From the IMG/VR virus record IMGVR_UViG_3300049995_000120, positions 16,506 to 80,505 of that record: a stretch of 64,000 bases of DNA. One strand, written 5' to 3'. Shown in pieces: positions 1-64,000 of this stretch. Position numbers and translations under genes: made by a program. The stretch comes from a virus. Position 1 is the stretch's first letter; the number at the start of each line of letters is the position of its first letter. The notes below the pieces were generated by a model that worked only from the letters and a program-made list of their open reading frames with translations, was not told the origin of the DNA and made no database searches.

Positions 1-185
1 TTCATTTGATATGTCGCTTTCTGTTTCTTGTAATGATGCATCGGCTGTTATAATGAGGAAAAGAGCTTGCTTTAATCCTTTTATAAAACCTTCAGCCTCT
101 TCAATTGGCACAATGTCGGTTTTGTGTTTTTCACACCAAGCAACTTCCTGCTGGATTATAGAATCGATTTGCCAAAGCATAAGTT

Positions 186-410
186 TCATTTCTTTCTCTC
201 TCTCTTCCCAATTTTGGTTCCTGGCGTGGGATTCTTGGCATAAGCCTTTTCTAACTGCAGAGCAAAATACTTCCCGCAGGATTTCTTGGCATGGGTTAGA
301 TGACGCTTGCGCGCGTTGTGGACCTTCTCAGAACGAATGGATGAATTGCGCCCCTTCTCGCGAGATGAGCGCATCAGAACTTTGATTTTGCCGGTCTTTT
401 TTTGCTGCAT
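186..410 (-). CDS. small basic hypothetical protein
   Basis: 74-aa K/R-rich ORF, translationally coupled to 410..1027. Confidence 0.5.
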   Translation of the reverse strand: MQQKKTGKIKVLMRSSREKGRNSSIRSEKVHNARKRHLTHAKKSCGKYFALQLEKAYAKNPTPGTKIGKRERKK

Positions 411-1027
411 CAGGAATAGACTCCTTCTAGCGCTTCCCGTAGGAGTTGGAGCGCCTGGTTGACCTTATTGAGCCGATCAGAAGACAGACAGAGTTTTTCT
501 GCCAGACGACTGATCATCCCTATGATTGATTGAATGCTGTTTTCCGAATTTCCGATAATCTGAATGGAGGGGGTTTCGGATTCGTAAGATATAACCACGT
601 CTGCCGGCTGAGTGAAGTTGTCGGGGGTTGTGTCTTCGCCAGGGCGCAAAGAGTCAGCCACCATCTGGCTTACGCTCATGGGTTCTTCGTTGACACCGCC
701 GTAGGCTGCGCGGTCAAGCCAACCCTGCCAGTCTTGGAACTGCATGGCAAAAGCGTAATGCTCGAAGGAGAGCAAGCCAGTATATTTATCCCGCCACTCC
801 TTGGTATAGAAGGCCGCAGCGCGCGCCCACCGCTGGATGGTAGAGCCAGACTTTCCCACGAAAAAACCCACCGCGCTACAGGTATAGGAAAAGGAATAGA
901 TTTCTTTGCGGTCTTGATAATTCTGGTTAGCGATATCTCCCACTCGCCACTGCATGAGATCCAAAGCGTCGCGCAGGCGCGTCAACTCTTCTTGATGATC
1001 GATATTTATACAATCGTTGAAGGACAT
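410..1027 (-). CDS. hypothetical protein, possible DNA-binding
   Basis: 205-aa ORF with AAGGAG SD; W-x-x-GD and LSFEHY motifs seen in phage proteins. Confidence 0.6.
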   Translation of the reverse strand: MSFNDCINIDHQEELTRLRDALDLMQWRVGDIANQNYQDRKEIYSFSYTCSAVGFFVGKSGSTIQRWARAAAFYTKEWRDKYTGLLSFEHYAFAMQFQDWQGWLDRAAYGGVNEEPMSVSQMVADSLRPGEDTTPDNFTQPADVVISYESETPSIQIIGNSENSIQSIIGMISRLAEKLCLSSDRLNKVNQALQLLREALEGVYS

Positions 1028-1497
1028 TTAGATACTCCTTTGAAACGCCGGAAGTAGGGTTTGGGACGCTTCTGATAAACGTGGGGTTTGGAAACAACTT
1101 GGGGTTGGATGTTCACAATAGCCATGAGCGCCAGGTTGCCTTTTTGAGACACGACGCGATGGGTAGGAATCTTGCTTGGAGAAAGACTGAACTCGGTGCC
1201 GATGGTCAGAAAACCAGCAACCAGCATACGCTCGATTTCATCCAGGGTGAACGAAGAATCTTTTCCCCAAGACTGATCGGGGTCGTGGGCAATATGGTAA
1301 TCCCCTCCTACGGACGTATTATAAGCCGCGCGAGACATTTGATATTCCAAGACATCACCCTGATAGCGCAGTTTCCTTCGCTCTGACTTTTTAGCGGCCC
1401 TGCATTTCGGACAATATTTGGTGCGAGTCGCCACACTGCCATCTACGAAAAAGGATATTTCACACTTGATACATTTTACCATAACCTTGGCTCGCAT
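1006..1497 (-). CDS. Zn-finger hypothetical protein
   Basis: CIKC...YCPKC at the N-terminus, GGAG SD. Confidence 0.6.
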   Translation of the reverse strand: MRAKVMVKCIKCEISFFVDGSVATRTKYCPKCRAAKKSERRKLRYQGDVLEYQMSRAAYNTSVGGDYHIAHDPDQSWGKDSSFTLDEIERMLVAGFLTIGTEFSLSPSKIPTHRVVSQKGNLALMAIVNIQPQVVSKPHVYQKRPKPYFRRFKGVSKCPSTIV

Positions 1498-1563
1498 TGT
1501 ATCTCCGTTACATTGATTCTATCATGAACCGTAAAAAACACAAGAGGGAACTTGGTTAAAAGA

Positions 1564-1592
1564 TTGACGAAATGTGACTAATATAGTAAGAT
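1564..1592 (+). promoter_or_regulatory. sigma70-like promoter
   Basis: TTGACG-N17-TAAGAT upstream of 1693. Confidence 0.5.
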
Positions 1593-1692
1593 AAACAACA
1601 TTGTGTAACCATGAAGAAATCCATCATGATGAATCAAACAACCACTGAACAACCCGCGAAGCCTCGCGGGCTTTGCTTTTCCTGGAGGCAAT

Positions 1693-2547
1693 ATGAAGGG
1701 ATATGTACTGGCCATCGGAGATACACATACCTCACACAATCTTGGACTTTTGAACCCCGCCACTACGATAACAGTTGAAAAACCTAACGGCGAATTTGAA
1801 GAGCAGGAAGTGACGCTCAATCCTTATCAAGATTATTTGTGGTACGACATTTATATACCAGCGCTCAAGGAGGTCAAGAAAATTACGGAGGGAGAAAAGA
1901 TGGTGGCAATCCATGGGGGCGATTGGGGGCAGGGGAATAAGTTTACAGCACAAACCAAATATTTATCCGAGGCCAACCAAGTAACGATGGCAGTGGATGT
2001 GATGAAACCCATCCTGGATGTCCCGGCCTGTGTAAAGGCGCGCTTCTCCGCCGGCACGGGCGCACATGATTTCACTGAACACTCCCTGACCCTTCTGGGG
2101 GTGAAATTCTTGCAGCATGAATATCCGCAAATCGACATCAAGGCTAACTACCAAGGGCTGGCGGATGTGTGCGGATTGAGTATCGACTACGCACATCACG
2201 GTCCAGGGGAGGGGTTGCGGATTTATCTGAATGGAAACAATGTGCGCTTTTATTTGAGCGACCTGATGATCCGTTACCTGTCCAAAGACAAGAAAACGCC
2301 AAAATTGGTGTTGCGCTGGCACGTACATGGCAATCAAGATGAATTCTTTACACTTGGGAACTACAAATCCCGTATCTTGGTAATCCCCTCCATGTGTGGG
2401 ATGAGTTTCCACGCGCGCAAGGCGACGCGTACCAAGATGAGCGTCACCAATGGTTTCGCCTTATTTGAAATCACAGATGGAGTCATAACCAACAATTGGA
2501 AATTTTATAGAGAAAACGATTTGAGTACAAAGGAGACTTTACTATGA
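1693..2547 (+). CDS. calcineurin-like metallophosphoesterase
   Basis: GDTH, GGD, GAHD, HHG and WHVH motifs; GGAGG SD. Confidence 0.75.
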   Translation: MKGYVLAIGDTHTSHNLGLLNPATTITVEKPNGEFEEQEVTLNPYQDYLWYDIYIPALKEVKKITEGEKMVAIHGGDWGQGNKFTAQTKYLSEANQVTMAVDVMKPILDVPACVKARFSAGTGAHDFTEHSLTLLGVKFLQHEYPQIDIKANYQGLADVCGLSIDYAHHGPGEGLRIYLNGNNVRFYLSDLMIRYLSKDKKTPKLVLRWHVHGNQDEFFTLGNYKSRILVIPSMCGMSFHARKATRTKMSVTNGFALFEITDGVITNNWKFYRENDLSTKETLL

Positions 2548-2882
2548 GCGATCTACCACCCCTGCAGATTGGAAAGGAAAAGAAACAGGCTATCTTTGAT
2601 GCCATCAATGCCAATATGGATTTCCCCGAACCAGCATTGCCCAGCGATGTAACCACAGAAGATGTTATGGCAGAATATCACATTAATCGTAACAAGGCCA
2701 GGGATATAATGCGCAAGATGGTTGAAAAATACCCGGAGCGATATGCTATGGTGCAGGCCATCCTACCTGAGACGTACCATAATCGTCCAGGATACGTGAT
2801 CAGGCTGGTTGAGCCTCAAGTTCTTTCGGTATCCAGGCCGGAATTATACGCGCCTCTACCAGTTGCATTGACAGAATCTTGA
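2544..2882 (+). CDS. small HTH-like protein
   Basis: ATGA overlap with upstream gene; TTEDVMAEYHINRNKARDIM resembles a helix-turn-helix. Confidence 0.5.
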   Translation: MSDLPPLQIGKEKKQAIFDAINANMDFPEPALPSDVTTEDVMAEYHINRNKARDIMRKMVEKYPERYAMVQAILPETYHNRPGYVIRLVEPQVLSVSRPELYAPLPVALTES

Positions 2883-3216
2883 TGCCCCGCGCCCATTCTG
2901 CAATAAGAACATCGCGCTGTTGGATTTCTTTGTTCAGAGTTTCAATATACTGATCTCGTTGAGTCAGCGTAATTTTTAACCCTGCCAACTCGGAGATCAT
3001 ATCCAGACTTCTTTTTTCCAACTGGTCGATGCGCGTGAGGGCTTGTGTCACCTGGTCTGCCGCCATTCCTGCCGCTTCCGCATAGTCTTTAGAAGCTCCG
3101 GCATCAGTGGATGCTTTCTCCACTGGATACATTTTTCGGGAGCGCCATATTGCATATAAAGAGGTAGCCAATGAGGCCAACAGGATGAGTGCGCCTAGAA
3201 TTTCTGTGACGCTCAT
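2800..3216 (-). CDS. membrane-anchored coiled-coil protein (lysis-associated?)
   Basis: N-terminal TM helix plus heptad-rich C-terminus, next to a holin-like gene. Confidence 0.55.
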   Translation of the reverse strand: MSVTEILGALILLASLATSLYAIWRSRKMYPVEKASTDAGASKDYAEAAGMAADQVTQALTRIDQLEKRSLDMISELAGLKITLTQRDQYIETLNKEIQQRDVLIAEWARGIKILSMQLVEARIIPAWIPKELEAQPA

Positions 3217-3261
3217 GTTTGTTTCTCTGGGTGAATATTAGAATATGTCTTAGTAAAGCGC

Positions 3262-3480
3262 TCACGGTTCATAGGGTACGCCCATGCTCTTGCTGGCCAC
3301 ATCCTCATCGGTAATACCCTTGATCACCATGAGCAAGACTGGTTGCCAGATACCAATAAAAAAGAGGGCTTGCGTCACAGCTTCAGGTTTGAGGAATAGT
3401 GTCAGGAAAAACACGATGGATGCAATGATAGCATCCAGAATCGCAATCCAGAACTTCGAGGACTTCAAATTCCTTTTCAT
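3262..3480 (-). CDS. putative holin
   Basis: 72 aa, two TM helices, LKSSKFW N-terminus and ITDED C-terminus typical of small holins. Confidence 0.6.
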   Translation of the reverse strand: MKRNLKSSKFWIAILDAIIASIVFFLTLFLKPEAVTQALFFIGIWQPVLLMVIKGITDEDVASKSMGVPYEP

Positions 3481-3564
3481 AAAAAACTCCTTCTTGCAAG
3501 AATGATTGCATTATACCACTATCCGCCAAAACACTCATTGGGAATTTTGCTCATTGAAAATCAT

Positions 3565-3593
3565 TGACATTAGAGCAAGATAGAATTAAAATG
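3565..3593 (+). promoter_or_regulatory. sigma70-like promoter
   Basis: TTGACA-N17-TAAAAT. Confidence 0.6.
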
Positions 3594-3620
3594 CTAACAC
3601 TTTGATAGCGAGGAGATTCC

Positions 3621-3878
3621 GTGAAAGCCTATAAATCCGACCAACTTGTTGTGTCTATGCCGCCCCTGGAAGGGATGGCATTGCGTGAAACCGCAGAGGA
3701 GATGCATCTTGGCACCGCTTCTCTGCTACGTATCTTAATTGATCGAGGCTTGAGGGCCAGTCAGGAGATTGAACCGATTTATATAAAAAACAAGAATAGA
3801 CTCTCTAAATTAACCGACCTCCAGTTGCTGGAGATGAAAACAAAGCCAATCCTAAAACCCAAAAATAAATTCTCGTGA
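3621..3878 (+). CDS. possible ribbon-helix-helix regulator
   Basis: GAGGAG SD with GTG start; beta-strand then two helices. Confidence 0.4.
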   Translation: MKAYKSDQLVVSMPPLEGMALRETAEEMHLGTASLLRILIDRGLRASQEIEPIYIKNKNRLSKLTDLQLLEMKTKPILKPKNKFS

Positions 3879-3888
3879 GGAGTATGCT

Positions 3889-4755
3889 ATGCCTATCAAT
3901 CTAAATCCTAACATTAAACCCGAAACCAGTGTGTTTAAGAAAAGTTTTGAGTACGTCAATCTTCCCTTTCCATTTCTGCGCCTGTCCTGGAATAATGGCA
4001 ATTCCCACGCTACCAGCGTCAAGGGTGCAGGAAGCGCGCAGTATTTCGGTGGGTTTCAGCGTGGTTCCAAAGACATCCAGGAAGATTTGGCAACCATGAA
4101 AAAGACGACCCTGCCAATCTACTTCAAAGAGGAAGAATGGGTAAACACCAAAGATGAGGCCTACATGGCCTGGGGTTCGCGTAGTGTGTGGGCAGCCCCC
4201 ATCCTGGCGCGTGTAGACTGGTACGAGGGGCGCGATAAATATACATCCGAAATCAGGTTGAAACACCGTCTGGATTTTCTGGTCTATCTTGCTGACCGCG
4301 ACAAAAACACTCTGATTCCGTGGGGGCCGGCGGTGATCACTGCCTATGGTTTTGCGGCAACTTCCATAGAAAAAGCCTTCAAGGGTTTTGCTCAGGAAAC
4401 CCTTGATGTACGCAAGAGGTTCGCCGGCGGCATTGACGCCATGTTCTTCTACCATCTCTACGGGACATTTGGCAACCAGCGCAACGCGCAAAAGGCCGGC
4501 GACACCGCCGCCGTCGTCCCCTGTGTTTATGATAAGCCAGCCGATGAATGGAGTGAGCGGATGTTAGAGAACCGCTTCGTGGGGGATGATATTGGTCAGG
4601 TCCTGGTCGATCTGCAGAAACAGGCCAAAGAGTGGTTTGAAGATACCAACGAAAATCGCCAGAAGAAAAACGGCGCGCCAAAGGCAACCAATATTCCATT
4701 CGGGCAGTTGACTCCCGATACTTTCATGGATGAGACCCCCGATGACCCTCTCTGA
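3889..4755 (+). CDS. hypothetical protein, possible ssDNA-binding protein
   Basis: 288 aa, aromatic-rich, acidic C-terminal tail DETPDDPL; GAGGAG SD. Confidence 0.45.
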   Translation: MPINLNPNIKPETSVFKKSFEYVNLPFPFLRLSWNNGNSHATSVKGAGSAQYFGGFQRGSKDIQEDLATMKKTTLPIYFKEEEWVNTKDEAYMAWGSRSVWAAPILARVDWYEGRDKYTSEIRLKHRLDFLVYLADRDKNTLIPWGPAVITAYGFAATSIEKAFKGFAQETLDVRKRFAGGIDAMFFYHLYGTFGNQRNAQKAGDTAAVVPCVYDKPADEWSERMLENRFVGDDIGQVLVDLQKQAKEWFEDTNENRQKKNGAPKATNIPFGQLTPDTFMDETPDDPL

Positions 4756-4936
4756 TAAAGAACGGGTAGATAAAATCAATGAAATGATTTGGAGGTTGGA
4801 CAGGATACTTGAACACCTTCACAATTGTTTTGGATATTTTGATCGAGAAATTCAGCCTATGCTGAATGATATCAACCACGCCCGTATGGGCATGGAGAAC
4901 CTGAAAATCACTTTAGAAAGGAGCGGAAAGAGATGA
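4742..4936 (+). CDS. hypothetical protein
   Basis: short helical ORF overlapping the upstream stop. Confidence 0.45.
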   Translation: MTLSDKERVDKINEMIWRLDRILEHLHNCFGYFDREIQPMLNDINHARMGMENLKITLERSGKR

Positions 4937-4990
4937 GGCGCTTGAGGTCAGAACCAATCTGACGGGAATAAGGATACGCGAATAAGGAAA

Positions 4991-5018
4991 CGGCGGCAGC
5001 AATGCCGCCGCTTTTTTT
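4991..5018 (+). terminator. rho-independent terminator
   Basis: CGGCGGCA-GCAA-TGCCGCCG followed by CT7. Confidence 0.8.
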
Positions 5019-5107
5019 AAAGAGGCGTTCCCGCCGGAGTCAATAGCGGGAACGCCCAGAAAGGAGAAGCGGCTTGACGATACAATCCGCATCTGTATTA
5101 TACCATA

Positions 5108-5881
5108 CTAGGAGAAGGGGCAGACCTCAAGCAGTAAATCACCCAACTCTTGGAAGTCAACTCCTGGACCCTGCCAGTCATAGACCCGATTGAATATTGC
5201 ATTCCATGGGATTTTGGTGTCGCGAATCTGCACTGGTTCAGGCCAGTTGCGCACAGTTGAAAGATAATAATCGATGAATTTGAATCCGCCTCCATGCACA
5301 CTATCACTGAATTCAACCCATACCGCCGGCACATTATAGGCTTCTGCCACGATCAGGATATGCAGGGAGGACGTGACCACAGTAGCGGCGTTGGATATCT
5401 TCTGCAGCAGAAATTCAGCATCCTTCATGGGGGAAAGAACTTCCCAATCTGGTCCCCAGTCATATTTGACGGCGAGGCCCACATCCGTGTAATGGGGAAC
5501 AACTAGCGACTTTTCTTCAACGTTATGCGGACGGGGGTAAGAATAAAAACGAGGTAGCAGGATAGCCGGATCTGCAAAAATGGCATTGGATATATCCACT
5601 CCGTATTTGCGTAGCAAATATGCCGTGAGAGGCCCGCGCACTGCTCGCGCTATCGTAGTTTTATCGCAATGTTCAGGTGGCAGATCTTCGGCCATGACGC
5701 CTGTTCCCCAAAGGATATTCCCTGGATAGGCACAATGAGATAGAGAACCAATCGCCAGGATGGTTCCGAGTACTTTACTCGGTTCTGACCAGTTTGGTTC
5801 GTGTCCTGTAATCGCCTTGTGGAGCAGAGGATTAAGGGCATCGCCAAAGTTGGTACTTCGTATCCAGAAAAGATTGCTCAT
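5108..5881 (-). CDS. polysaccharide pyruvyl transferase family protein
   Basis: NFGD, IGS, WGTG, AVRGPLT, DPA, VPH, SSLH..I.AEAY..P and FKF.DYY motifs (ExoV/PssM-like). Confidence 0.85.
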   Translation of the reverse strand: MSNLFWIRSTNFGDALNPLLHKAITGHEPNWSEPSKVLGTILAIGSLSHCAYPGNILWGTGVMAEDLPPEHCDKTTIARAVRGPLTAYLLRKYGVDISNAIFADPAILLPRFYSYPRPHNVEEKSLVVPHYTDVGLAVKYDWGPDWEVLSPMKDAEFLLQKISNAATVVTSSLHILIVAEAYNVPAVWVEFSDSVHGGGFKFIDYYLSTVRNWPEPVQIRDTKIPWNAIFNRVYDWQGPGVDFQELGDLLLEVCPFS

Positions 5882-6002
5882 GGAATACTCCTCTCTGCCT
5901 AATTATATACAATATTCATTGTAAAGTCAATGAGAATCATCAATTAAGCCTTGACGGGAAATTGGTCAGCGAGTAAAATGGGATTTGACGGGAAAGGAGT
6001 TT

Positions 6003-6698
6003 ATGCCCTTGCGTGTAGTGGTCCCAACTTGTGACAAGTATCTCTGGCTCGTACAGCCATTCACCTATTTATTCAATCGTTACTGGTCAGAACTACAACC
6101 AGTAGTGGTGGCTGGTTTTTCTCGCCCGGACTTCCATCTTCCCCCGAACTTTACGTTTTACCAGATCGCCCGGGAAGATTATCCAGCCAACAAATGGAGC
6201 GATGGCATGATTAAGTTGCTCCAGAATCTTCCCGATCAGCATTTTATTTTGCTCCTAGAAGACTACTTCCTTTGCCGCACGGTTGATCATACTGCCGTTG
6301 ACTCCTGTTATGAATATATAAAAGATAAACCAGAAGTATTACGTATTGACTTGACGGCTGATCGCCTGTACGCCGGCGGTATGTTTGACTTGGAATCATA
6401 TGGCCGCATGGATATCATTGAGACTCCTCATGGTACTCCCTATCAGTTCAGCACTCAGGCTGGAATCTGGAACAGGGATCGTCTCCTTGAAATCCTTATA
6501 CCAGGTCGCTCCGCTTGGGAGTCAGAGTTATATACGCCCGTACCAGATACATTGCGCATCTTGGGAACACGTCAGTATCCAGTACGCTATGTGAATGTGA
6601 TGAAAAGCGGCCAATTGCAACGAGCCGAACTGGATAAGTTAGATCCCGAGCATCAGGAATATCTGGCGAAGCAAGGATGGTTTTCCCGCAATGCCTAA
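6003..6698 (+). CDS. glycosyltransferase (GT-A-like)
   Basis: VVVPTCDKY, WS..M, LLLEDYFL and STQAGIW..W..E motifs; AAGGAG SD. Confidence 0.65.
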   Translation: MPLRVVVPTCDKYLWLVQPFTYLFNRYWSELQPVVVAGFSRPDFHLPPNFTFYQIAREDYPANKWSDGMIKLLQNLPDQHFILLLEDYFLCRTVDHTAVDSCYEYIKDKPEVLRIDLTADRLYAGGMFDLESYGRMDIIETPHGTPYQFSTQAGIWNRDRLLEILIPGRSAWESELYTPVPDTLRILGTRQYPVRYVNVMKSGQLQRAELDKLDPEHQEYLAKQGWFSRNA

Positions 6699-7146
6699 TG
6701 GACGCGTTCACTCCCTGGCCTGTCTTGTTACTTCTGCTAGCGCAGGAGGGTTCGTGTATTTCAATAAGTTATCAACTCCGCTAACTTCCTGCCATGTAGC
6801 ACTTGGCGCGCTACTTGGAATCCTGATTAGTCCAGACCTGGACTTGATGGAGACGGGTAATTACTCGCTTGTAATTCTGCGGAAGCGATCCGATTTCCTT
6901 GCTAGACTCTGGCGCTGGTTCTGGTGGCCTTATGCTAGACTATCTAGGCATCGTGGTATATCCCACTGGCCGATCATTGGCACCCTGTTGAGATTTGTTT
7001 ATTGCATTGTCCCGGCAATAATTGTTACGGCAATACTAAACCTGTATCTATTAGAAGTACGGCTGAATCTGGATGTCTTACTCCCTTATTTGATCGGCCT
7101 TATGCTGTCCGATTTCGTGCATACGACATTGGACGTGGTGTTTTGA
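6691..7146 (+). CDS. DUF2227-type metal-binding membrane protein
   Basis: MP.GR.H, SPDLD, WWPY...HRG.SHWPIIGT..R..Y and H...D motifs. Confidence 0.8.
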   Translation: MPNGRVHSLACLVTSASAGGFVYFNKLSTPLTSCHVALGALLGILISPDLDLMETGNYSLVILRKRSDFLARLWRWFWWPYARLSRHRGISHWPIIGTLLRFVYCIVPAIIVTAILNLYLLEVRLNLDVLLPYLIGLMLSDFVHTTLDVVF

Positions 7147-7156
7147 AAGGATAACT

Positions 7157-7408
7157 ATGGCAGGCAGGCGCAGGAATCCGGTAAAAACCTTGTTTCGAGT
7201 AGAGCATCTAACGCCCAACTCGGTTATTATTATCAAAACCGGGTCTGCAATAGACAACAAACAGCAGATGGGTGCGCTGGCTAATGAACTGGTCAAGCGC
7301 GACCTGCGTACTGTCCTCATTCTGCGTCTGCCCACTCTGGATGAATTTCAAACCCTAGACGAAAAGCAGATGAATCAGTTAGGATGGTTCAAGAAGGAGG
7401 TTATATGA
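7157..7408 (+). CDS. hypothetical protein
   Basis: 83-aa ORF with SD, in operon. Confidence 0.55.
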   Translation: MAGRRRNPVKTLFRVEHLTPNSVIIIKTGSAIDNKQQMGALANELVKRDLRTVLILRLPTLDEFQTLDEKQMNQLGWFKKEVI

Positions 7409-7647
7409 AAGATTATCAAAAGGAACCATCACCAATCCCCAACAAGTTGCCTTCTATGTGGGATTTGGTAATTGATGATATGCGCCACCGCGACAAGATT
7501 GGTGTTGAGACCTATGGCTGTCACTTGCAACCATTCAATGGGCGGAAGGCATTGCGTGATGCGTATTATGAGTGTCTGGATATGGCAGTTTATCTACGCC
7601 AAAAGATTTGGGAGGAAGAAAATGACGACAAGTCGAAATCCGCGTAA
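7405..7647 (+). CDS. small all-alpha protein, NTP-pyrophosphatase-like
   Basis: R..IG.ETYG..L...NGR..L.DAY.E.LD.AVYL pattern common in phages. Confidence 0.5.
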   Translation: MKDYQKEPSPIPNKLPSMWDLVIDDMRHRDKIGVETYGCHLQPFNGRKALRDAYYECLDMAVYLRQKIWEEENDDKSKSA

Positions 7648-8110
7648 TACGGCTGTCTTTATTCTGGCTGTTTATGATCAGCCTGCGCAACCAGAATATC
7701 AAGATAACCTCGCCAAGACCATCAAGTCTGTGCAGGCTCTGGGATTCGAGCCGTATATTGTTTCTCCCCACGATGAACTGCTGATTGAATCCAATCTGTT
7801 TATCAAGTTGGAAGCCCCCTGCGTCCCGGTTGAAATGACTAAACCCTATTGGCGCGAATTCAATTTCATCCTGATGGATAATGTCGTTTTTGATGATGCA
7901 AACCTGAAGGAGATGTTTGATGCTCCTGATCTACCGCGTCTGTTTACTACCATTCGACTCTGCATGGTCGGTATTGGATTTGAAAATGATGGGACAGATT
8001 GGACCGGATGGATCAGGAACATTAAGTCTGAAACTTTGCACGTAGTCCCTACAATGCTGTTGAGTATGTCCAAGAAAATGAAATTCCCATGCCCAAATAC
8101 GACGCCGTAA
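7622..8110 (+). CDS. hypothetical protein (possible degenerate GT-A/nucleotidyltransferase)
   Basis: in operon; ILMDNVVFDD acidic motif. Confidence 0.4.
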   Translation: MTTSRNPRNTAVFILAVYDQPAQPEYQDNLAKTIKSVQALGFEPYIVSPHDELLIESNLFIKLEAPCVPVEMTKPYWREFNFILMDNVVFDDANLKEMFDAPDLPRLFTTIRLCMVGIGFENDGTDWTGWIRNIKSETLHVVPTMLLSMSKKMKFPCPNTTP

Positions 8111-8976
8111 TCTCTGCTTCTTGCTTCATGTCGCCGCATAATGCGATCCGGATGCTGAAAAGTATCTCTGTCATCCAGGGGCGTGTACTAACGATCATTA
8201 CCTGCCCGCGTCTGGAAGATGCTTATGCTGTCAGGGATGCCCTGCAGAACACGGATATTCCGCTCATCATTCTTCACTCCACCTTTCAGCCGCGCTATTT
8301 CTGCCAATCGCTTGCTTTCGTTTATTGTGAGTTGAATGATATTTCTGGTCGGTATTTCGCGCTGGCTGATGATGATATTGAATTTATAAAAGGTGATATC
8401 TTCCCGCATTTGGATAACTGTCCGTCTTTTTCTGTGTTTGGTTTTTCTTCTAATCAAGTACGTTATGGTTTTGCTCTCTGGCATGGCAAGAATCAATATG
8501 GCGAGTACGTAGAAAATCCACTTTGGTTAGACGCGCACAATATGTGGAGCAAATGGGCAAGCAATCTGATTGGCGGTCTGCCTGATAGTTCCGCGTCATC
8601 TCCAAATGCAGCGTTTGTGGAAGTAGAATATCAACACCGCCTGCGTTTATTCACTGGCGAGCCTACTATTGGTTGCACTTATGCGCCCATTCATCATTAT
8701 ACGCGCATCGATGACTTAGAAACCCGGCGCGGGACACATAATATCGTTATTGAAGGATTCAAGCTATGGCAGGAAAAATTCGGTCTGGCTCTCAATGGAC
8801 AATTGTTCAATGAGAGTATAATGAACTGGGATGATGTTGACCAAGTATTGCGCGCACCGCATTTCATCCCGCAATATAAACAACACTTGGTATTCGGTGG
8901 CTTGTGGACAGATTGGCAAGCAATATGGGATCGATCAAGCCATGCAATTACCAAAATTTACGAAAGATTGAAATAG
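8089..8976 (+). CDS. glycosyltransferase (GT2/GT-A-like)
   Basis: YFALADDDIEF DxD motif, GGLPD, EVEY..R and IHH motifs. Confidence 0.6.
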   Translation: MPKYDAVISASCFMSPHNAIRMLKSISVIQGRVLTIITCPRLEDAYAVRDALQNTDIPLIILHSTFQPRYFCQSLAFVYCELNDISGRYFALADDDIEFIKGDIFPHLDNCPSFSVFGFSSNQVRYGFALWHGKNQYGEYVENPLWLDAHNMWSKWASNLIGGLPDSSASSPNAAFVEVEYQHRLRLFTGEPTIGCTYAPIHHYTRIDDLETRRGTHNIVIEGFKLWQEKFGLALNGQLFNESIMNWDDVDQVLRAPHFIPQYKQHLVFGGLWTDWQAIWDRSSHAITKIYERLK

Positions 8977-8984
8977 GAGGCTAT

Positions 8985-9722
8985 ATGCCAGAAACAAAAT
9001 TCGTCATGGGTCGTGAAATGACTATCTATGATAATGGTCAAATTTCGATCAGCAAACAAAACTATACTCGTTTCACGGGTGGTGCGCTCAAACACGCACA
9101 CGAATGCGGTTATTTGTATGATTGGGAGGTTCTGGTACTCCAGGCATTCGTGCGCGGTCTTCCTGAAAAAGCGGTTCTTGTGAATATCGGTGCAGGAGCC
9201 GGGGCGAGTGGTCTGGCAATGGCTGAGGCGCGCATGGATCTTATCCCACATATTTACACCATTGATGTTGTGAGGAATGGGGGACCAAGTAGCGGATTGG
9301 TCTCAGAGGCGCTTGCTTTCGTGCGCTATAATACTCCACTGGTAAACCAGATCGAGGGTGATAGTTATGATGTGGGTATGAGTTGGACACGTGGCCCAGT
9401 GGATCTGGTATTTGTGGATGGTGATCATACCTTTTACGGGGTTGAGCGCGATATCAAGGCATGGCTACCCCGCGTCAAACATGGCGGATTTATGCTCTTC
9501 CACGACTACGCACATGAACAATGGTCGGGAGTCAAGCCAGCGGTGGATGCGTTGATGGCTGGTCATGCGCAGATTATGGTCGTTGATCTTCTGGCGGTAT
9601 ACCGTATTGTTTGGCCCGTACAAATTCAAGAGTCCGCACCCGATGAAGGATTCACTCCTGTTCATATACCTAAAGAAAGAAAACCAAGAAAGGCGAAGGT
9701 GAAAGTTGCCAAAGAAGAGTGA
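8985..9722 (+). CDS. class I SAM-dependent methyltransferase (Methyltransf_24-like)
   Basis: VNIGAGAGAS, GDS, DLVFVDGDHTF.GV..D..AW.P.VK.GG.M.FHD motifs. Confidence 0.85.
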   Translation: MPETKFVMGREMTIYDNGQISISKQNYTRFTGGALKHAHECGYLYDWEVLVLQAFVRGLPEKAVLVNIGAGAGASGLAMAEARMDLIPHIYTIDVVRNGGPSSGLVSEALAFVRYNTPLVNQIEGDSYDVGMSWTRGPVDLVFVDGDHTFYGVERDIKAWLPRVKHGGFMLFHDYAHEQWSGVKPAVDALMAGHAQIMVVDLLAVYRIVWPVQIQESAPDEGFTPVHIPKERKPRKAKVKVAKEE

Positions 9723-10042
9723 ACTCATAGCTGGCTTTGCGTGGGCTAGCGTCTGTGTCATCCCCTGGCTGTGGATATTGAATAGAATCCCATTCAGCGC
9801 AGGTAGCATTTTTGCCGTGATCTTTTTCCTGGTTATCGCCATAATGGCCAGTATGTATCAAGCCGGGACAGAGATCAAGAGGAAACTATGACCTACATTC
9901 AACGCATTGGCTTGCTTATAGTGCTATTGGCCGTTATCACTGCGCTTGGAAATCCAACCCCTTCCATTACGGGTCAACTTGAATTTGTTTTTTTGTGGAT
10001 AATTGGGTGCGCATTGTTTCTTCATGAACCGAGGAAAGAAAA

Positions 10043-13000
10043 ATGACCTTGCGCGTAAAAATGATACCAGAAATAAAACAGGTGGTGACTGGGGAAAGTG
10101 GTATTCACACCATCGTGCGCAAATACGCACAATATTTTCCGAAATATGGCATGGAGATTGTGGGTAAGGATGCCGATGATTTTGATATATTTGTCGTACA
10201 TGCCGGAATGATGGAAACCCCTTACCCTGCCAATGTGGCCGCGGTGAGCATGATGCACGGTTTGTATTGGACCGCTATGTACAATGCCTCAAATTGGGAA
10301 TGGAAAGCAAACGCAGATGTGATTAACTCCATGCGCCATGCGCATGTTATAACCTGTCCTAGTACCTGGGTGGCCGAAACCATTCAGCGCGATATGCACC
10401 GCAATCCTGTAGTCGTCCCACATGGCGTTGACTGGCAGGAATGGCAGCATAACGAACCCAAAGAGGGGTATGTCATCGGCTACGCCAAGAACCGAAAGGG
10501 AATGGATGTTTGCAATCCCGACTTTCTGAACCCCCTGGCCTATGCTTTCCCCGAAACCCACTTTGCCGCTACCTTCGCCCCCGACAATCCCGAACCCAAT
10601 ATCCGAGAATTCGGGGTTCTTCCGTACCCGCAGATGAAACAACTGGTACAGCGCGCCGAAGTGTTTGTTTCGTGTGTGCGTGAGACCTTCGGGATCGCTA
10701 TCCTGGAAGCGATGGCGGCGGGACTTCCGATCGTGGGCTGGCGCGAGGGCGGCATCGTGGATCTCGTGGAACATGGTGTAAATGGCTATCTCGCAAAACC
10801 AGGCGACATGGGGGATCTTTTCCAGGGGCTGGATTACTGTATGCAGCACCGCTCCCAATTGGGCGCTAACGGGCGCGAGATGGCGAAGAAATGGACGTGG
10901 GATGCCGTCTGCGAAAACCTGCATGATGTGTTCCTGTACGCAATAGCCAAGGCTAAAGAACCGCCCACCTGCGCGATTGTCATCCCTTCATATAAGTATG
11001 CGAAAGTGGTTGGGGGGGCAATTGAAAGCGCCATGCAGCAGACCTATGAGATGCTGACCGATATCGTGGTGGTCGATGACTGCTCGCCCGATGAAGGTGA
11101 GACTGAACGTTTGGTTAAAACTTATATCCAGCGCGATAAGCGCGTGAAATACATACGCCTGCCGGTAAATTCAGGTGTGGCTGTAGCGCGCAACACGGGT
11201 ATCTACAATGTAGACACCAAGTATATCTGCTGCCTGGATAGTGATGACAAGATTTTGCCGCGTTTCCTGGAGGCCTGTATTCCGCCCCTTGAAAAAGATA
11301 GGTCTCTTGGGATAACGTTCTCCAGCATGGAGGCGATTGCCCTGGATGGTAGGGTATATGAGACGCGCTGGCCACCAGATATGCCGCTTTTCGATCAGCA
11401 ACAGTCCGGCAAGAATCAAGTCCCAACCTGCTGTGTCTTCCGCCGCGAGTTGTGGAATAATTTGGGCGGCTATCGTGCGCGCTATGCCCCCGAGGGCTGT
11501 GGCTCCGAGGACGCCGAGTTTTTCCTGCGCGCCGGCGCAAATGGATGGGGTTATCAAAAGGCAACCACAGCGCGTATGTTCATCTACAGTCTGGGGGGGA
11601 ATACCACGGGGCGCAAGGACTACCGCGAGCCTAACTGGTTATCCATGCACCCTTGGACCAAGGATGGCCAGCATCCGGTAGCGTCTCTGGCGACTCCCAA
11701 GCGCGGAAGCCATCCTGCCAGGTTCTACGATAGTCCCGCCATCAGTGTGGTAATCCCCGTCGGGCCTGGGCACGAGTTTGATATCGTCAATGCTCTGGAT
11801 AGCCTGGAAGCGCAAGACTTCCGCATGTGGGAAGCCATTATTGTTCTGGATAACGTAGATGAAGAATTGATTTCACCCGTATTGAAATCTTATCCCTATA
11901 TTCGTGTTTTCAGAACGAAAGCAAATGCACAGGGGACAGGGGCCGCGCGCAACCTAGGTGCATCTCAGGCGCGCGCTGGATTGCTTGTTTTCCTGGATGC
12001 GGATGATTACCTGCTCCCTGAAGTGCTATCATCTATGCTGGACGAGTTCAGCAAGGGTGAGGCTATCGTCTATGGCGATTGTCAGGCAAACGCCATTGTT
12101 GATGATGTCAAGAAACTAGATGAACGTATGCAGCGCCAGATTCTGGAACGGAACCAAAAGACCAAGAAAACCATCATAAGATTCCCGGCAGCGGATTACA
12201 ACTGCGAACTCGCCCAATCCATGCCCAACAGCGATGACCCCGATAGCCTCTATCTGGTGGCGCATATTACCTGTCTGATCCCAAAACTCTGGCACGATGC
12301 GATTGGCGGGTTTGATGAGAAGATGGTATCATGGGAAGATGTGGACTGGCATTGGCGATTATCCAAGGCCGGCTACTGTTACCGCCGCCTGCACAAAGAT
12401 TTGTTTATGTACCAGTTATCTTCAGGAGGGCGCAGAGAGAAAGGCCGGGAAAATTGGAAGTCATTGTTGCAGTATCTGAAAGGAAAATACAAGGAGATGC
12501 CTAATGTGCCATGTCGATCTTGTGGCGGCAGGGGTACGCCTCCGCCCATAAAACAAATTGTTGATCAAGGAAGCGAGGAGAAGAAAGTTATGTTCTCTGA
12601 TGAGAGTTTAATCAAATGCGAGTATATGCACCCCAACCGGGGGCAACATTCGGTGATCGGTGCCGCCACGCGCACCAAATATGGTCAAAGGGCCGGCGGT
12701 GATGTGTTCTTTGTCCACCGCGACGACGTGGCTGCGCAGCCTATGTATTTCAGACCCATCCAATTGGATAATATATCGGTGCCGCAACCGACTGTCGCAC
12801 CACCCCCGCCTCCGCCAAGTGTGGTTGTCAACCCTGCTCAACCCGCGTCGGCACCCGTGGAGGAAACACCTGCAACCACTGAATCGATCCCTAAAAACCT
12901 GTTGACAGATGTGGAGAAACCCGAAGGGGAGAAACCCGCACCTGCTCCGGAGCCGATACCAGATATACCGGCAGGCGAGATCAAGGCGACCATAATTGGA

Positions 13001-13195
13001 GAATATGATGAACTGGATTTGCGTCTGATCCCGAGCATCACGCCGGCTATTGCGAAGCAGATGCGAGAAATTGGCTTGACCACGCCCAGAGCCATCATGG
13101 ATTCTGGACCGGAAGGATTACAGGCCATCAAAGGCGTAGGAGAGACACGCTCCCTAGTCATCGTCCAGTACGTAGCCAAAAAAGCCGGATTATGA
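10043..13195 (+). CDS. multidomain glycosyltransferase GT4 + GT2 + GT2 + CxxC + HhH
   Basis: GT4 ETFGIAILEAMAAG; GT2 IVIPSY/VVDDCSPD/ARNTG/CLDSDD/ED; second GT2 VVIPV/ARNLG/FLDADD/GGFDE/WED; C-terminal LQAIKGVG HhH. Confidence 0.9.
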   Translation: MTLRVKMIPEIKQVVTGESGIHTIVRKYAQYFPKYGMEIVGKDADDFDIFVVHAGMMETPYPANVAAVSMMHGLYWTAMYNASNWEWKANADVINSMRHAHVITCPSTWVAETIQRDMHRNPVVVPHGVDWQEWQHNEPKEGYVIGYAKNRKGMDVCNPDFLNPLAYAFPETHFAATFAPDNPEPNIREFGVLPYPQMKQLVQRAEVFVSCVRETFGIAILEAMAAGLPIVGWREGGIVDLVEHGVNGYLAKPGDMGDLFQGLDYCMQHRSQLGANGREMAKKWTWDAVCENLHDVFLYAIAKAKEPPTCAIVIPSYKYAKVVGGAIESAMQQTYEMLTDIVVVDDCSPDEGETERLVKTYIQRDKRVKYIRLPVNSGVAVARNTGIYNVDTKYICCLDSDDKILPRFLEACIPPLEKDRSLGITFSSMEAIALDGRVYETRWPPDMPLFDQQQSGKNQVPTCCVFRRELWNNLGGYRARYAPEGCGSEDAEFFLRAGANGWGYQKATTARMFIYSLGGNTTGRKDYREPNWLSMHPWTKDGQHPVASLATPKRGSHPARFYDSPAISVVIPVGPGHEFDIVNALDSLEAQDFRMWEAIIVLDNVDEELISPVLKSYPYIRVFRTKANAQGTGAARNLGASQARAGLLVFLDADDYLLPEVLSSMLDEFSKGEAIVYGDCQANAIVDDVKKLDERMQRQILERNQKTKKTIIRFPAADYNCELAQSMPNSDDPDSLYLVAHITCLIPKLWHDAIGGFDEKMVSWEDVDWHWRLSKAGYCYRRLHKDLFMYQLSSGGRREKGRENWKSLLQYLKGKYKEMPNVPCRSCGGRGTPPPIKQIVDQGSEEKKVMFSDESLIKCEYMHPNRGQHSVIGAATRTKYGQRAGGDVFFVHRDDVAAQPMYFRPIQLDNISVPQPTVAPPPPPPSVVVNPAQPASAPVEETPATTESIPKNLLTDVEKPEGEKPAPAPEPIPDIPAGEIKATIIGEYDELDLRLIPSITPAIAKQMREIGLTTPRAIMDSGPEGLQAIKGVGETRSLVIVQYVAKKAGL

Positions 13196-13240
13196 TATAA
13201 TCTTTAAGTACGTACAATTGTTTATATTACATCCGTTTCT

Positions 13241-13276
13241 GCCGAACTGACAGTTAGTCAGTTCGGCTATTTATTT
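13241..13276 (+). terminator. terminator-like hairpin
   Basis: GCCGAACTGAC-AGTTA-GTCAGTTCGGC then TATTTATTT. Confidence 0.6.
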
Positions 13277-13603
13277 ATGCAGATTATCATATTCCTGACC
13301 TTCATTCTTGCCACTTGGCGCGTTGCGCATCTATTGGCGCATGAGGACGGGCCTTTAGCCATCTTGGTTACTCTGCGTTATGGATTGGGAGTGCGGTATA
13401 CTCCTGCCCCGCCTTATGAAAAATATGGCACGAGTATATGGTCAAAAGCAATCATCTGCGTATGGTGTAATTCAGTATGGATTGGGTTAATCTATACCAT
13501 AATGTATATTATATGGCAACCTTTATGGTTGATCGCCCTCCCCTTCGCCTTGAGCGCGGGGGCAATCTTCTTGGAAGAGGTTTGTGGATTAAAGGAAACC
13601 TAA
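13277..13603 (+). CDS. DUF1360-like membrane protein
   Basis: LATWR..HL...EDGP and C.WC.SVW motifs with TM helices. Confidence 0.7.
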   Translation: MQIIIFLTFILATWRVAHLLAHEDGPLAILVTLRYGLGVRYTPAPPYEKYGTSIWSKAIICVWCNSVWIGLIYTIMYIIWQPLWLIALPFALSAGAIFLEEVCGLKET

Positions 13604-14881
13604 ATGGCGCGCGCAAGTATCCCTACCATTTTGGCTCTTGACAGGTTTCAAAAGATAATGGGAATCATCCCGCCTCATTTTGGGCAGGGGACTTCTGGTA
13701 CTCGCTTTACCAATTCTTCCTGCAGTGATGTGTGGTATCAATATAGTTGGCAAGCTCGTGACCAGGTAGCGCGCGAAGATCTGGCACTGGAGATACATGC
13801 CGCCGAAGAAGAACTGGCTGTCGCCATGGGTTATTATCCAGGCCCCAAATACACGGTGGAAGAGGACTATGATTATCCCCGCTTCCACCGCCGTGAACTC
13901 TGGCAGACGGACATGGGCAACGTGCGTTTCGCCCCCAAGAGTATCAATCTGCGGCATGGACGCTTCATAGGACCCGGGCGACGCGCTGTAACGCTGATCG
14001 GGACGGCAACGACAGCCGGCGGAACATTGGTTTATGCAGATCTGGATGGTGATGGATTCGTTGAAAATGCCAGGATTACGATACCTACCACAGTGACAGA
14101 CATTAATGAAATAAAAGCCTTTTTTCCTGGCTATGGTGGTGTCCCTGAATGGGAAATACGCACCGAGAAAGCTAAGAGCCTTGCTGGTGGCAATGTAGTG
14201 ATGGACTTTTATGTCTGGCAGTTGGTCAGCCCTGCTTTGTGGGAAGCGTTCCCGTCTGCAGATGGTATTTATCCGGTAGACTTGACGGTTCTCGCAAACC
14301 TGTTGACTTCAGTACAGGTCTATAGAGTTTACCGAGATACTACCCAGACCAGCGTTCAATTCTTATGGAATCCCGATGCGGGTTGTACCTTCTGCGGTGG
14401 GGCTGGTTGTCTGCAGTGTGGTTATGATACGGTGGATGGTTGTATTTATGCCCGTGATTTTTATACGGGAATTGTAGTGCCTGCTCCCGCATCTTATGAT
14501 GCGGCCAGCGGTGATTGGGTCAGCGTAACTTGCGATGCCTGCCGAGATCCTGATATGGTCAAGTTATGGTATGAAAGCGGCGAGATCGATGAGCGTTATT
14601 TATCTGGTTATACCCATGACCCACTTTCAGAAGATTGGGCGCGCATCATTGCCTATATGGCAACCGCGCGTTTTGAACGTCCATTCTGCACCTGCGGAAA
14701 TTCTGAGGCGCTGGCGGAATGGCTTCGAGAAGATTTGGCCTTTACCCCGCAGGGGGCAGGATCGAGGTTTACAACTGAAGACGTTACATCTTCCCCGTTT
14801 GGCACCCATCGTGGGGAAGTGATGGCCTGGATGAAGATCAAGAAACTCAAGAAACGTCGCATGGAAGGAATAACAATATGA
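13604..14881 (+). CDS. putative head-tail adaptor/neck protein, Cys-rich
   Basis: position at the start of the tail operon; AEEELA..MGY helix resembles adaptor proteins. Confidence 0.5.
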   Translation: MARASIPTILALDRFQKIMGIIPPHFGQGTSGTRFTNSSCSDVWYQYSWQARDQVAREDLALEIHAAEEELAVAMGYYPGPKYTVEEDYDYPRFHRRELWQTDMGNVRFAPKSINLRHGRFIGPGRRAVTLIGTATTAGGTLVYADLDGDGFVENARITIPTTVTDINEIKAFFPGYGGVPEWEIRTEKAKSLAGGNVVMDFYVWQLVSPALWEAFPSADGIYPVDLTVLANLLTSVQVYRVYRDTTQTSVQFLWNPDAGCTFCGGAGCLQCGYDTVDGCIYARDFYTGIVVPAPASYDAASGDWVSVTCDACRDPDMVKLWYESGEIDERYLSGYTHDPLSEDWARIIAYMATARFERPFCTCGNSEALAEWLREDLAFTPQGAGSRFTTEDVTSSPFGTHRGEVMAWMKIKKLKKRRMEGITI

Positions 14882-15174
14882 AAAAGGTAAAATGGACTTC
14901 GCCAGATGGGTATATTCACTGCCGGATGTTACCGGATAGTGAGCCTGACGAGTCTGCTGAAATGGGCATTCCGTGTGAACCCCCCGACATCAATACAATT
15001 GATTGGGAGGGGGTGAAGCGCGATTTACATAATCTTCTGGTAGAGCGTGAACTGATCGGTATGGCTGCCGTCAACCGCGCGCCAGAACTACTCAGGAGTG
15101 CGGCAACGCAGGTGTTGTATAAACGCCTGATCGCGCTCTATCAAACTCCTCTAAAGGAGGAATCAAATGGCTAA
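14878..15174 (+). CDS. hypothetical virion-associated protein
   Basis: coupled ORF inside the structural operon. Confidence 0.55.
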   Translation: MKKVKWTSPDGYIHCRMLPDSEPDESAEMGIPCEPPDINTIDWEGVKRDLHNLLVERELIGMAAVNRAPELLRSAATQVLYKRLIALYQTPLKEESNG

Positions 15175-16672
15175 AACTCCTCTTACTAGCGGCAAGACCC
15201 GAGTATTTATTATACCGGGTCGCGCTCGTGGAGATCACTCGCCATCCTATCAGTCCTGCCAGCGCATGACCGGTATTGCCTGGGGTCAGGGCGACATCAC
15301 GCGCGTGGAGTGTCCTTCGGATACTCAGTTAGACGCGTTTGAGGAATCAGCGAAGATCAAGGGGTCGAAAGACCGCCCCACAACTTCATTGGAAGGTCGC
15401 TTCCCCTTGGATGTCAAGAGTTATATCCTTGGCCTTGTACGTAAGGGTTGCTCGGTCGATGTCCAGCTTAATGCCGGCGAATGCTCTGACCCCCGTATCT
15501 TCACTGCCTTCAAAAAGAAATTGATCTTGGAGGAAGTGGATTTCACAAACTATACCACGGATGACTTGGGCGCGTTAACCTCTGGTGATCGTGCCGCGGT
15601 AAACGAGACCGGCGAAATCAGCGCAAAAGACTTGTATGAAGTAGTTCCACTGTCTTTCGCTGAACGCGCCGGTAATCTTGTTACCAACGAAGTCCTGGAT
15701 GTGGTGATCTGTGATGCTGTATCTTGCGGGGAATGTGAAGAGGAATCCGACGGTTGCCAGAAGATCTTTGCGATCACGAAATCAGCCGGCGGTTCACCTA
15801 CCACTCCAGCAGATATCGTGTTCTCCCTCAATGGTGGGGCGACGTGGTATGCGCATGATATAGATTCTTTAGGCATAGCCGAAGACCCAGATGAGTTAGA
15901 CTGCCTAGGTAACTATATCGTGGTGGTTAGTGCAGCTTCCTGCTCTTTGCATTATGCACTGAAGAGCGAATTTGATGGTGTAACAGATCCAACTTTCACC
16001 GAAATCGCTACTGGCTTTGTGGTCGGTGGTTGCCCAGCCGCGATCAAGAGCGTAGGAAACTATGCCTTTATTGCAGGCAAAAACGGCTATGTCTATGGAA
16101 CGTCAGACCCGACTGCGGGTGTGAGCGTCCTGGATGCCGGCGTGGCAACAGCCGATGATCTTTACGCGGTGGATGCACTGGATTCAGAATTCGCTGTAGC
16201 AGTGGGCGAGAACAGTGCCATCATCAAAACTGAAGATGGCGTTACCTGGTCTGCTGTAGGTGGGCCGCCCGGACTCGGTATCGGCGTAACCTTTTACACA
16301 GTAGCCCTCAAGAGCCAGACAGAATGGTGGATTGGCACCAGCAATGGTCGTCTGTACGCCACTTATGACGGGGGCGTTACCTGGGTACTCCAGGCATTCC
16401 CCGGCTCTAGCACTGGTGTCGTGTACTTTGTCACCTTTGCCACCGACTCAGTCATGTACCTGGCGCATCAAACCGCCTTGACCAAAGGGCGCATCCTGCG
16501 CTCCTACGATGGCGGACACGAATGGGTGGTTCTCCCTGAAAGCACCGGAACAATTCCGGCTAATGACCGCATCAACGCACTGGCGGTCTGCACACTTGAT
16601 CCGAACATGGTGGTGGGCGTCGGTTTGGCCGATCTCTCTGCCGATGGCTTCATCGTGGTTGGTTCAGGCTAA
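15167..16672 (+). CDS. major tail tube protein with C-terminal BNR/Asp-box beta-propeller
   Basis: strong AAGGAGG SD; lies directly upstream of chaperone and tape measure; Asp-boxes SLNGGATW, TEDGVTW, TYDGGVTW, SYDGGHEW. Confidence 0.65.
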   Translation: MAKTPLTSGKTRVFIIPGRARGDHSPSYQSCQRMTGIAWGQGDITRVECPSDTQLDAFEESAKIKGSKDRPTTSLEGRFPLDVKSYILGLVRKGCSVDVQLNAGECSDPRIFTAFKKKLILEEVDFTNYTTDDLGALTSGDRAAVNETGEISAKDLYEVVPLSFAERAGNLVTNEVLDVVICDAVSCGECEEESDGCQKIFAITKSAGGSPTTPADIVFSLNGGATWYAHDIDSLGIAEDPDELDCLGNYIVVVSAASCSLHYALKSEFDGVTDPTFTEIATGFVVGGCPAAIKSVGNYAFIAGKNGYVYGTSDPTAGVSVLDAGVATADDLYAVDALDSEFAVAVGENSAIIKTEDGVTWSAVGGPPGLGIGVTFYTVALKSQTEWWIGTSNGRLYATYDGGVTWVLQAFPGSSTGVVYFVTFATDSVMYLAHQTALTKGRILRSYDGGHEWVVLPESTGTIPANDRINALAVCTLDPNMVVGVGLADLSADGFIVVGSG

Positions 16673-16746
16673 AATCTGTTCCAAGCGTGGAGGGCCAGGA
16701 AACTGGCTCTCCACTACACTTGAATATTCTTCGTACTGGAGATAAT

Positions 16747-17274
16747 ATGACTAAAGAAAAGATTGCCGCATTAGCCGTCGCTGAAGAACTAGCAAACCAA
16801 GACGGCATCTTGACCCTCTCGACAGGATATCGAGCAAAGATCAGACCGGTCAGCGCCCAACTCCTGGACAGCGCAATGAGCAGGATCAAGGACCCGCCCG
16901 TTCCAGAAATTTATCTGGAAGAAAAAGGGCGGAATGAACCTAATCCCAACGACCCGCAGTATTTGAAAGACCTCGATGAGGCCAACCACAAGCGCAGTAT
17001 GGCTTCGGTTGACGTATTGATTTTGATGGGTGTTCAGCTTGTCGATCCCGTACCCAATGATATTGAATGGCTTGTGGGCTTACAGCAATTGGAGCGCCTT
17101 GGCTTATTTGACCTATCTCCCTATGATTTAACCAATGAACGAGATCGGGAGTTTGTGTTCAAGCGCTTTGTGGCCGTTGGAAATGAAGACCTGAAAATGA
17201 TTACTGCAAAGATGGGTATCACGGAGGCCGACATCAAAGCCGCCGAGGCCGCCTTTTCAGGTAACAAGGCATGA
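16747..17274 (+). CDS. tail assembly chaperone (gpG-like)
   Basis: between tail tube and tape measure; GGAG SD; ends at a slippery TTTT run. Confidence 0.7.
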   Translation: MTKEKIAALAVAEELANQDGILTLSTGYRAKIRPVSAQLLDSAMSRIKDPPVPEIYLEEKGRNEPNPNDPQYLKDLDEANHKRSMASVDVLILMGVQLVDPVPNDIEWLVGLQQLERLGLFDLSPYDLTNERDREFVFKRFVAVGNEDLKMITAKMGITEADIKAAEAAFSGNKA

Positions 17275-17527
17275 TGAGGATATACGGGAATATCCCGTAA
17301 ATCCCAAGTATCAGGTCGCGACAGGAATAAAACACTCGCAGCGCTTCGCGGAATGGGAAGCCTGCATTACCGCCAGATTGGATATCTGGCGATGGGAGAA
17401 CAACTTATATACGCCGCAGTTGAAGTCTTATGTACTGGCGTGGTATAACCTGCATAACTTGGTGCTCCTCCACGAGGAAGAGGCCAAGGCCGAAAAGCAG
17501 GAACGGGAGTCAAAGAGTAAATCGTAA
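17255..17527 (+). CDS. frameshift extension of the tail assembly chaperone (gpT-like)
   Basis: +1 frame is open 17201-17527 with no ATG, reads FQVTRHDEDIREYP...KSKS*, and its TAA overlaps the tape measure ATG. Confidence 0.7.
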   Translation, partial: FQVTRHDEDIREYPVNPKYQVATGIKHSQRFAEWEACITARLDIWRWENNLYTPQLKSYVLAWYNLHNLVLLHEEEAKAEKQERESKSKS

Positions 17528-20500
17528 TGGTTCTCCAAGTAACGGGTGTCCAGTTTGTCAATCAAGGTCTTGCTTCAACCCTGCAGGGGTTGACGCAGTA
17601 TAACAACACCTTGCTGAAGACCACGCAGACTGTGATTAATTCCACGCGCAATATCAACAATGCCTATTCCGAAGTATCCCAAAAATCCATCAAGAATTTC
17701 ACGGGTATTGGAAAGATTGCCATGGATTTTTCCAATAATATATCTACGGCTCATGGTGGGCTATTGCGATTCACGGGCGGCCTAAAAAACTTGATCCTGG
17801 TGATGTCAGGTTTTATCCTGCTGAAGCGTGTTATCAATGATATTTTTGACACGCTGAAAAATTTGTGGGGGACAATGGTAGAAGGCGCGAGCATGACCCA
17901 GTTGCTCACGATTCGTTTCCAGAACCTGACAGCGATCAGTATTCAAAATACACAGGGTATCCAAGATTACGCCACCGCGCTTCGTATGGCTAAAGGACCA
18001 GCGCAGGATTTATTGGACTGGGTGAACGTGATGGCTTCCAAAACCGTGTTTAGCCGTGACGCAGTGGCCGATGTTGTTGGCCTGGGTATGGCCTTTGATT
18101 TGACGGCAGAGCAATCCCAAACTCTGGCGAAAGCTATGATTGACTGGGCATCTGGTATGGGTTTGCAGGGCGATGCTTTACAGCGCATGATCGTGAACTT
18201 CGGTCAGATGATGCGGATGGGGAAGATCACACAGCGCGAGTTGCGCGACCTAGCCATTGGCGGTTTGTTCCCGGTCAATGAAGCCCTGCGCCGGATTGGA
18301 GAATCTGCCGGCATGTCGGGCGATGAACTCAAGGGTTTCATGCAGAAAACCGCCACATCCGGTATGCCTGTCAATGCCCTGCTCAAAGAGTTTGTGGAGA
18401 TTGCGGAAGAGCGCTTCCCGAATGCTGGTGAACGAATGGCGCAAACCTGGGCCGGCGTTACCCAAAACATTAAAGACTTTGTAACCACCATTCTTGGTGC
18501 AGCCCTGCTAGGCCCCACCATGAACAAAATCGTCAAGTCCTTATCCGATTTGTTGAATAGGGCTTTGTCACCATCTGTGCGCGGAACAGCCACCGTTATT
18601 GGCGAAGTTCTGGCGGAAAGTCTGGATAAGGTAGTTCACAATCTAAAAATATTTATATCGGTTATTGGTGATCTCTTAAAGTCTTTCGGTATTGTATTCC
18701 CTTCCGTCAACCAGATCGTAGCAGCCTTTCAGGTTCTTACAAACAATATTTCGTGGGGGTTGCGCGAAGCATCGACCGCAATCAGAGATTGGATTGACAC
18801 ATCAGGCAATACAATGGCGGAAGGGGCCAGCAAGTTTCTGAAATGGGGCATCAACCTAGTCTATCAGTTTTCAGTGGGTCTTATTCAAGGAGCGACAACT
18901 TTCCTCGCCGCGGCCATGAACGTGATAGCGTTCATCCTTTCGCTTTTCTTGGGTCCCGGTTCTCCGCCGCGTGTTGCTCCAAAGATCGATATATGGGGCA
19001 AGTCGGCCATGAATGAATTCCTGAAGGGCATGACCAAGGCTGACTTTGATATCTTGAAAGACCTGCAAGGGCCAATCCAATCCGCCCTCAATGTAATGGC
19101 TGCGCTAGGTATGATTGCCAAAGAATCGGTGGGGAAAATATTTGCGGATGTATCCAGGCAGATCATCCTTGCCATGCACCAACTCGAAACGACAGGTAAA
19201 GTCAGTGAAGCAGTGTTCAGGTCCATCCGTAAGGCCGGCGGGGAATTAGGGGACGAATTGGAAGAACTGGCGCGCCGCCAGTTCGCGTTACTCGCCGCCA
19301 TGAAAGAAGTAGAGAAAGCGCAGAAGGCTCTCACGGATGCCAAAAAGGCTGATGAATTAGCCAGCAATAAGGTGGATGAGTTAACCAAACAATATCGCGC
19401 CCTGGTGGAGGCTGGCGCGAGTAAAGATATCCTGGACGCCAAGCGCGAGGAAATCAAGGCGGCGATGGATCAGCATGACCTCACCAAAGAGGCCGTATCG
19501 GATGCGCAAGACCGCGTTGATTCTGCGAATGAAGCACTTGACCCTTTGAAGGAAGCCGTCGATCTGCAGGAGCAGATGGTACAGCAGATGATTGCGCTGG
19601 CGCAGGCGCAGGTAGACGCAACCAAGGCTGGTAGTGAAGGTGCCGCTGGTTTTGCCAGCGCACTTGGCGATGCTCTGGCTGATTTTGATGATGATATGTG
19701 GGCCACCCGTATCAAAATGCAAATGCACCAACATGGTATGCAAAGAGAACTAGAGGGCATGGTTACGAATATGCAGACCAAGTTGTCAGAGATGTGGAAA
19801 CCCATTTCAGAAAAGTGGTCAAAAGATGTCCAGCCGGCGATTGATAATTTAACCAAGTCTTTTGAGAAATTGTCTAAAGTTATTGATGGTATTGTATCAC
19901 CACTTACAGGCAAGGAAGGTGGCACAGATACTTTTGCAAAAAATCTCGGAAAAATTGTTGGTTATATAATTGGTCTTAGAATTATTATTGGGATAGGTAC
20001 TTGGTTGTTCAGTCCTTTTGCTATTCTAGCCAAATGGCTGGGAAGCATTGCCGGGACTTTATTGGGCGTAAAAGTAACACTTGGCGGAATTTTAGCATTC
20101 TTCGGCACTATTGGGGGTCTGTTAACAGGTATCGGGGTAGGGCTTATATTAATTTACTTGCTGCGAGATCGAGTAAAAATGGTAATGGCCTCTTTGGGGA
20201 ATTTAATTATGACCTTTTTCGTCTGGCTTTTTAATTATGGCATACCAGAACTCGTAAGATTTGCTAACCTAGTATTAGATTATATCTCCGATACCTTCTT
20301 GCCACAGGTTTTGGGCGCTATCACTTCTTGGATTACAGGAGAAAATGGTCTTATTGTACAGTTAGTAAAATTGGGTGTGTCAGTGGGGATTGCTTTTGCC
20401 AAGGCGATTTTACAAGGCATCACAAATGTTTTGGGGTTAGCCAATCTTGGTTCACTATTGCCAGATATTGATATTGATCTGACAGGCATAGTCAATGATA

Positions 20501-20799
20501 TCTTCGCTGATATTTTCGGTGGAGGCAAGGCAACTGGCGGATTGATAACACAAAAAGGTCTCTATGCCATGGCTGAACGAGGCCCCGAAATGGTAATCCC
20601 CGCCGGCCTTACATCCTCCTTCCTGAAAGCGGCCCACGCCATGACTTCATATAACCGCCAGCCCGTCAGCGCGCGCCCGATCTTTGCGGGTACTAATAAC
20701 AATTCCTCAAACCGCAACTACAATCTTTCCATGACCACCATGAAGTCTAGCGGGAACGTGGCCAGAGATTTCGCAATTATGGAGACACTCGCCGGATGA
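17527..20799 (+). CDS. tape measure protein
   Basis: 1090 aa helical and coiled-coil; NFGQM...GK tape-measure motif; C-terminal ATGG...AERGPEMVIP. Confidence 0.9.
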   Translation: MVLQVTGVQFVNQGLASTLQGLTQYNNTLLKTTQTVINSTRNINNAYSEVSQKSIKNFTGIGKIAMDFSNNISTAHGGLLRFTGGLKNLILVMSGFILLKRVINDIFDTLKNLWGTMVEGASMTQLLTIRFQNLTAISIQNTQGIQDYATALRMAKGPAQDLLDWVNVMASKTVFSRDAVADVVGLGMAFDLTAEQSQTLAKAMIDWASGMGLQGDALQRMIVNFGQMMRMGKITQRELRDLAIGGLFPVNEALRRIGESAGMSGDELKGFMQKTATSGMPVNALLKEFVEIAEERFPNAGERMAQTWAGVTQNIKDFVTTILGAALLGPTMNKIVKSLSDLLNRALSPSVRGTATVIGEVLAESLDKVVHNLKIFISVIGDLLKSFGIVFPSVNQIVAAFQVLTNNISWGLREASTAIRDWIDTSGNTMAEGASKFLKWGINLVYQFSVGLIQGATTFLAAAMNVIAFILSLFLGPGSPPRVAPKIDIWGKSAMNEFLKGMTKADFDILKDLQGPIQSALNVMAALGMIAKESVGKIFADVSRQIILAMHQLETTGKVSEAVFRSIRKAGGELGDELEELARRQFALLAAMKEVEKAQKALTDAKKADELASNKVDELTKQYRALVEAGASKDILDAKREEIKAAMDQHDLTKEAVSDAQDRVDSANEALDPLKEAVDLQEQMVQQMIALAQAQVDATKAGSEGAAGFASALGDALADFDDDMWATRIKMQMHQHGMQRELEGMVTNMQTKLSEMWKPISEKWSKDVQPAIDNLTKSFEKLSKVIDGIVSPLTGKEGGTDTFAKNLGKIVGYIIGLRIIIGIGTWLFSPFAILAKWLGSIAGTLLGVKVTLGGILAFFGTIGGLLTGIGVGLILIYLLRDRVKMVMASLGNLIMTFFVWLFNYGIPELVRFANLVLDYISDTFLPQVLGAITSWITGENGLIVQLVKLGVSVGIAFAKAILQGITNVLGLANLGSLLPDIDIDLTGIVNDIFADIFGGGKATGGLITQKGLYAMAERGPEMVIPAGLTSSFLKAAHAMTSYNRQPVSARPIFAGTNNNSSNRNYNLSMTTMKSSGNVARDFAIMETLAG

Positions 20800-23369
20800 G
20801 CAAACTTGTTCGCCGTTTTACCTATCATACTGTTCCAGAAGTGGCCGCTGGATATATTCTCGATCCGACAGCAGGTTATTTCAGCATCATCGTTCCAGAA
20901 GAAAGAACCAACTACGTCTGGAATCCTAGTTTTGAAACCAACGATGATCAATGGTCTGCTTCAGGGGCCAGCGCCTTTGCGCGGGTCTCAACTTATGCGC
21001 GTCGGGGTTTATATAGTCTGCAATGTACGCCTACCGCCGCCCTCACTGATGGTATAGGCTATTCCGATCCTGGTCTGGGTGGTCTTCCCGCAGGTTACTT
21101 TTCCTATAGTATAGACCTGTGGGCTTACCCCGGCGTCCCAATGATTTTTGAGGCGACCACTGGTGGAGTTACCCGATCTGTAATTACTGTAGGCAAGGGG
21201 CGATGGGAAAGAATAGGGGGCGTCCATCACGCAGCCCTGGCTGGTGGAGCCTCACTCACCATCCGCAAGAATAATTCCTGGTCTACTTATCCTTTCTATG
21301 TGGACGGCGCACAGATTGAATCGGGACTCTATCCCACTACCTATATTGATGGCGACCAGGTGGGTTATAAACAAGGACTCTTAGATTATTTCTGGCTTGG
21401 AAACCCACATGACAGTTTCAGCAAGCGTACAGCCAACTGCCGTTCAGGGGGTAAAGTCGTGCCGCTTAAAGACCTGGGATTGGAAGTGATGAGCTTTACA
21501 GGCTTGGGAATGGCAGGCGTTGAAAATGACATCATGGATTTCGGCACCTTGGATGGCGGCGAATATCACGACACCCATATGCCTACGCGCCAGTTCACGA
21601 TCACGGGTGCAATCTTCGGTAAACTGCATGGGAAGATACAACAGAAGCGGAAAGATATCATTGATGTACTCAAACCCGATTTGGTTATTCCCAAACAGGC
21701 TATGGTCTTGCGCTATGAATTTGGCAGGGGCTGTGAGAAAGATGGTCTTGTTCTGGAACTACCCTCAGTATATGTAGAAGGAATGGGGGGGCAGTTTGAC
21801 AACTTCCACCAGGAACGCATCGCACTAACCTTCAATGCCCCCTGGCCATACTTATTGGAAGACGGCTATGAGGGGAAGATCATTGATGACCTGGACTCCA
21901 CAGATGACGATGCCTGGTCTTTCCGAGATACAGGTGGTCAGTGGCACAACTACGCACATGCTACCAGCGGTGGAGGAGCCGCCAAAATCTATGACATCCT
22001 GCAGTCTGACCATTGGGGCGGACTCTTCTTTGCAGGAGATTTCGATACATTCGCGGGAGTCGCAAGCCAGAGATTGGCCTTTATGGATCTGGGGACACGC
22101 GCCATCACACAGTTTAACCCATGGGCAGATGGTACTATTTTGGTTCTGCATGAATCGCCGCGCGGTTATCTATATATGGGCGGGGAATTTGATAACATTA
22201 TTGGCGCAAAACCTCACCTGGCCTATATGGATGCGGTTGGCGCAATTCAAGATTTGGCCGGCGGGGCTGATGACACAGTTCGGGCTATTGCAACCACCTA
22301 TAACAACGATGTTTATATAGGAGGCGATTTCGCCAATGTGGGAACAGGTGGTGGCGCAATTGTAGCCGCTTTTATCGCCATGTATGATGATGACGCCGCG
22401 GTGTGGGTCAATATAACGCCTGCCGGCGCGTGTGATGGCATAGTCAGGAAAATCCTGGTCGGCGCAGATGGAAAGATTTATGTGGGCGGTCATTTTTCTA
22501 ATATTGATACCGTACCTTGTTCGCGCGTGGCGGTATACGATCCTGTTACGGGGGTATGGGATAATCTGGGAGATGGACTCACAGGCGGGAACGTATCGGA
22601 TATGTGCTTTGGCGCGGATGGTCGTCTGTATGCCGTGGGTTCATTTACGGGACCGCCAGCCTATTTTGCTGTATTCAACGGCGCGAATTGGGAGCAATTA
22701 GGGTCAGGAATTCAAACAACGATTATCGGCACCACGGCTATTTACAAAATTTGTCGTGGCCCAGACGGGAAACTGTGGTTGGCAGGAGATTTCGCCATAA
22801 AAGGCCCGTTCCAGAATGCCAATTTTGAATATTGTTCCTGGGATGGTTCTACCTTTGGCTACCTAGACGCGCAACCGCCAGGTCAGGCAGATGGTCAAGC
22901 CTGCGATGGTCTGGATATCTGCGTCACGAATGGCAATGAAATCGCCGTCAGTTTTGATTACGGAACTGCAACACCTGGTGCTCGTTTCTACTGTGGTCAG
23001 GCGCAGACCTTTACCAATAACGGCAGTTCAATTGCGCATCCTACTCTGGTTTGCCAGATCACAGGTGGGCAGTATGGGTATATGTACATCCGAAATGTCA
23101 CTACAGGAGACGAATTGCGCTTCGCCATGCTCATGGATGATGGGGGTAGGTTCTGGGTAGACATGACTCCCGGCAAGATTCGCTCCTGGTCTAACTACCG
23201 CCCCGTGGAACAGACGCTATTTGATGGCTCAGATTTAGCCACGTTCAAATTAGCACCTGGCGCGAACAGGATTGTAGTGTTCTCACACCGCTCTGAGGCC
23301 GGGGCGGTGGCAGAGACGGGTATGTACTGGCGGAAAAACTATTGGAGCGCGGATAGCGGGGTGGCCTGA
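20796..23369 (+). CDS. evolved distal tail protein (CBM-like + Dit + beta-propeller)
   Basis: follows TMP; NPSFE...VDGAQIE CBM-like segment, RQFTITG and LAPGAN Dit motifs, repeated YxGGxF propeller blades. Confidence 0.7.
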   Translation: MSKLVRRFTYHTVPEVAAGYILDPTAGYFSIIVPEERTNYVWNPSFETNDDQWSASGASAFARVSTYARRGLYSLQCTPTAALTDGIGYSDPGLGGLPAGYFSYSIDLWAYPGVPMIFEATTGGVTRSVITVGKGRWERIGGVHHAALAGGASLTIRKNNSWSTYPFYVDGAQIESGLYPTTYIDGDQVGYKQGLLDYFWLGNPHDSFSKRTANCRSGGKVVPLKDLGLEVMSFTGLGMAGVENDIMDFGTLDGGEYHDTHMPTRQFTITGAIFGKLHGKIQQKRKDIIDVLKPDLVIPKQAMVLRYEFGRGCEKDGLVLELPSVYVEGMGGQFDNFHQERIALTFNAPWPYLLEDGYEGKIIDDLDSTDDDAWSFRDTGGQWHNYAHATSGGGAAKIYDILQSDHWGGLFFAGDFDTFAGVASQRLAFMDLGTRAITQFNPWADGTILVLHESPRGYLYMGGEFDNIIGAKPHLAYMDAVGAIQDLAGGADDTVRAIATTYNNDVYIGGDFANVGTGGGAIVAAFIAMYDDDAAVWVNITPAGACDGIVRKILVGADGKIYVGGHFSNIDTVPCSRVAVYDPVTGVWDNLGDGLTGGNVSDMCFGADGRLYAVGSFTGPPAYFAVFNGANWEQLGSGIQTTIIGTTAIYKICRGPDGKLWLAGDFAIKGPFQNANFEYCSWDGSTFGYLDAQPPGQADGQACDGLDICVTNGNEIAVSFDYGTATPGARFYCGQAQTFTNNGSSIAHPTLVCQITGGQYGYMYIRNVTTGDELRFAMLMDDGGRFWVDMTPGKIRSWSNYRPVEQTLFDGSDLATFKLAPGANRIVVFSHRSEAGAVAETGMYWRKNYWSADSGVA

Positions 23370-24472
23370 TGACCACAGAGTATGAATTAACTCTATATGA
23401 CCCGCGCGGTACTGCTATTACCAAACAACTGACCGCATTTTCATCTCTGGAATACACGCGCAAGATCAACGAGGTTGGATCTTTAGTTCTAAAACTCCCA
23501 TCTCAGTTTCCTTTGTGGTGGTTCGGGCGTGATTATCGCATTGAGGTCTGGCGCTCCATTGATGGACGCCCTGCCTACCTTGACGGGGATACACAGTGGT
23601 TGATCCGCAAGATCAATATCTCACGCGAGGGCGGAGATCGCGTCCTGAATGTCACGGCATATGACCTGAACCATCTCCTGAAACGGCGTATCGTGGCCTA
23701 TGATGCAAAATCAGTATATGCCGATAAATCCGATTACGCCGATGACATGATGAAAGAAATCTTCTCTGAGAATTTTGGGATTGGTTGTATTGATGCTCTT
23801 CGCGATTGGAGCGAGTGGATTTCCATTCAACCCGATTTTGGCCTCGCCATGCCGATCGAGAAAGAGTTCGCGCGCCGCACGGTGTTCAACATCTTCCAGG
23901 AAATGGCGGAATATAGTTACCAAAACGGTATCTATCTGGCTTTTGACATCGTGCGATTGACCAGCAGTATGGTAGAGTTTCGCACTTATGTCAACCAGCG
24001 CGGGGTCGATCATAGTAAGGGCAGCCTATCTCCGCTTCTCTTCGGGGCAAAGTATGGCAACCTTACCAATGACGACTATCTGGATGATAGTAGCGAGGAA
24101 GCCACCTTCATATATGCTGGTGGCAAGGGCGAGGATGCAGCACGAGTGGTGGAAGACGCACAAGATGACGCGCGCATAGGGGTTTCTCCCTTCGGGCGGA
24201 TTGAATATTTCATCGATGCGCGCGAGACGGATGTAGCGGCAGACGTAAAGGACGAAGCCGAAGCCGAACTGCGCAAGCGCGTTCCCAAGCGAATCATCTC
24301 TGGCAAGGTCGCAGATATAGATGGTTGTCGATATGGTCTGCATTATAAAATGGGGGATAAGGTCACGGTGGAAACCGATGAGGTATCCATGGATGCGTAT
24401 ATTGATTCTGCACACGTCACGGTTTCTGGTAGTACGGAAACCATTGATGTTGGACTGGAGGCAACATGGTAA
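23369..24472 (+). CDS. baseplate hub / Gp37-like minor tail protein
   Basis: follows Dit; YAGGKGE..R and YG.HY..GD.VTV motifs of siphoviral Gp37-like proteins. Confidence 0.75.
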   Translation: MTTEYELTLYDPRGTAITKQLTAFSSLEYTRKINEVGSLVLKLPSQFPLWWFGRDYRIEVWRSIDGRPAYLDGDTQWLIRKINISREGGDRVLNVTAYDLNHLLKRRIVAYDAKSVYADKSDYADDMMKEIFSENFGIGCIDALRDWSEWISIQPDFGLAMPIEKEFARRTVFNIFQEMAEYSYQNGIYLAFDIVRLTSSMVEFRTYVNQRGVDHSKGSLSPLLFGAKYGNLTNDDYLDDSSEEATFIYAGGKGEDAARVVEDAQDDARIGVSPFGRIEYFIDARETDVAADVKDEAEAELRKRVPKRIISGKVADIDGCRYGLHYKMGDKVTVETDEVSMDAYIDSAHVTVSGSTETIDVGLEATW

Positions 24473-26649
24473 ATCATTTCGATCCTGTCCAATTCAATTT
24501 GCTCCAGCGCCAGAAAACCTTGGAAAAAGAACTGGACCGCACGAAAGTCATTGAATACCCAACGGGCGGTGGCGGCGGCGCGCACGCGCTTCTTTCCGCC
24601 ACCCATACCGATACCGTAGCAGCCACCCCTCCTGGACGCGGTAGTCTCGTTGTGGGTAGCGCCGCCAATCTGTGGGCAGAGTTCCCGCTGACTGGCTTTG
24701 GCGGGTATATCCTGACGCGCACCCCCACCGATCCTTCCTGGAGCAATATCATCCAGATCAGCAACGATGCACGGATCGGGTTGATCATCAAGGCCAACAG
24801 CGCTACCCAAACCGCCAATCTACAGGAGTGGCAGTCTAGCGCGGGTGCTTTATATACCGCCGTTGACCATATCGGCAACATAGTATTTCTTAATACGCTA
24901 CACAGCCTTGAGTCGGGGATTATTTATAAAAATGCAGAACTATGGTGCCATGATTTCAACTACGGAAATAACGGCACTGTAACCACAGTCGGCTATAACA
25001 CATTCTTGGGAACAGACGCCGGTAATCTCACTTCGGGTGCAACAGCTACAGCGGCAAATGAAAGTTCTTATAATACCGGTATAGGTCATAGAGCTTTATA
25101 TGTTAATACAACTGGCTATCGAAACACAGGCGTTGGTTGTTTTGCCCTGCGTTATCATACTGGCGGTTATCGCAACGTGGCGGTTGGATCATATGCTCTC
25201 CTGGCGAGTAACACAGGCAATTATAACGTTGGTATAGGCGATAATGTAGGCATCAGCAACACAAGTGGCTCTTATAATACTTTTGTGGGTCAGGAAGCTG
25301 CTTACAACAACACTACTGGAGCACACAATATCGCTATCGGTCGCCATGCCTTACATGACAATGACACAGGCGGCACTAATATAGCTATCGGGAATTATTC
25401 CTTATTTAGTCCCGATACTCCTTCTAATAATATTGCTATCGGCTATGACGCCATGACCCTGCTTAATAACACCGGCGAATATAATATTGCAATTGGTCGC
25501 GCCTCGCTTACGAAAGGAATAAGACACAATGTTATAGTTGGCCATCACGCTCATATAAACGGCAATATGGGCGAGTACAACTGCGCGTTAGGCAACTATA
25601 CCCTGAACCAAAATACTTCCGGGACCCTGCTCGTCGCCGGCGGATACGAAACCCTATATGCGAATGTGTCTGGAAACTACAATACGGCTTATGGTTCTTA
25701 TGCCATGCGATCAAATACCGCTGGTCACTATAACACTGCGGTGGGTTATGAGGCATTATATAGTGCTGTGCCAACTGGTTTAATCATCACAGCATTCTCG
25801 GACTATAGCGCTACCGTACCAGGTACAGTGCGCGCCACATCGACTGGTCATGGACTTCCGCCTGGAATTACAAACGGCGTTGAGATTTCAGGAACCGGCG
25901 GTCTTTATGACGGCGTTTATTCTGTAACACAAATCGACGCAGATCATTTCTATTTCACCCATGCTTGGGCAGGTGCGACTGGGGGTTGGTGGAGTTTTCA
26001 TGTGGAAGGGCAATCCAATACAGCCTGCGGTGCTCTGGCAGGCCGTAGTATTACGACTGGCTCTTCTAATTCTTTCTTGGGCGATAGCGCCGGCTACCAT
26101 GCCTCCCAAAAAGTTGATGCCTACAACTCTATGGCATTGGGTTTCGGTGCGTATACCACCGCCGACAATCAAGTCGTTATTGGAAATGGCTCTATAACAC
26201 AAGTTGTCCTAAATGGCGGAGCGATTATCAACGATCAGGCATTTGACGCAGACACCCGTATCGAAGGTAATTCTTTAACTCACATGCTATTCCTGGATGC
26301 TTCAGCGGCAACCGAGAATATAGCTTTGGTAACTACAGGTGCGCCAAACTGGCAGACCATGGATAGAGGCTTGTTCCTGGGTGACGCCAGCACCGTTCCT
26401 ACAGGAAATCCCGCCGCCGGCGTATTTATTTATTCAGAAGCAGGAGCAGCAAAATGCCGGGGCGGCGGCGGCACGATCTCCACCTTTGGTCCCAGTGAAC
26501 CTCACTGTCCTGTATGCGGGTTTGACTATATGCTGGAGTGGGAAAACGAAACGTTTGGCTATCTCGCCGTCTGCATCAATTGTCTGAGTAAAGAGTTGGG
26601 TGATAGGAAATGGATCTTGCGGGAGAAGGTAGGCCGACATGGCAACTAA
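24466..26649 (+). CDS. tail fibre/adhesin with NTAxG beta-roll repeats
   Basis: about 15 N(T/I)AxG..AL repeats; C-terminal CPVC...CINC. Confidence 0.7.
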   Translation: MVNHFDPVQFNLLQRQKTLEKELDRTKVIEYPTGGGGGAHALLSATHTDTVAATPPGRGSLVVGSAANLWAEFPLTGFGGYILTRTPTDPSWSNIIQISNDARIGLIIKANSATQTANLQEWQSSAGALYTAVDHIGNIVFLNTLHSLESGIIYKNAELWCHDFNYGNNGTVTTVGYNTFLGTDAGNLTSGATATAANESSYNTGIGHRALYVNTTGYRNTGVGCFALRYHTGGYRNVAVGSYALLASNTGNYNVGIGDNVGISNTSGSYNTFVGQEAAYNNTTGAHNIAIGRHALHDNDTGGTNIAIGNYSLFSPDTPSNNIAIGYDAMTLLNNTGEYNIAIGRASLTKGIRHNVIVGHHAHINGNMGEYNCALGNYTLNQNTSGTLLVAGGYETLYANVSGNYNTAYGSYAMRSNTAGHYNTAVGYEALYSAVPTGLIITAFSDYSATVPGTVRATSTGHGLPPGITNGVEISGTGGLYDGVYSVTQIDADHFYFTHAWAGATGGWWSFHVEGQSNTACGALAGRSITTGSSNSFLGDSAGYHASQKVDAYNSMALGFGAYTTADNQVVIGNGSITQVVLNGGAIINDQAFDADTRIEGNSLTHMLFLDASAATENIALVTTGAPNWQTMDRGLFLGDASTVPTGNPAAGVFIYSEAGAAKCRGGGGTISTFGPSEPHCPVCGFDYMLEWENETFGYLAVCINCLSKELGDRKWILREKVGRHGN

Positions 26650-27172
26650 ATATCATTTATATATTGAGGCTATATTCAATTCTGAGCGCACGATTCCATG
26701 TTCTATATTTTGTGATCTGGATAGCGAGAAGCCCACTACTGGCTTAATTCCAGGTGACAGGATTTTTTGCAAAGACACAGGAAAATTTTATAAAGCCATA
26801 TCTTCTACGAACTTGGTGGAAATTGGCGGGGGTGGAGGATCTCCTTATTGGGGCAATATACTTGGCGCAATTACCGACCAGACGGATTTAATAGCCGAAT
26901 TTGATGAAAAAGCCAACGCCACACATGCTCACATTGAAACCGATGTTACGAATCTGGTGAACGATCTGGCAGGCAAAGAGGCTGCCAATGCAAATATTCA
27001 AACGCACATCACCAGCCCCCATGCTCCGAGCAACGCGCAGAAAAACAGCGATATTACAACACAGGAGATTCAAGCCAAACTCACGGGCGAGATCAACACT
27101 CACACACATCCGGGCGGCGGGGGCGGGTTATCGCACGGACAAGTGATGTCGAGAATCTTCATAGGAGGATGA
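26639..27172 (+). CDS. minor tail fibre-like protein
   Basis: GGGGG.WG.I.G.ITDQTDL and H.H...DVT.L motifs typical of fibre segments. Confidence 0.6.
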   Translation: MATKYHLYIEAIFNSERTIPCSIFCDLDSEKPTTGLIPGDRIFCKDTGKFYKAISSTNLVEIGGGGGSPYWGNILGAITDQTDLIAEFDEKANATHAHIETDVTNLVNDLAGKEAANANIQTHITSPHAPSNAQKNSDITTQEIQAKLTGEINTHTHPGGGGGLSHGQVMSRIFIGG

Positions 27173-27176
27173 GTCC

Positions 27177-28076
27177 ATGTTTTTAGATTCTGTAACCAAA
27201 AGTTTTGAGGTTTATCTAGGCGGCGCTGTCGCCGCTAATCAACTACCAATTTACGCCAGTTATGTAGATCATACAGCCAGTGCAGCGACACCTGGAGCAA
27301 GCGATACTCAGACCAATGGCGTAACGGCGGTAACGGCAGTAGCGGCTCCGGCGGCATCCACCCAACGCCAGGTCAAGATGTTGAGCATCTACAATGCCGA
27401 TACCGCCGCCGTTACCATCTATTTTAGGCTGAATAACAACAGCACCTATCGAATTCTACGGAAATGTACTTTGGCACCTGGAGAAACTTGGGTTTATACA
27501 CCAGAAACAGGATTTAAAGTATTAGATATTTTGGGGATGGAAAAAATAGGTGGTTCACTGGTAAGAATGGCTCCCCTGTTGGGGTACTCCACCAAAGATG
27601 CGGCTAACCTAACTGCAGTAACCGCCTTGGCGACTGGCGTATGTCATGCGTATTATTTAGGCGTGGCCCCGTTTGCAACCAGCGCAATCAATTTACTCGT
27701 CAATGTCACTACCGCCTTGGTGACAATCACATGGGCCGAAACAGCTATCTATAAAGGAACTCCAGCACTCAATGGCGCTTGCCCTGACCTCACGCGCTTA
27801 GGATATGCAGATGTAAGCGCAGTTTATAACAGCACAGGGCGCAAGAACACCACCATTAATCTTACCGTGCCGGCTAATCCTGGCGATAACCTGTGGGTAT
27901 TAATTGGCGCAGCCGCTACAACCATGTGCCAAATCCGCGGGGCACTGGCTGACGACTTGCAGTGTGGAATAATCAACACACTAACGGCGCGTCCATCGCT
28001 CACCCCAGGTCCTGTTGCCGGCACACTGGCCGGCGCTACCGTTGTGCCAGGTTGGGTTGTGGTTAAGTTGAATTGA
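27177..28076 (+). CDS. virion structural protein (receptor-binding candidate)
   Basis: Ala/Thr-rich beta protein in the tail operon. Confidence 0.55.
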   Translation: MFLDSVTKSFEVYLGGAVAANQLPIYASYVDHTASAATPGASDTQTNGVTAVTAVAAPAASTQRQVKMLSIYNADTAAVTIYFRLNNNSTYRILRKCTLAPGETWVYTPETGFKVLDILGMEKIGGSLVRMAPLLGYSTKDAANLTAVTALATGVCHAYYLGVAPFATSAINLLVNVTTALVTITWAETAIYKGTPALNGACPDLTRLGYADVSAVYNSTGRKNTTINLTVPANPGDNLWVLIGAAATTMCQIRGALADDLQCGIINTLTARPSLTPGPVAGTLAGATVVPGWVVVKLN

Positions 28077-28110
28077 ACCTTATGATATAATAGGATAGAA
28101 AGGAGCACCT

Positions 28111-28530
28111 ATGGAACTCACACTCAGAGAAATCGTAAGCGCCGGCGAAGCCATCGGAAAGATGGCACAGAAAAAGAACTTGAAGCCGAAAGTTTTTTAC
28201 TGGCTGACGGTGACACAGCGCAAACTGCAGAATAGTCTGGATGCCTTCCAGCAGTCCCGCATGATGACCTTGTATAAGTACGCTAATCCTGTAGAAAAGA
28301 CGGACAACTTTGAATTCAAAGACAAAGAGGCGCGCAAAAAGTTCAATGAAGAGATGGACGAGTTTATGAAGCAAACAGAGAGCCACGAGATCAACAATAT
28401 CTTGTTCTCTGTTTTATACTGCGATCCCTCTCTTGAACTGACCCCGGCCCTGGTGACTATGCTTGGACCTTTAATAGTGATGGACGATTTACCAGACGGT
28501 GAAAAGGCCGGTTTGAATGAACCAAAGTAA
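28111..28530 (+). CDS. hypothetical protein (fibre chaperone-like)
   Basis: AAGGAG SD; helical. Confidence 0.55.
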   Translation: MELTLREIVSAGEAIGKMAQKKNLKPKVFYWLTVTQRKLQNSLDAFQQSRMMTLYKYANPVEKTDNFEFKDKEARKKFNEEMDEFMKQTESHEINNILFSVLYCDPSLELTPALVTMLGPLIVMDDLPDGEKAGLNEPK

Positions 28531-29497
28531 AATTGTTGATCTGGATGTCTGGTTCCGGAACGGGGGTATTAATTGGGATCTTACCAAACTCAACCAGGAT
28601 GTGGTGGCGATCCAGGCCGGCATAGGAACATGGCAGAACCCGCTTCTAAAAGAGCAGGTGGACGGCGCATACGCCAATGGCGTACCTTACTTTACCTGGT
28701 GGATACCCGACATCAGCGATGGTCCCATCACTAGCCAGGTCGATTTCTACCTGAGTTTATATGGAGTGCGCGCGTCAGCAACCTGCATCGATATCGAACC
28801 GCCATGGGGCGGTATGCGCTGTGTCAATGCTTCAGAAGCGTTGGCTGCCAATCATCGCGTCGAGGATATAACTGGATACCAGCCTCTCAACTATTCCAAC
28901 AAGAAATACATCACCGAAGACCTGAAAACACCCGCATGGTTGCCCGACTACTGGTGGTGGATCGCTCAATATATTTATAAGCCTTGGTCAATCAGTTTCT
29001 ACACCGATTACACTTCTTTCCTTGCGAAATATGCGAACAAACTCCCACAAACGGCCTATGATTTGGGACTTGCTTCCAAGGTAATCGGTTGGCAGTTTAC
29101 GATGAAGGGAAACGCACAGGCGCTGTGCGCCAACGCCAAAACGTTAGATCCCATATATATTTATGGTATCAAAGAATGTGATTGCAGCGTTTCCACCATT
29201 GAAAAGGACGACTTTCTCCACCGCATCCAACTCGGATCAATACTCCCTCCACCTCCCCCTCCAATTGAAGGAACATGGTATATCGTTAATGTCCCTGAAC
29301 GCAACATCCGCTACCAGCCTAATGCTGTAACGGGGAAGATAATCACCACACTCCATTCAATGAATTGGGTGAAGATATCCAAAATCGTATCAGGTTTTCC
29401 TGGTCAATGGGGGGTTACAATTGCCTATAGCATCAACGGCGTGATTTCGCCTTGCTTGGGCAACTATATATACATGAACAATCTGACAACTCAATAA
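28517..29497 (+). CDS. endolysin, GH25 muramidase-like with C-terminal SH3b-like domain
   Basis: IVDLDVW, INW, DIE, WWIAQY and GWQFT motifs; Pro linker then NIR..P...G.II..L. Confidence 0.75.
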   Translation: MNQSKIVDLDVWFRNGGINWDLTKLNQDVVAIQAGIGTWQNPLLKEQVDGAYANGVPYFTWWIPDISDGPITSQVDFYLSLYGVRASATCIDIEPPWGGMRCVNASEALAANHRVEDITGYQPLNYSNKKYITEDLKTPAWLPDYWWWIAQYIYKPWSISFYTDYTSFLAKYANKLPQTAYDLGLASKVIGWQFTMKGNAQALCANAKTLDPIYIYGIKECDCSVSTIEKDDFLHRIQLGSILPPPPPPIEGTWYIVNVPERNIRYQPNAVTGKIITTLHSMNWVKISKIVSGFPGQWGVTIAYSINGVISPCLGNYIYMNNLTTQ

Positions 29498-29933
29498 TAA
29501 ATAGAAGAGCGCCACGAGACAACAGCAATCAGAACAGCAGTGGTGCTCTTTCATGTAGTATGTTCGTATATCATTACGCCAACTTGGGGTTGGGGCCAAG
29601 CGAATCTACCCAACTTTTCTGCAAATGGATAGGGGCACCCGCGATTAAGTATTCCCATAGATACGATATTGGTGCGTAGCGCGCCATGTAATATCGCATC
29701 AGCATGGCGTTCTAGTTCTTTTATATGCCTACCACATGCAATCTCATCAAATTTTAAATCGGGGGTAACTATCCTGTGATGACATCTGCGTGATGTACAA
29801 AACAGGCATTGAGTTTTTCTCATATTCACGCGCCTTCTTTCATGTTAATATTCTCGCGGCAACGATAACACTTACCCAAAACAAAAGACCAAAGACGATA
29901 CTCCAAATGATTAATTTTAGTTGCATTCCGGGT

Positions 29934-30368
29934 TTAGAGTTTGGTTGCATAGCACAGCACCTGTCCCTGCCAAGGCACTATATTAACTTGGCAACCAATC
30001 TTCATTAACAAGATGATGATCTGTTCAATGGTGCAGGCGTAAATCCAGCGCGGGTCAGCTTTCATCAGTGCAAAACTGAAATAGACTCTCGGAAAGCGGC
30101 CATTGAGGAACAGCCAGTCCAGTAAAGCAAGCGGATCTTGTAGCCATTCCAGCAGGCCAGAACAGACTGCACAGTCACCGCACACATCTGGGCGCTCAAC
30201 GTCAAGGTTCACACAGTAATCCACGCCACTATTATTCACACAATCTACATTGATGGTGTTGTGATGTAATTCCGCCAGCCACTGGTCGCCGCAACCGAAA
30301 TCCACAGCCGTCCAGTCCTTTTCAATAGCGCCGGCCAGTTTGTTTACCCGATCATGGACATTGATCAT
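29934..30368 (-). CDS. class I SAM methyltransferase-like
   Basis: VDFGCG, VD and D.AVCSGLLEW..DP motifs. Confidence 0.7.
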   Translation of the reverse strand: MINVHDRVNKLAGAIEKDWTAVDFGCGDQWLAELHHNTINVDCVNNSGVDYCVNLDVERPDVCGDCAVCSGLLEWLQDPLALLDWLFLNGRFPRVYFSFALMKADPRWIYACTIEQIIILLMKIGCQVNIVPWQGQVLCYATKL

Positions 30369-30939
30369 GTTTTATTTCAACCTCTTGCATAGCTGCCAAG
30401 TATTCTTTAATTTGTGCAATGGAATCAAAGTTTAGTTCCTTATGTGCGTTAACCGCCGGTTCATAAGAATATAAACAACAAGTACCATCGTGAAATAATT
30501 CAATAGTTTGATGTTTGTTCAGCCTCTTGCACAACTTCGCAAGGCTTGGATGCTTGGGTACGCGTCGCTCAACATAATCATAGGCTTCGCGGGGAGGCCA
30601 CCCCGCTAAAGTTTTGCCAACAAGAAATCCATCAACGGTTACGGTCTGGCCAGCTTCGGAATGACCTTCCGTGTAGTGTATGACATCCCCCTTTTCCCAT
30701 GGTTCTGTTTCACTCAGGACGCGCCACTTGCCGCGACGAGGCTTGGTACTACATTCTGCGATAAGATCAGTCTTAAGTTTTTTCGCCGCATTGGCTATTC
30801 CGTCAATCCTATAACGGTCCAGTTGGCAAGAATAAGTATTTTTCAATGAACCAATGCTAGTTATAGGCGATGACTGAATGTCGTTTAGCAATAGCTCATA
30901 GCACTTCATAATCTCTACTGCAAATTCTTTGTAATTCAT
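30352..30939 (-). CDS. hypothetical protein
   Basis: 195-aa ORF with SD, in operon. Confidence 0.55.
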   Translation of the reverse strand: MNYKEFAVEIMKCYELLLNDIQSSPITSIGSLKNTYSCQLDRYRIDGIANAAKKLKTDLIAECSTKPRRGKWRVLSETEPWEKGDVIHYTEGHSEAGQTVTVDGFLVGKTLAGWPPREAYDYVERRVPKHPSLAKLCKRLNKHQTIELFHDGTCCLYSYEPAVNAHKELNFDSIAQIKEYLAAMQEVEIKHDQCP

Positions 30940-30940
30940 C

Positions 30941-31129
30941 TTATCCTTCCTTTTTCCGCTCCTTGTGGTTCTTATAAAACGGGTTTTGGATTTCAGAATC
31001 GCACTCCGGGCAGATCAGTTTCTCCCCGTCGTCTTTGAATGCAGGGAAATTACACCTGCAATTGGGGCAGATGGCGGTGCCCACCACGCCGGCTACGATA
31101 TCATATGCTACATCATATTTGAATTTCAT
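30941..31129 (-). CDS. Zn-ribbon protein
   Basis: CPNC...CPEC. Confidence 0.55.
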   Translation of the reverse strand: MKFKYDVAYDIVAGVVGTAICPNCRCNFPAFKDDGEKLICPECDSEIQNPFYKNHKERKKEG

Positions 31130-31341
31130 CTCTGGCCCCGGTTGATGCGGCGGGATTCCTTCGCCATCTTGCGTCGCGCCTTGCTCTGCTTCTTATCCTT
31201 GCGCGTCACGCCCACACGCGGTTGTGGCTCTGCCTTCAGCCTCGTGCGCTTGCGGGGACTGTTCTTTATATAACGCAAACCATTCCCCCGTTTCAAAAGG
31301 TCGCGAATGGATTTTAAAAATTCCAATTGGTTGCCTGTCAT
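31126..31341 (-). CDS. small basic protein
   Basis: KARRKMAKESRRINR C-terminus common in phages. Confidence 0.55.
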   Translation of the reverse strand: MTGNQLEFLKSIRDLLKRGNGLRYIKNSPRKRTRLKAEPQPRVGVTRKDKKQSKARRKMAKESRRINRGQR

Positions 31342-31664
31342 TTATTTGCCTTTTTCCTTAACTTAATACCCAACTTGAACCTGAGAAAACGACGGATGGC
31401 AGGAAGGAAATCGAGTTTCAGCCAGCGGCGAAGTCTACCAGCCAGGGTTCTCGCTTTCTGTAATTCACATCCATTGCAATTTTCATAGTTATGAATGCGG
31501 AACATCATTAGCGACCAACATCCCATCTCTCCGCAGACCGCACCAGGATATTCACACCATTTGGGTTGAGGGTATAATTGGGCGCAGACCTCCCAAGTTA
31601 AACTATGTAAACCAACCAATTGGTTAAATCCCTCCTCGGTTAATTCGTGAAAATATTTAATCAT
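31338..31664 (-). CDS. Cys-rich hypothetical protein
   Basis: QP.WC.YP.A....GCWSL motif; AGGAG SD. Confidence 0.55.
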   Translation of the reverse strand: MIKYFHELTEEGFNQLVGLHSLTWEVCAQLYPQPKWCEYPGAVCGEMGCWSLMMFRIHNYENCNGCELQKARTLAGRLRRWLKLDFLPAIRRFLRFKLGIKLRKKANK

Positions 31665-31762
31665 GCTTCTCCTTTTCTAGTTGTGATTATTATAATCCAG
31701 ATTATCAAAAAGTCAATGGTTTTAGATGAGAAAACTTATCATTGATAACCATTAATAAAGCA

Positions 31763-33109
31763 TCATTTTACGTAACTGTTGATGTCAACTGTCGTTGCAT
31801 TATGGAAAACAGGATAAACATTGTCTGAAAGAAGTTCAATCGTTCCCCTATTGAGTGGTTTGGCGATATTTCTGGTCTTGGTGAAGGTAAGATATGAAAC
31901 GTTCTGCCGTCCAGGTTCGGAGCATTGGGTGAGTATTGCGATAATATCGGCATCAAAAATGACTTGGGCGCTGCCGCGCACGTCCTTGCTAGTGGGAGTC
32001 GCCGTTGAGCCTATAATATCTTTGGTGGTCGAAAGCACAGTTATACCTGCCAGATCAAGATCCAGGGTGCTGCGTTTCACAAGTCTGGACAGTATGCTGG
32101 AGCGCGGCGTTTCATCCATATCCACATAACCAGACATCATCAACAAATAATCCAGGACAAACAACTCTATTCCCAGGTTCTTTTTGGCGCGCGCCAGTTC
32201 GGCATGGAACTCCTGCGGAGTCAGGGATTTGTCAGAAATATATATGGGTAAGGCTTCCAAGTATTCTATGTCACCCAAATAATTCTGGAAAACATCATCC
32301 TTTATGTTTCCGCTGTCCATCTGGAAGGTGCTGATATGTTCTCTGGTGCTGATGACCCTTTTAATAATTTGCGCTTCGCTCATCTCGAAGGAGAAGATAG
32401 CCACCGCATGATTGCCGTTCTCGGGTAATGATGCCTGTACAGCCATCTGTGTCGCCAACTTGGTCTTGCCCGAGGATGGCGGTCCCGAAATATAAAGCAC
32501 TTCGCCTTTCTGAACACCACCCGTGAAGTCATCATAATCGTAGAAACCGGTCTTGATCCCCCAGATATTGGATGGATTGGCTCTGCGCTGCTCCACGTAC
32601 TCGTAATTATTCTTTAGGCCAGCGCTGATATGGCGCAGCCCTTTATCGGCGCTCTGGGTGGCGCTCACGACATTATCCAGCACCTTCCCGATCCCCTCAT
32701 CGATCAGCTGGCTCTCGTCCAATGCCACCTGCGCCATGCGATTAGCTTGTTCGAGTAGCGCGCGTCTCTGGCTTTTCTCCTTGACGATCTTGGCATAAGC
32801 AACAAGGTTGAAAGAAGATACATTATTGATAATGGCAGTAAGGCCGGCAGGTCCCCCCACATCTTCCAGATCTCCATCTTTCCCCATCCGATCGATAATC
32901 GTCAGGAAGTCAACGGGAGTATTCTGCTCCCGCACCTTCTGTATAGCGCGCCAGATTGCGCGCGGGGTGCTGAAATAAAAATCAGACTCCTCCAAAAACC
33001 CAATCTCATCCATACCGGGGGAGTTGATCAAAACCGCTCCCACCAGTGACTCTTCTGCATCCCTGGACTGTGGAGGAAGGATGACTTCCTGCTCTAGCGT
33101 ATCAACCAC
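31763..33109 (-). CDS. dnaB: replicative DNA helicase
   Basis: PPQS.DAEESLVGA N-domain, Walker A GPPSSGKT, FSFEMS, VLDYL, RGS....DAD, K.RN; GTG start after GGAG. Confidence 0.92.
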   Translation of the reverse strand: MVDTLEQEVILPPQSRDAEESLVGAVLINSPGMDEIGFLEESDFYFSTPRAIWRAIQKVREQNTPVDFLTIIDRMGKDGDLEDVGGPAGLTAIINNVSSFNLVAYAKIVKEKSQRRALLEQANRMAQVALDESQLIDEGIGKVLDNVVSATQSADKGLRHISAGLKNNYEYVEQRRANPSNIWGIKTGFYDYDDFTGGVQKGEVLYISGPPSSGKTKLATQMAVQASLPENGNHAVAIFSFEMSEAQIIKRVISTREHISTFQMDSGNIKDDVFQNYLGDIEYLEALPIYISDKSLTPQEFHAELARAKKNLGIELFVLDYLLMMSGYVDMDETPRSSILSRLVKRSTLDLDLAGITVLSTTKDIIGSTATPTSKDVRGSAQVIFDADIIAILTQCSEPGRQNVSYLTFTKTRNIAKPLNRGTIELLSDNVYPVFHNATTVDINSYVK

Positions 33110-34007
33110 TTGGTTTATCTCCAAACGCAGACTCTAGAAGTTGCTCCTTCCACCATTCGGGGAAGCCAGCGATCAACCCTCTCTGTACCTTGGACCAGAA
33201 GTGAGCGAAGAGAATGTTTTTCATCTCCTCCTCGCATTCTTTCTTAGTGTCTTCCTTGATTTCCGTAATCAGAGCAGGTATGTCGCGCGGTGAGCCTTCC
33301 AGAGTGCCGGCATCGCGCAGGTGCTGAACCGCTTTCAGCCAGCGCGCGGGGGTGCGGTAGCGATCAATCAACGTTTGAAGTACATCGCCTTGCGTCGGGT
33401 TGGCCTTGCGCCACTCGCCTCCCTGAACCTCTTTGAATGCTTCTGAAACATACTTTCCAATGGCTATTTTCTTCTCAGATGTAAACAGGGTGTAGTTCTT
33501 GACCACCACCCCCTCGATCTTGGTGCCGCCTAAAATCGATTTGGTTTCCAGGAGTTCCTTCAACATCTCCGCGTTCTCCACTTTACCCTCATAGAGAACC
33601 GGGACACACTCCAGATCAATTAAACCAAACTCGATTTCCTTTTCTTCGGGAGTGAGATAGTCTTCCAAGCCTGTCTGGATATCGAATCCGATCATGTAAT
33701 TCTTGGGTATCCGATCATAGCAGAGTGTGTTGTGTTTTGGCTTGGTGAGATATTCACAGCGATAAATCCAGCCGGCGTGTAAGTTGGGCTGCAGGGACTT
33801 GATGGTTTGGCAGGCGTTTTCAAACATGGTTTCGGGGCTGTCGATCACCAGTTGTGCGCCTTTGGAGCGCGCCATCAGTTCGCCTTCAATAAGTCCAAAA
33901 CTTATTTGTGACCCATCGATCTTCTCTTCCACCAAAACCGGGTCATTGAATATCCCCTCGATCATTTTATGCCCTAAAGCGAATACGGTTGGATATGAAC
34001 CTATCAT
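33102..34007 (-). CDS. RNA ligase (Rnl2-like nucleotidyltransferase)
   Basis: motif I EKIDGS, CEY, FDI, VPVLYEG, EGVVVK and K.VS..FKE. Confidence 0.8.
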   Translation of the reverse strand: MIGSYPTVFALGHKMIEGIFNDPVLVEEKIDGSQISFGLIEGELMARSKGAQLVIDSPETMFENACQTIKSLQPNLHAGWIYRCEYLTKPKHNTLCYDRIPKNYMIGFDIQTGLEDYLTPEEKEIEFGLIDLECVPVLYEGKVENAEMLKELLETKSILGGTKIEGVVVKNYTLFTSEKKIAIGKYVSEAFKEVQGGEWRKANPTQGDVLQTLIDRYRTPARWLKAVQHLRDAGTLEGSPRDIPALITEIKEDTKKECEEEMKNILFAHFWSKVQRGLIAGFPEWWKEQLLESAFGDKPSG

Positions 34008-34471
34008 GTCTTGTCTCCTGCTCTATAAATCTGAGGCCGCTCAGATTCCTTTCTCTGAAAAGCCTGCGGCCAGTATTCGTATATCTGTCCGAGAGTCGGC
34101 GGCTGGCGCTTCTGACCGCGCCAGTCATGATTCTCCCACCAATCCGCAAACTTATCCAGGGTCTCTTCATCGGGCCGTGTTGATAAAAACTCCAGCATAT
34201 CCTGACCTTCTTTGCGGTCCCAATGGTAGTTCATGCCAAAGCGCGAGTGACAGGTGGCCTTGATGGTCTGCACACGTGTCAACCCGTCAATCATGGCTGT
34301 AAATGTTCCCTTGCGCGCGGGCGTATCCGATTCGTTGGTGAACGCAATGCGCGCGGCCGAAACAACAGCCAATACGATCTCCTCAGACACTCCGCCAGGA
34401 GTACAACTGTCCAGAATCTCTCGGATGGTTTCCCTGAACTGCCCTAGTTTCTCTTGACTTATATTACTCAT
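34004..34471 (-). CDS. putative replication initiator/helicase loader-like protein
   Basis: first gene of the helicase operon; F..WW...DW.......PT..QI...W helical C-domain. Confidence 0.4.
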   Translation of the reverse strand: MSNISQEKLGQFRETIREILDSCTPGGVSEEIVLAVVSAARIAFTNESDTPARKGTFTAMIDGLTRVQTIKATCHSRFGMNYHWDRKEGQDMLEFLSTRPDEETLDKFADWWENHDWRGQKRQPPTLGQIYEYWPQAFQRKESERPQIYRAGDKT

Positions 34472-34791
34472 TTTATTTTCTTTCTTATGTGCAGGCGCAA
34501 TGATGCCCATTCCATCTATGGACATCTGGGTGTGCAGGCGCTACTGGTCATTACAGTGAGTAGCCCACTCCCCTCCAAGCCACCTGCTTTTGGCAGGACG
34601 CCCCAGGTCTGTTCAATTTACGCTTGCTTGGAAGTCCCATAACAGGACGGTCGCGAATTTCACGCTCTTACGTACTCTGGGCTTTTGTGCGCAGCGGTTC
34701 ATGATGGAGATGATTATACCGCGATATAAGGCGCTATGTCTCTGGCAGTTAGTAAGTTAAACGCATTCCTGCCAAACTGGCTAAATTGATC

Positions 34792-35022
34792 TTAGTCGGG
34801 GGCAGGCACAAGAGGATCATGATAATTTAAAATTCTGGCAACATCATAAAGAGAAATTAAACCTTTTTCAGTTAGCAATTCAATAAGGTTTGCAACTGCC
34901 AATTCAACGCTGATTCCATCCAGATCATTGGCGTCATGTTCATAAAAAATATGTACAATCCAAGTGGTTAACTCAACAGGATTGGCCTTGAAAGAAGAAT
35001 AGGGTTTATATTGAATTTTCAT
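34792..35022 (-). CDS. hypothetical protein
   Basis: MKIQYK start downstream of a structured leader. Confidence 0.5.
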   Translation of the reverse strand: MKIQYKPYSSFKANPVELTTWIVHIFYEHDANDLDGISVELAVANLIELLTEKGLISLYDVARILNYHDPLVPAPD

Positions 35023-35204
35023 ACAGCAAAAATCCTTATGGTATGTCTCGTGTCCTGTGGCCTTCCCGCGCCCTCCATGGGGAAAGGACATAAGACATCC
35101 CATAAGGATTCTTGGGAGAGCGCCATTCTGGAAGCCACGCCAGGTAGGGTCAAATCACTACGCCATTATTGTATGATAATGGCATAGTTTTGTCAAGAGG
35201 GATT

Positions 35205-35753
35205 TCACGGTGATTTTTTATTGATGTCTATCGTGAAAGACGGTTCTCCGATCCGTTTCAATTGAGCATCGCTCTCGATACGGAAGGGAAAGGCCAGCAC
35301 ATACCACTCAATGTAGACCGGGCTTACGCTCCCGTCAGCGTTCACACATTGTACGAGAGTCGGCGCGGCATCTCCAGGGGGGTATAGACTGTTGGGTTCA
35401 GCATTAGAAACAACAGAATTTGCATAACTCTCCCCTAGTATTTTATCAGGGCTGGTAAGGCGAGTAGAGTAGGGAATGGGATAAGCGATGGATGGGCAGA
35501 TTTCAATGATCTTGCCGTCATAGGTGATCATATAAGAATAGGTAGCGATGGTGCTGTTACGCGCCAGATAAGTTTCAATCACAATCTGTCGTTCCAGACT
35601 GTAGCCTCCCAAGTCGGGGATGGGCTGGTTCTGTACGATCGAGACTCCACCCTGTTTCTGCTGGCTCTGCTCAATATCATTTACGCTAGGGCTCATAGCA
35701 CAGGCGACCAGAATCAGGCTCAATATTACAATAGCGAAAACAAGTTTCTTCAT
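35205..35753 (-). CDS. lipoprotein
   Basis: MKK-hydrophobic-LVAC lipobox; ATGA overlap with upstream gene. Confidence 0.75.
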   Translation of the reverse strand: MKKLVFAIVILSLILVACAMSPSVNDIEQSQQKQGGVSIVQNQPIPDLGGYSLERQIVIETYLARNSTIATYSYMITYDGKIIEICPSIAYPIPYSTRLTSPDKILGESYANSVVSNAEPNSLYPPGDAAPTLVQCVNADGSVSPVYIEWYVLAFPFRIESDAQLKRIGEPSFTIDINKKSP

Positions 35754-36121
35754 CGGCAGTTTCCTTTCTGTTGTAGCCACTGGAGGGTGGTCGGGTTGAC
35801 CGTATCCCTCTTCATGGTTGATATTTGGGTACACATCTTGGTAATAATCGCTTTCTGTTGCGCCTGATAAGCGGCGACCAACGATTCGTTATCCTGGACT
35901 TCTGATATCTTGGTTTCCAGGCGCGCATATTCCAGGATATAGGCCTGGAGCATGTTGTTATTGGAATCGGTGAAACTCTTGCTTGACTCTACCGATTTAC
36001 GCTGGATGAACAGCCACCACGGGTAGAGTTGCTCGGTGGCAGCCATGTAGCCAACCACCAATCCACCTATTAACAAAACACAAATCACGAGGATCAGTAA
36101 ACCAGCCATAAAACTTTTCAT
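35750..36121 (-). CDS. membrane-anchored coiled-coil protein
   Basis: N-terminal TM helix then helical domain. Confidence 0.65.
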   Translation of the reverse strand: MKSFMAGLLILVICVLLIGGLVVGYMAATEQLYPWWLFIQRKSVESSKSFTDSNNNMLQAYILEYARLETKISEVQDNESLVAAYQAQQKAIITKMCTQISTMKRDTVNPTTLQWLQQKGNCR

Positions 36122-36136
36122 GACATTCTCCTTTTG

Positions 36137-36544
36137 TTATTGGGAAGCCGGCGGAATCCACTGGCTCCCGACGACTTCAATATTTCTCGACTGGCGGGTG
36201 CCATCAATGCTCACCTTATGATTTTCCACCAATCGGTTTAGAAGATAATGAACGCGCTCCATCGAGCCGAGGCACATAGCATCGCGCGCTTCGGCCAGGG
36301 AGGGAGAGTTCCCATTATGATTCGCTTTGTAATCGCATATAAACTTATATAGTTGATTCATAGTGGGAAGCGAAGCTAGGCGCACACTATGGGTATATCC
36401 TTCTTCCTTCTGCAGTAATTGATACACGCGCTGGCGCGAGATATTAAACCGCGCCTTGATGGCCTCCCAGGATTCACCATTTGCGATCATTTCCTTTATT
36501 TTCTGCAGTCGATACGTAACATAGACCGGATCGAGTTTAGTCAT
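36137..36544 (-). CDS. transcription regulator with HTH + LexA-type wHTH
   Basis: ISRQRVYQ HTH; FI.DY...H.GNSPS..E..DAM...S...V.Y.L..L...R.I LexA DNA-binding pattern. Confidence 0.75.
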   Translation of the reverse strand: MTKLDPVYVTYRLQKIKEMIANGESWEAIKARFNISRQRVYQLLQKEEGYTHSVRLASLPTMNQLYKFICDYKANHNGNSPSLAEARDAMCLGSMERVHYLLNRLVENHKVSIDGTRQSRNIEVVGSQWIPPASQ

Positions 36545-36939
36545 TGGACTGTCTTTCTAACGTCGTAATATTTTATGGTGATAACGCGTTGTCCTGTATC
36601 AATTGACGTGGCAACGCAAGGATCATCGTCCTTGTCATAAACTTTCTCGAAAGAAAGCTCCATATTTCTCGGGTCAACCTTATCTTTCTTGATATCGTCC
36701 AACAAGGATTTTAGTAGTTTAATTGCCCTTTGGCGCGCGTTGGTTATTGGTGAATCGTTTTCTTTTTTCTTGCGGCGCGGCAGGTCGTTCCAGTTGGAAA
36801 TAGCCTCTTCTTTGATATGGTTGAGTGGCCCTTCCATTTTACACTTATTGCAAACAACCCAAAATACGGTATCGCCGGCAACGCGTAAGTCTTTGGCGGT
36901 TGCATTACAGTAGGGATTAGGGCAGCGTTTAATTTTCAT
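36541..36939 (-). CDS. Lar-family restriction alleviation-like Zn-finger protein
   Basis: KRCP..YC...V.C..C...GP....EEAI..WN. Confidence 0.65.
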   Translation of the reverse strand: MKIKRCPNPYCNATAKDLRVAGDTVFWVVCNKCKMEGPLNHIKEEAISNWNDLPRRKKKENDSPITNARQRAIKLLKSLLDDIKKDKVDPRNMELSFEKVYDKDDDPCVATSIDTGQRVITIKYYDVRKTVQ

Positions 36940-37960
36940 TTGTTCTCCTTTTTGACCCAGAACCACTTGGGGTTATTATCCGTCTGGCGCACCCCGTTGA
37001 TGGAGTATGTGGTGCCTTTTCCTAAAATGCGATATTTTAGACCCGAAAACGCCTGTTTGTCTCTTGAACAAACATCATATTCCACGATCCGGCCATCTTC
37101 CAGAAGAGCCTCACGCACGATCTCGGTTGATTTGGAATCAGGGTAAGTCATCAATATAACGCCATGATTCTACTTCCACAGGATGAAGGGAATAGGCCTC
37201 AAAATCATTATAGATGATCCCATCACAATCTGTTACAAACCAATGATGAGATTGATATTTTCCTATTCCTATCCTAAAAGGCAACACTGCTGCTTTTACC
37301 CATACCAATTTTCCCGTGGTCGGGCAACCGCAGCACGCGGAGCGCCACCCATTTTTAAAAACAGGCGACGCCATTTCTATTTTATGTAGGTCTATTTCCT
37401 CACGTAACATACCTACTTCTAACTCGATCCGATGTAATCGATCATCTAATTCTTTCGTTATCATTTTTCATCCTCCAATGCCGCCGGCGTGGCGTTGAAT
37501 AATAAAGGCTGAAATGAACTCGCCTCATAATTTATTTTTACAAACGTATTACACAAACATTTGGTGCAGTAAAACCAATCAAAATAAAGTCTGCGCTTGG
37601 CCCCCGTACCCGGAAGTTGTTGTATATCTCGATACTTAACACCGCCATAAGCGAAGTTGTGATCGCATAATTCAATCGGCAACATGGTTGATGGTCTGCT
37701 TTTAGGGGATTCGTTCCAGTCACTCATTTGTATTCACCTTTTACCAAATCTGAGGGTTTTATTTGCGCCAACTCTATTGCTCCAGTTTCCACTCGATCAC
37801 AACCACCATATATTGTTCGCCTGAAAATCAATTGCGCCTTTTCGCTGATTTCACCTACCGTTAATTCGTGGTCACTCTCAACCTCTATTTGTCGTTCAAC
37901 AATCGCCTTAACTTGAACGGTATAGATATACTTTTCGGGGAATAATCTTGGAGTTATCAT
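36936..37960 (-). CDS. four small coupled hypothetical ORFs (36936-37154, 37138-37464, 37461-37727, 37724-37960)
   Basis: overlapping start/stop codons, same strand. Confidence 0.55.
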
Positions 37961-38493
37961 TTATATGCGCCTTCCACAAAATCGGTCTCTCCCGGTGGAA
38001 GAAGGTTTTGCATGACAGAACTCTCCTGCCAGAGTTGGGTGATAGTTTTCTCTCCTTCGGCCAGCATCCAGGGCATAAGAGGCGCATAACCGGGTGATAA
38101 CTGCTGTAAAAACCAAGTGCCATCCAGCGCGGTGCGGAGCATAAAAAGAGACATGCGAAGTGATTTATCCAGACGCGTATTCAAAGAAGATCGATTTCCA
38201 GCCCTTACGGGTAGAGCGGCGATATCAATACGACCTGGAATTGAAGCGCCGTTGTTGGTTTCAATGATGTAATGAATGCGAAATCCCTCGCGTGTTTGTG
38301 TTTCAATCTGAAACTTGCCACGCTGGAAGCGCATGACCATTCCACCCAAGCGGTTGATCGATTCAACAATCTCGGACTTGAGCCGCTCAAGATTCTTGGT
38401 GGTAGTCTGTCCCTGCCAGCCGGCCTCGCGCGTGACATCATCATAATATGGAACCTTGACACTACTTTTAGGGGTTTCGGGGATGAAGTTCAT
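37957..38493 (-). CDS. hypothetical protein
   Basis: AAGGAA SD, MNFIPE start. Confidence 0.6.
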   Translation of the reverse strand: MNFIPETPKSSVKVPYYDDVTREAGWQGQTTTKNLERLKSEIVESINRLGGMVMRFQRGKFQIETQTREGFRIHYIIETNNGASIPGRIDIAALPVRAGNRSSLNTRLDKSLRMSLFMLRTALDGTWFLQQLSPGYAPLMPWMLAEGEKTITQLWQESSVMQNLLPPGETDFVEGAYK

Positions 38494-39343
38494 TCCATTC
38501 CTTCCCTGGAAATTGGTCGCGCTTGTATCCATCTAGCAGTGGCATAGGGACAACTTTTCCGCCTACCTCCACTTGTTTAAGAAAAAAAGGCACGGCTGTA
38601 TAATTACATTGATTGCGAAGACGACGAAACCACTCTATATCGGCTGGCCGGCGTTCAGGACCGCTCTCGCAACCTGCCACCACCCAGTTTATTTGAGGGC
38701 ACCCCGATTGATAATAAGGCCATTCATGCTTCCAGCGATATCCTTGAAGGGCGTCGGTCATTACTGCGCCGTTCAGCATGATATAGGTCAAGTTGATTTC
38801 GCCCAACAGCGGCTCTGCACTGATCCATCTTAGCGTAGCAGGAATATTCAGCAGGAGTGGGATGCGCAAATCTGCATATTCCTGATTTTCTGCACTAACC
38901 CCCACCCAGACATTAGGAAGCGGCTCGGTCAAATTCAGATCCTGCATGGCTTGTTCTATAACAATCTTTGCGCGCGCTGGGCGCTTGGTGAGGATCAAAA
39001 AAGTATGTTGTGGACAGTCGTGCATCGTTATCCATAGCAGATTGATCCATGGTTGCGTTATATATTCCCCCGTATCATCCACAAACAAATCTGCCATAGA
39101 ATCCACGAAGATGCGCTTCGGTGTTTTCCAACTTCTTGGCTTGTCCAGCACGTTCAAAACTTGCTGGTAGATCCCGGTCCAACCCTTCTCGTCTACAACA
39201 CATTGGTATTGCGGCACTCCCATCCCTCGCAGGCGCTTGGCGAAACGTTCCGCCCAACAATGGTCGCAACCCGTACTTGCCTTGTGGCAACCAGTGGTAA
39301 CATTCCATACACAATCAACGTAGGGTATTTTGGTGGTTGACAT
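38468..39343 (-). CDS. DUF5131 / phage Gp37Gp68 family protein
   Basis: WN..TGC.K.S.GC.HCWA, IFVDSMADLF, LTKRP, NVW.GVSAENQ, SAEPLL, WVV.G.ESG, PFFLKQ. Confidence 0.9.
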   Translation of the reverse strand: MSTTKIPYVDCVWNVTTGCHKASTGCDHCWAERFAKRLRGMGVPQYQCVVDEKGWTGIYQQVLNVLDKPRSWKTPKRIFVDSMADLFVDDTGEYITQPWINLLWITMHDCPQHTFLILTKRPARAKIVIEQAMQDLNLTEPLPNVWVGVSAENQEYADLRIPLLLNIPATLRWISAEPLLGEINLTYIMLNGAVMTDALQGYRWKHEWPYYQSGCPQINWVVAGCESGPERRPADIEWFRRLRNQCNYTAVPFFLKQVEVGGKVVPMPLLDGYKRDQFPGKEWNELHPRNP

Positions 39344-39817
39344 CTAAATTGGCTCCTTGGGATTATGCCATTTCCAGTGTTTGCCCCGATGAGTATGGCC
39401 CATTTTGTATTTCATTTGACGCCCCCATTTATTACGAGACATTATAAGTTCGTGACACCCACATTGACAAGGCACCAAGGTGCGAGGCAATTTTCTTTTT
39501 TTAATGGTTTCTAAAAGTTGCTCAATCCGCTTTTGGGTTTTCTCCAAAGGCCAAGAACGAATATGATTTTGAGCATGTAAAGAGGGAGAGATTATCATAA
39601 GATTATCAATAGTGTTATCATCAGTAATGCCGTTGATATGATGAACATACTCTTTAGATTCTAAAAACCGCCGCAAATAGTTTTCCATGACTAATCTATG
39701 TTCAAAAACATAGCCATTTTTCTTGGCTTTTGGATGATTTGGACAACGAACCAAAATATATCTCTCTGAGCGTACTTTATGCCCAATCGGCAGAGGGGTC
39801 CATGTGTCCATTATCAC
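39344..39817 (-). CDS. HNH homing endonuclease
   Basis: HP.A...GYV.EHRLVME...VHHING..DDN...NL......H. Confidence 0.85.
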   Translation of the reverse strand: MIMDTWTPLPIGHKVRSERYILVRCPNHPKAKKNGYVFEHRLVMENYLRRFLESKEYVHHINGITDDNTIDNLMIISPSLHAQNHIRSWPLEKTQKRIEQLLETIKKRKLPRTLVPCQCGCHELIMSRNKWGRQMKYKMGHTHRGKHWKWHNPKEPI

Positions 39818-40068
39818 TCCGCGATGGGGAGTCGTTTTGCCACATCAGGATGTAGCAGAACCAGCAGGGTGTACGCCAGAAGTTTTCCTTCCGCCGTTCC
39901 CATAAAATAATGCTTGAGGAGAACTCCCAGATCGGGTAGTTGCCCGAGCGACCAAGCATTCAAGGTGATGCGGCTCAATTTTGTTTCCCTGCTCAACTGC
40001 AGGATAGCCCGGTCTCCTCGAAACTTGCTCATCGCTTCAATAACAATGGTATTTCGTATTTCAGTCAT
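39814..40068 (-). CDS. Cro/XRE-like HTH protein
   Basis: QLSRETKLSRITLNAW..G..PD; next to divergent promoters. Confidence 0.55.
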   Translation of the reverse strand: MTEIRNTIVIEAMSKFRGDRAILQLSRETKLSRITLNAWSLGQLPDLGVLLKHYFMGTAEGKLLAYTLLVLLHPDVAKRLPIAE

Positions 40069-40089
40069 AAAAACTCCTTTCTAGTTCGT

Positions 40090-40157
40090 AGTTTACCACC
40101 CTCCCCGTTATCTGTCAATGCCAATATCTTGACAGAATTACCCTTTCCCTTTATAAT
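40090..40157. promoter_or_regulatory. back-to-back divergent sigma70 promoters
   Basis: minus TTGACA-N17-TAAACT (40118-40090); plus TTGACA-N17-TATAAT (40129-40157); the -35 boxes form the inverted repeat TCTGTCAA/TTGACAGA. Confidence 0.75.
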
Positions 40158-40179
40158 GCTCCTAGAAAGGAGATTTTTT

Positions 40180-40410
40180 ATGATAGGTATGCTCTGGTTT
40201 GATAACGATCCCAAAAAAACCATCGCCGTCAAGATACGTGGGGCGATTGAATATTACAAAGAGAAATACGGCGCAACGCCTACGGTTTGTTACATGAACC
40301 CCGCCATGCTCCGCCAAGAACCCATCTCAAAGTCTGACGTGGGCGTGGATCTCATAACCAACAAATCATTACTTTATAACCATTTCCTGATAGGAGTTTC
40401 CAATGTGTAG
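40180..40410 (+). CDS. hypothetical protein
   Basis: AAGGAG SD; GMLWFD.DPK...A..YY..KYG..P motif. Confidence 0.65.
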   Translation: MIGMLWFDNDPKKTIAVKIRGAIEYYKEKYGATPTVCYMNPAMLRQEPISKSDVGVDLITNKSLLYNHFLIGVSNV

Positions 40411-40984
40411 TGGATTCGGTATTATCATAGACAAGAAATTGGATCTCTGGTTTGCTGAACCAGACCTGGTAGGGGATTGTTCCCATACCACCATATTAAA
40501 GCGCAAGGGAATTGTTGAAAGAAGCAGTGTTTTCACGCGGCCTTTTGTGCGCGTTCAATATCCGGGGTGGAGCGAAGATAATTTTGAGTTTGATGAACTA
40601 GAGACACTTCCATCATGGGCGTTAGAAAACGGAATTGAAATTCACCAAAAGTGTGATCAACTCCTGGGGCGTTGTAGGGCCGCCTATTTTTCCTTTGCCG
40701 AGACGATTCGTCCCTTTCGTGTCCAGTTTGAAGCCATTAACTCTGATGCTACTTTAGCATTAAGGTGGGTTCGCACATCCTGTTGGTCTGATGATAAGTT
40801 GACGTGTTTGGAACAAAGCAAGAAATACGATGAGGCAATTGCCCAGTATCGCGCCATAATCGATCCGGCCTTTCATAAATTCATGGAATCGGCGCGTGAA
40901 CCCCTCAAGGTTTTAGTCCAATCCTGGTCTTCAATACCCGGCTTTGTACCTCCGCCAGAGGACTTCGACTTCAATGTGCAATGA
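40403..40984 (+). CDS. hypothetical protein
   Basis: 193-aa ORF with AGGAG SD. Confidence 0.6.
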   Translation: MCSGFGIIIDKKLDLWFAEPDLVGDCSHTTILKRKGIVERSSVFTRPFVRVQYPGWSEDNFEFDELETLPSWALENGIEIHQKCDQLLGRCRAAYFSFAETIRPFRVQFEAINSDATLALRWVRTSCWSDDKLTCLEQSKKYDEAIAQYRAIIDPAFHKFMESAREPLKVLVQSWSSIPGFVPPPEDFDFNVQ

Positions 40985-41456
40985 GGGTTCGCTTCTCTAC
41001 CAGAACTGGGTACACCTTGTCCCGCAGGTAAAGCGCGGCGATAACAAAGCCGAGATCAGGCGCAAGACGGGCGAGATCACGCCGGCCTCCGAGTCTGCGC
41101 GGTTGGCCTATCAGGCGCATTGGACTTCCTGTTCTGTCTGCCAGAATGAGCATTTAAACGCAGACGAATATGCCAAAATGAGAGGATGGCTGTAATGGAA
41201 TATAAAATACTTTTCTGGGGTAATAACACCACCATGAAAGTCATGGAAGATACACTCAACGAATGGGCTACATCAGGATGGCGCGTGGTCTGTTCAGTTG
41301 GAAATTATTATATCATCTTGGAGCATATACAAAAGAAATCCCTATCGACCTGGAATGTGCAGGCTGAACACGTAGATCTCCCGATCCCCGTCAGTAATTG
41401 CGGCGGCGCTTCCTAGCGCGGCTCTAATTCTCAAAAAATTTCACAAGGAGGATGCT

Positions 41457-42344
41457 ATGAACGACACCCTGAAGTTTTGGGTAAAGATTTTTGGTTTCAT
41501 TTTTGCTGCCTTGGTCATCGCCTATTCATCGGTGCTGACCTATCTCATGGCCGGACGCTTGGTGCCAGGAAATTTCATCTTGCAGTTAGCTACCGTCCTG
41601 CTCTTTGACGGTGGTGCGCTAATCTGGTTTTTCCAATTCGTCTGCCATGCCAAAGGAACGGCGCAGTGGGGCTTCGCCGGCTTGGGTTTTGTTGTGGGCT
41701 TACTTGGCGCGGTAGTAATGGCTGCCGGCGAACTGATCATGTCTCAAAATCTGGTGGTATTCAGTGATATGTCTCGCTTGGGTTGGCTTTTAATTGGTAC
41801 GGTGGTGGTAGCGCTTATCACCCACATCACCCTCACTTATCTGTTCCACATCAGCGATCCGGCCCTCATGAACTCCATTGAAAACGCTCAGGCTGTTGCT
41901 AAAATCGTGCGCGGCGCTTCCATCGACGCCCACGCTGAACTTGATCGCAAACAGCACGAATTGGGGCGCGGCATAGCTGACTCCATTTATGCCCAGGCGA
42001 TTCAACAGATCGAAACGGTCACAGCCTTCCACATCCGCAACAAACGCTTAGAAAAGGGTAAAACCGATGAGTTTCTGCACGGTAATGTTCTGTCTGGTGT
42101 AGCGAGGGATGTTCCTTTGATGCCCATGACTACCACTCCAGGCGGTAATGGGCGCAAGCAGATTTACAGTCACAAACCCGCCAATGCCAAACGTGGCCTC
42201 TTCAAGCGCGGCGCACCCAAGCGCGGCCCTGCGGCTTTTAACGCCAGCGCGGCTCCCACTGTGATCGTCACCGCCCCTCCCGGTGTGCAGGAGGCGCACC
42301 AACCTCGCCCCCCGTCCCCAACGAGTTTCGACAACAAGCAGTAA
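41457..42344 (+). CDS. multi-pass membrane protein with coiled-coil tail
   Basis: four TM helices; AAGGAGG SD. Confidence 0.7.
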   Translation: MNDTLKFWVKIFGFIFAALVIAYSSVLTYLMAGRLVPGNFILQLATVLLFDGGALIWFFQFVCHAKGTAQWGFAGLGFVVGLLGAVVMAAGELIMSQNLVVFSDMSRLGWLLIGTVVVALITHITLTYLFHISDPALMNSIENAQAVAKIVRGASIDAHAELDRKQHELGRGIADSIYAQAIQQIETVTAFHIRNKRLEKGKTDEFLHGNVLSGVARDVPLMPMTTTPGGNGRKQIYSHKPANAKRGLFKRGAPKRGPAAFNASAAPTVIVTAPPGVQEAHQPRPPSPTSFDNKQ

Positions 42345-42584
42345 AAGGATTAAGAATCTGCCGCGTATGTGGTGAAGAGTTTGAAGGCGCGCGCAACGCC
42401 CGTTATTGTTCTTGGAAATGCAAACAAAGAGCATATAGATTCCGCAAACTAACTGTGGTAAAATAGTTTTGTCTAGGAATGAGCGGAATTTTAATTTGCT
42501 TATATAGAGCCGTTACTTTGTTAATTCCGCTGTTCCTAGACCCAACAGCAAAACAAAGTAGCGGCTTTATATTTTGGAGGCTAT

Positions 42585-43073
42585 ATGCAAATCATATATT
42601 CAATTAGCGGGGATGAGATTTTCGTGGACGACGATGATTATCCACTATTGAATCGCCATAGATGGAGTGTAACTCGTGAAGGATATGTAATAGGACAGAT
42701 TGCAGATCGTTCTATTACGATGCATCTGCTAATAATGGGGAAAAGAAAAGGACATGAGGTTGATCATATTAATGGCGTAGGATGTGATAACAGAAAATGC
42801 AATTTGCGGTTTTGTACTCATTCTGAAAATATGCGAAATAGTATTTCTCAGATATTCTTTTTCTGGAGAAGAACACCAAAAAAGCCTTCACGAGCGCGTT
42901 CATTACCACCTATACATTATGGCCCTCAAAAGATTGTTCCCTTTCGTTGTAAACAATGTGGTCATTTATTTCAAGGAAAACCCAACAGCAGATATTGTTC
43001 TGCTGCTTGCAAACAAAAACATTATCGTTTCCGTAAACGCATACAACACAACATCGTAGACATTTCTCCGTGA
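42585..43073 (+). CDS. HNH endonuclease with C-terminal Zn finger
   Basis: VDDDDY, MH..IM, VDHING...DNRK.NLR..T..EN..N; CKQC...YCS..C. Confidence 0.85.
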   Translation: MQIIYSISGDEIFVDDDDYPLLNRHRWSVTREGYVIGQIADRSITMHLLIMGKRKGHEVDHINGVGCDNRKCNLRFCTHSENMRNSISQIFFFWRRTPKKPSRARSLPPIHYGPQKIVPFRCKQCGHLFQGKPNSRYCSAACKQKHYRFRKRIQHNIVDISP

Positions 43074-43158
43074 TCGTAGACAAAATCGTAACAATTTGTC
43101 TAGCGCGGCGCTCAATCTTTTATTCATGCCAGCGCGGCGCAAGATAAATTGTATGCTT

Positions 43159-43527
43159 TTACAGGTCTGCAACCAAGCCAAACTCGACCTCGACCCCTGC
43201 GCGGCCTTGGCGCTTTTCTCCCCCAAGATCTCTGGTGATATAGCGATCATCCACAAACACCACGCCTTTGGCAGCATCACATAGCGCTTTTAGCAGGTTA
43301 TCAATATCGCACTGGTAGAGCGGTCCCGTGCGCACTACCAGCCAGCGTACAAAAAGCGGTACACGCGGCGGGAGCATTGGCCAGTCGTTTTGTAGCATCT
43401 GTGCCTTGTAGCCCCAAGCGAGAGCGGTCTGGTTCTGGATATACTTTTGCGCCTTGGGTATCCACAGGCCTCTCGTAGTCATGCGGGTATAGGGAATCAA
43501 CTGAAAGTCTTCAAACACGAATTTCAT
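43159..43527 (-). CDS. rusA: RusA-family Holliday junction resolvase
   Basis: DIDNLLKALCDA..G.V..DD..I. Confidence 0.8.
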   Translation of the reverse strand: MKFVFEDFQLIPYTRMTTRGLWIPKAQKYIQNQTALAWGYKAQMLQNDWPMLPPRVPLFVRWLVVRTGPLYQCDIDNLLKALCDAAKGVVFVDDRYITRDLGGEKRQGRAGVEVEFGLVADL

Positions 43528-43540
43528 ATAACCTCTTTCA

Positions 43541-43569
43541 AAAAATAGCCCCCCGATTACGGGGGGCTT
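43541..43569 (-). terminator. rho-independent terminator
   Basis: minus AGCCCCCCG-TAAT-CGGGGGGCT then ATTTTTT. Confidence 0.75.
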
Positions 43570-43696
43570 GCCTTACATCTTCACTACCACAGGGAGGGGA
43601 GAAAGATTAGCCACATTGAGGGGGGCTATCTCGTGAAAATTGTAAGGTGCTATAGTGGGAGGCTAGCGCCCTCAGGATCGCTCGACCTCTGCCTGA

Positions 43697-43725
43697 ATTA
43701 TAGCCTCTCCTTTTCCGCGTGTCAA
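43697..43725 (-). promoter_or_regulatory. consensus sigma70 promoter
   Basis: TTGACA-N17-TATAAT, perfect consensus. Confidence 0.8.
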
Positions 43726-44700
43726 GCCTCCTTTCCCTCTTCTGACTTGTAAACCAAGCGGACGGTATGGCAATTTTCATCGATGATCTTAACTTCGCCC
43801 TTTTCCCACTCTCCCGACTGGATTTTCTCCTTCATATTCGCGCCGTTTTGGTTGGCCTCACGCAGGTCATGGTACGGACCCCACATATCCCCGTCTCCCT
43901 GGAAGGGCGTATACAGGACATAGAGCGGTTTATTCATCGTCCCTCCTATATAAACACTACAGAGACTGGTAGACTGGGTGGTTCAACCCAATCTGGCTGG
44001 TCGTGGATTTTTCTCTGGTAAGCGCTCCACCAAACTTTTTGATACTGCTCCAGGCTCATCATATTGTAGGCACAGGCATTACCCCAGTAAAGCGCTTCCG
44101 CGGCGCTTGCCAGAGCTAACTTGCGCCCCGTCATCTTCTCCCAGACCGCCATATCGGTAGGGTGTACGATCGACACGCCGGCAGCCTTGAAGATCTGGCC
44201 GTCCACATGCCTACCTATGATGGTACAGGTTTCCATCGTTTGAGATTCGCCCCCATTCAGACCCGGGTCGTACCAATTCAATGTGAATTGGATTGTTACC
44301 TTCATCCCGAACAATTGAAACGATACGTGATCAACTTCATCTTTATTCATATTATCCTCTCAACTTGAACATGCCGGTCACAGACCGGATAAAGCCTCCC
44401 GCTATACCTACCAGAATCAAGGGGGCGATACAGAACACACTACACAGCATTTCAAACATCCTCTTCTCCTTTCTTAAACCTGCCCCGCGCGTCGCGCTTG
44501 GCAGCGATAGCACGGGCGATTCCGCCCTTATGACCGTGTTGATGATTTTCACAACCTATCTCTGAAAATATCTTGCGATCTTCAGCGGGGATATTCCTCA
44601 ACCAGGCGCGGCCCACCAGCGGATAGCGGCGCTTGAACATCCCCGTAAACTGCTCCCGGTCATGCTTTATCAAAATGTCTAGCGCATCCATCACGCCCAC
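43722..44700 (-). CDS. small hypothetical early genes (43722-43937, 43946-44350, 44452-44700)
   Basis: SD-preceded ORFs on the same strand. Confidence 0.5.
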
Positions 44701-44919
44701 CTTAACCAGCGGATCAGATTGCCAACTGGGTGGATTAAATCAACGCCGGCCAGCGCAAACAGGACTATAGCGGCGCACAAACTTAACATGACCAGCCAGC
44801 AGACCTCCGAGAAGGTGAAAGGTTTACTTTTTTCCATAGGCGACTCCAAGTGGCGGGTGAATTCTCCGCCCCGCTCTACCCTCCAACGCTCCAAACTGAA
44901 GGGCAGAGAGAGGGGACAA

Positions 44920-45597
44920 TTAATCAGCCATGGCCGGCGCTTGTACCATGGCCTCCCATTGCTTCTGTGTTTCTGCCTGAGCAAGTTCATCTACCTCGTT
45001 CTTTGCCTCTGTCAGACAGTAATCATACCCATAAAACCCCCAGCACGAGTCGACCTCTTCGCCGTCTTTATCCGCTATCATAAACCCCCATACATCCCCG
45101 GTAAGGTGCTGATCGTATACCTTGACCTCTGTCAGCAGACCCTTTTCTGCCTTGCTTCTCACGAAGCGGGTAAATAACTTCTTCCCCCATTCCTTGACCG
45201 CGTCGGCCTTGCTGATATAAATCCACCCTACCCTACTCGAATCCCAGCCCGCGTGATACCAATTCCGCTCAATACAGGTAGACATTGTGATCCCGCTATG
45301 ATCGTACAAGAACAAAGGCAGAACTATATTATCCTTCTCGAATTCGGCCAGCAGGGCGGGGATATCGGCATCACTCAGGAACTGGTAACGCGCGGATTCA
45401 TAATCCAAGTAATCAATTCCCAGTTCGGTTTGCAGCCATTCGCGCGGCGTCATTTCGGGCTGTTCATCCCCCAAGTTATAGCGGTTATGCCAACAAACCA
45501 TGGTGCCGGCGTTATCCCAATCTTTCCGGGGGTTAATATCACAAACATCATCTTGCTCGATCTTGATTGTATAGCCTTTATACTCTTCTGTGTCCAT
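44920..45597 (-). CDS. conserved phage hypothetical protein
   Basis: NPR.DWDN.G, LPL.LYDHSG, WDS..VGWI, E...Y...L.GDV.G, DSCWGFYG pattern. Confidence 0.7.
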   Translation of the reverse strand: MDTEEYKGYTIKIEQDDVCDINPRKDWDNAGTMVCWHNRYNLGDEQPEMTPREWLQTELGIDYLDYESARYQFLSDADIPALLAEFEKDNIVLPLFLYDHSGITMSTCIERNWYHAGWDSSRVGWIYISKADAVKEWGKKLFTRFVRSKAEKGLLTEVKVYDQHLTGDVWGFMIADKDGEEVDSCWGFYGYDYCLTEAKNEVDELAQAETQKQWEAMVQAPAMAD

Positions 45598-45686
45598 TTT
45601 GACTCCTTTCCTTTCTATGCCGGCCTCATCACCGGCTCAGGGGAGTCCTCCTCGCTCCCCTTCACGGGGTATACCGCCCGTTACGG

Positions 45687-46115
45687 TTACAGCCAATAAT
45701 GCTTAAGTGCGTAGCCGTCATGATGCTCTGTAAATGTCTTTTTCCACCCCTCGCCGTTATAGTGGTCAGGCGAAGGACAATCAGTGGTATGTTTCTCTCC
45801 CGGCGTTAAGCAGGAATAAACAGGATATAGGGAATAACTCAGCTTGTACACCAGATGGTAGCCCATATCCATACCACACCCGCCGACCTTGCAGCCCTCG
45901 TGCCGCTCGTCATATCCCTCTAGCAGTTGCGCGGCTTGCCATGAGATACGGCGCGGCTGGTTATCCTGCATCACGTAAAGATCGATAACCCGGTACATGC
46001 CTGAGCGTGACACATGCTTCAACACTGTGTATACTGTGTCCCCCGGTTTAATGATCTTGCGTAATTCGTCTTTGACCTCTTCCAGCGCCTTGTCTTTGCG
46101 TTCTTTAGCGTTCAT
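45687..46115 (-). CDS. conserved phage hypothetical protein
   Basis: VYT.L.HVSRSGM.R.I and GCGMDMG.HLVY.L pattern. Confidence 0.7.
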   Translation of the reverse strand: MNAKERKDKALEEVKDELRKIIKPGDTVYTVLKHVSRSGMYRVIDLYVMQDNQPRRISWQAAQLLEGYDERHEGCKVGGCGMDMGYHLVYKLSYSLYPVYSCLTPGEKHTTDCPSPDHYNGEGWKKTFTEHHDGYALKHYWL

Positions 46116-46204
46116 TTTGGACTCCTTTTTTCCTTTAATTATAGTTCTTTCTGATCGTATTTATAGTGTCATTCGTCATTGATTTATACGATGAATGTCA
46201 TATA

Positions 46205-47146
46205 CTACGCGGCGCGTACCAGGTTTACCCGCCACTGGCAGCGGATTCCTATGCTATCAAATGCCACCGGACCGCCGCGATCATTCTGGGGGTACACAAT
46301 CTCCGCCCAATCGACTCCTATAAACTCAGCTATGGTCTTTCCGATCTTTGCCTTTAGTGACACTACCGCTCCGCCGCTTTTCCCGTTCATACCCAACCAC
46401 AACCGACACGGCTCATCCGCTATCAGGCGCAACCAGTCTACCAGAGTCTTGGCCGGCAGTAACATACCCCGCCCGATCAAAATATAATCTCTCTTACCGG
46501 TTGGAGCGCCTTTAACGGCCTTGTATAAATCTTCTGGTCCGATGAGCGCCCCGCCGTTTTCCAGACTATATTTAACCTCCCTTACTTCCCCCTCTTCCGC
46601 CGGCTTGCTTCTCGCCTTGCTTTTATTATTCTCGGCCAACCAGGCAGACTCGGCCTCTGCTAGAGGGGCGATCCGCTCTTCAATCGCAGTTATACTTAAC
46701 CGCTCCCAGCGATCACACAGCGGCGGTTTAATCCTCATGCGCGCCGCGGCGATATTGGCAGCATTAAATAGAACATTCGTTGCGTTCTTTACTTTCAGTT
46801 TGGCACCTTCCGTATAAACGCCGATCCCTTGACGCTTGCTATCCCTCAGCATTATTAATTCAACCGACAGCGAATCGCGGCGCTCTTCCAGTAAATAGAC
46901 GCGGCGCGCCTCTTTATTGACAGGTACGCGGCGTAACCCTTCCCATTTTATAGTATACGACTCCAGTGGTTTGCTCAACGCTGCGCGGCGCGTGTCTAAC
47001 TCCGCTTGACAATCGGCAAGATCCGACTCCCGCTCTTTTATAGTAGCAGAGAAATTCTTATACTCCCCCGTCATAAACTCCAGATGTTGTACCGCTCCTG
47101 TATAGTCGCTCAACGCGGCTCTTAATCCCTGTTCTTTTTTTCTCAT
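46205..47146 (-). CDS. coiled-coil hypothetical protein
   Basis: 313-aa ORF with AGGAGTC SD. Confidence 0.6.
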   Translation of the reverse strand: MRKKEQGLRAALSDYTGAVQHLEFMTGEYKNFSATIKERESDLADCQAELDTRRAALSKPLESYTIKWEGLRRVPVNKEARRVYLLEERRDSLSVELIMLRDSKRQGIGVYTEGAKLKVKNATNVLFNAANIAAARMRIKPPLCDRWERLSITAIEERIAPLAEAESAWLAENNKSKARSKPAEEGEVREVKYSLENGGALIGPEDLYKAVKGAPTGKRDYILIGRGMLLPAKTLVDWLRLIADEPCRLWLGMNGKSGGAVVSLKAKIGKTIAEFIGVDWAEIVYPQNDRGGPVAFDSIGIRCQWRVNLVRAA

Positions 47147-48092
47147 GGCTTGACTCCTTCATCAAAATATATTCTTAGGTTCTCCTGAAAATCCTTATCA
47201 TCCTTATAGATGAACGCTAAACAAACCCGCGCGCCGGCGCGGCCATTGACCGCTATATATAGGTCAATAATCCGATAATGTCGCTCCCGCTCCTGTACCC
47301 GCTTTACAGATTCCGTGATTGACTCGTCCAAGATCCGCGGCGAATCGCCGCGCGGATTCGCGGCGATTCTTTTCTCCCCGTCTGCAGCAGTTTTTATCTC
47401 GGTAACATACTCTAACTGATTCATGCTGGACTCCCCTCTGTATAAGTCGCTAATTGCCAGTATAGCGGATAATTGGCCGGTATCGGGACCTTGCCATACC
47501 AAGGGAGCGCATAGTAAACCGCGTCCAGTTCATACCAGCGCGATTCCTCTGTTAGATAGACTCGCTTATAATCCCCCTCTCCTAACTCCACCGCCGCGCC
47601 CGTGATATCCCCCCAATCTTCACGGGGTAAACCAACCGATCCTAACAGGTCCCGCAATTCCCGATCGTTCTGTACCAGTTCTACATTAACTAAGTTGCGC
47701 AATAATATCCCCTCTGCTATCTTGTATATCGCGGCGCAATCCGGGCATAAATCAGGCGCGGCGGGTATCTTATACGTCAAACTGTAATGCTGGTAACGAT
47801 CCGCTTCGCTTCGCCCAACTCCACAGATCGGCGCGCCGGCGTTATATCCATGTTCTGTTAGATGTAACATGATTGACTCCTCTCTTTATACATGTTCAAC
47901 AAGTAGAATCGATCCGCGTCTCGATGGTACGGTATTGCCATATTCCAACCATAACCCTCGTACATCTACGCGCCAATTATAAGCGCCGGCGGTTGTTGTA
48001 TACAAAAATGGTACTCCGTTTTTGGTGATAACTGTCATTTTATGACGTTTGACAGCGTAAAAATTGCCGTAGTAATTTATAAATTTATCCAT
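47143..48092 (-). CDS. three early hypothetical genes (47143-47424, 47421-47870, 47886-48092)
   Basis: each preceded by a GGAGTC SD. Confidence 0.55.
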
Positions 48093-48255
48093 GATTGACT
48101 CCTCTCTTGGTTCATTATCGCGCCACTTGCGCGGCGATTCTAGTGTCAAATGTCATGTATTTTATATGACATTTGGCGCGGCGCTGGACTTCAACGCAGC
48201 GCGGCGCGGCGCATAGGTTGATCAGTTGGCCGGCAAACCCCAAAATTTTCGCGCC

Positions 48256-48411
48256 ATAGGCAAGCCCATAGGCAAGCCCACAGGCAAGCCCACAGGCAAG
48301 CCCACAGGCAAGCCCACAAGCAAGCCCACAAGCAAGCCCACAAGCAAGCCCACAAGCAAGCCCACGGGCAAGCCCACGGGCAAGCCCACAGACAAGGTAA
48401 CAGGCAAGCAT
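48256..48411. repeat. tandem array of 13 x 12-bp units, consensus ACAGGCAAGCCC
   Basis: counted directly; variants ATAGG/ACAGG/ACAAG/ACGGG occur in blocks; last two units degenerate. Confidence 0.95.
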
Positions 48412-48414
48412 GTA

Positions 48415-50349
48415 CTAATCATCAGATAAACCATTTTCCTGCCAACATAAAAACGTATCGCAAGGATCTCCCTCTCCGGATTCAATCCATGCGCCATATT
48501 TGGACGCGTAATTATTCAATGCCTCGAAAAATACTTCGTCTTCATAAGCTTCACGTGACCCTAATTGCCCACAGTAATTACAGCCTTTCCCCTTACAACG
48601 AGGGCAATCATCCACATTACTGCAGGCGAATGGTAAGTAATACTTACCAGATGGATTGATTAGTGTACCCAGATATACACTCATATAATTATTAGATGGA
48701 TCATCGGACATCAATTCCGGTGTTTCTTTTATCCCCCATTCGACCAATTCTTTCGCTTCTCGTTTTATGTCTCTTGCGTTCATTTTATCGTCTCCAATCG
48801 TTTGTAGTAGGTTTATAGACTTGTTAGGGGATTATATACCCCTCATTGCTTACAATCTATCCTAGGGGATTGTAGGCAATGGGAGGGTATAATCACGTGT
48901 GCATTTGGTATTGATAGGTATTTGAGGGTTCGTTATAATGGGCGATTATTCCGCCGTCCATAATGCGCCGGCCAGTGAGGTCATCCATGATATCAAAATA
49001 GTAATTATGAGGATGTCCAACGGGATTATTCCAGCAATCAAATGATAGGTATACCTTAACCAAGTTCCCATTGCTGGAATTTTCAGCAATGCGGGTTAAA
49101 TGGGCTATATAATTCTGTTTGCCATATTCGCCCCAATCCACGAACATAGAATCCATATCAAGGGAGAATGCCGATTCTACACCCTCGTTGTATACCCATT
49201 CTACTTGTGGACCGTAGAGATTAACCCAGACAGGTATAACGTCTGTAAAATCAATGGTTGAGTTATCTGGCGCAGTTATGAACGCTTGTAATACTGATTC
49301 GACTTCGTTTCGTGGGAAAGTGTACCAAGTTTCTTTATAACTACCGCTAATTTTATCGTTTTGACATTCGCTTGAATAGTGATTCAACGCAACGATCCGC
49401 GCGCCATGAGGGTTAAACATAATAATCTGACTGCAATCCTCATATGTCACCCATTTTTCGGATAATAAGCGCTTGCATTCGTCAATTGCAACGTACACGC
49501 TTGCCCGTGTTTTCCCGTCTGATATTACCCATTCTATACTGCTAGAATGTTTGTTGAGTTTTAATTCAGTGATATTAATGTTCATTTTAGACTCCTCGTT
49601 TTTTGTGATTATGGTTTAATTTTCGTTGTTCGTTTATGTCTGATAATGATCGAAATTCTGATATATCCGCGCAATTCTCACAAGCGTTATATATACCTGC
49701 CCGTGAGTGTTTTGTCCATACTACCTTGCACGGCTTGCCTGTATAGTCACATATCCAGTTATGGATATCATGGTAAAATTTCGTGTTTATCATAGTTTTA
49801 TGCCAGTGAATTCAACAACCCCAAATTGTGAAGTATTCCCCAAAATAGTTGGACCAATGGGCTAGTACTCGCTTGCATTAATCCTGCCCATTGATTCACG
49901 TCTGCAGTACCAAATGACCACGATAAAATCAGGTATAGTGCAAGGATAACGAGGGCAGTAAAAAAAGCGAATTCTACAAACGATCTGCCCGTTTCATTCG
50001 TGTATTGAACGGCATTTTCGCCTTCTGGTAACATGTTCCCACATTTGGTACAGCAAACGTATGAATCAGAGGGCAGGTTACAAGTCGGACAGATTGGGCG
50101 CGGATTATTTACAGCGGGCGGATTAACCAGAGTGTACTCATTGGGCATGACTCTAATTTCGTGATAATGACCACAATCTGGGTAGTACTGATATGCGCAT
50201 TGCATACCCCACCACTTGCGAGTAGTTAACCATATGATACTGCCGGGTTTTGCGAAGGTATACCCCACAATCCTTACATTTAAAACCGCACTTTTATAAC
50301 CCCTTTTTACAATCTCGTCATGTGTTAGATATCGCTTGTTTGTATTCAT
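48415..50349 (-). CDS. early hypothetical genes (48415-48783, 48893-49585, 49587-49793, 49798-50349)
   Basis: SD-preceded ORFs, several with CxxC motifs. Confidence 0.55.
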
Positions 50350-51078
50350 TTGAATCTCCAGTCTATGGTTGATTAAGAGAACGCCTGTATATCAGTATAC
50401 ACCAATTTAAGAAAATGTCAACTACCAATTACAATATTGTAAGGATAACAGCCCAATTGTCACCCTCTCCCGTCTCATCTGGTATCATCCCGCCGATCCC
50501 AAGTCAGGCATGGGGGGGGTATACCCTATCATCTTGTAGCATATGATTGTATAAGACAATTGTGATTCTATGCAATTAAACATGATGTGAATGGTCGCGA
50601 TAATGATTGTTAACTTAAGCATGAAATATTATCACGCATAGCTAACAACTAATCTTGCAAATTCAATTTTCGTTGCATCAATTGGTCGACTGCCCCACCA
50701 TTGGCCTAATTATATGGAATTAAATGGGATTGCATCATAATTTTAGCCAGGCGCAATGGGAGCATGGCCCACCGACGCGCAGGGGTTTCAAAAAAAGTTG
50801 CGCGGGGCTTGGCGGACTCGTTTAAACGGCAGGGAAAAATTCGCCTCTGGTCATTTACCCCCTAGGTGGTTGCGTGATCGTTCCGATCCTGTCTGGCAAG
50901 GTCCCAATATCCTTGACTCTTGGGGTGGGTGTGGTAAAATCTGGTTGTGCCTGACTTTGTATCTGTTTGTGTTTTACCAAACTGCTCCATGCCGTGGGGC
51001 AGTTTGGGTTTTAGTAGGAAAACCCTTGACTTTTTGGGGAGAGGGTAGTATAGTGGTTGGCAGAAGGAGATTGAGAGT

Positions 51079-52291
51079 ATGGTAGACAATCTGAGTGACC
51101 AAGAATTGCGAACTGAACTGAAAAGGCGGCAACAAGAAGCGCAGTTGAATCGTATCCCAAAACCCTTGGCAGAACCAGACTGGACAGACTTGAAGAAGGT
51201 GTGTGAGGAATATATTGCTGCTCTTGCCAAGGACTACTACCCAGACGAAGATTTTGGGCATTACATCTACGAGGCTGCGTTAGAGGCAATATATGGGCCT
51301 GACGTATGGGGGTTTATCAATCATCCCAAACCATTGGAATAAACGGCACGGAGAACAAGATGAACGCCGAACTTAACCAGCAAGTTGCGATGAAGGTGAT
51401 GGGCAGTCATATCATCACGGTATCTCAAGACAATACTGCCATTTGGCATGGCAGTAAAGTAGGGATGGGCACATACATGATACGTGATGATCAAGAGCCG
51501 CACGAGTGGGGTCCGCAAGTCGAGGACATTCCAAACTACAGTGGTGATATTTCTGCCGCGTGGCAAGTAGTGGAAGAGATGAGCGGTAAAGGATATCTAT
51601 TTACCATTCAAGAAATGGATAATAAAGATTGGTATGCCGCCTTTGATGCTTATGGAAGTTATTCATATCCTGCATCTAAAGCAATCTGCCTTGCCGCATT
51701 AGCAGCCATCGAGGAGGAGAAAGAATTAGATAAAGGAGAAAGGTGATGAACCCAAAACGGCGAAAGGCTACTTATAATTGCTTGCTACTATTGGTGTTTT
51801 GGACTGTTACATGGATTATCGGGTTTGCTATGCTGGCATCTGGGGTTAGTGCACTGGCAATTCCCGCCACATTGATTTTGGTAATAGGCCCATATAGTGG
51901 GTTGATATTATTGAACTGACAAGGGAGTGACATGAAAACGATTGAAGAAGTAATTGTAGAATTGCGGCGCGTGGCCTGCGGGTTTGAAGATATAGGAGAT
52001 GTTCATGGTCAACCGCATCTGCCGTCTTACCATTGCGGGAAATCCGCCGGCCTACGGATGGCGATTATGGTGCTGGAGCAATGGCTGGATGAGAGGGTAA
52101 CTGAGGAGATGCGCAGTAAATGGCAGCGCGTAGAAGGGTTGGTGGACACATTGACTCGGATGGGCAACGAGTTGGACGAGTTGGCTGCGCGTAGTCCTGC
52201 TTTCAGTGAAGAGAGAACCAAGGCGTTATATTATTGCGATGCCTATCGAGAAGCACGTAGTCTGTTGAGAAATGCTATGGAAGGAGAATGA
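51079..52291 (+). CDS. hypothetical genes (51079-51342, 51360-51746, 51932-52291)
   Basis: promoter TTGACT-N17-TATAGT at about 51026-51054; 51360-51746 carries PNYS.DISAAWQVVE...AICLAAL, a common phage domain. Confidence 0.6.
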
Positions 52292-52292
52292 C

Positions 52293-52736
52293 GTGAAAAT
52301 CTATTTAGTACATCCGGTTTCAGGATTGAGTTACGATGCGGTTATGGCGTATTATAACGAGGTCAGAGCAGCCCTGCCGTATTACGAGCCATTATGTCCT
52401 ATGGTTTGCAAGGGATACTTGTCGCCAGAGCAGGATCTAAAAGTGGAGGGATATACCAATCCTGTTTCAACCGATCACGCGATTGTGGGACGTGATATGT
52501 GGATGGTGCAGCAGAGCGACGTGGTTTATGCCGATTTCACGGGAGCGACCAGGGTTTCAATCGGGTGTGTATGTGAACTCGCCTGGGCGATGTTATTGAG
52601 GAAACATATTGTAGTGGTGATGAAGAAAGGAAATCCGCACTATCACAGTTTCATCCTTGAATGCGCCAACATTGTGTTCGAGACTGCAGATGAGGCCATT
52701 GACTACTTGTCGAGTTTGGCGTTGGGAATTCAATAG
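52293..52736 (+). CDS. nucleoside 2-deoxyribosyltransferase-like protein
   Basis: KIYL..P, RD...V.QSDVV, S.G...E..WA...K motifs. Confidence 0.75.
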   Translation: MKIYLVHPVSGLSYDAVMAYYNEVRAALPYYEPLCPMVCKGYLSPEQDLKVEGYTNPVSTDHAIVGRDMWMVQQSDVVYADFTGATRVSIGCVCELAWAMLLRKHIVVVMKKGNPHYHSFILECANIVFETADEAIDYLSSLALGIQ

Positions 52737-52851
52737 TGTGGGAAAAGTGGGCGAAACGTCACCTTTTGTCTAACATTTATCTAGGTTTTGTACAAGGCGA
52801 TAAGGTTGTGAGCGACCAACCAAAAAATGAAAAGGAGTGACATCAAGAGAA

Positions 52852-53394
52852 ATGAGTTACTATTTTACAAGTGATTTACATCTAAGTCATAGAAATATCA
52901 TCAAATACTGTAATCGTCCCTTTGATGACGTAGAAGAGATGAATCGAGTAATAAGGAACCGCTGGAACTTTGTGGTCAATCCCGATGATATCGTCTATAT
53001 TCTAGGCGATGTTTCTTTTAGAGGACTAGAAGATCTGGATGAGTTTAATGGGCTGATACATATTCTTCCCGGTTCACATGATGGGAAACTGAAACAGTTG
53101 GGGACTATAAATACTATTGAGCCATCTGTAGTAGAACTAAAAATCCCTGATTTAATGGATGAGTATGGCAACCAACGTACCCTCGTGCTTTGTCATTATG
53201 CCATGCGAGTCTGGCCCCTGTCCCATTATGCCTCCTGGCACTTGTTTGGACATAGTCACGGTAATCTACCGCCTTATGGATTATCCTTTGATGTGGGTAT
53301 AGACACTAATGAATTTTATCCATATTCACTGGAAGATATCAAGAAGAAGATGGCTACTTTAACTCCTATCGTGGATTTTAGAAAGGGAAAATGA
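52852..53394 (+). CDS. calcineurin-like metallophosphoesterase
   Basis: FTSDLH..H.NII, LGD, GSHD, CHY, GHSH, DVG.D. Confidence 0.85.
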   Translation: MSYYFTSDLHLSHRNIIKYCNRPFDDVEEMNRVIRNRWNFVVNPDDIVYILGDVSFRGLEDLDEFNGLIHILPGSHDGKLKQLGTINTIEPSVVELKIPDLMDEYGNQRTLVLCHYAMRVWPLSHYASWHLFGHSHGNLPPYGLSFDVGIDTNEFYPYSLEDIKKKMATLTPIVDFRKGK

Positions 53395-55853
53395 GAAGGA
53401 TATACACGGTAAATCAGGCTGATGTGATTGATTGGGCGACTGGATATACAGGAGAACCATTTCACGCGCTGTTGTGCGATCCGCCTTACGAGTATGGTTT
53501 TATGGGGAAAAGTTGGGATGCGACTGGTATTTCGTACAGGAAGGAAACTTGGGAAGCGTACTTGCGTATCCTGTGTCCAGGTGGATTTGGGATGGCATTT
53601 GGAGGAGCTAGGACGGCGCATAGGCTGGCGGTGGCGATCGAGGACGCCGGCTTTGTGATTCATCCCCAGATTGCGTGGATCTATGGATGCTTAAGTGACG
53701 ACACAGAAATTTTGACGCGGCGCGGATGGGCACGATACGACCGGTTATTTGATGGCTGTATGGTTATGTGCTATAATGTAAATAGTGGAACGTTGAATTT
53801 TCTTCCTGTAGAAAAGGTTTGTGTCTATGAGTATGATGATATTGCCTATCATATCGTCTCAGAAAGAACCGATCAAATTGTCTCCAGAAATCATCGGTGT
53901 TTGGTTGAACGAGACAACCGATTTGTGTTTCGGGCGGCGGAGACATTGGAATGCCAAGAGATCCTACCCATACTGGAAAGTGTGCAGGAAGTGCGGGAGG
54001 CTATATTCAGTAAAAAACGTAAAGGAATATTACAAGAAAACTACCTGCGGACTTTATTGTTGCAAAACGGTAACAGGACCGCGACCGCAAATGATCGTTC
54101 CGCTAGAAAAGCGCAAAATTACAATGATAGTCTGCGCGGTATGTGGAAAGAAGGCAATGAGGCCAAATGCGTGGGTAAGGAGGGTAAAATTGCCAACGTG
54201 CTCCAATCATTGCAATGGAATATTGCGCGCGAAAGATTTATTGCCATATTCGGGAAAAGGACGAAGTGGCTGGACCGCAGAAAGTCTTGCCTCTTTTCGG
54301 CTGAAAATGTCGGGAGAAAACAATCCTGCCTGGAAAGGTGGCGTTACTTATTTTTACAAGCACGGAAATTATGCGCCGATAAAATATGTGCGGTGTCCAG
54401 ACGAATTTTTACTTATGGCGCGCAAAGATGGCTATGTTATGGAACACCGTCTATTAGTTGCGCAAATACTTCAGCGGTGTCTAAAACGAGGGGAAATTGT
54501 CCATCATATCAACCACAATCCTCAGGACAATCGCTTGGAAAATCTACAGTTATTCGCCAGCAACTCGGCACACAAGAAATACGAACACTATGGAGAACCA
54601 TTTCCGATCTGGCAACTATAAATTCAATTCAATACAAAGGAACAGTTTGGTGTGTAAAAGTCCCAACTGGCGCGTTTGTCGCGCGCAGGAATGGAAAGGT
54701 TTTTATTACTGGAAATAGTGGCTTTCCGAAAGCTACTAGGTTGGATGCGAGGATCGATGAACAGGCCGGCGCGGCCAGGGAGGAGGTAGGGACGGTTCGC
54801 AGATGGGGTGCCAATGCGGGGAAGGGTAGGGGCAATCAATACGCCAATGAGTACGAACCGTCTGAACCAGGGGCGGAGAAGTATGATCCTATTACCGCGC
54901 CAACTACGCCACTGGCGCAGGCGTGGGCGGGACATCGGTACGGCCTGCAGGCGCTGAAACCCGCACTGGAACCGATTGTGGTATTCCAGAAGCCGTATGA
55001 GGGGAAACCCATTGACTGTATCACGCGCACAGGCGCGGGTGCGCTGAATATTGAAGGAAGTCGGATTGGCACGGAGCCTGTGATCTCAAACCGTTGGACC
55101 GACAACGCTCATCCATTTGGGGGCGGTGCGGGGAATCCCTACGAGACGGTGCATAATCGGGGCCGCTGGCCGGCGAATGTGGTGCTATCTCATCTTCCCG
55201 ACTGTGGCGAGACCTGCGTTCCTGGCTGTCCCGTGAAGGCATTGGGTGAACAGAGTGGAGTTCTGACGAGCGGGAAGCCGGCTGGATTGAGACATGCGCC
55301 TAATAACATCTATGGGGAATATGGAACGGAGATACCTGTTACGGGCTATGGCGATTCGGGTTCTGCCGCGCGCTTTTTCTACAATGCAGACTGGATGTAC
55401 GAGCGATTGGAGAAGGATGATGGATTTGTGTACTGCGCCAAGGCCAACAAGAATGATCGCGATGCTGGATTAGATTCTATGCCATTACGCCAGAAATACG
55501 CAAAGGATGGTCGTGGGAACAGTCACGAAATTTTTACCAGCGCGAGTGCTCACGATTCGTCGTGGGCGAAAAAGAATCCCGCTTATCCACAAAGAAACCA
55601 TCATCCTGCCATCAAGCCGATTGCGTTGGTGCGGCATTTGGCGACTTTACTTCTCCCGCCGGCGATGTATTCGCCGCGCAGGATTGTGGTGCCGTTCTGC
55701 GGGAGCGGAAGCGAGATGATCGGCTGCCTGCGCGCGGGCTGGGAAGTGATTGAGGGAATCGAGAAGGAGAGTGAGTATTGCGACATTGCGCGCGCAAGGC
55801 TGGAATACTGGGCGAAGATTCCCATACAGCGGGAATTACCGCTAAACACTTGA
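53391..55853 (+). CDS. DNA methyltransferase (N4C/N6A, beta-type) containing an intein
   Basis: DPPY, FMGKSWD, W.YG|SGFPK, LKPA.EPI, GRWPAN, HP.IKP..L, PFCGSGS. Confidence 0.9.
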   Translation: MRRIYTVNQADVIDWATGYTGEPFHALLCDPPYEYGFMGKSWDATGISYRKETWEAYLRILCPGGFGMAFGGARTAHRLAVAIEDAGFVIHPQIAWIYGCLSDDTEILTRRGWARYDRLFDGCMVMCYNVNSGTLNFLPVEKVCVYEYDDIAYHIVSERTDQIVSRNHRCLVERDNRFVFRAAETLECQEILPILESVQEVREAIFSKKRKGILQENYLRTLLLQNGNRTATANDRSARKAQNYNDSLRGMWKEGNEAKCVGKEGKIANVLQSLQWNIARERFIAIFGKRTKWLDRRKSCLFSAENVGRKQSCLERWRYLFLQARKLCADKICAVSRRIFTYGAQRWLCYGTPSISCANTSAVSKTRGNCPSYQPQSSGQSLGKSTVIRQQLGTQEIRTLWRTISDLATINSIQYKGTVWCVKVPTGAFVARRNGKVFITGNSGFPKATRLDARIDEQAGAAREEVGTVRRWGANAGKGRGNQYANEYEPSEPGAEKYDPITAPTTPLAQAWAGHRYGLQALKPALEPIVVFQKPYEGKPIDCITRTGAGALNIEGSRIGTEPVISNRWTDNAHPFGGGAGNPYETVHNRGRWPANVVLSHLPDCGETCVPGCPVKALGEQSGVLTSGKPAGLRHAPNNIYGEYGTEIPVTGYGDSGSAARFFYNADWMYERLEKDDGFVYCAKANKNDRDAGLDSMPLRQKYAKDGRGNSHEIFTSASAHDSSWAKKNPAYPQRNHHPAIKPIALVRHLATLLLPPAMYSPRRIVVPFCGSGSEMIGCLRAGWEVIEGIEKESEYCDIARARLEYWAKIPIQRELPLNT
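53688..54716 (+). mobile_element. intein (343 aa) in the DNA methyltransferase
   Basis: starts CLSDDTEILT..GW, block B VS.NH, ends YKG.VWC..VPTGAFVARRNGKVFITGN|S; removing it restores YG-SGFPK. Confidence 0.92.
53821..54621 (+). CDS. HNH endonuclease overprinted in the +1 frame of the intein (true start uncertain)
   Basis: CxxC fingers, GENNPAWKGG, GYVMEHRL..A......L...E.VHHINH...DNR.ENL. Confidence 0.85.
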   Translation: MSMSMMILPIISSQKEPIKLSPEIIGVWLNETTDLCFGRRRHWNAKRSYPYWKVCRKCGRLYSVKNVKEYYKKTTCGLYCCKTVTGPRPQMIVPLEKRKITMIVCAVCGKKAMRPNAWVRRVKLPTCSNHCNGILRAKDLLPYSGKGRSGWTAESLASFRLKMSGENNPAWKGGVTYFYKHGNYAPIKYVRCPDEFLLMARKDGYVMEHRLLVAQILQRCLKRGEIVHHINHNPQDNRLENLQLFASNSAHKKYEHYGEPFPIWQL

Positions 55854-55902
55854 CAGTACAATGACAGTGGAGTAGAATTGAGCGAGAAAGGAGAAAAATA
55901 TT

Positions 55903-56998
55903 ATGAATGAGCAAACAGCACAAAAATTCGCAAAATGGTGGGCTGACCACCTGCGCTGTAACGCCAAATTGGACAATGGGGATAAGTCCTATCAGGGAGC
56001 AATGACGTTGGGCCTAGCCTCCATGCTACAGGAAAAGGAGAAAGCTGGTCAGACTCTTGAGCAAATTGACAAGTTTGAGAAGGAACTTGCCGGCCTGTTA
56101 CTGCAAGATAGCCGCGACTTCGTATATGTCAGCGTGGATTATGCGCCTGACTGCATGTTAAGTTTCGCTGCAGAGAAGGCCAACTTACAATTGGGATCGA
56201 CTACCCTGCCTTGGAAAACCAACATGTGGATTAATAAGGACGAAATTGAAATCCGCTGCGGGTATTACGGAGAAATACAAAAGTTAGAGTGATACATGCA
56301 ATATAAGATAACCCGATCGGGATTTCTCAAAATATTGGGGGCGGCACTGGTAACACCTTTATTGGCGCGTATAAAAATACCGCGGGAACAGACGCCGGCC
56401 TGGGAACAGGGCGTTTCTGCCGCAGACGGCAGCATTCAGAACTCGCAGGACTTGGGTAACAGTATCACGTGGGAGCCGATTTTAGATGTGTGGCATGATA
56501 ACGATGGTACGTACATGCTGGATCGTAGCGGAATTTATTATTTCTGCCCTGCCGATTTTGAAATAAACACTTGGTTTAGGTGCGATCCCACGCTAGACCT
56601 CTGGTTAAGGCACAGGGAATCGTTGCGCGCCAGGGCGATGTGTTACATGGCAGATGCCGCCAACTGCTGCGCCAGTGGGCAGATACGCATGGCTGTCATT
56701 TTCCGTGAAACTGCTGAACGCCTTGGAAAGTTGCGGGATAGTTTGTGGACCAACTGCCCTATGTTGGAACAAGAAGAAGGAGAATACTATGAACTATGAT
56801 AAGCCGATTCGGATAATCTGCCCCATTTGTGGTACTGAGAACAGGATTCCCGCCGAAGATGTGGAGGATGGCGAAACCACTCTTCGTTACTGCCATAGAC
56901 CCGATGGTGTTGGCTGCGACAATACTTTCGCTTTCAAGGTGGATCTGCAAATTGTTACTAAGGTATATAAGTTGGAAACGGTTGAGGAAAAGCCATGA
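55903..56998 (+). CDS. hypothetical genes (55903-56292, 56296-56799, 56789-56998 Zn-ribbon)
   Basis: ORFs in series after promoter TTGACA-N17-TAGAAT at about 55850. Confidence 0.55.
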
Positions 56999-57657
56999 AA
57001 GAGCGACCCATCCTCTTCTCAGGGTCAATGATTAGACAGATACTTGCCGGGAACAAGACGCAGACACGACGTGTGATAAAGTTCCCATCAGGCGATTCTG
57101 GAATTAATTTCCCTATGGCGGTCAAAATCGATGGTTGTTATGAATGGATTTTTTGGAGTACGGCCCTCTTTAACAACCGCGACTTTACCCAAAAAGCCTA
57201 TAAATGTGGAGACGGTATTAAATGTCCGTATGGCCAACCAGGAGATCAACTGTGGGTACGGGAGACGTGGTGGATTAATCCAAATGATATCACAACACAA
57301 TGCAAAGATTTTGTAATCTATCGCCAGGAATATTCTGGGCCTAAACCTAGATTGGGATGGCTTTCACCCATCTTTATGCCGCGATGGGCTTGCCGACTCA
57401 TCCTGGAAATAACCAATATCAACGTTGAACGCTTGCAAGATATTAGGCCTCGCGACTGTTTGGCTGAAGGAATTGAGGATGATGTTTGTTTGATGTCCAA
57501 TGAACCCGTTTCCAAACCCATTCCCTATGAAATAGCAATCAAGATCGCGCGTAATCGTTTTCAAGAATTGTGGGATTCCCTAAATACCAAACGCGGATAT
57601 CCATGGTCATCCAATCCATGGGTATGGAAGATTGAATTCAAGGTGGTGAAACCATGA
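56995..57657 (+). CDS. conserved phage protein (ASCH/PUA-like)
   Basis: MKERPILFS..M...IL.G.KTQTRR, CPYG.PGD.LWVRETW, SP.FMPRWA.R, ERLQDI, NPWVW. Confidence 0.8.
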   Translation: MKERPILFSGSMIRQILAGNKTQTRRVIKFPSGDSGINFPMAVKIDGCYEWIFWSTALFNNRDFTQKAYKCGDGIKCPYGQPGDQLWVRETWWINPNDITTQCKDFVIYRQEYSGPKPRLGWLSPIFMPRWACRLILEITNINVERLQDIRPRDCLAEGIEDDVCLMSNEPVSKPIPYEIAIKIARNRFQELWDSLNTKRGYPWSSNPWVWKIEFKVVKP

Positions 57658-58312
57658 CCGAATATAAAACCATTTCTTATCAGTGTAACTTTTGTATGAC
57701 TTTTACTCAGGAGCCTGTGCGCTGGTTTCGCGTGACCAGTTTACGCAGGATCGGAGGGACACAGAAACCCTCGACCTGTGTTGAGGGTGACACCCATGCC
57801 TGTGAAAATTGTGGGCATGAGATTCACAAGATACTGGATATTTTGGGTATCCCCCATGAGTTTGAGGCAGTTGCGAAAGAGCGAGAACCGTTCCTGTGGG
57901 GACGTATCTTTGTTGCATAGATTCGAGATAAGATACATTTCCGGTATATTATGGGATATAATGTACTTACGGGGTTGTCGTGGCAGAAGGCGAAAAGGCA
58001 GATGCGCTATGCCCGGTAGACCATGATCACCACTAGCGAACCCGCCGGAAGCCGTAACCGGCACTTTATCAAGTCAATACGGGCAACGACTACAGTTTGG
58101 AGGCATAAATTTCAAAGAAAGGAACCTAAAATGAAAATCAATTGCTGGAAAGTACCTGGACGTTCAATTGTTTGTGACACCCCATTGCGCTGGTTGCGGG
58201 AAATCGTTTGGTGCTATGTCATCATGAAACTATTTAAGTCTGACATTGACGCGATTACCTCGTAACAACGCCCGACCCGCCCGTTTGACAAGTCTTACGG
58301 ATGTGATATAGT

Positions 58313-58640
58313 GGTATGGGTGTACCGCCCCGACGTAAGACTGCCTGTGCCATATGACGTGAAAGGCCAAAGTCTAAAAATGATGCCCGATATGGCGCAG
58401 GCTACCTTAATAAGGTCAATACAGGCATGTTCAAAGGAACTGTTCAGGGGAGCACCAGATTCGTGTGGTAGTAACAGACCCTACCTAGATATCCCCATAA
58501 AGGTTGCGCCTGGGTGCCTGCTTGACAAGCCTCTCCGCCATGTGCGGAAAAGGTAACGCCTGCGCCGCAAGTAACTCGGTATCCACTTGCTCGTTTGCCA
58601 ACTCCCGGCTTTTGGTGGACGGGGAGGCGGCGCAGGTAGT
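58313..58640 (+). ncRNA. candidate structured ncRNA / long leader
   Basis: follows TTGACA-N16-TATAGT; 13-bp, 7-bp and 11-bp helices. Confidence 0.45.
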
Positions 58641-58656
58641 ATAGAAGGTTCTCGCG

Positions 58657-59409
58657 ATGAAACTCATGTATGATATGGGTAATGCCAAAATCTATCATGG
58701 TGATGCGCGCCACATGGATTCCATCGCGGATGGGTCTATCCATATGGTTATTACCTCGCCTCCATATCTCAATGCCCGAGATTACAGCCAGTGGAACAAT
58801 TATCAAGAGTATCTGGCAGATATGACTCTTGCTTGGAAAGAGTGTTACCGTGTGTTATGCGATGGTGGGCGGATTGCTGTCAATGTTCCGCTTGGATATG
58901 GACGCCAGAATAATGGACGCGATGGATATATGTGTATTGGAGATGATACGACACATGCACTTAAGGAGATTGGCTTTGCCATGCGTGGTCATATCATCTG
59001 GGTGAAGAGTTCGGGTCTTTCGTCAACCGCGTGGGGAAGTTGGCGTTCAGCTTCCGATCCTTGTCTACGCGATGCTCATGAAGTGATCATTGTAGCTCAT
59101 AAGGGTAAGTCAAAACGAGAAAAAGGGGAAAGTACGATTGATAAAGACACCTTCAAGCGCGCCACGACTTCTGTTTGGCAGATAACACCCGTTCAAGGTT
59201 GGCACCCTGCGCCGTTCCCCGATGAAATACCGCATCGGTTAATACAACTCTATACCTTTAAGGGAGACACAGTTCTCGATCCTTTCGCGGGAAGCATGAC
59301 AACTCCCTTTACTGCAGCGAGAGAGGGCAGGATTGGGATAGGGGTAGAATTAAATCTGGATTATCTCAAACAGGCATGTGGCACCATGTTCGTGAGGGAA
59401 GATGATTGA
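58657..59409 (+). CDS. DNA methyltransferase (N4C/N6A, beta-type)
   Basis: GDAR, ITSPPY, HPAPFP.E...RLI, VLDPFAGS, G.ELN..Y. Confidence 0.9.
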   Translation: MKLMYDMGNAKIYHGDARHMDSIADGSIHMVITSPPYLNARDYSQWNNYQEYLADMTLAWKECYRVLCDGGRIAVNVPLGYGRQNNGRDGYMCIGDDTTHALKEIGFAMRGHIIWVKSSGLSSTAWGSWRSASDPCLRDAHEVIIVAHKGKSKREKGESTIDKDTFKRATTSVWQITPVQGWHPAPFPDEIPHRLIQLYTFKGDTVLDPFAGSMTTPFTAAREGRIGIGVELNLDYLKQACGTMFVREDD

Positions 59410-60089
59410 ATTCATCCAAGAGAATTCACTATACATCCCGCTGACAGATAAGACAGTGCTAATTAATGCCATGATTAATGTTCTTACATTTCTGCCAAAG
59501 AATTTCACACTTATCAAGATGTTTCTGAGAAAATCTGTACCGAATAAACTCGCTTTCTTTCCCCCATCTATTGATCATCTTAATTCTGATTGCGTCCTTG
59601 AGGGGATGTTCACGCAGTGTTCGTAACTCAAGAACGGTATTGGCAACTGCTCTTTTTACTTTTAGATAGGGCAAAACGGTTTGGATAATTCTTGCCGCAC
59701 TTTTATCAGTTGCTTGGAAACAATAAAGACGACGGCGATTAGGCTTCGGATTACTTATAGAGTGATAGTTTCCGCCTAATGTTGACGTAATAAAACTTAT
59801 GGCTTCCTCGTTCACCATCTGAATACATATGCGTTCTTGGTAACAAGGATTTACACGACCATTTCGCATCGTCTTGTCTTTCTTTATGCCCATATAGGCC
59901 TCGCCATCTATCAGTCCGGCAATATAAGCAATATCTGTTTCGTTCATAACCATAACCTCCAGGGTGAGTTATGGGTATTATACCACAAGAAAGGAGGTCA
60001 GGATGATTTATTGGATTGATTTGAATGCTGAATACATAACTTTATCGCGCAAGAGGTTGAATGGAATACAAAGGCAGTTTAACCCTTGA
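59402..60089 (+). pseudogene. relic DNA methyltransferase split by an inverted LAGLIDADG gene
   Basis: MTase-like N-terminus MIEFIQENSLYIPLTDKTV at 59402 and C-terminus FIG/DLNAEYITLSRKRL at 60007-60089. Confidence 0.5.
59459..59947 (-). CDS. LAGLIDADG homing endonuclease (single motif)
   Basis: IAYIAGLIDGEA, LPYL.VK; GGAGG SD 8 nt before the ATG at 59947. Confidence 0.85.
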   Translation of the reverse strand: MNETDIAYIAGLIDGEAYMGIKKDKTMRNGRVNPCYQERICIQMVNEEAISFITSTLGGNYHSISNPKPNRRRLYCFQATDKSAARIIQTVLPYLKVKRAVANTVLELRTLREHPLKDAIRIKMINRWGKESEFIRYRFSQKHLDKCEILWQKCKNINHGIN

Positions 60090-60134
60090 CGCGTATTCTG
60101 AATAGTGCTATACTGTGGCAAGAAAGGAGTAGTT

Positions 60135-60533
60135 ATGAGCGAACAATTGTTTACACCAGAAGAAATTGATGTCCTCTTTAACGCCTTGGAGTTATGGGAG
60201 AACGAATCCTTAGAGGCCGGCGATGTTGCGCGCGCCGTGATGGCAAACTTTTTTCGTGGGGAAAACACCGACATTGAGGAAAAGATGAGGACGGTGGAAC
60301 TTGAAAGCCGCACTGCCAAGCGGATGCGCAAGGAACAATCCGCTTATCTGAAAGTCAAGCTGTTGCAATTGCGCGATAAACAGGTCGTACGCGATGCCAT
60401 GGCAGATGTGTTCAAGGATGTGGTTCAGAAGGAAACTGGCGATGCCTTCGTGGATGGGTTGATCGGTCCTACAGATCGCGCCGAATTTGATCGCATCAAA
60501 AAAGATCTGGAGGAAGGATCAGGCAATTCCTGA
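60135..60533 (+). CDS. hypothetical protein
   Basis: AAGGAG SD; promoter TTGACG...TATACT. Confidence 0.6.
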   Translation: MSEQLFTPEEIDVLFNALELWENESLEAGDVARAVMANFFRGENTDIEEKMRTVELESRTAKRMRKEQSAYLKVKLLQLRDKQVVRDAMADVFKDVVQKETGDAFVDGLIGPTDRAEFDRIKKDLEEGSGNS

Positions 60534-60568
60534 CTTTGTGGTAAAATAGTAACACTGTACTTTAACAC

Positions 60569-60864
60569 GGGATAGAAAGGTTTCGACGGCTTGCGGAAAC
60601 TAAGCCGACTGAGCGCAAAAAACAAATGCTAACCCTATACGTTTCGCAGACGTTTTCGGATTTACTCCGCTCTGTCTAGCGGAGATGTTGTTCAACACTC
60701 CGGTCTCAGTTCCGGTCTACGTTCAATAATTGAGTGGTGGAGCCCGGTCAAGTCTATCTTGTTTCCCCCCCCTGGCCCCCTGCACCTACAGGTTAAACTA
60801 GGAATGCTCAGTACAGAGGCAAACTAAGGTAAGTCGGACCCGGGTTCGATTCCCGGCTATTCCA
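60569..60864 (+). ncRNA. ssrA: tmRNA
   Basis: 5' GGGATAG..GGTTTCGAC; 3' GACCCGGGTTCGATTCCCGG-CTATTCC-A; acceptor stem with G3-U wobble; internal ORF starting GCT after AAACAAAT. Confidence 0.88.
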
Positions 60865-60882
60865 CAATCCCAAACCCCAATA

Positions 60883-61064
60883 GGGTCGGTAGCAACGATG
60901 AGCGATAATGGGATAATGGGTAGTGACAGTGCCTCGAAAGTTGAAGGTAACGGCTATCGCAAAAGTTGTCGCCGGTATGAAGATTAGCGACTGGCTTTTA
61001 CGGCTTCTAAGGTGAAACTGTATGACGCGGCAAAGCCGATAAACTCAAAGCCAAGTGCCGACCC
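60883..61064 (+). ncRNA. unidentified structured RNA (182 nt)
   Basis: terminal helix GGGTCGGTA/TGCCGACCC enclosing several hairpins, between tmRNA and tRNA. Confidence 0.5.
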
Positions 61065-61068
61065 GCTT

Positions 61069-61137
61069 TACGGGGCGAAACGGTTTCAGTGGGTTTCATA
61101 AGCCCTACTCACGCAGGTCCGACTCCTGCCCCCGTTA
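61069..61137 (+). tRNA. tRNA-Met(CAT)-like, reduced D-arm
   Basis: acceptor ACGGGG/CCCCGT, anticodon GGGT-TTCATAA-GCCC, T arm GCAGG-TCCGACT-CCTGC. Confidence 0.65.
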
Positions 61138-61157
61138 CTACGTGCAAAAGCGAAGCA

Positions 61158-61311
61158 TATTGGACTTAGCCGGTCAGGCGCTCCGCGTAAAGCGAAAACC
61201 CTTGACGTACCCGATCGTGGTCGGGAATGACGGAGCGAAGCAGTAAGATCCCCTAGACTGCCAGGTGGTTGCAAGACCACCGAACCTTTACTTGTGGTGG
61301 CGAAGTCAATA
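61158..61311 (+). ncRNA. unidentified structured RNA (about 154 nt)
   Basis: closing helix and four internal helices including a GCAA tetraloop. Confidence 0.45.
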
Positions 61312-61335
61312 GTTCCCCACAGAAACCGAGGAACT

Positions 61336-61722
61336 ATGACTTTTAAATCACGAGAAGAAGAGAGTGTTTACAGAAGGAGAAAATATGCTGAAAACCCTGA
61401 GGCTTTTCGATATAAATCTGCCATGAGGGCTGACAGAGCCAGAAAAAGAATGCGAACACTATCTCAGAAAAGACGTTTAATCATTATGGAGATATTGGGT
61501 ACAAAATGTGTACGCTGTGGGTTCTCAGATTCAAGAGCATTACAAATCGATCATATTAATGGACATGGTGGTGCCGAAAGGAAAACATTTTCATCTCCTG
61601 GTGCCTATTATCAGCATATTATTGACATTAATGGAATAGGATATCAAATATTATGTGCAAACTGTAATATTATAAAGAAAATTGAAAATGATGAAACCAA
61701 CAGAAAGTATTTCTTTAAATAA
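61336..61722 (+). CDS. small HNH endonuclease
   Basis: CVRCG.SD.RALQIDHING.G...YQILCANCN. Confidence 0.8.
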   Translation: MTFKSREEESVYRRRKYAENPEAFRYKSAMRADRARKRMRTLSQKRRLIIMEILGTKCVRCGFSDSRALQIDHINGHGGAERKTFSSPGAYYQHIIDINGIGYQILCANCNIIKKIENDETNRKYFFK

Positions 61723-62011
61723 ATCTTTCCCTGCCCCGTTCGCGACTTCCCCCGTGTGGGACCTAATGGCAATGCTAGACGGCGGGGCGGGGAATGTACA
61801 ATATACTGCGGTAATTTACTAATAACTCACGAAAGGAGTATAGAATACATGAAACTCATTACAGGTTTAGGATGGATTGCGGCAATAATCTTTGTGGTCA
61901 TGTTTATTATGTTTGGAGTCAACAATGTTGAGCGGGGTGTGACCTGCGGTATTCTGATTTGCGCCTCCCTGCTTTTCGTCATCGCCACTAAACTTCCTGA
62001 TAAGGTTTGAC

Positions 62012-63130
62012 GTGCGCACAACCCTGATAGATATACCTGGACATGACCGGATGTGGGCGATTTATCCATTCAATGAGATGGATACAACGATCCGGGTTAA
62101 TCAACTGATTGATGGAAACGCCACCCCTCCCGTCTATTTCCCGCCTCGTATAGAAATTTCCATTTTCTGGCTAACATCTACGTGCCAAGTAAACGGAATT
62201 CAATGTGCTTTGGACAAAGCAAAAGAGGTATTGAGTGAGTGGCAATATAGAACAGGAACGAATATCTATGGATGAAAAACCCACCTGGCCTCCGCGTCCC
62301 TACGATGCTGAAACCTGCCGAAAGGCATTAAACTGGATGGCAGATCAGCCCAATCCGCCCGATGTAGAACAAGGCATTAAGGGCGTTCTTATACGCTGTC
62401 TTCATGAAAGATATGCCACTGATGGCGATGAAGAGAAAGCCAAGGCCAAAAGATATACTGTTCTAGGGTGGTTATTTGGCGACCCTACCAAGCGAATCAA
62501 GCCTATGTCTACGAAAGAACTTACGCGTGGGCAGTGGTATGCTTTGGAAAAATGGATAAAACCATCCAGGACGGTAACAGCAAAATGGCTTCCTTGTGAA
62601 GAATTTAAGACCGAATCGTTGTTCGTGTTGAGCGTCGCAATACAGAAAATGTATTCTGACGAGAGGGAAATGATGGTGCAGATAGGAGAAACCGAAAATG
62701 GGTAATACGATTGCTTCATGTGGTCATAAATTGACCCGTAAACAAGCGGTAACATTGAATCCCGTGCACGTACGCGGCATGAGCCGCGATGGTCATCGTG
62801 TTGTCAAGTATCTCCTGCTCTGTCCGAAATGTCATAAACACGCAATCGATAATCGCTGTATACTTATATCCGAAGCTGAACAAGAACGCTGGTTGTCGGG
62901 AATAGGAGGCGGCAATGTCTGGTAAATTAACCGCGATGGAAGGACTTACGGAAATCGTGGGTTGGCTGGTTGATGGGTTTTTGGTCGCCGCCGTGATTGT
63001 GGGATTGTGGGCGGTATATGTGTTTGCCGATCAAATCCTGACCATGGCTATTTTGTTCTTTGCCATATTCGGGATTATCGGGCTAATTTCTATGGTCATT
63101 CATTATCACTGGATGCGCAGGTCACAATGA
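62012..63130 (+). CDS. hypothetical genes (62012-62275, 62268-62705, 62698-62925, 62915-63130)
   Basis: coupled ORFs. Confidence 0.55.
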
Positions 63131-63801
63131 AGCCCAAGAGAACCTATCCTTGTAAAACGAATGAGCCATCTGCTCTGGACTTGTGTGGAACGCCTCCCTA
63201 CGCGCTTGAGCCTTTACTCCCTTATATCCCCAAATATTTACGGATCTGGGAGCCAGCCTGTGGCGAGGGTATCTTGGCGAATGCCCTTCGCATTGCAGGA
63301 TATGACGTTATTGAAACGGATATTGAGTTAGGGCAGGATTTCTTTGAATACCAGCCTCCCAAGTGGGATGTCATCATAACCAATCCGCCCTATGGGATTA
63401 AACCAGCTTGGACCGAGCATTGTTATGAGTTAGGGAAAGCCTTTGCCCTTCTCATGCCTACTGAATTTCAGGGGACAGGTGCCGCAGCAGAAATGTTCGA
63501 TCATTACGGAGTTGAAATCATGAATCTAACTCCGCGCGTCGATTTTAAAATGCCTGTTGAAAAATGGTTCTCCTGTGCCCAGTTCCCTGTTTCCTGGTAC
63601 TGCTCACAGATACTACCTTCGCAACTCATGTTTGAGTTTTTGAGAAAACCATCGCGCACCGAGAGTCGGCAGGTCTGGAAGAGGGATAAGAAGACGGGTT
63701 TTATGAAATTGATTACAGAACGCGGGTATGGCGATTGGACCGAGAGACCCGTGAGATATGATCCGATTAGTGAGAAATTTGAATACGATAAGGAGACTTG
63801 A
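63127..63801 (+). CDS. phage DNA adenine methyltransferase
   Basis: TP..A..PL, IWEPACGEG, DF, IITNPPY, FALL.P. Confidence 0.8.
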   Translation: MKPKRTYPCKTNEPSALDLCGTPPYALEPLLPYIPKYLRIWEPACGEGILANALRIAGYDVIETDIELGQDFFEYQPPKWDVIITNPPYGIKPAWTEHCYELGKAFALLMPTEFQGTGAAAEMFDHYGVEIMNLTPRVDFKMPVEKWFSCAQFPVSWYCSQILPSQLMFEFLRKPSRTESRQVWKRDKKTGFMKLITERGYGDWTERPVRYDPISEKFEYDKET

Positions 63802-64000
63802 ATATGAGTACCAATTTTATCCTGTTAGTTCTCATTGGTTTTTTCTCGATTTTATGGATGGTATGTTATTCTATTAAGATAGAACAAGATCGACACCATT
63901 GTTCTGCCCCCAAAAAAACGGACGAAAGTCTCAACCTGACGGAATACATCGCATCACAACAGAAACGTGGGGGGTGCCGCCGGGGCCCGGGGCCCCCGGC

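What the first reader, a model, noticed from the sequence alone, without database searches (positions are those of the whole stretch)
60569..60864. Compact phage tmRNA with a long tag lacking the usual degron
Seen: 296 nt, alanyl identity kept (G3-U, discriminator A), CCA not encoded (CAA). The likely resume codon GCT at 60628 gives ANPIRFADVFGFTPLCLAEMLFNTPVSVPVYVQ* (33 codons, stop 60727-29), leaving little room for the usual downstream pseudoknots. Known: typical tags are about 10 aa and end in Ala-Ala for ClpXP. Inference: it rescues ribosomes while redirecting or sparing tagged proteins, or competes with host tmRNA for SmpB.
Basis: partly seen in the sequence, partly recalled or inferred. 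Interest (0 to 1): 0.75.

Follow-up and report, generated by a model that had tools for sequence, protein, structure and literature searches.

The report
Minimal phage tmRNA, orphan long tag
An uncultured freshwater-sediment phage carries a real but stripped-down ribosome-rescue RNA (tmRNA) that lacks the usual first pseudoknot and would add a 33-residue hydrophobic tail ending in glutamine instead of the usual short Ala-Ala tag, but no relative could be found, so it cannot be shown that this odd tail is selected rather than an accident of a displaced stop codon.

Summary
ARAGORN (60569-60865) and Rfam RF00023 (55.8 bits, cut-off 47) both call a one-piece tmRNA. It has G3-U, discriminator A, no encoded CCA, resume codon GCU at 60628 and a 33-codon frame ending at UAA 60727-29. 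It lies inside phage genes, 21 nt behind a promoter motif that recurs three times in this phage. It is not at a prophage border.

New here: pseudoknot 1 is absent, with only 13 nt between helix 2d and the resume codon. The frame runs straight through a stable helix-5-like hairpin that begins at codon 13, where normal tags end. That hairpin's loop UAG is out of frame.

Among 71-81 reference tmRNAs sharing its T-arm it is the shortest, with the earliest resume codon and the longest tag. No other frame gives a canonical tag. In 32 Rhodothermales genomes (a weak host guess) tags are ANDYSYAMAA-like.

No relative of the RNA or the tag peptide was found, and a 33-codon open frame is not improbable by chance (P about 0.29).

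This scan has reported phage tmRNAs with long tags on other DNA. This one does not belong to those conserved acidic-tag families.

Most likely it is a rescue-competent minimal tmRNA whose tag is not a ClpXP degron. This is a new variant of a known kind, of moderate interest.

The parts
60537..60547 (+). Extended -10 promoter motif TGTGGTAAAAT, 21 nt upstream of the tmRNA 5' end
   Evidence: Three exact copies in the window, all on the + strand (42454, 50930, 60537), against about 0.03 expected for an 11-mer. Function inferred, not shown.
60569..60864 (+). One-piece tmRNA gene (mature RNA through discriminator A60864; CCA not encoded)
   Evidence: ARAGORN; Rfam RF00023 55.8 bits, model 1-374
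60569..60575 (+). Acceptor stem 5' strand; pairs with 60857-60863; G60571-U60861 is the G3-U alanine identity pair
   Evidence: Pair list; sequence
60576..60587 (+). D-loop analogue with the invariant GGUUUCGAC
   Evidence: Invariant columns in the alignment with 7 phage tmRNAs; posterior probability '*' in the Rfam alignment
60588..60594 (+). Helix 2a 5' strand GGCUUGC, pairs with GUAAGUC 60829-60835 (7 bp, 2 G-U)
   Evidence: placed as in the Rfam consensus, directly after GAC and before GGAC
60604..60614 (+). Helix 2b (GCC 60604-06 / GGC 60818-20) and helix 2d (CUGAGC 60609-14 / GCUCAG 60806-11), 5' strands
   Evidence: The model with these helices scores -31.8 kcal/mol against -28.6 for the competing local hairpin 60587-92/60602-07.
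60615..60627 (+). Single-stranded A-rich leader GCAAAAAACAAAU; A at -4 (60624), C at -5. It occupies the place where PK1 plus leader normally lie.
   Evidence: Rfam shows 1 nt where the consensus has 26 (PK1). The resume codon is at position 60 against 84-100 in 71 references.
60628..60729 (+). Tag reading frame: GCU resume codon, 33 sense codons, UAA stop 60727-29
60665..60684 (+). Stable helix-5-like hairpin (7 bp, 6-nt loop) inside the frame, starting at codon 13; UAG 60677-79 at the loop edge is in the +1 frame
   Evidence: -11.4 kcal/mol against shuffles -4.7 +/- 2.1, P about 0.003; frame; aligned by Rfam to helix 5 at low posterior probability
60699..60722 (+). In-frame tandem 12-nt repeat (10/12 identical), coding TPVS/VPVY-type units
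   Evidence: tandem arrangement P about 0.002. A larger duplication is not significant (P 0.09).
60716..60741 (+). Weak hairpin whose triloop is the in-frame UAA stop
   Evidence: -6.2 kcal/mol, P about 0.08
60730..60805 (+). Remnant of the pseudoknot domain (76 nt, C-rich), no convincing pseudoknot
   Evidence: The nested fold is no better than shuffles. The best H-type pseudoknot is not above chance, P 0.27.
60840..60856 (+). T-arm (5-bp stem, loop UUCGAUU)
   Evidence: The 23-nt word that includes it is shared with 7 phage and at least 74 bacterial tmRNAs.

Best explanation
This is a phage-encoded one-piece tmRNA, transcribed from its own extended -10 promoter. RNase P and host 3' trimming plus CCA addition would mature it, host AlaRS would charge it through G3-U, and host SmpB and EF-Tu would deliver it to stalled ribosomes. 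Its selected job is most likely ribosome release during infection, not ClpXP-directed proteolysis. PK1 has been deleted and the pseudoknot ring has decayed. The stop codon that should sit in the helix-5 loop is out of frame, so translation resumes at GCU 60628 and reads through the helix-5-like hairpin to the next in-frame stop. This appends about 33 mostly hydrophobic residues ending in Gln. On this reading the distal two thirds of the tag is a by-product of relaxed constraint on the template, not a designed signal. Shown: the gene, its tRNA-like domain, the helix 2 pairings, the resume context, the frame, the missing PK1 and the phage context. Inferred: transcription, charging, SmpB use, actual tagging, and the history of the stop codon.
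For: The tRNA-like domain is intact at every position invariant among 8 tmRNAs, with G3-U and discriminator A. Rfam scores above its cut-off with high posterior probability over the TLD, helix 2 and the A-rich leader plus GCU-AAC. A is at -4, the main frame-setting base in E. coli. C is at -5, and U85C is harmless there (PMC2481249). E. coli tmRNA still tags when PK1 is replaced by a hairpin or by single-stranded RNA (PMC4236655). The tag sequence is not needed for phage growth, only ribosome release (PMC2481249). A promoter motif shared with two other + strand sites lies 21 nt upstream. The gene sits beside a divergent tRNA(CAU), and the phage also has an RNA ligase and a phosphoesterase, which fits a translation-maintenance module. 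The helix-5-like hairpin starts at codon 13 with an out-of-frame UAG at its loop. The resume-to-T-arm distance of 206 nt is within the reference range of 194-296, so the frame has grown into a body of near-normal size.
Against: There are no relatives, so there is no covariation and no test of selection on the frame. No RNA data exist. A natural tmRNA with no PK1 at all has hardly any precedent (PMC1168896 lists only Oenococcus and one plastid, and both keep helix 3). No SmpB gene is in the held 72% of the genome, so function depends on an unknown host's SmpB. No simple frameshift restores a canonical tag, because the +1 frame ends in RSV, so the displaced-stop history is not demonstrated.
Confidence: 0.45

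Rival explanations
1. The long tag is itself the selected product: an alternative degron or sorting signal. It is hydrophobic and aromatic-rich, so it could route rescued chains to Lon- or FtsH-type proteases, or into aggregates or the membrane, instead of ClpXP. This would parallel the 27-residue Lon-directed Mycoplasma tag.
For: The tag has GRAVY +0.78 and is 15% aromatic, against -0.43 for the E. coli tag. Lon recognises hydrophobic stretches (PMC11986505). The Mycoplasma tag is long, hydrophobic and aromatic, and Lon degrades it in vivo (PMC8403727). The in-frame stop sits in a hairpin triloop, as stops do in helix 5 of normal tmRNAs (PMC1168896). There is an in-frame 12-nt tandem repeat.
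Against: Back-translated patterns of both tag halves find nothing in IMG/VR. The open frame is not improbable by chance (P 0.29). The stop hairpin is weak (P 0.08). The terminal residue is Gln, whereas known tags end in a hydrophobic residue with Carsonella the only exception (PMC4131195). No protease or unfoldase gene was found: ClpP is absent.
Confidence: 0.15
2. It is an SmpB, EF-Tu or AlaRS decoy. Only the tRNA-like domain matters, and the RNA soaks up host SmpB to blunt host trans-translation. The template part is a decaying remnant.
For: The TLD is perfectly kept while PK1 is gone and the pseudoknot ring is degenerate. There is precedent: mycobacteriophage DS6A carries little more than a TLD, and such a molecule strongly inhibits tmRNA, perhaps by titrating SmpB (PMC4131195).
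Against: Helix 2, the A-rich leader with A at -4, and GCU-AAC are all kept in canonical form, which a pure decoy does not need. Phage growth assays in E. coli show that phages benefit from ribosome release (PMC2481249).
Confidence: 0.15
3. It is a captured ssrA gene in neutral decay with no current function.
For: It has the lowest Rfam score of all tmRNAs examined (55.8 against 73.9-184 bits). Pseudoknots are lost and the tag is non-canonical and orphan. Mobile HNH and LAGLIDADG-type genes surround it (note e1-6094441).
Against: Decay has spared every invariant TLD position and the resume context. The gene has a phage-type promoter motif. The same sequence occurs without a single difference in four sediment samples, though that only shows one strain.
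Confidence: 0.2
4. It is the host's ssrA gene at a prophage attachment site, wrongly included in a viral contig.
For: ssrA is a common integration site, and the gene lies 3 kb from the contig end.
Against: Phage-type genes lie on both sides on the same strand: methyltransferases, then HNH, then another methyltransferase. There is no integrase and no second copy of the ssrA 3' end. The RNA is unlike any of 74 + 32 bacterial tmRNAs examined.
Confidence: 0.02

Closest known systems
Canonical one-piece bacterial tmRNA (SsrA, Rfam RF00023), e.g. E. coli with tag ANDENYALAA
   Same: Acceptor stem with G3-U, discriminator A, T-arm, D-loop analogue, three-part helix 2, A-rich leader with A at -4, GCN-AAC start of the tag, in-frame UAA.
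   Different: No PK1. At most remnants of PK2-4. 297 nt against a median of 362-371. Resume codon at position 60 against 84-100. A 33-codon hydrophobic tag ending in Gln instead of about 10 residues ending in AA.
tmRNA of mycobacteriophage Bxz1 and related cluster C phages
   Same: Phage-encoded, set among tRNA genes, with a long tag (25 aa) that does not end in Ala-Ala (PMC4131195).
   Different: Bxz1's RNA is full-sized (435 nt, resume codon at 96, 73.9 bits). Its tag is acidic, alanine-rich and ends in hydrophobic LV. There is no sequence resemblance to the window's tag.
Phage tmRNAs of IMG/VR sharing the same T-arm (L001-L003, L005-L008)
   Same: Phage-borne, with an identical 23-nt T-arm word and the same D-loop analogue. 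Four of the seven also lack an encoded CCA.
   Different: They have PK1, are 317-391 nt, score 79-128 bits and have 12-14-residue tags ending in AA.
Mycoplasma tmRNA tags (27 aa, Lon-directed)
   Same: A long tag enriched in hydrophobic and aromatic residues and not aimed at ClpXP (PMC8403727).
   Different: That is a bacterial RNA, not a phage one. Sequence similarity to that tag was not tested. The Mycoplasma tag is conserved and shown to be a Lon degron, and neither is known here.
Engineered E. coli tmRNAs with PK1 replaced by a hairpin or single strand; natural tmRNA of Oenococcus oeni lacking helix 4
   Same: They show that a tmRNA without a PK1 pseudoknot can work or exists (PMC4236655, PMC1168896).
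   Different: Those keep a substitute element of similar length. Here the segment is simply absent, with 13 nt between helix 2d and the resume codon.
TLD-only mini-tmRNA of mycobacteriophage DS6A
   Same: A phage-borne, reduced tmRNA and a possible SmpB titrator (PMC4131195).
   Different: The window's RNA keeps helix 2, the leader, the resume codon and a terminated reading frame.

Membership tests
One-piece tmRNA (SsrA, RF00023) | Score at or above Rfam's gathering threshold over the whole model | tested here: met
   55.8 bits against 47, model positions 1-374; ARAGORN also calls it
One-piece tmRNA (SsrA, RF00023) | tRNA-like domain: 7-bp acceptor stem with G3-U70, discriminator A, canonical T-arm, D-loop analogue | tested here: met
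   Pair list; invariant columns; CCA not encoded, as in 4 of 7 comparable phage tmRNAs
One-piece tmRNA (SsrA, RF00023) | Helix 2 joining the TLD to the rest, starting right after GAC and ending right before GGAC | tested here: met
   7 + 3 + 6 bp, -31.8 kcal/mol for the whole model; single sequence, so no covariation
One-piece tmRNA (SsrA, RF00023) | Single-stranded leader with A at -4, then a GCN resume codon and an in-frame stop | tested here: met
   Leader GCAAAAAACAAAU, GCU-AAC, UAA at 60727; rule from PMC2481249
One-piece tmRNA (SsrA, RF00023) | Pseudoknot 1 between helix 2d and the leader (near-universal, but experimentally dispensable) | tested here: not met
   1 nt where the model has 26; gap of about 35 nt in alignment A1; resume codon at position 60 against 84-100
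One-piece tmRNA (SsrA, RF00023) | Helix 5 carrying the stop codon, then PK2-PK4 | tested here: inconclusive
   The stable hairpin at 60665-84 has only an out-of-frame UAG, and the in-frame UAA is in a weak hairpin. The remaining 76 nt show no pseudoknot above chance.
One-piece tmRNA (SsrA, RF00023) | Short tag ending in a hydrophobic residue, usually Ala-Ala | tested here: not met
   33 residues ending YVQ. 74 of 81 references end in AA and 32 of 32 Rhodothermales tags end in A.
One-piece tmRNA (SsrA, RF00023) | Alanylation, SmpB binding, tagging of non-stop products | not testable with these tools
   No RNA run holds the stretch; needs experiments
Conserved phage long-tag tmRNAs (Bxz1 type and the acidic-helix families reported earlier in this scan) | Long tag built around an acidic helix, ending in a hydrophobic residue (LV or AA) | tested here: not met
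   The window's tag has only 2 acidic residues, GRAVY +0.78, and ends in Gln. The Bxz1 tag was fetched for comparison.
Conserved phage long-tag tmRNAs (Bxz1 type and the acidic-helix families reported earlier in this scan) | Tag kept as a peptide in many phages | tested here: not met
   Back-translated patterns of both halves give 0 hits in IMG/VR. The acceptor plus T-arm word gives 0 hits in JGI metagenomes.
TLD-only phage mini-tmRNA (DS6A type) | Little more than the tRNA-like domain, no template | tested here: not met
   Helix 2, leader, resume codon and a 102-nt frame are present
ssrA fragment or gene at a prophage attachment site | Adjacent integrase and a repeated ssrA 3' end; host genes on one side | tested here: not met
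   No PF00589 match, a single copy of the T-arm word, phage genes on both sides

The most novel reading that the evidence does not exclude
This is a naturally minimal tmRNA that works without any PK1 and with almost no pseudoknot ring. The phage uses it to attach a long hydrophobic, aromatic-rich tail to stalled chains, routing them to a non-ClpXP fate (Lon or FtsH, membrane or aggregate). That would make it a phage-designed alternative tagging system running on host SmpB.
Probability: 0.15. Interest if true: 0.65.

Novelty: new variant of a known kind. Interest (0 to 1): 0.35.

Why it matters
Phage tmRNAs are known but their role is unsettled. If this one is active, it would be a natural proof that PK1 and most of the pseudoknot ring are dispensable, which so far is shown only with engineered E. 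coli mutants. It would also separate ribosome release from ClpXP tagging in a phage setting. If the tail proves to be a signal, it would be a new degron class. If it is inactive, it shows how captured ssrA genes decay in phages: the template and pseudoknots go first and the tRNA-like domain last. As it stands it is a single orphan sequence without expression data, so its weight is limited.

Tried and rejected
- **Relatives of the RNA.** blastn against 50,697 cultured phages gave no match. Exact 5' word in IMG/VR: 0 hits. The short-5'-layout pattern in IMG/VR gave 9 hits, none a tmRNA. The acceptor plus T-arm word in JGI metagenomes gave 0 hits.
- **Relatives of the tag peptide.** Back-translated patterns gave 0 and 0 hits. 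The tag is too short for the search for related loci.
- **Relatives of the phage.**
  - Upstream ORF: no IMG/VR relative. It has one homolog, P0002 (67% identity, 2.8-kb JGI contig).
  - Terminase: no IMG/VR relative.
  - The phrog_874 protein is too widespread to be useful.
- **Natural variation.** Four sediment runs hold the same strain with zero differences.
- **Expression.** No RNA holder is listed.
- **Whole-RNA MFE fold.** Uninformative, z = -0.58.
- **Larger internal duplication of the tag.** Not significant, P 0.09.
- **T-arm word as a host marker.** It occurs in more than 10 phyla.
- **Permuted-tmRNA hit at 60809-61008.** 21.3 bits, below the cut-off.
- **Host ssrA at an att site.** Rejected.
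- **Alternative resume codon GCA 60646.** Same frame, and U rather than A at -4.

Full report
**Observation.** ARAGORN finds a single gene in the 64-kb window, a tmRNA at 60569-60865 on the + strand. Rfam's tmRNA model RF00023 matches 60569-60867 over its whole length at 55.8 bits (gathering 47, E 3.4e-19). The acceptor stem 60569-75/60857-63 reads G-C, G-C, G-U, A-U, U-A, A-U, G-C. A60864 is the discriminator and is followed by CAA. GCU at 60628 opens 33 sense codons closed by UAA at 60727-29. A contig from an independent sequencing run covers 60405-60929 without a difference, so the gene is not an assembly artefact. All stated facts are confirmed.

**Context.** The window is bases 16506-80505 of an 80.5-kb IMG/VR virus record, estimated 72% complete.
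- The record carries a large terminase, tail and tail-spike genes, an endolysin, a DnaB helicase and an RNA ligase.
- The tmRNA is flanked on the same strand by DNA methyltransferases upstream, and by an HNH endonuclease and another methyltransferase downstream.
- There is no integrase and no second copy of the ssrA 3' end. The idea of a host ssrA at an attachment site is therefore rejected.
- The motif TGTGGTAAAAT, an extended -10 element, occurs exactly three times, always on the + strand. One copy ends 21 nt before the tmRNA's first base. This suggests its own promoter and a short leader for RNase P, which is an inference.
- About 200 nt downstream, ARAGORN calls a divergent 70-nt tRNA(CAU) at 61069-61138 once its threshold is relaxed by 5%. 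Default ARAGORN and Rfam miss it.
- No SmpB and no ClpP gene is in the held record.
- The DNA comes from freshwater sediment.

**Anatomy.**
- *Conserved parts.* The tRNA-like domain is canonical at every position invariant among eight tmRNAs. Helix 2 can be drawn as in the consensus: 2a GGCUUGC 60588-94 with GUAAGUC 60829-35, 2b 60604-06 with 60818-20, and 2d CUGAGC 60609-14 with GCUCAG 60806-11. This model scores -31.8 kcal/mol against -28.6 for a competing local hairpin.
- *Missing PK1.* Only 13 nt (GCAAAAAACAAAU) separate helix 2d from the resume codon. Rfam shows 1 nt where its consensus has 26, and the alignment with seven phage tmRNAs shows a gap of about 35 nt.
- *Resume context.* The leader keeps A at -4, the main frame-setting base in E. 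coli. It has C at -5, a change that is harmless there (PMC2481249).
- *Hairpins and stops.* Inside the frame, a stable hairpin at 60665-84 (-11.4 kcal/mol; shuffles -4.7 +/- 2.1) begins at codon 13, where ordinary tags end. A UAG at its loop edge lies in the +1 frame. The in-frame UAA forms the triloop of a weak hairpin.
- *3' domain.* The 76 nt between the stop and helix 2d fold no better than shuffles and offer no pseudoknot above chance.

**Comparison sets.** Seven IMG/VR phage tmRNAs with the same 23-nt T-arm word are 317-391 nt, score 79-128 bits and encode 12-14-residue tags ending in AA. I pooled them with 74 bacterial tmRNAs carrying the same word, from more than ten phyla. In that pool the window's RNA is the shortest, has the earliest resume codon and has the longest tag, and 74 of 81 tags end in AA.

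| Measure | Window | 71 references with plausible tag calls |
|---|---|---|
| Stop codon to T-arm (nt) | 104 | 152-245 |
| Resume codon to T-arm (nt) | 206 | 194-296 |

So the body behind the resume codon is close to normal size. The frame has expanded into what is normally helix 5 and PK2, and PK1 was lost. No reference resembles the window's RNA outside the universal elements.

**The tag.**
- No other frame helps. The +1 frame gives 16 codons ending RSV, the third frame stops at once, and a later GCA is in the same frame with U at -4.
- An open frame of 33 codons or more from a fixed start occurs in 29% of shuffles, so length alone is not evidence of selection.
- The distal part holds an in-frame tandem 12-nt repeat (P about 0.002). 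A larger duplication is not significant.
- The peptide is hydrophobic (GRAVY +0.78, 15% aromatic) and ends in Gln. According to PMC4131195, natural tags end in a hydrophobic residue, with Carsonella as the only exception.
- Neither half of the peptide is found in IMG/VR by back-translation. The RNA's acceptor plus T-arm word is absent from the JGI metagenomes.
- The terminase's nearest cultured relatives are Salinibacter phages at 39% identity, a weak hint of a Rhodothermales-like host. In 32 genomes of that order the tmRNA is 363-404 nt with an ANDYSYAMAA-type tag.

**Mechanism.**
- *Best reading (0.45).* This is a rescue-competent minimal tmRNA that depends on host AlaRS, SmpB, EF-Tu and the CCA-adding enzyme. 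Its selected function is ribosome release, and its tag is a by-product of a displaced stop codon. Support comes from the intact TLD and resume context, the promoter, the translation-RNA neighbourhood, and published work. PK1 can be replaced by a hairpin or single strand (PMC4236655), and phage growth needs ribosome release, not the tag (PMC2481249).
- *Rivals.* The tag is a selected Lon/FtsH-type signal, by analogy with the Mycoplasma tag (PMC8403727) (0.15). The RNA is an SmpB decoy like the TLD-only molecule of phage DS6A (PMC4131195) (0.15). The gene is in neutral decay (0.20).
- *Limit.* None of these can be separated without relatives or experiments.

**Known relatives of the idea.** Phage tmRNAs occur in about 2.3% of isolate genomes (PMC9004378). 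Bxz1's tmRNA, examined here with the same tools, is 435 nt and has a 25-residue acidic tag ending in LV. Earlier notes of this scan report conserved phage families with tags of about 33 residues built on an acidic helix. The present tag is neither acidic nor conserved and does not end in a hydrophobic residue, and its RNA lacks PK1. I therefore do not place it in those families.

**Verdict.** This is a real phage tmRNA and a new variant of a known kind: PK1-less, with an orphan hydrophobic 33-codon tag. That blocked the one comparison most likely to settle the matter, the contig of P0002.

Noticed in passing
window 61069-61138 (+): Divergent 70-nt tRNA(CAU) with a 4-bp D stem and tiny D loop, a U-U mismatch at the top of the acceptor stem and T-loop UCCGACU. 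ARAGORN calls it only at a 95% threshold, and Rfam finds nothing at E up to 5. It could be a Met/Ile2-type phage tRNA or a decaying one.
   Followed up: partly
window 42454, 50930, 60537 (+): TGTGGTAAAAT occurs three times exactly, all on the + strand: a likely phage extended -10 promoter family. I did not examine what lies behind the copy at 50930.
   Followed up: partly
window 60866-61068 and 61139-61293 (+): About 360 nt of non-coding DNA around the tRNA-like element, between the tmRNA and the HNH gene. There is no Rfam match at E up to 5 apart from a sub-threshold permuted-tmRNA hit driven by the T-arm (21.3 bits).
   Followed up: partly
window 33102-34007 (-) and 52837-53394 (+): An RNA ligase (phrog_548) and a phosphoesterase (phrog_547) are encoded in the same phage. 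Together with the tmRNA and tRNA they suggest an RNA-repair and translation-maintenance theme, possibly against host anticodon nucleases.
   Followed up: no
window 53391-55853, 58657-59409, 63007-63801 (+); L089 14872-15570 (-): At least four DNA methyltransferase genes lie in one 80-kb phage record, interspersed with homing-endonuclease-type genes (HNH at 61294-61722).
   Followed up: no
L005 5481-5672 (-): In an unrelated 194-kb IMG/VR phage, Rfam reports a permuted-tmRNA match (54.1 bits, above the cut-off) overlapping its standard one-piece tmRNA (127 bits). It is probably a model overlap artefact.
   Followed up: no
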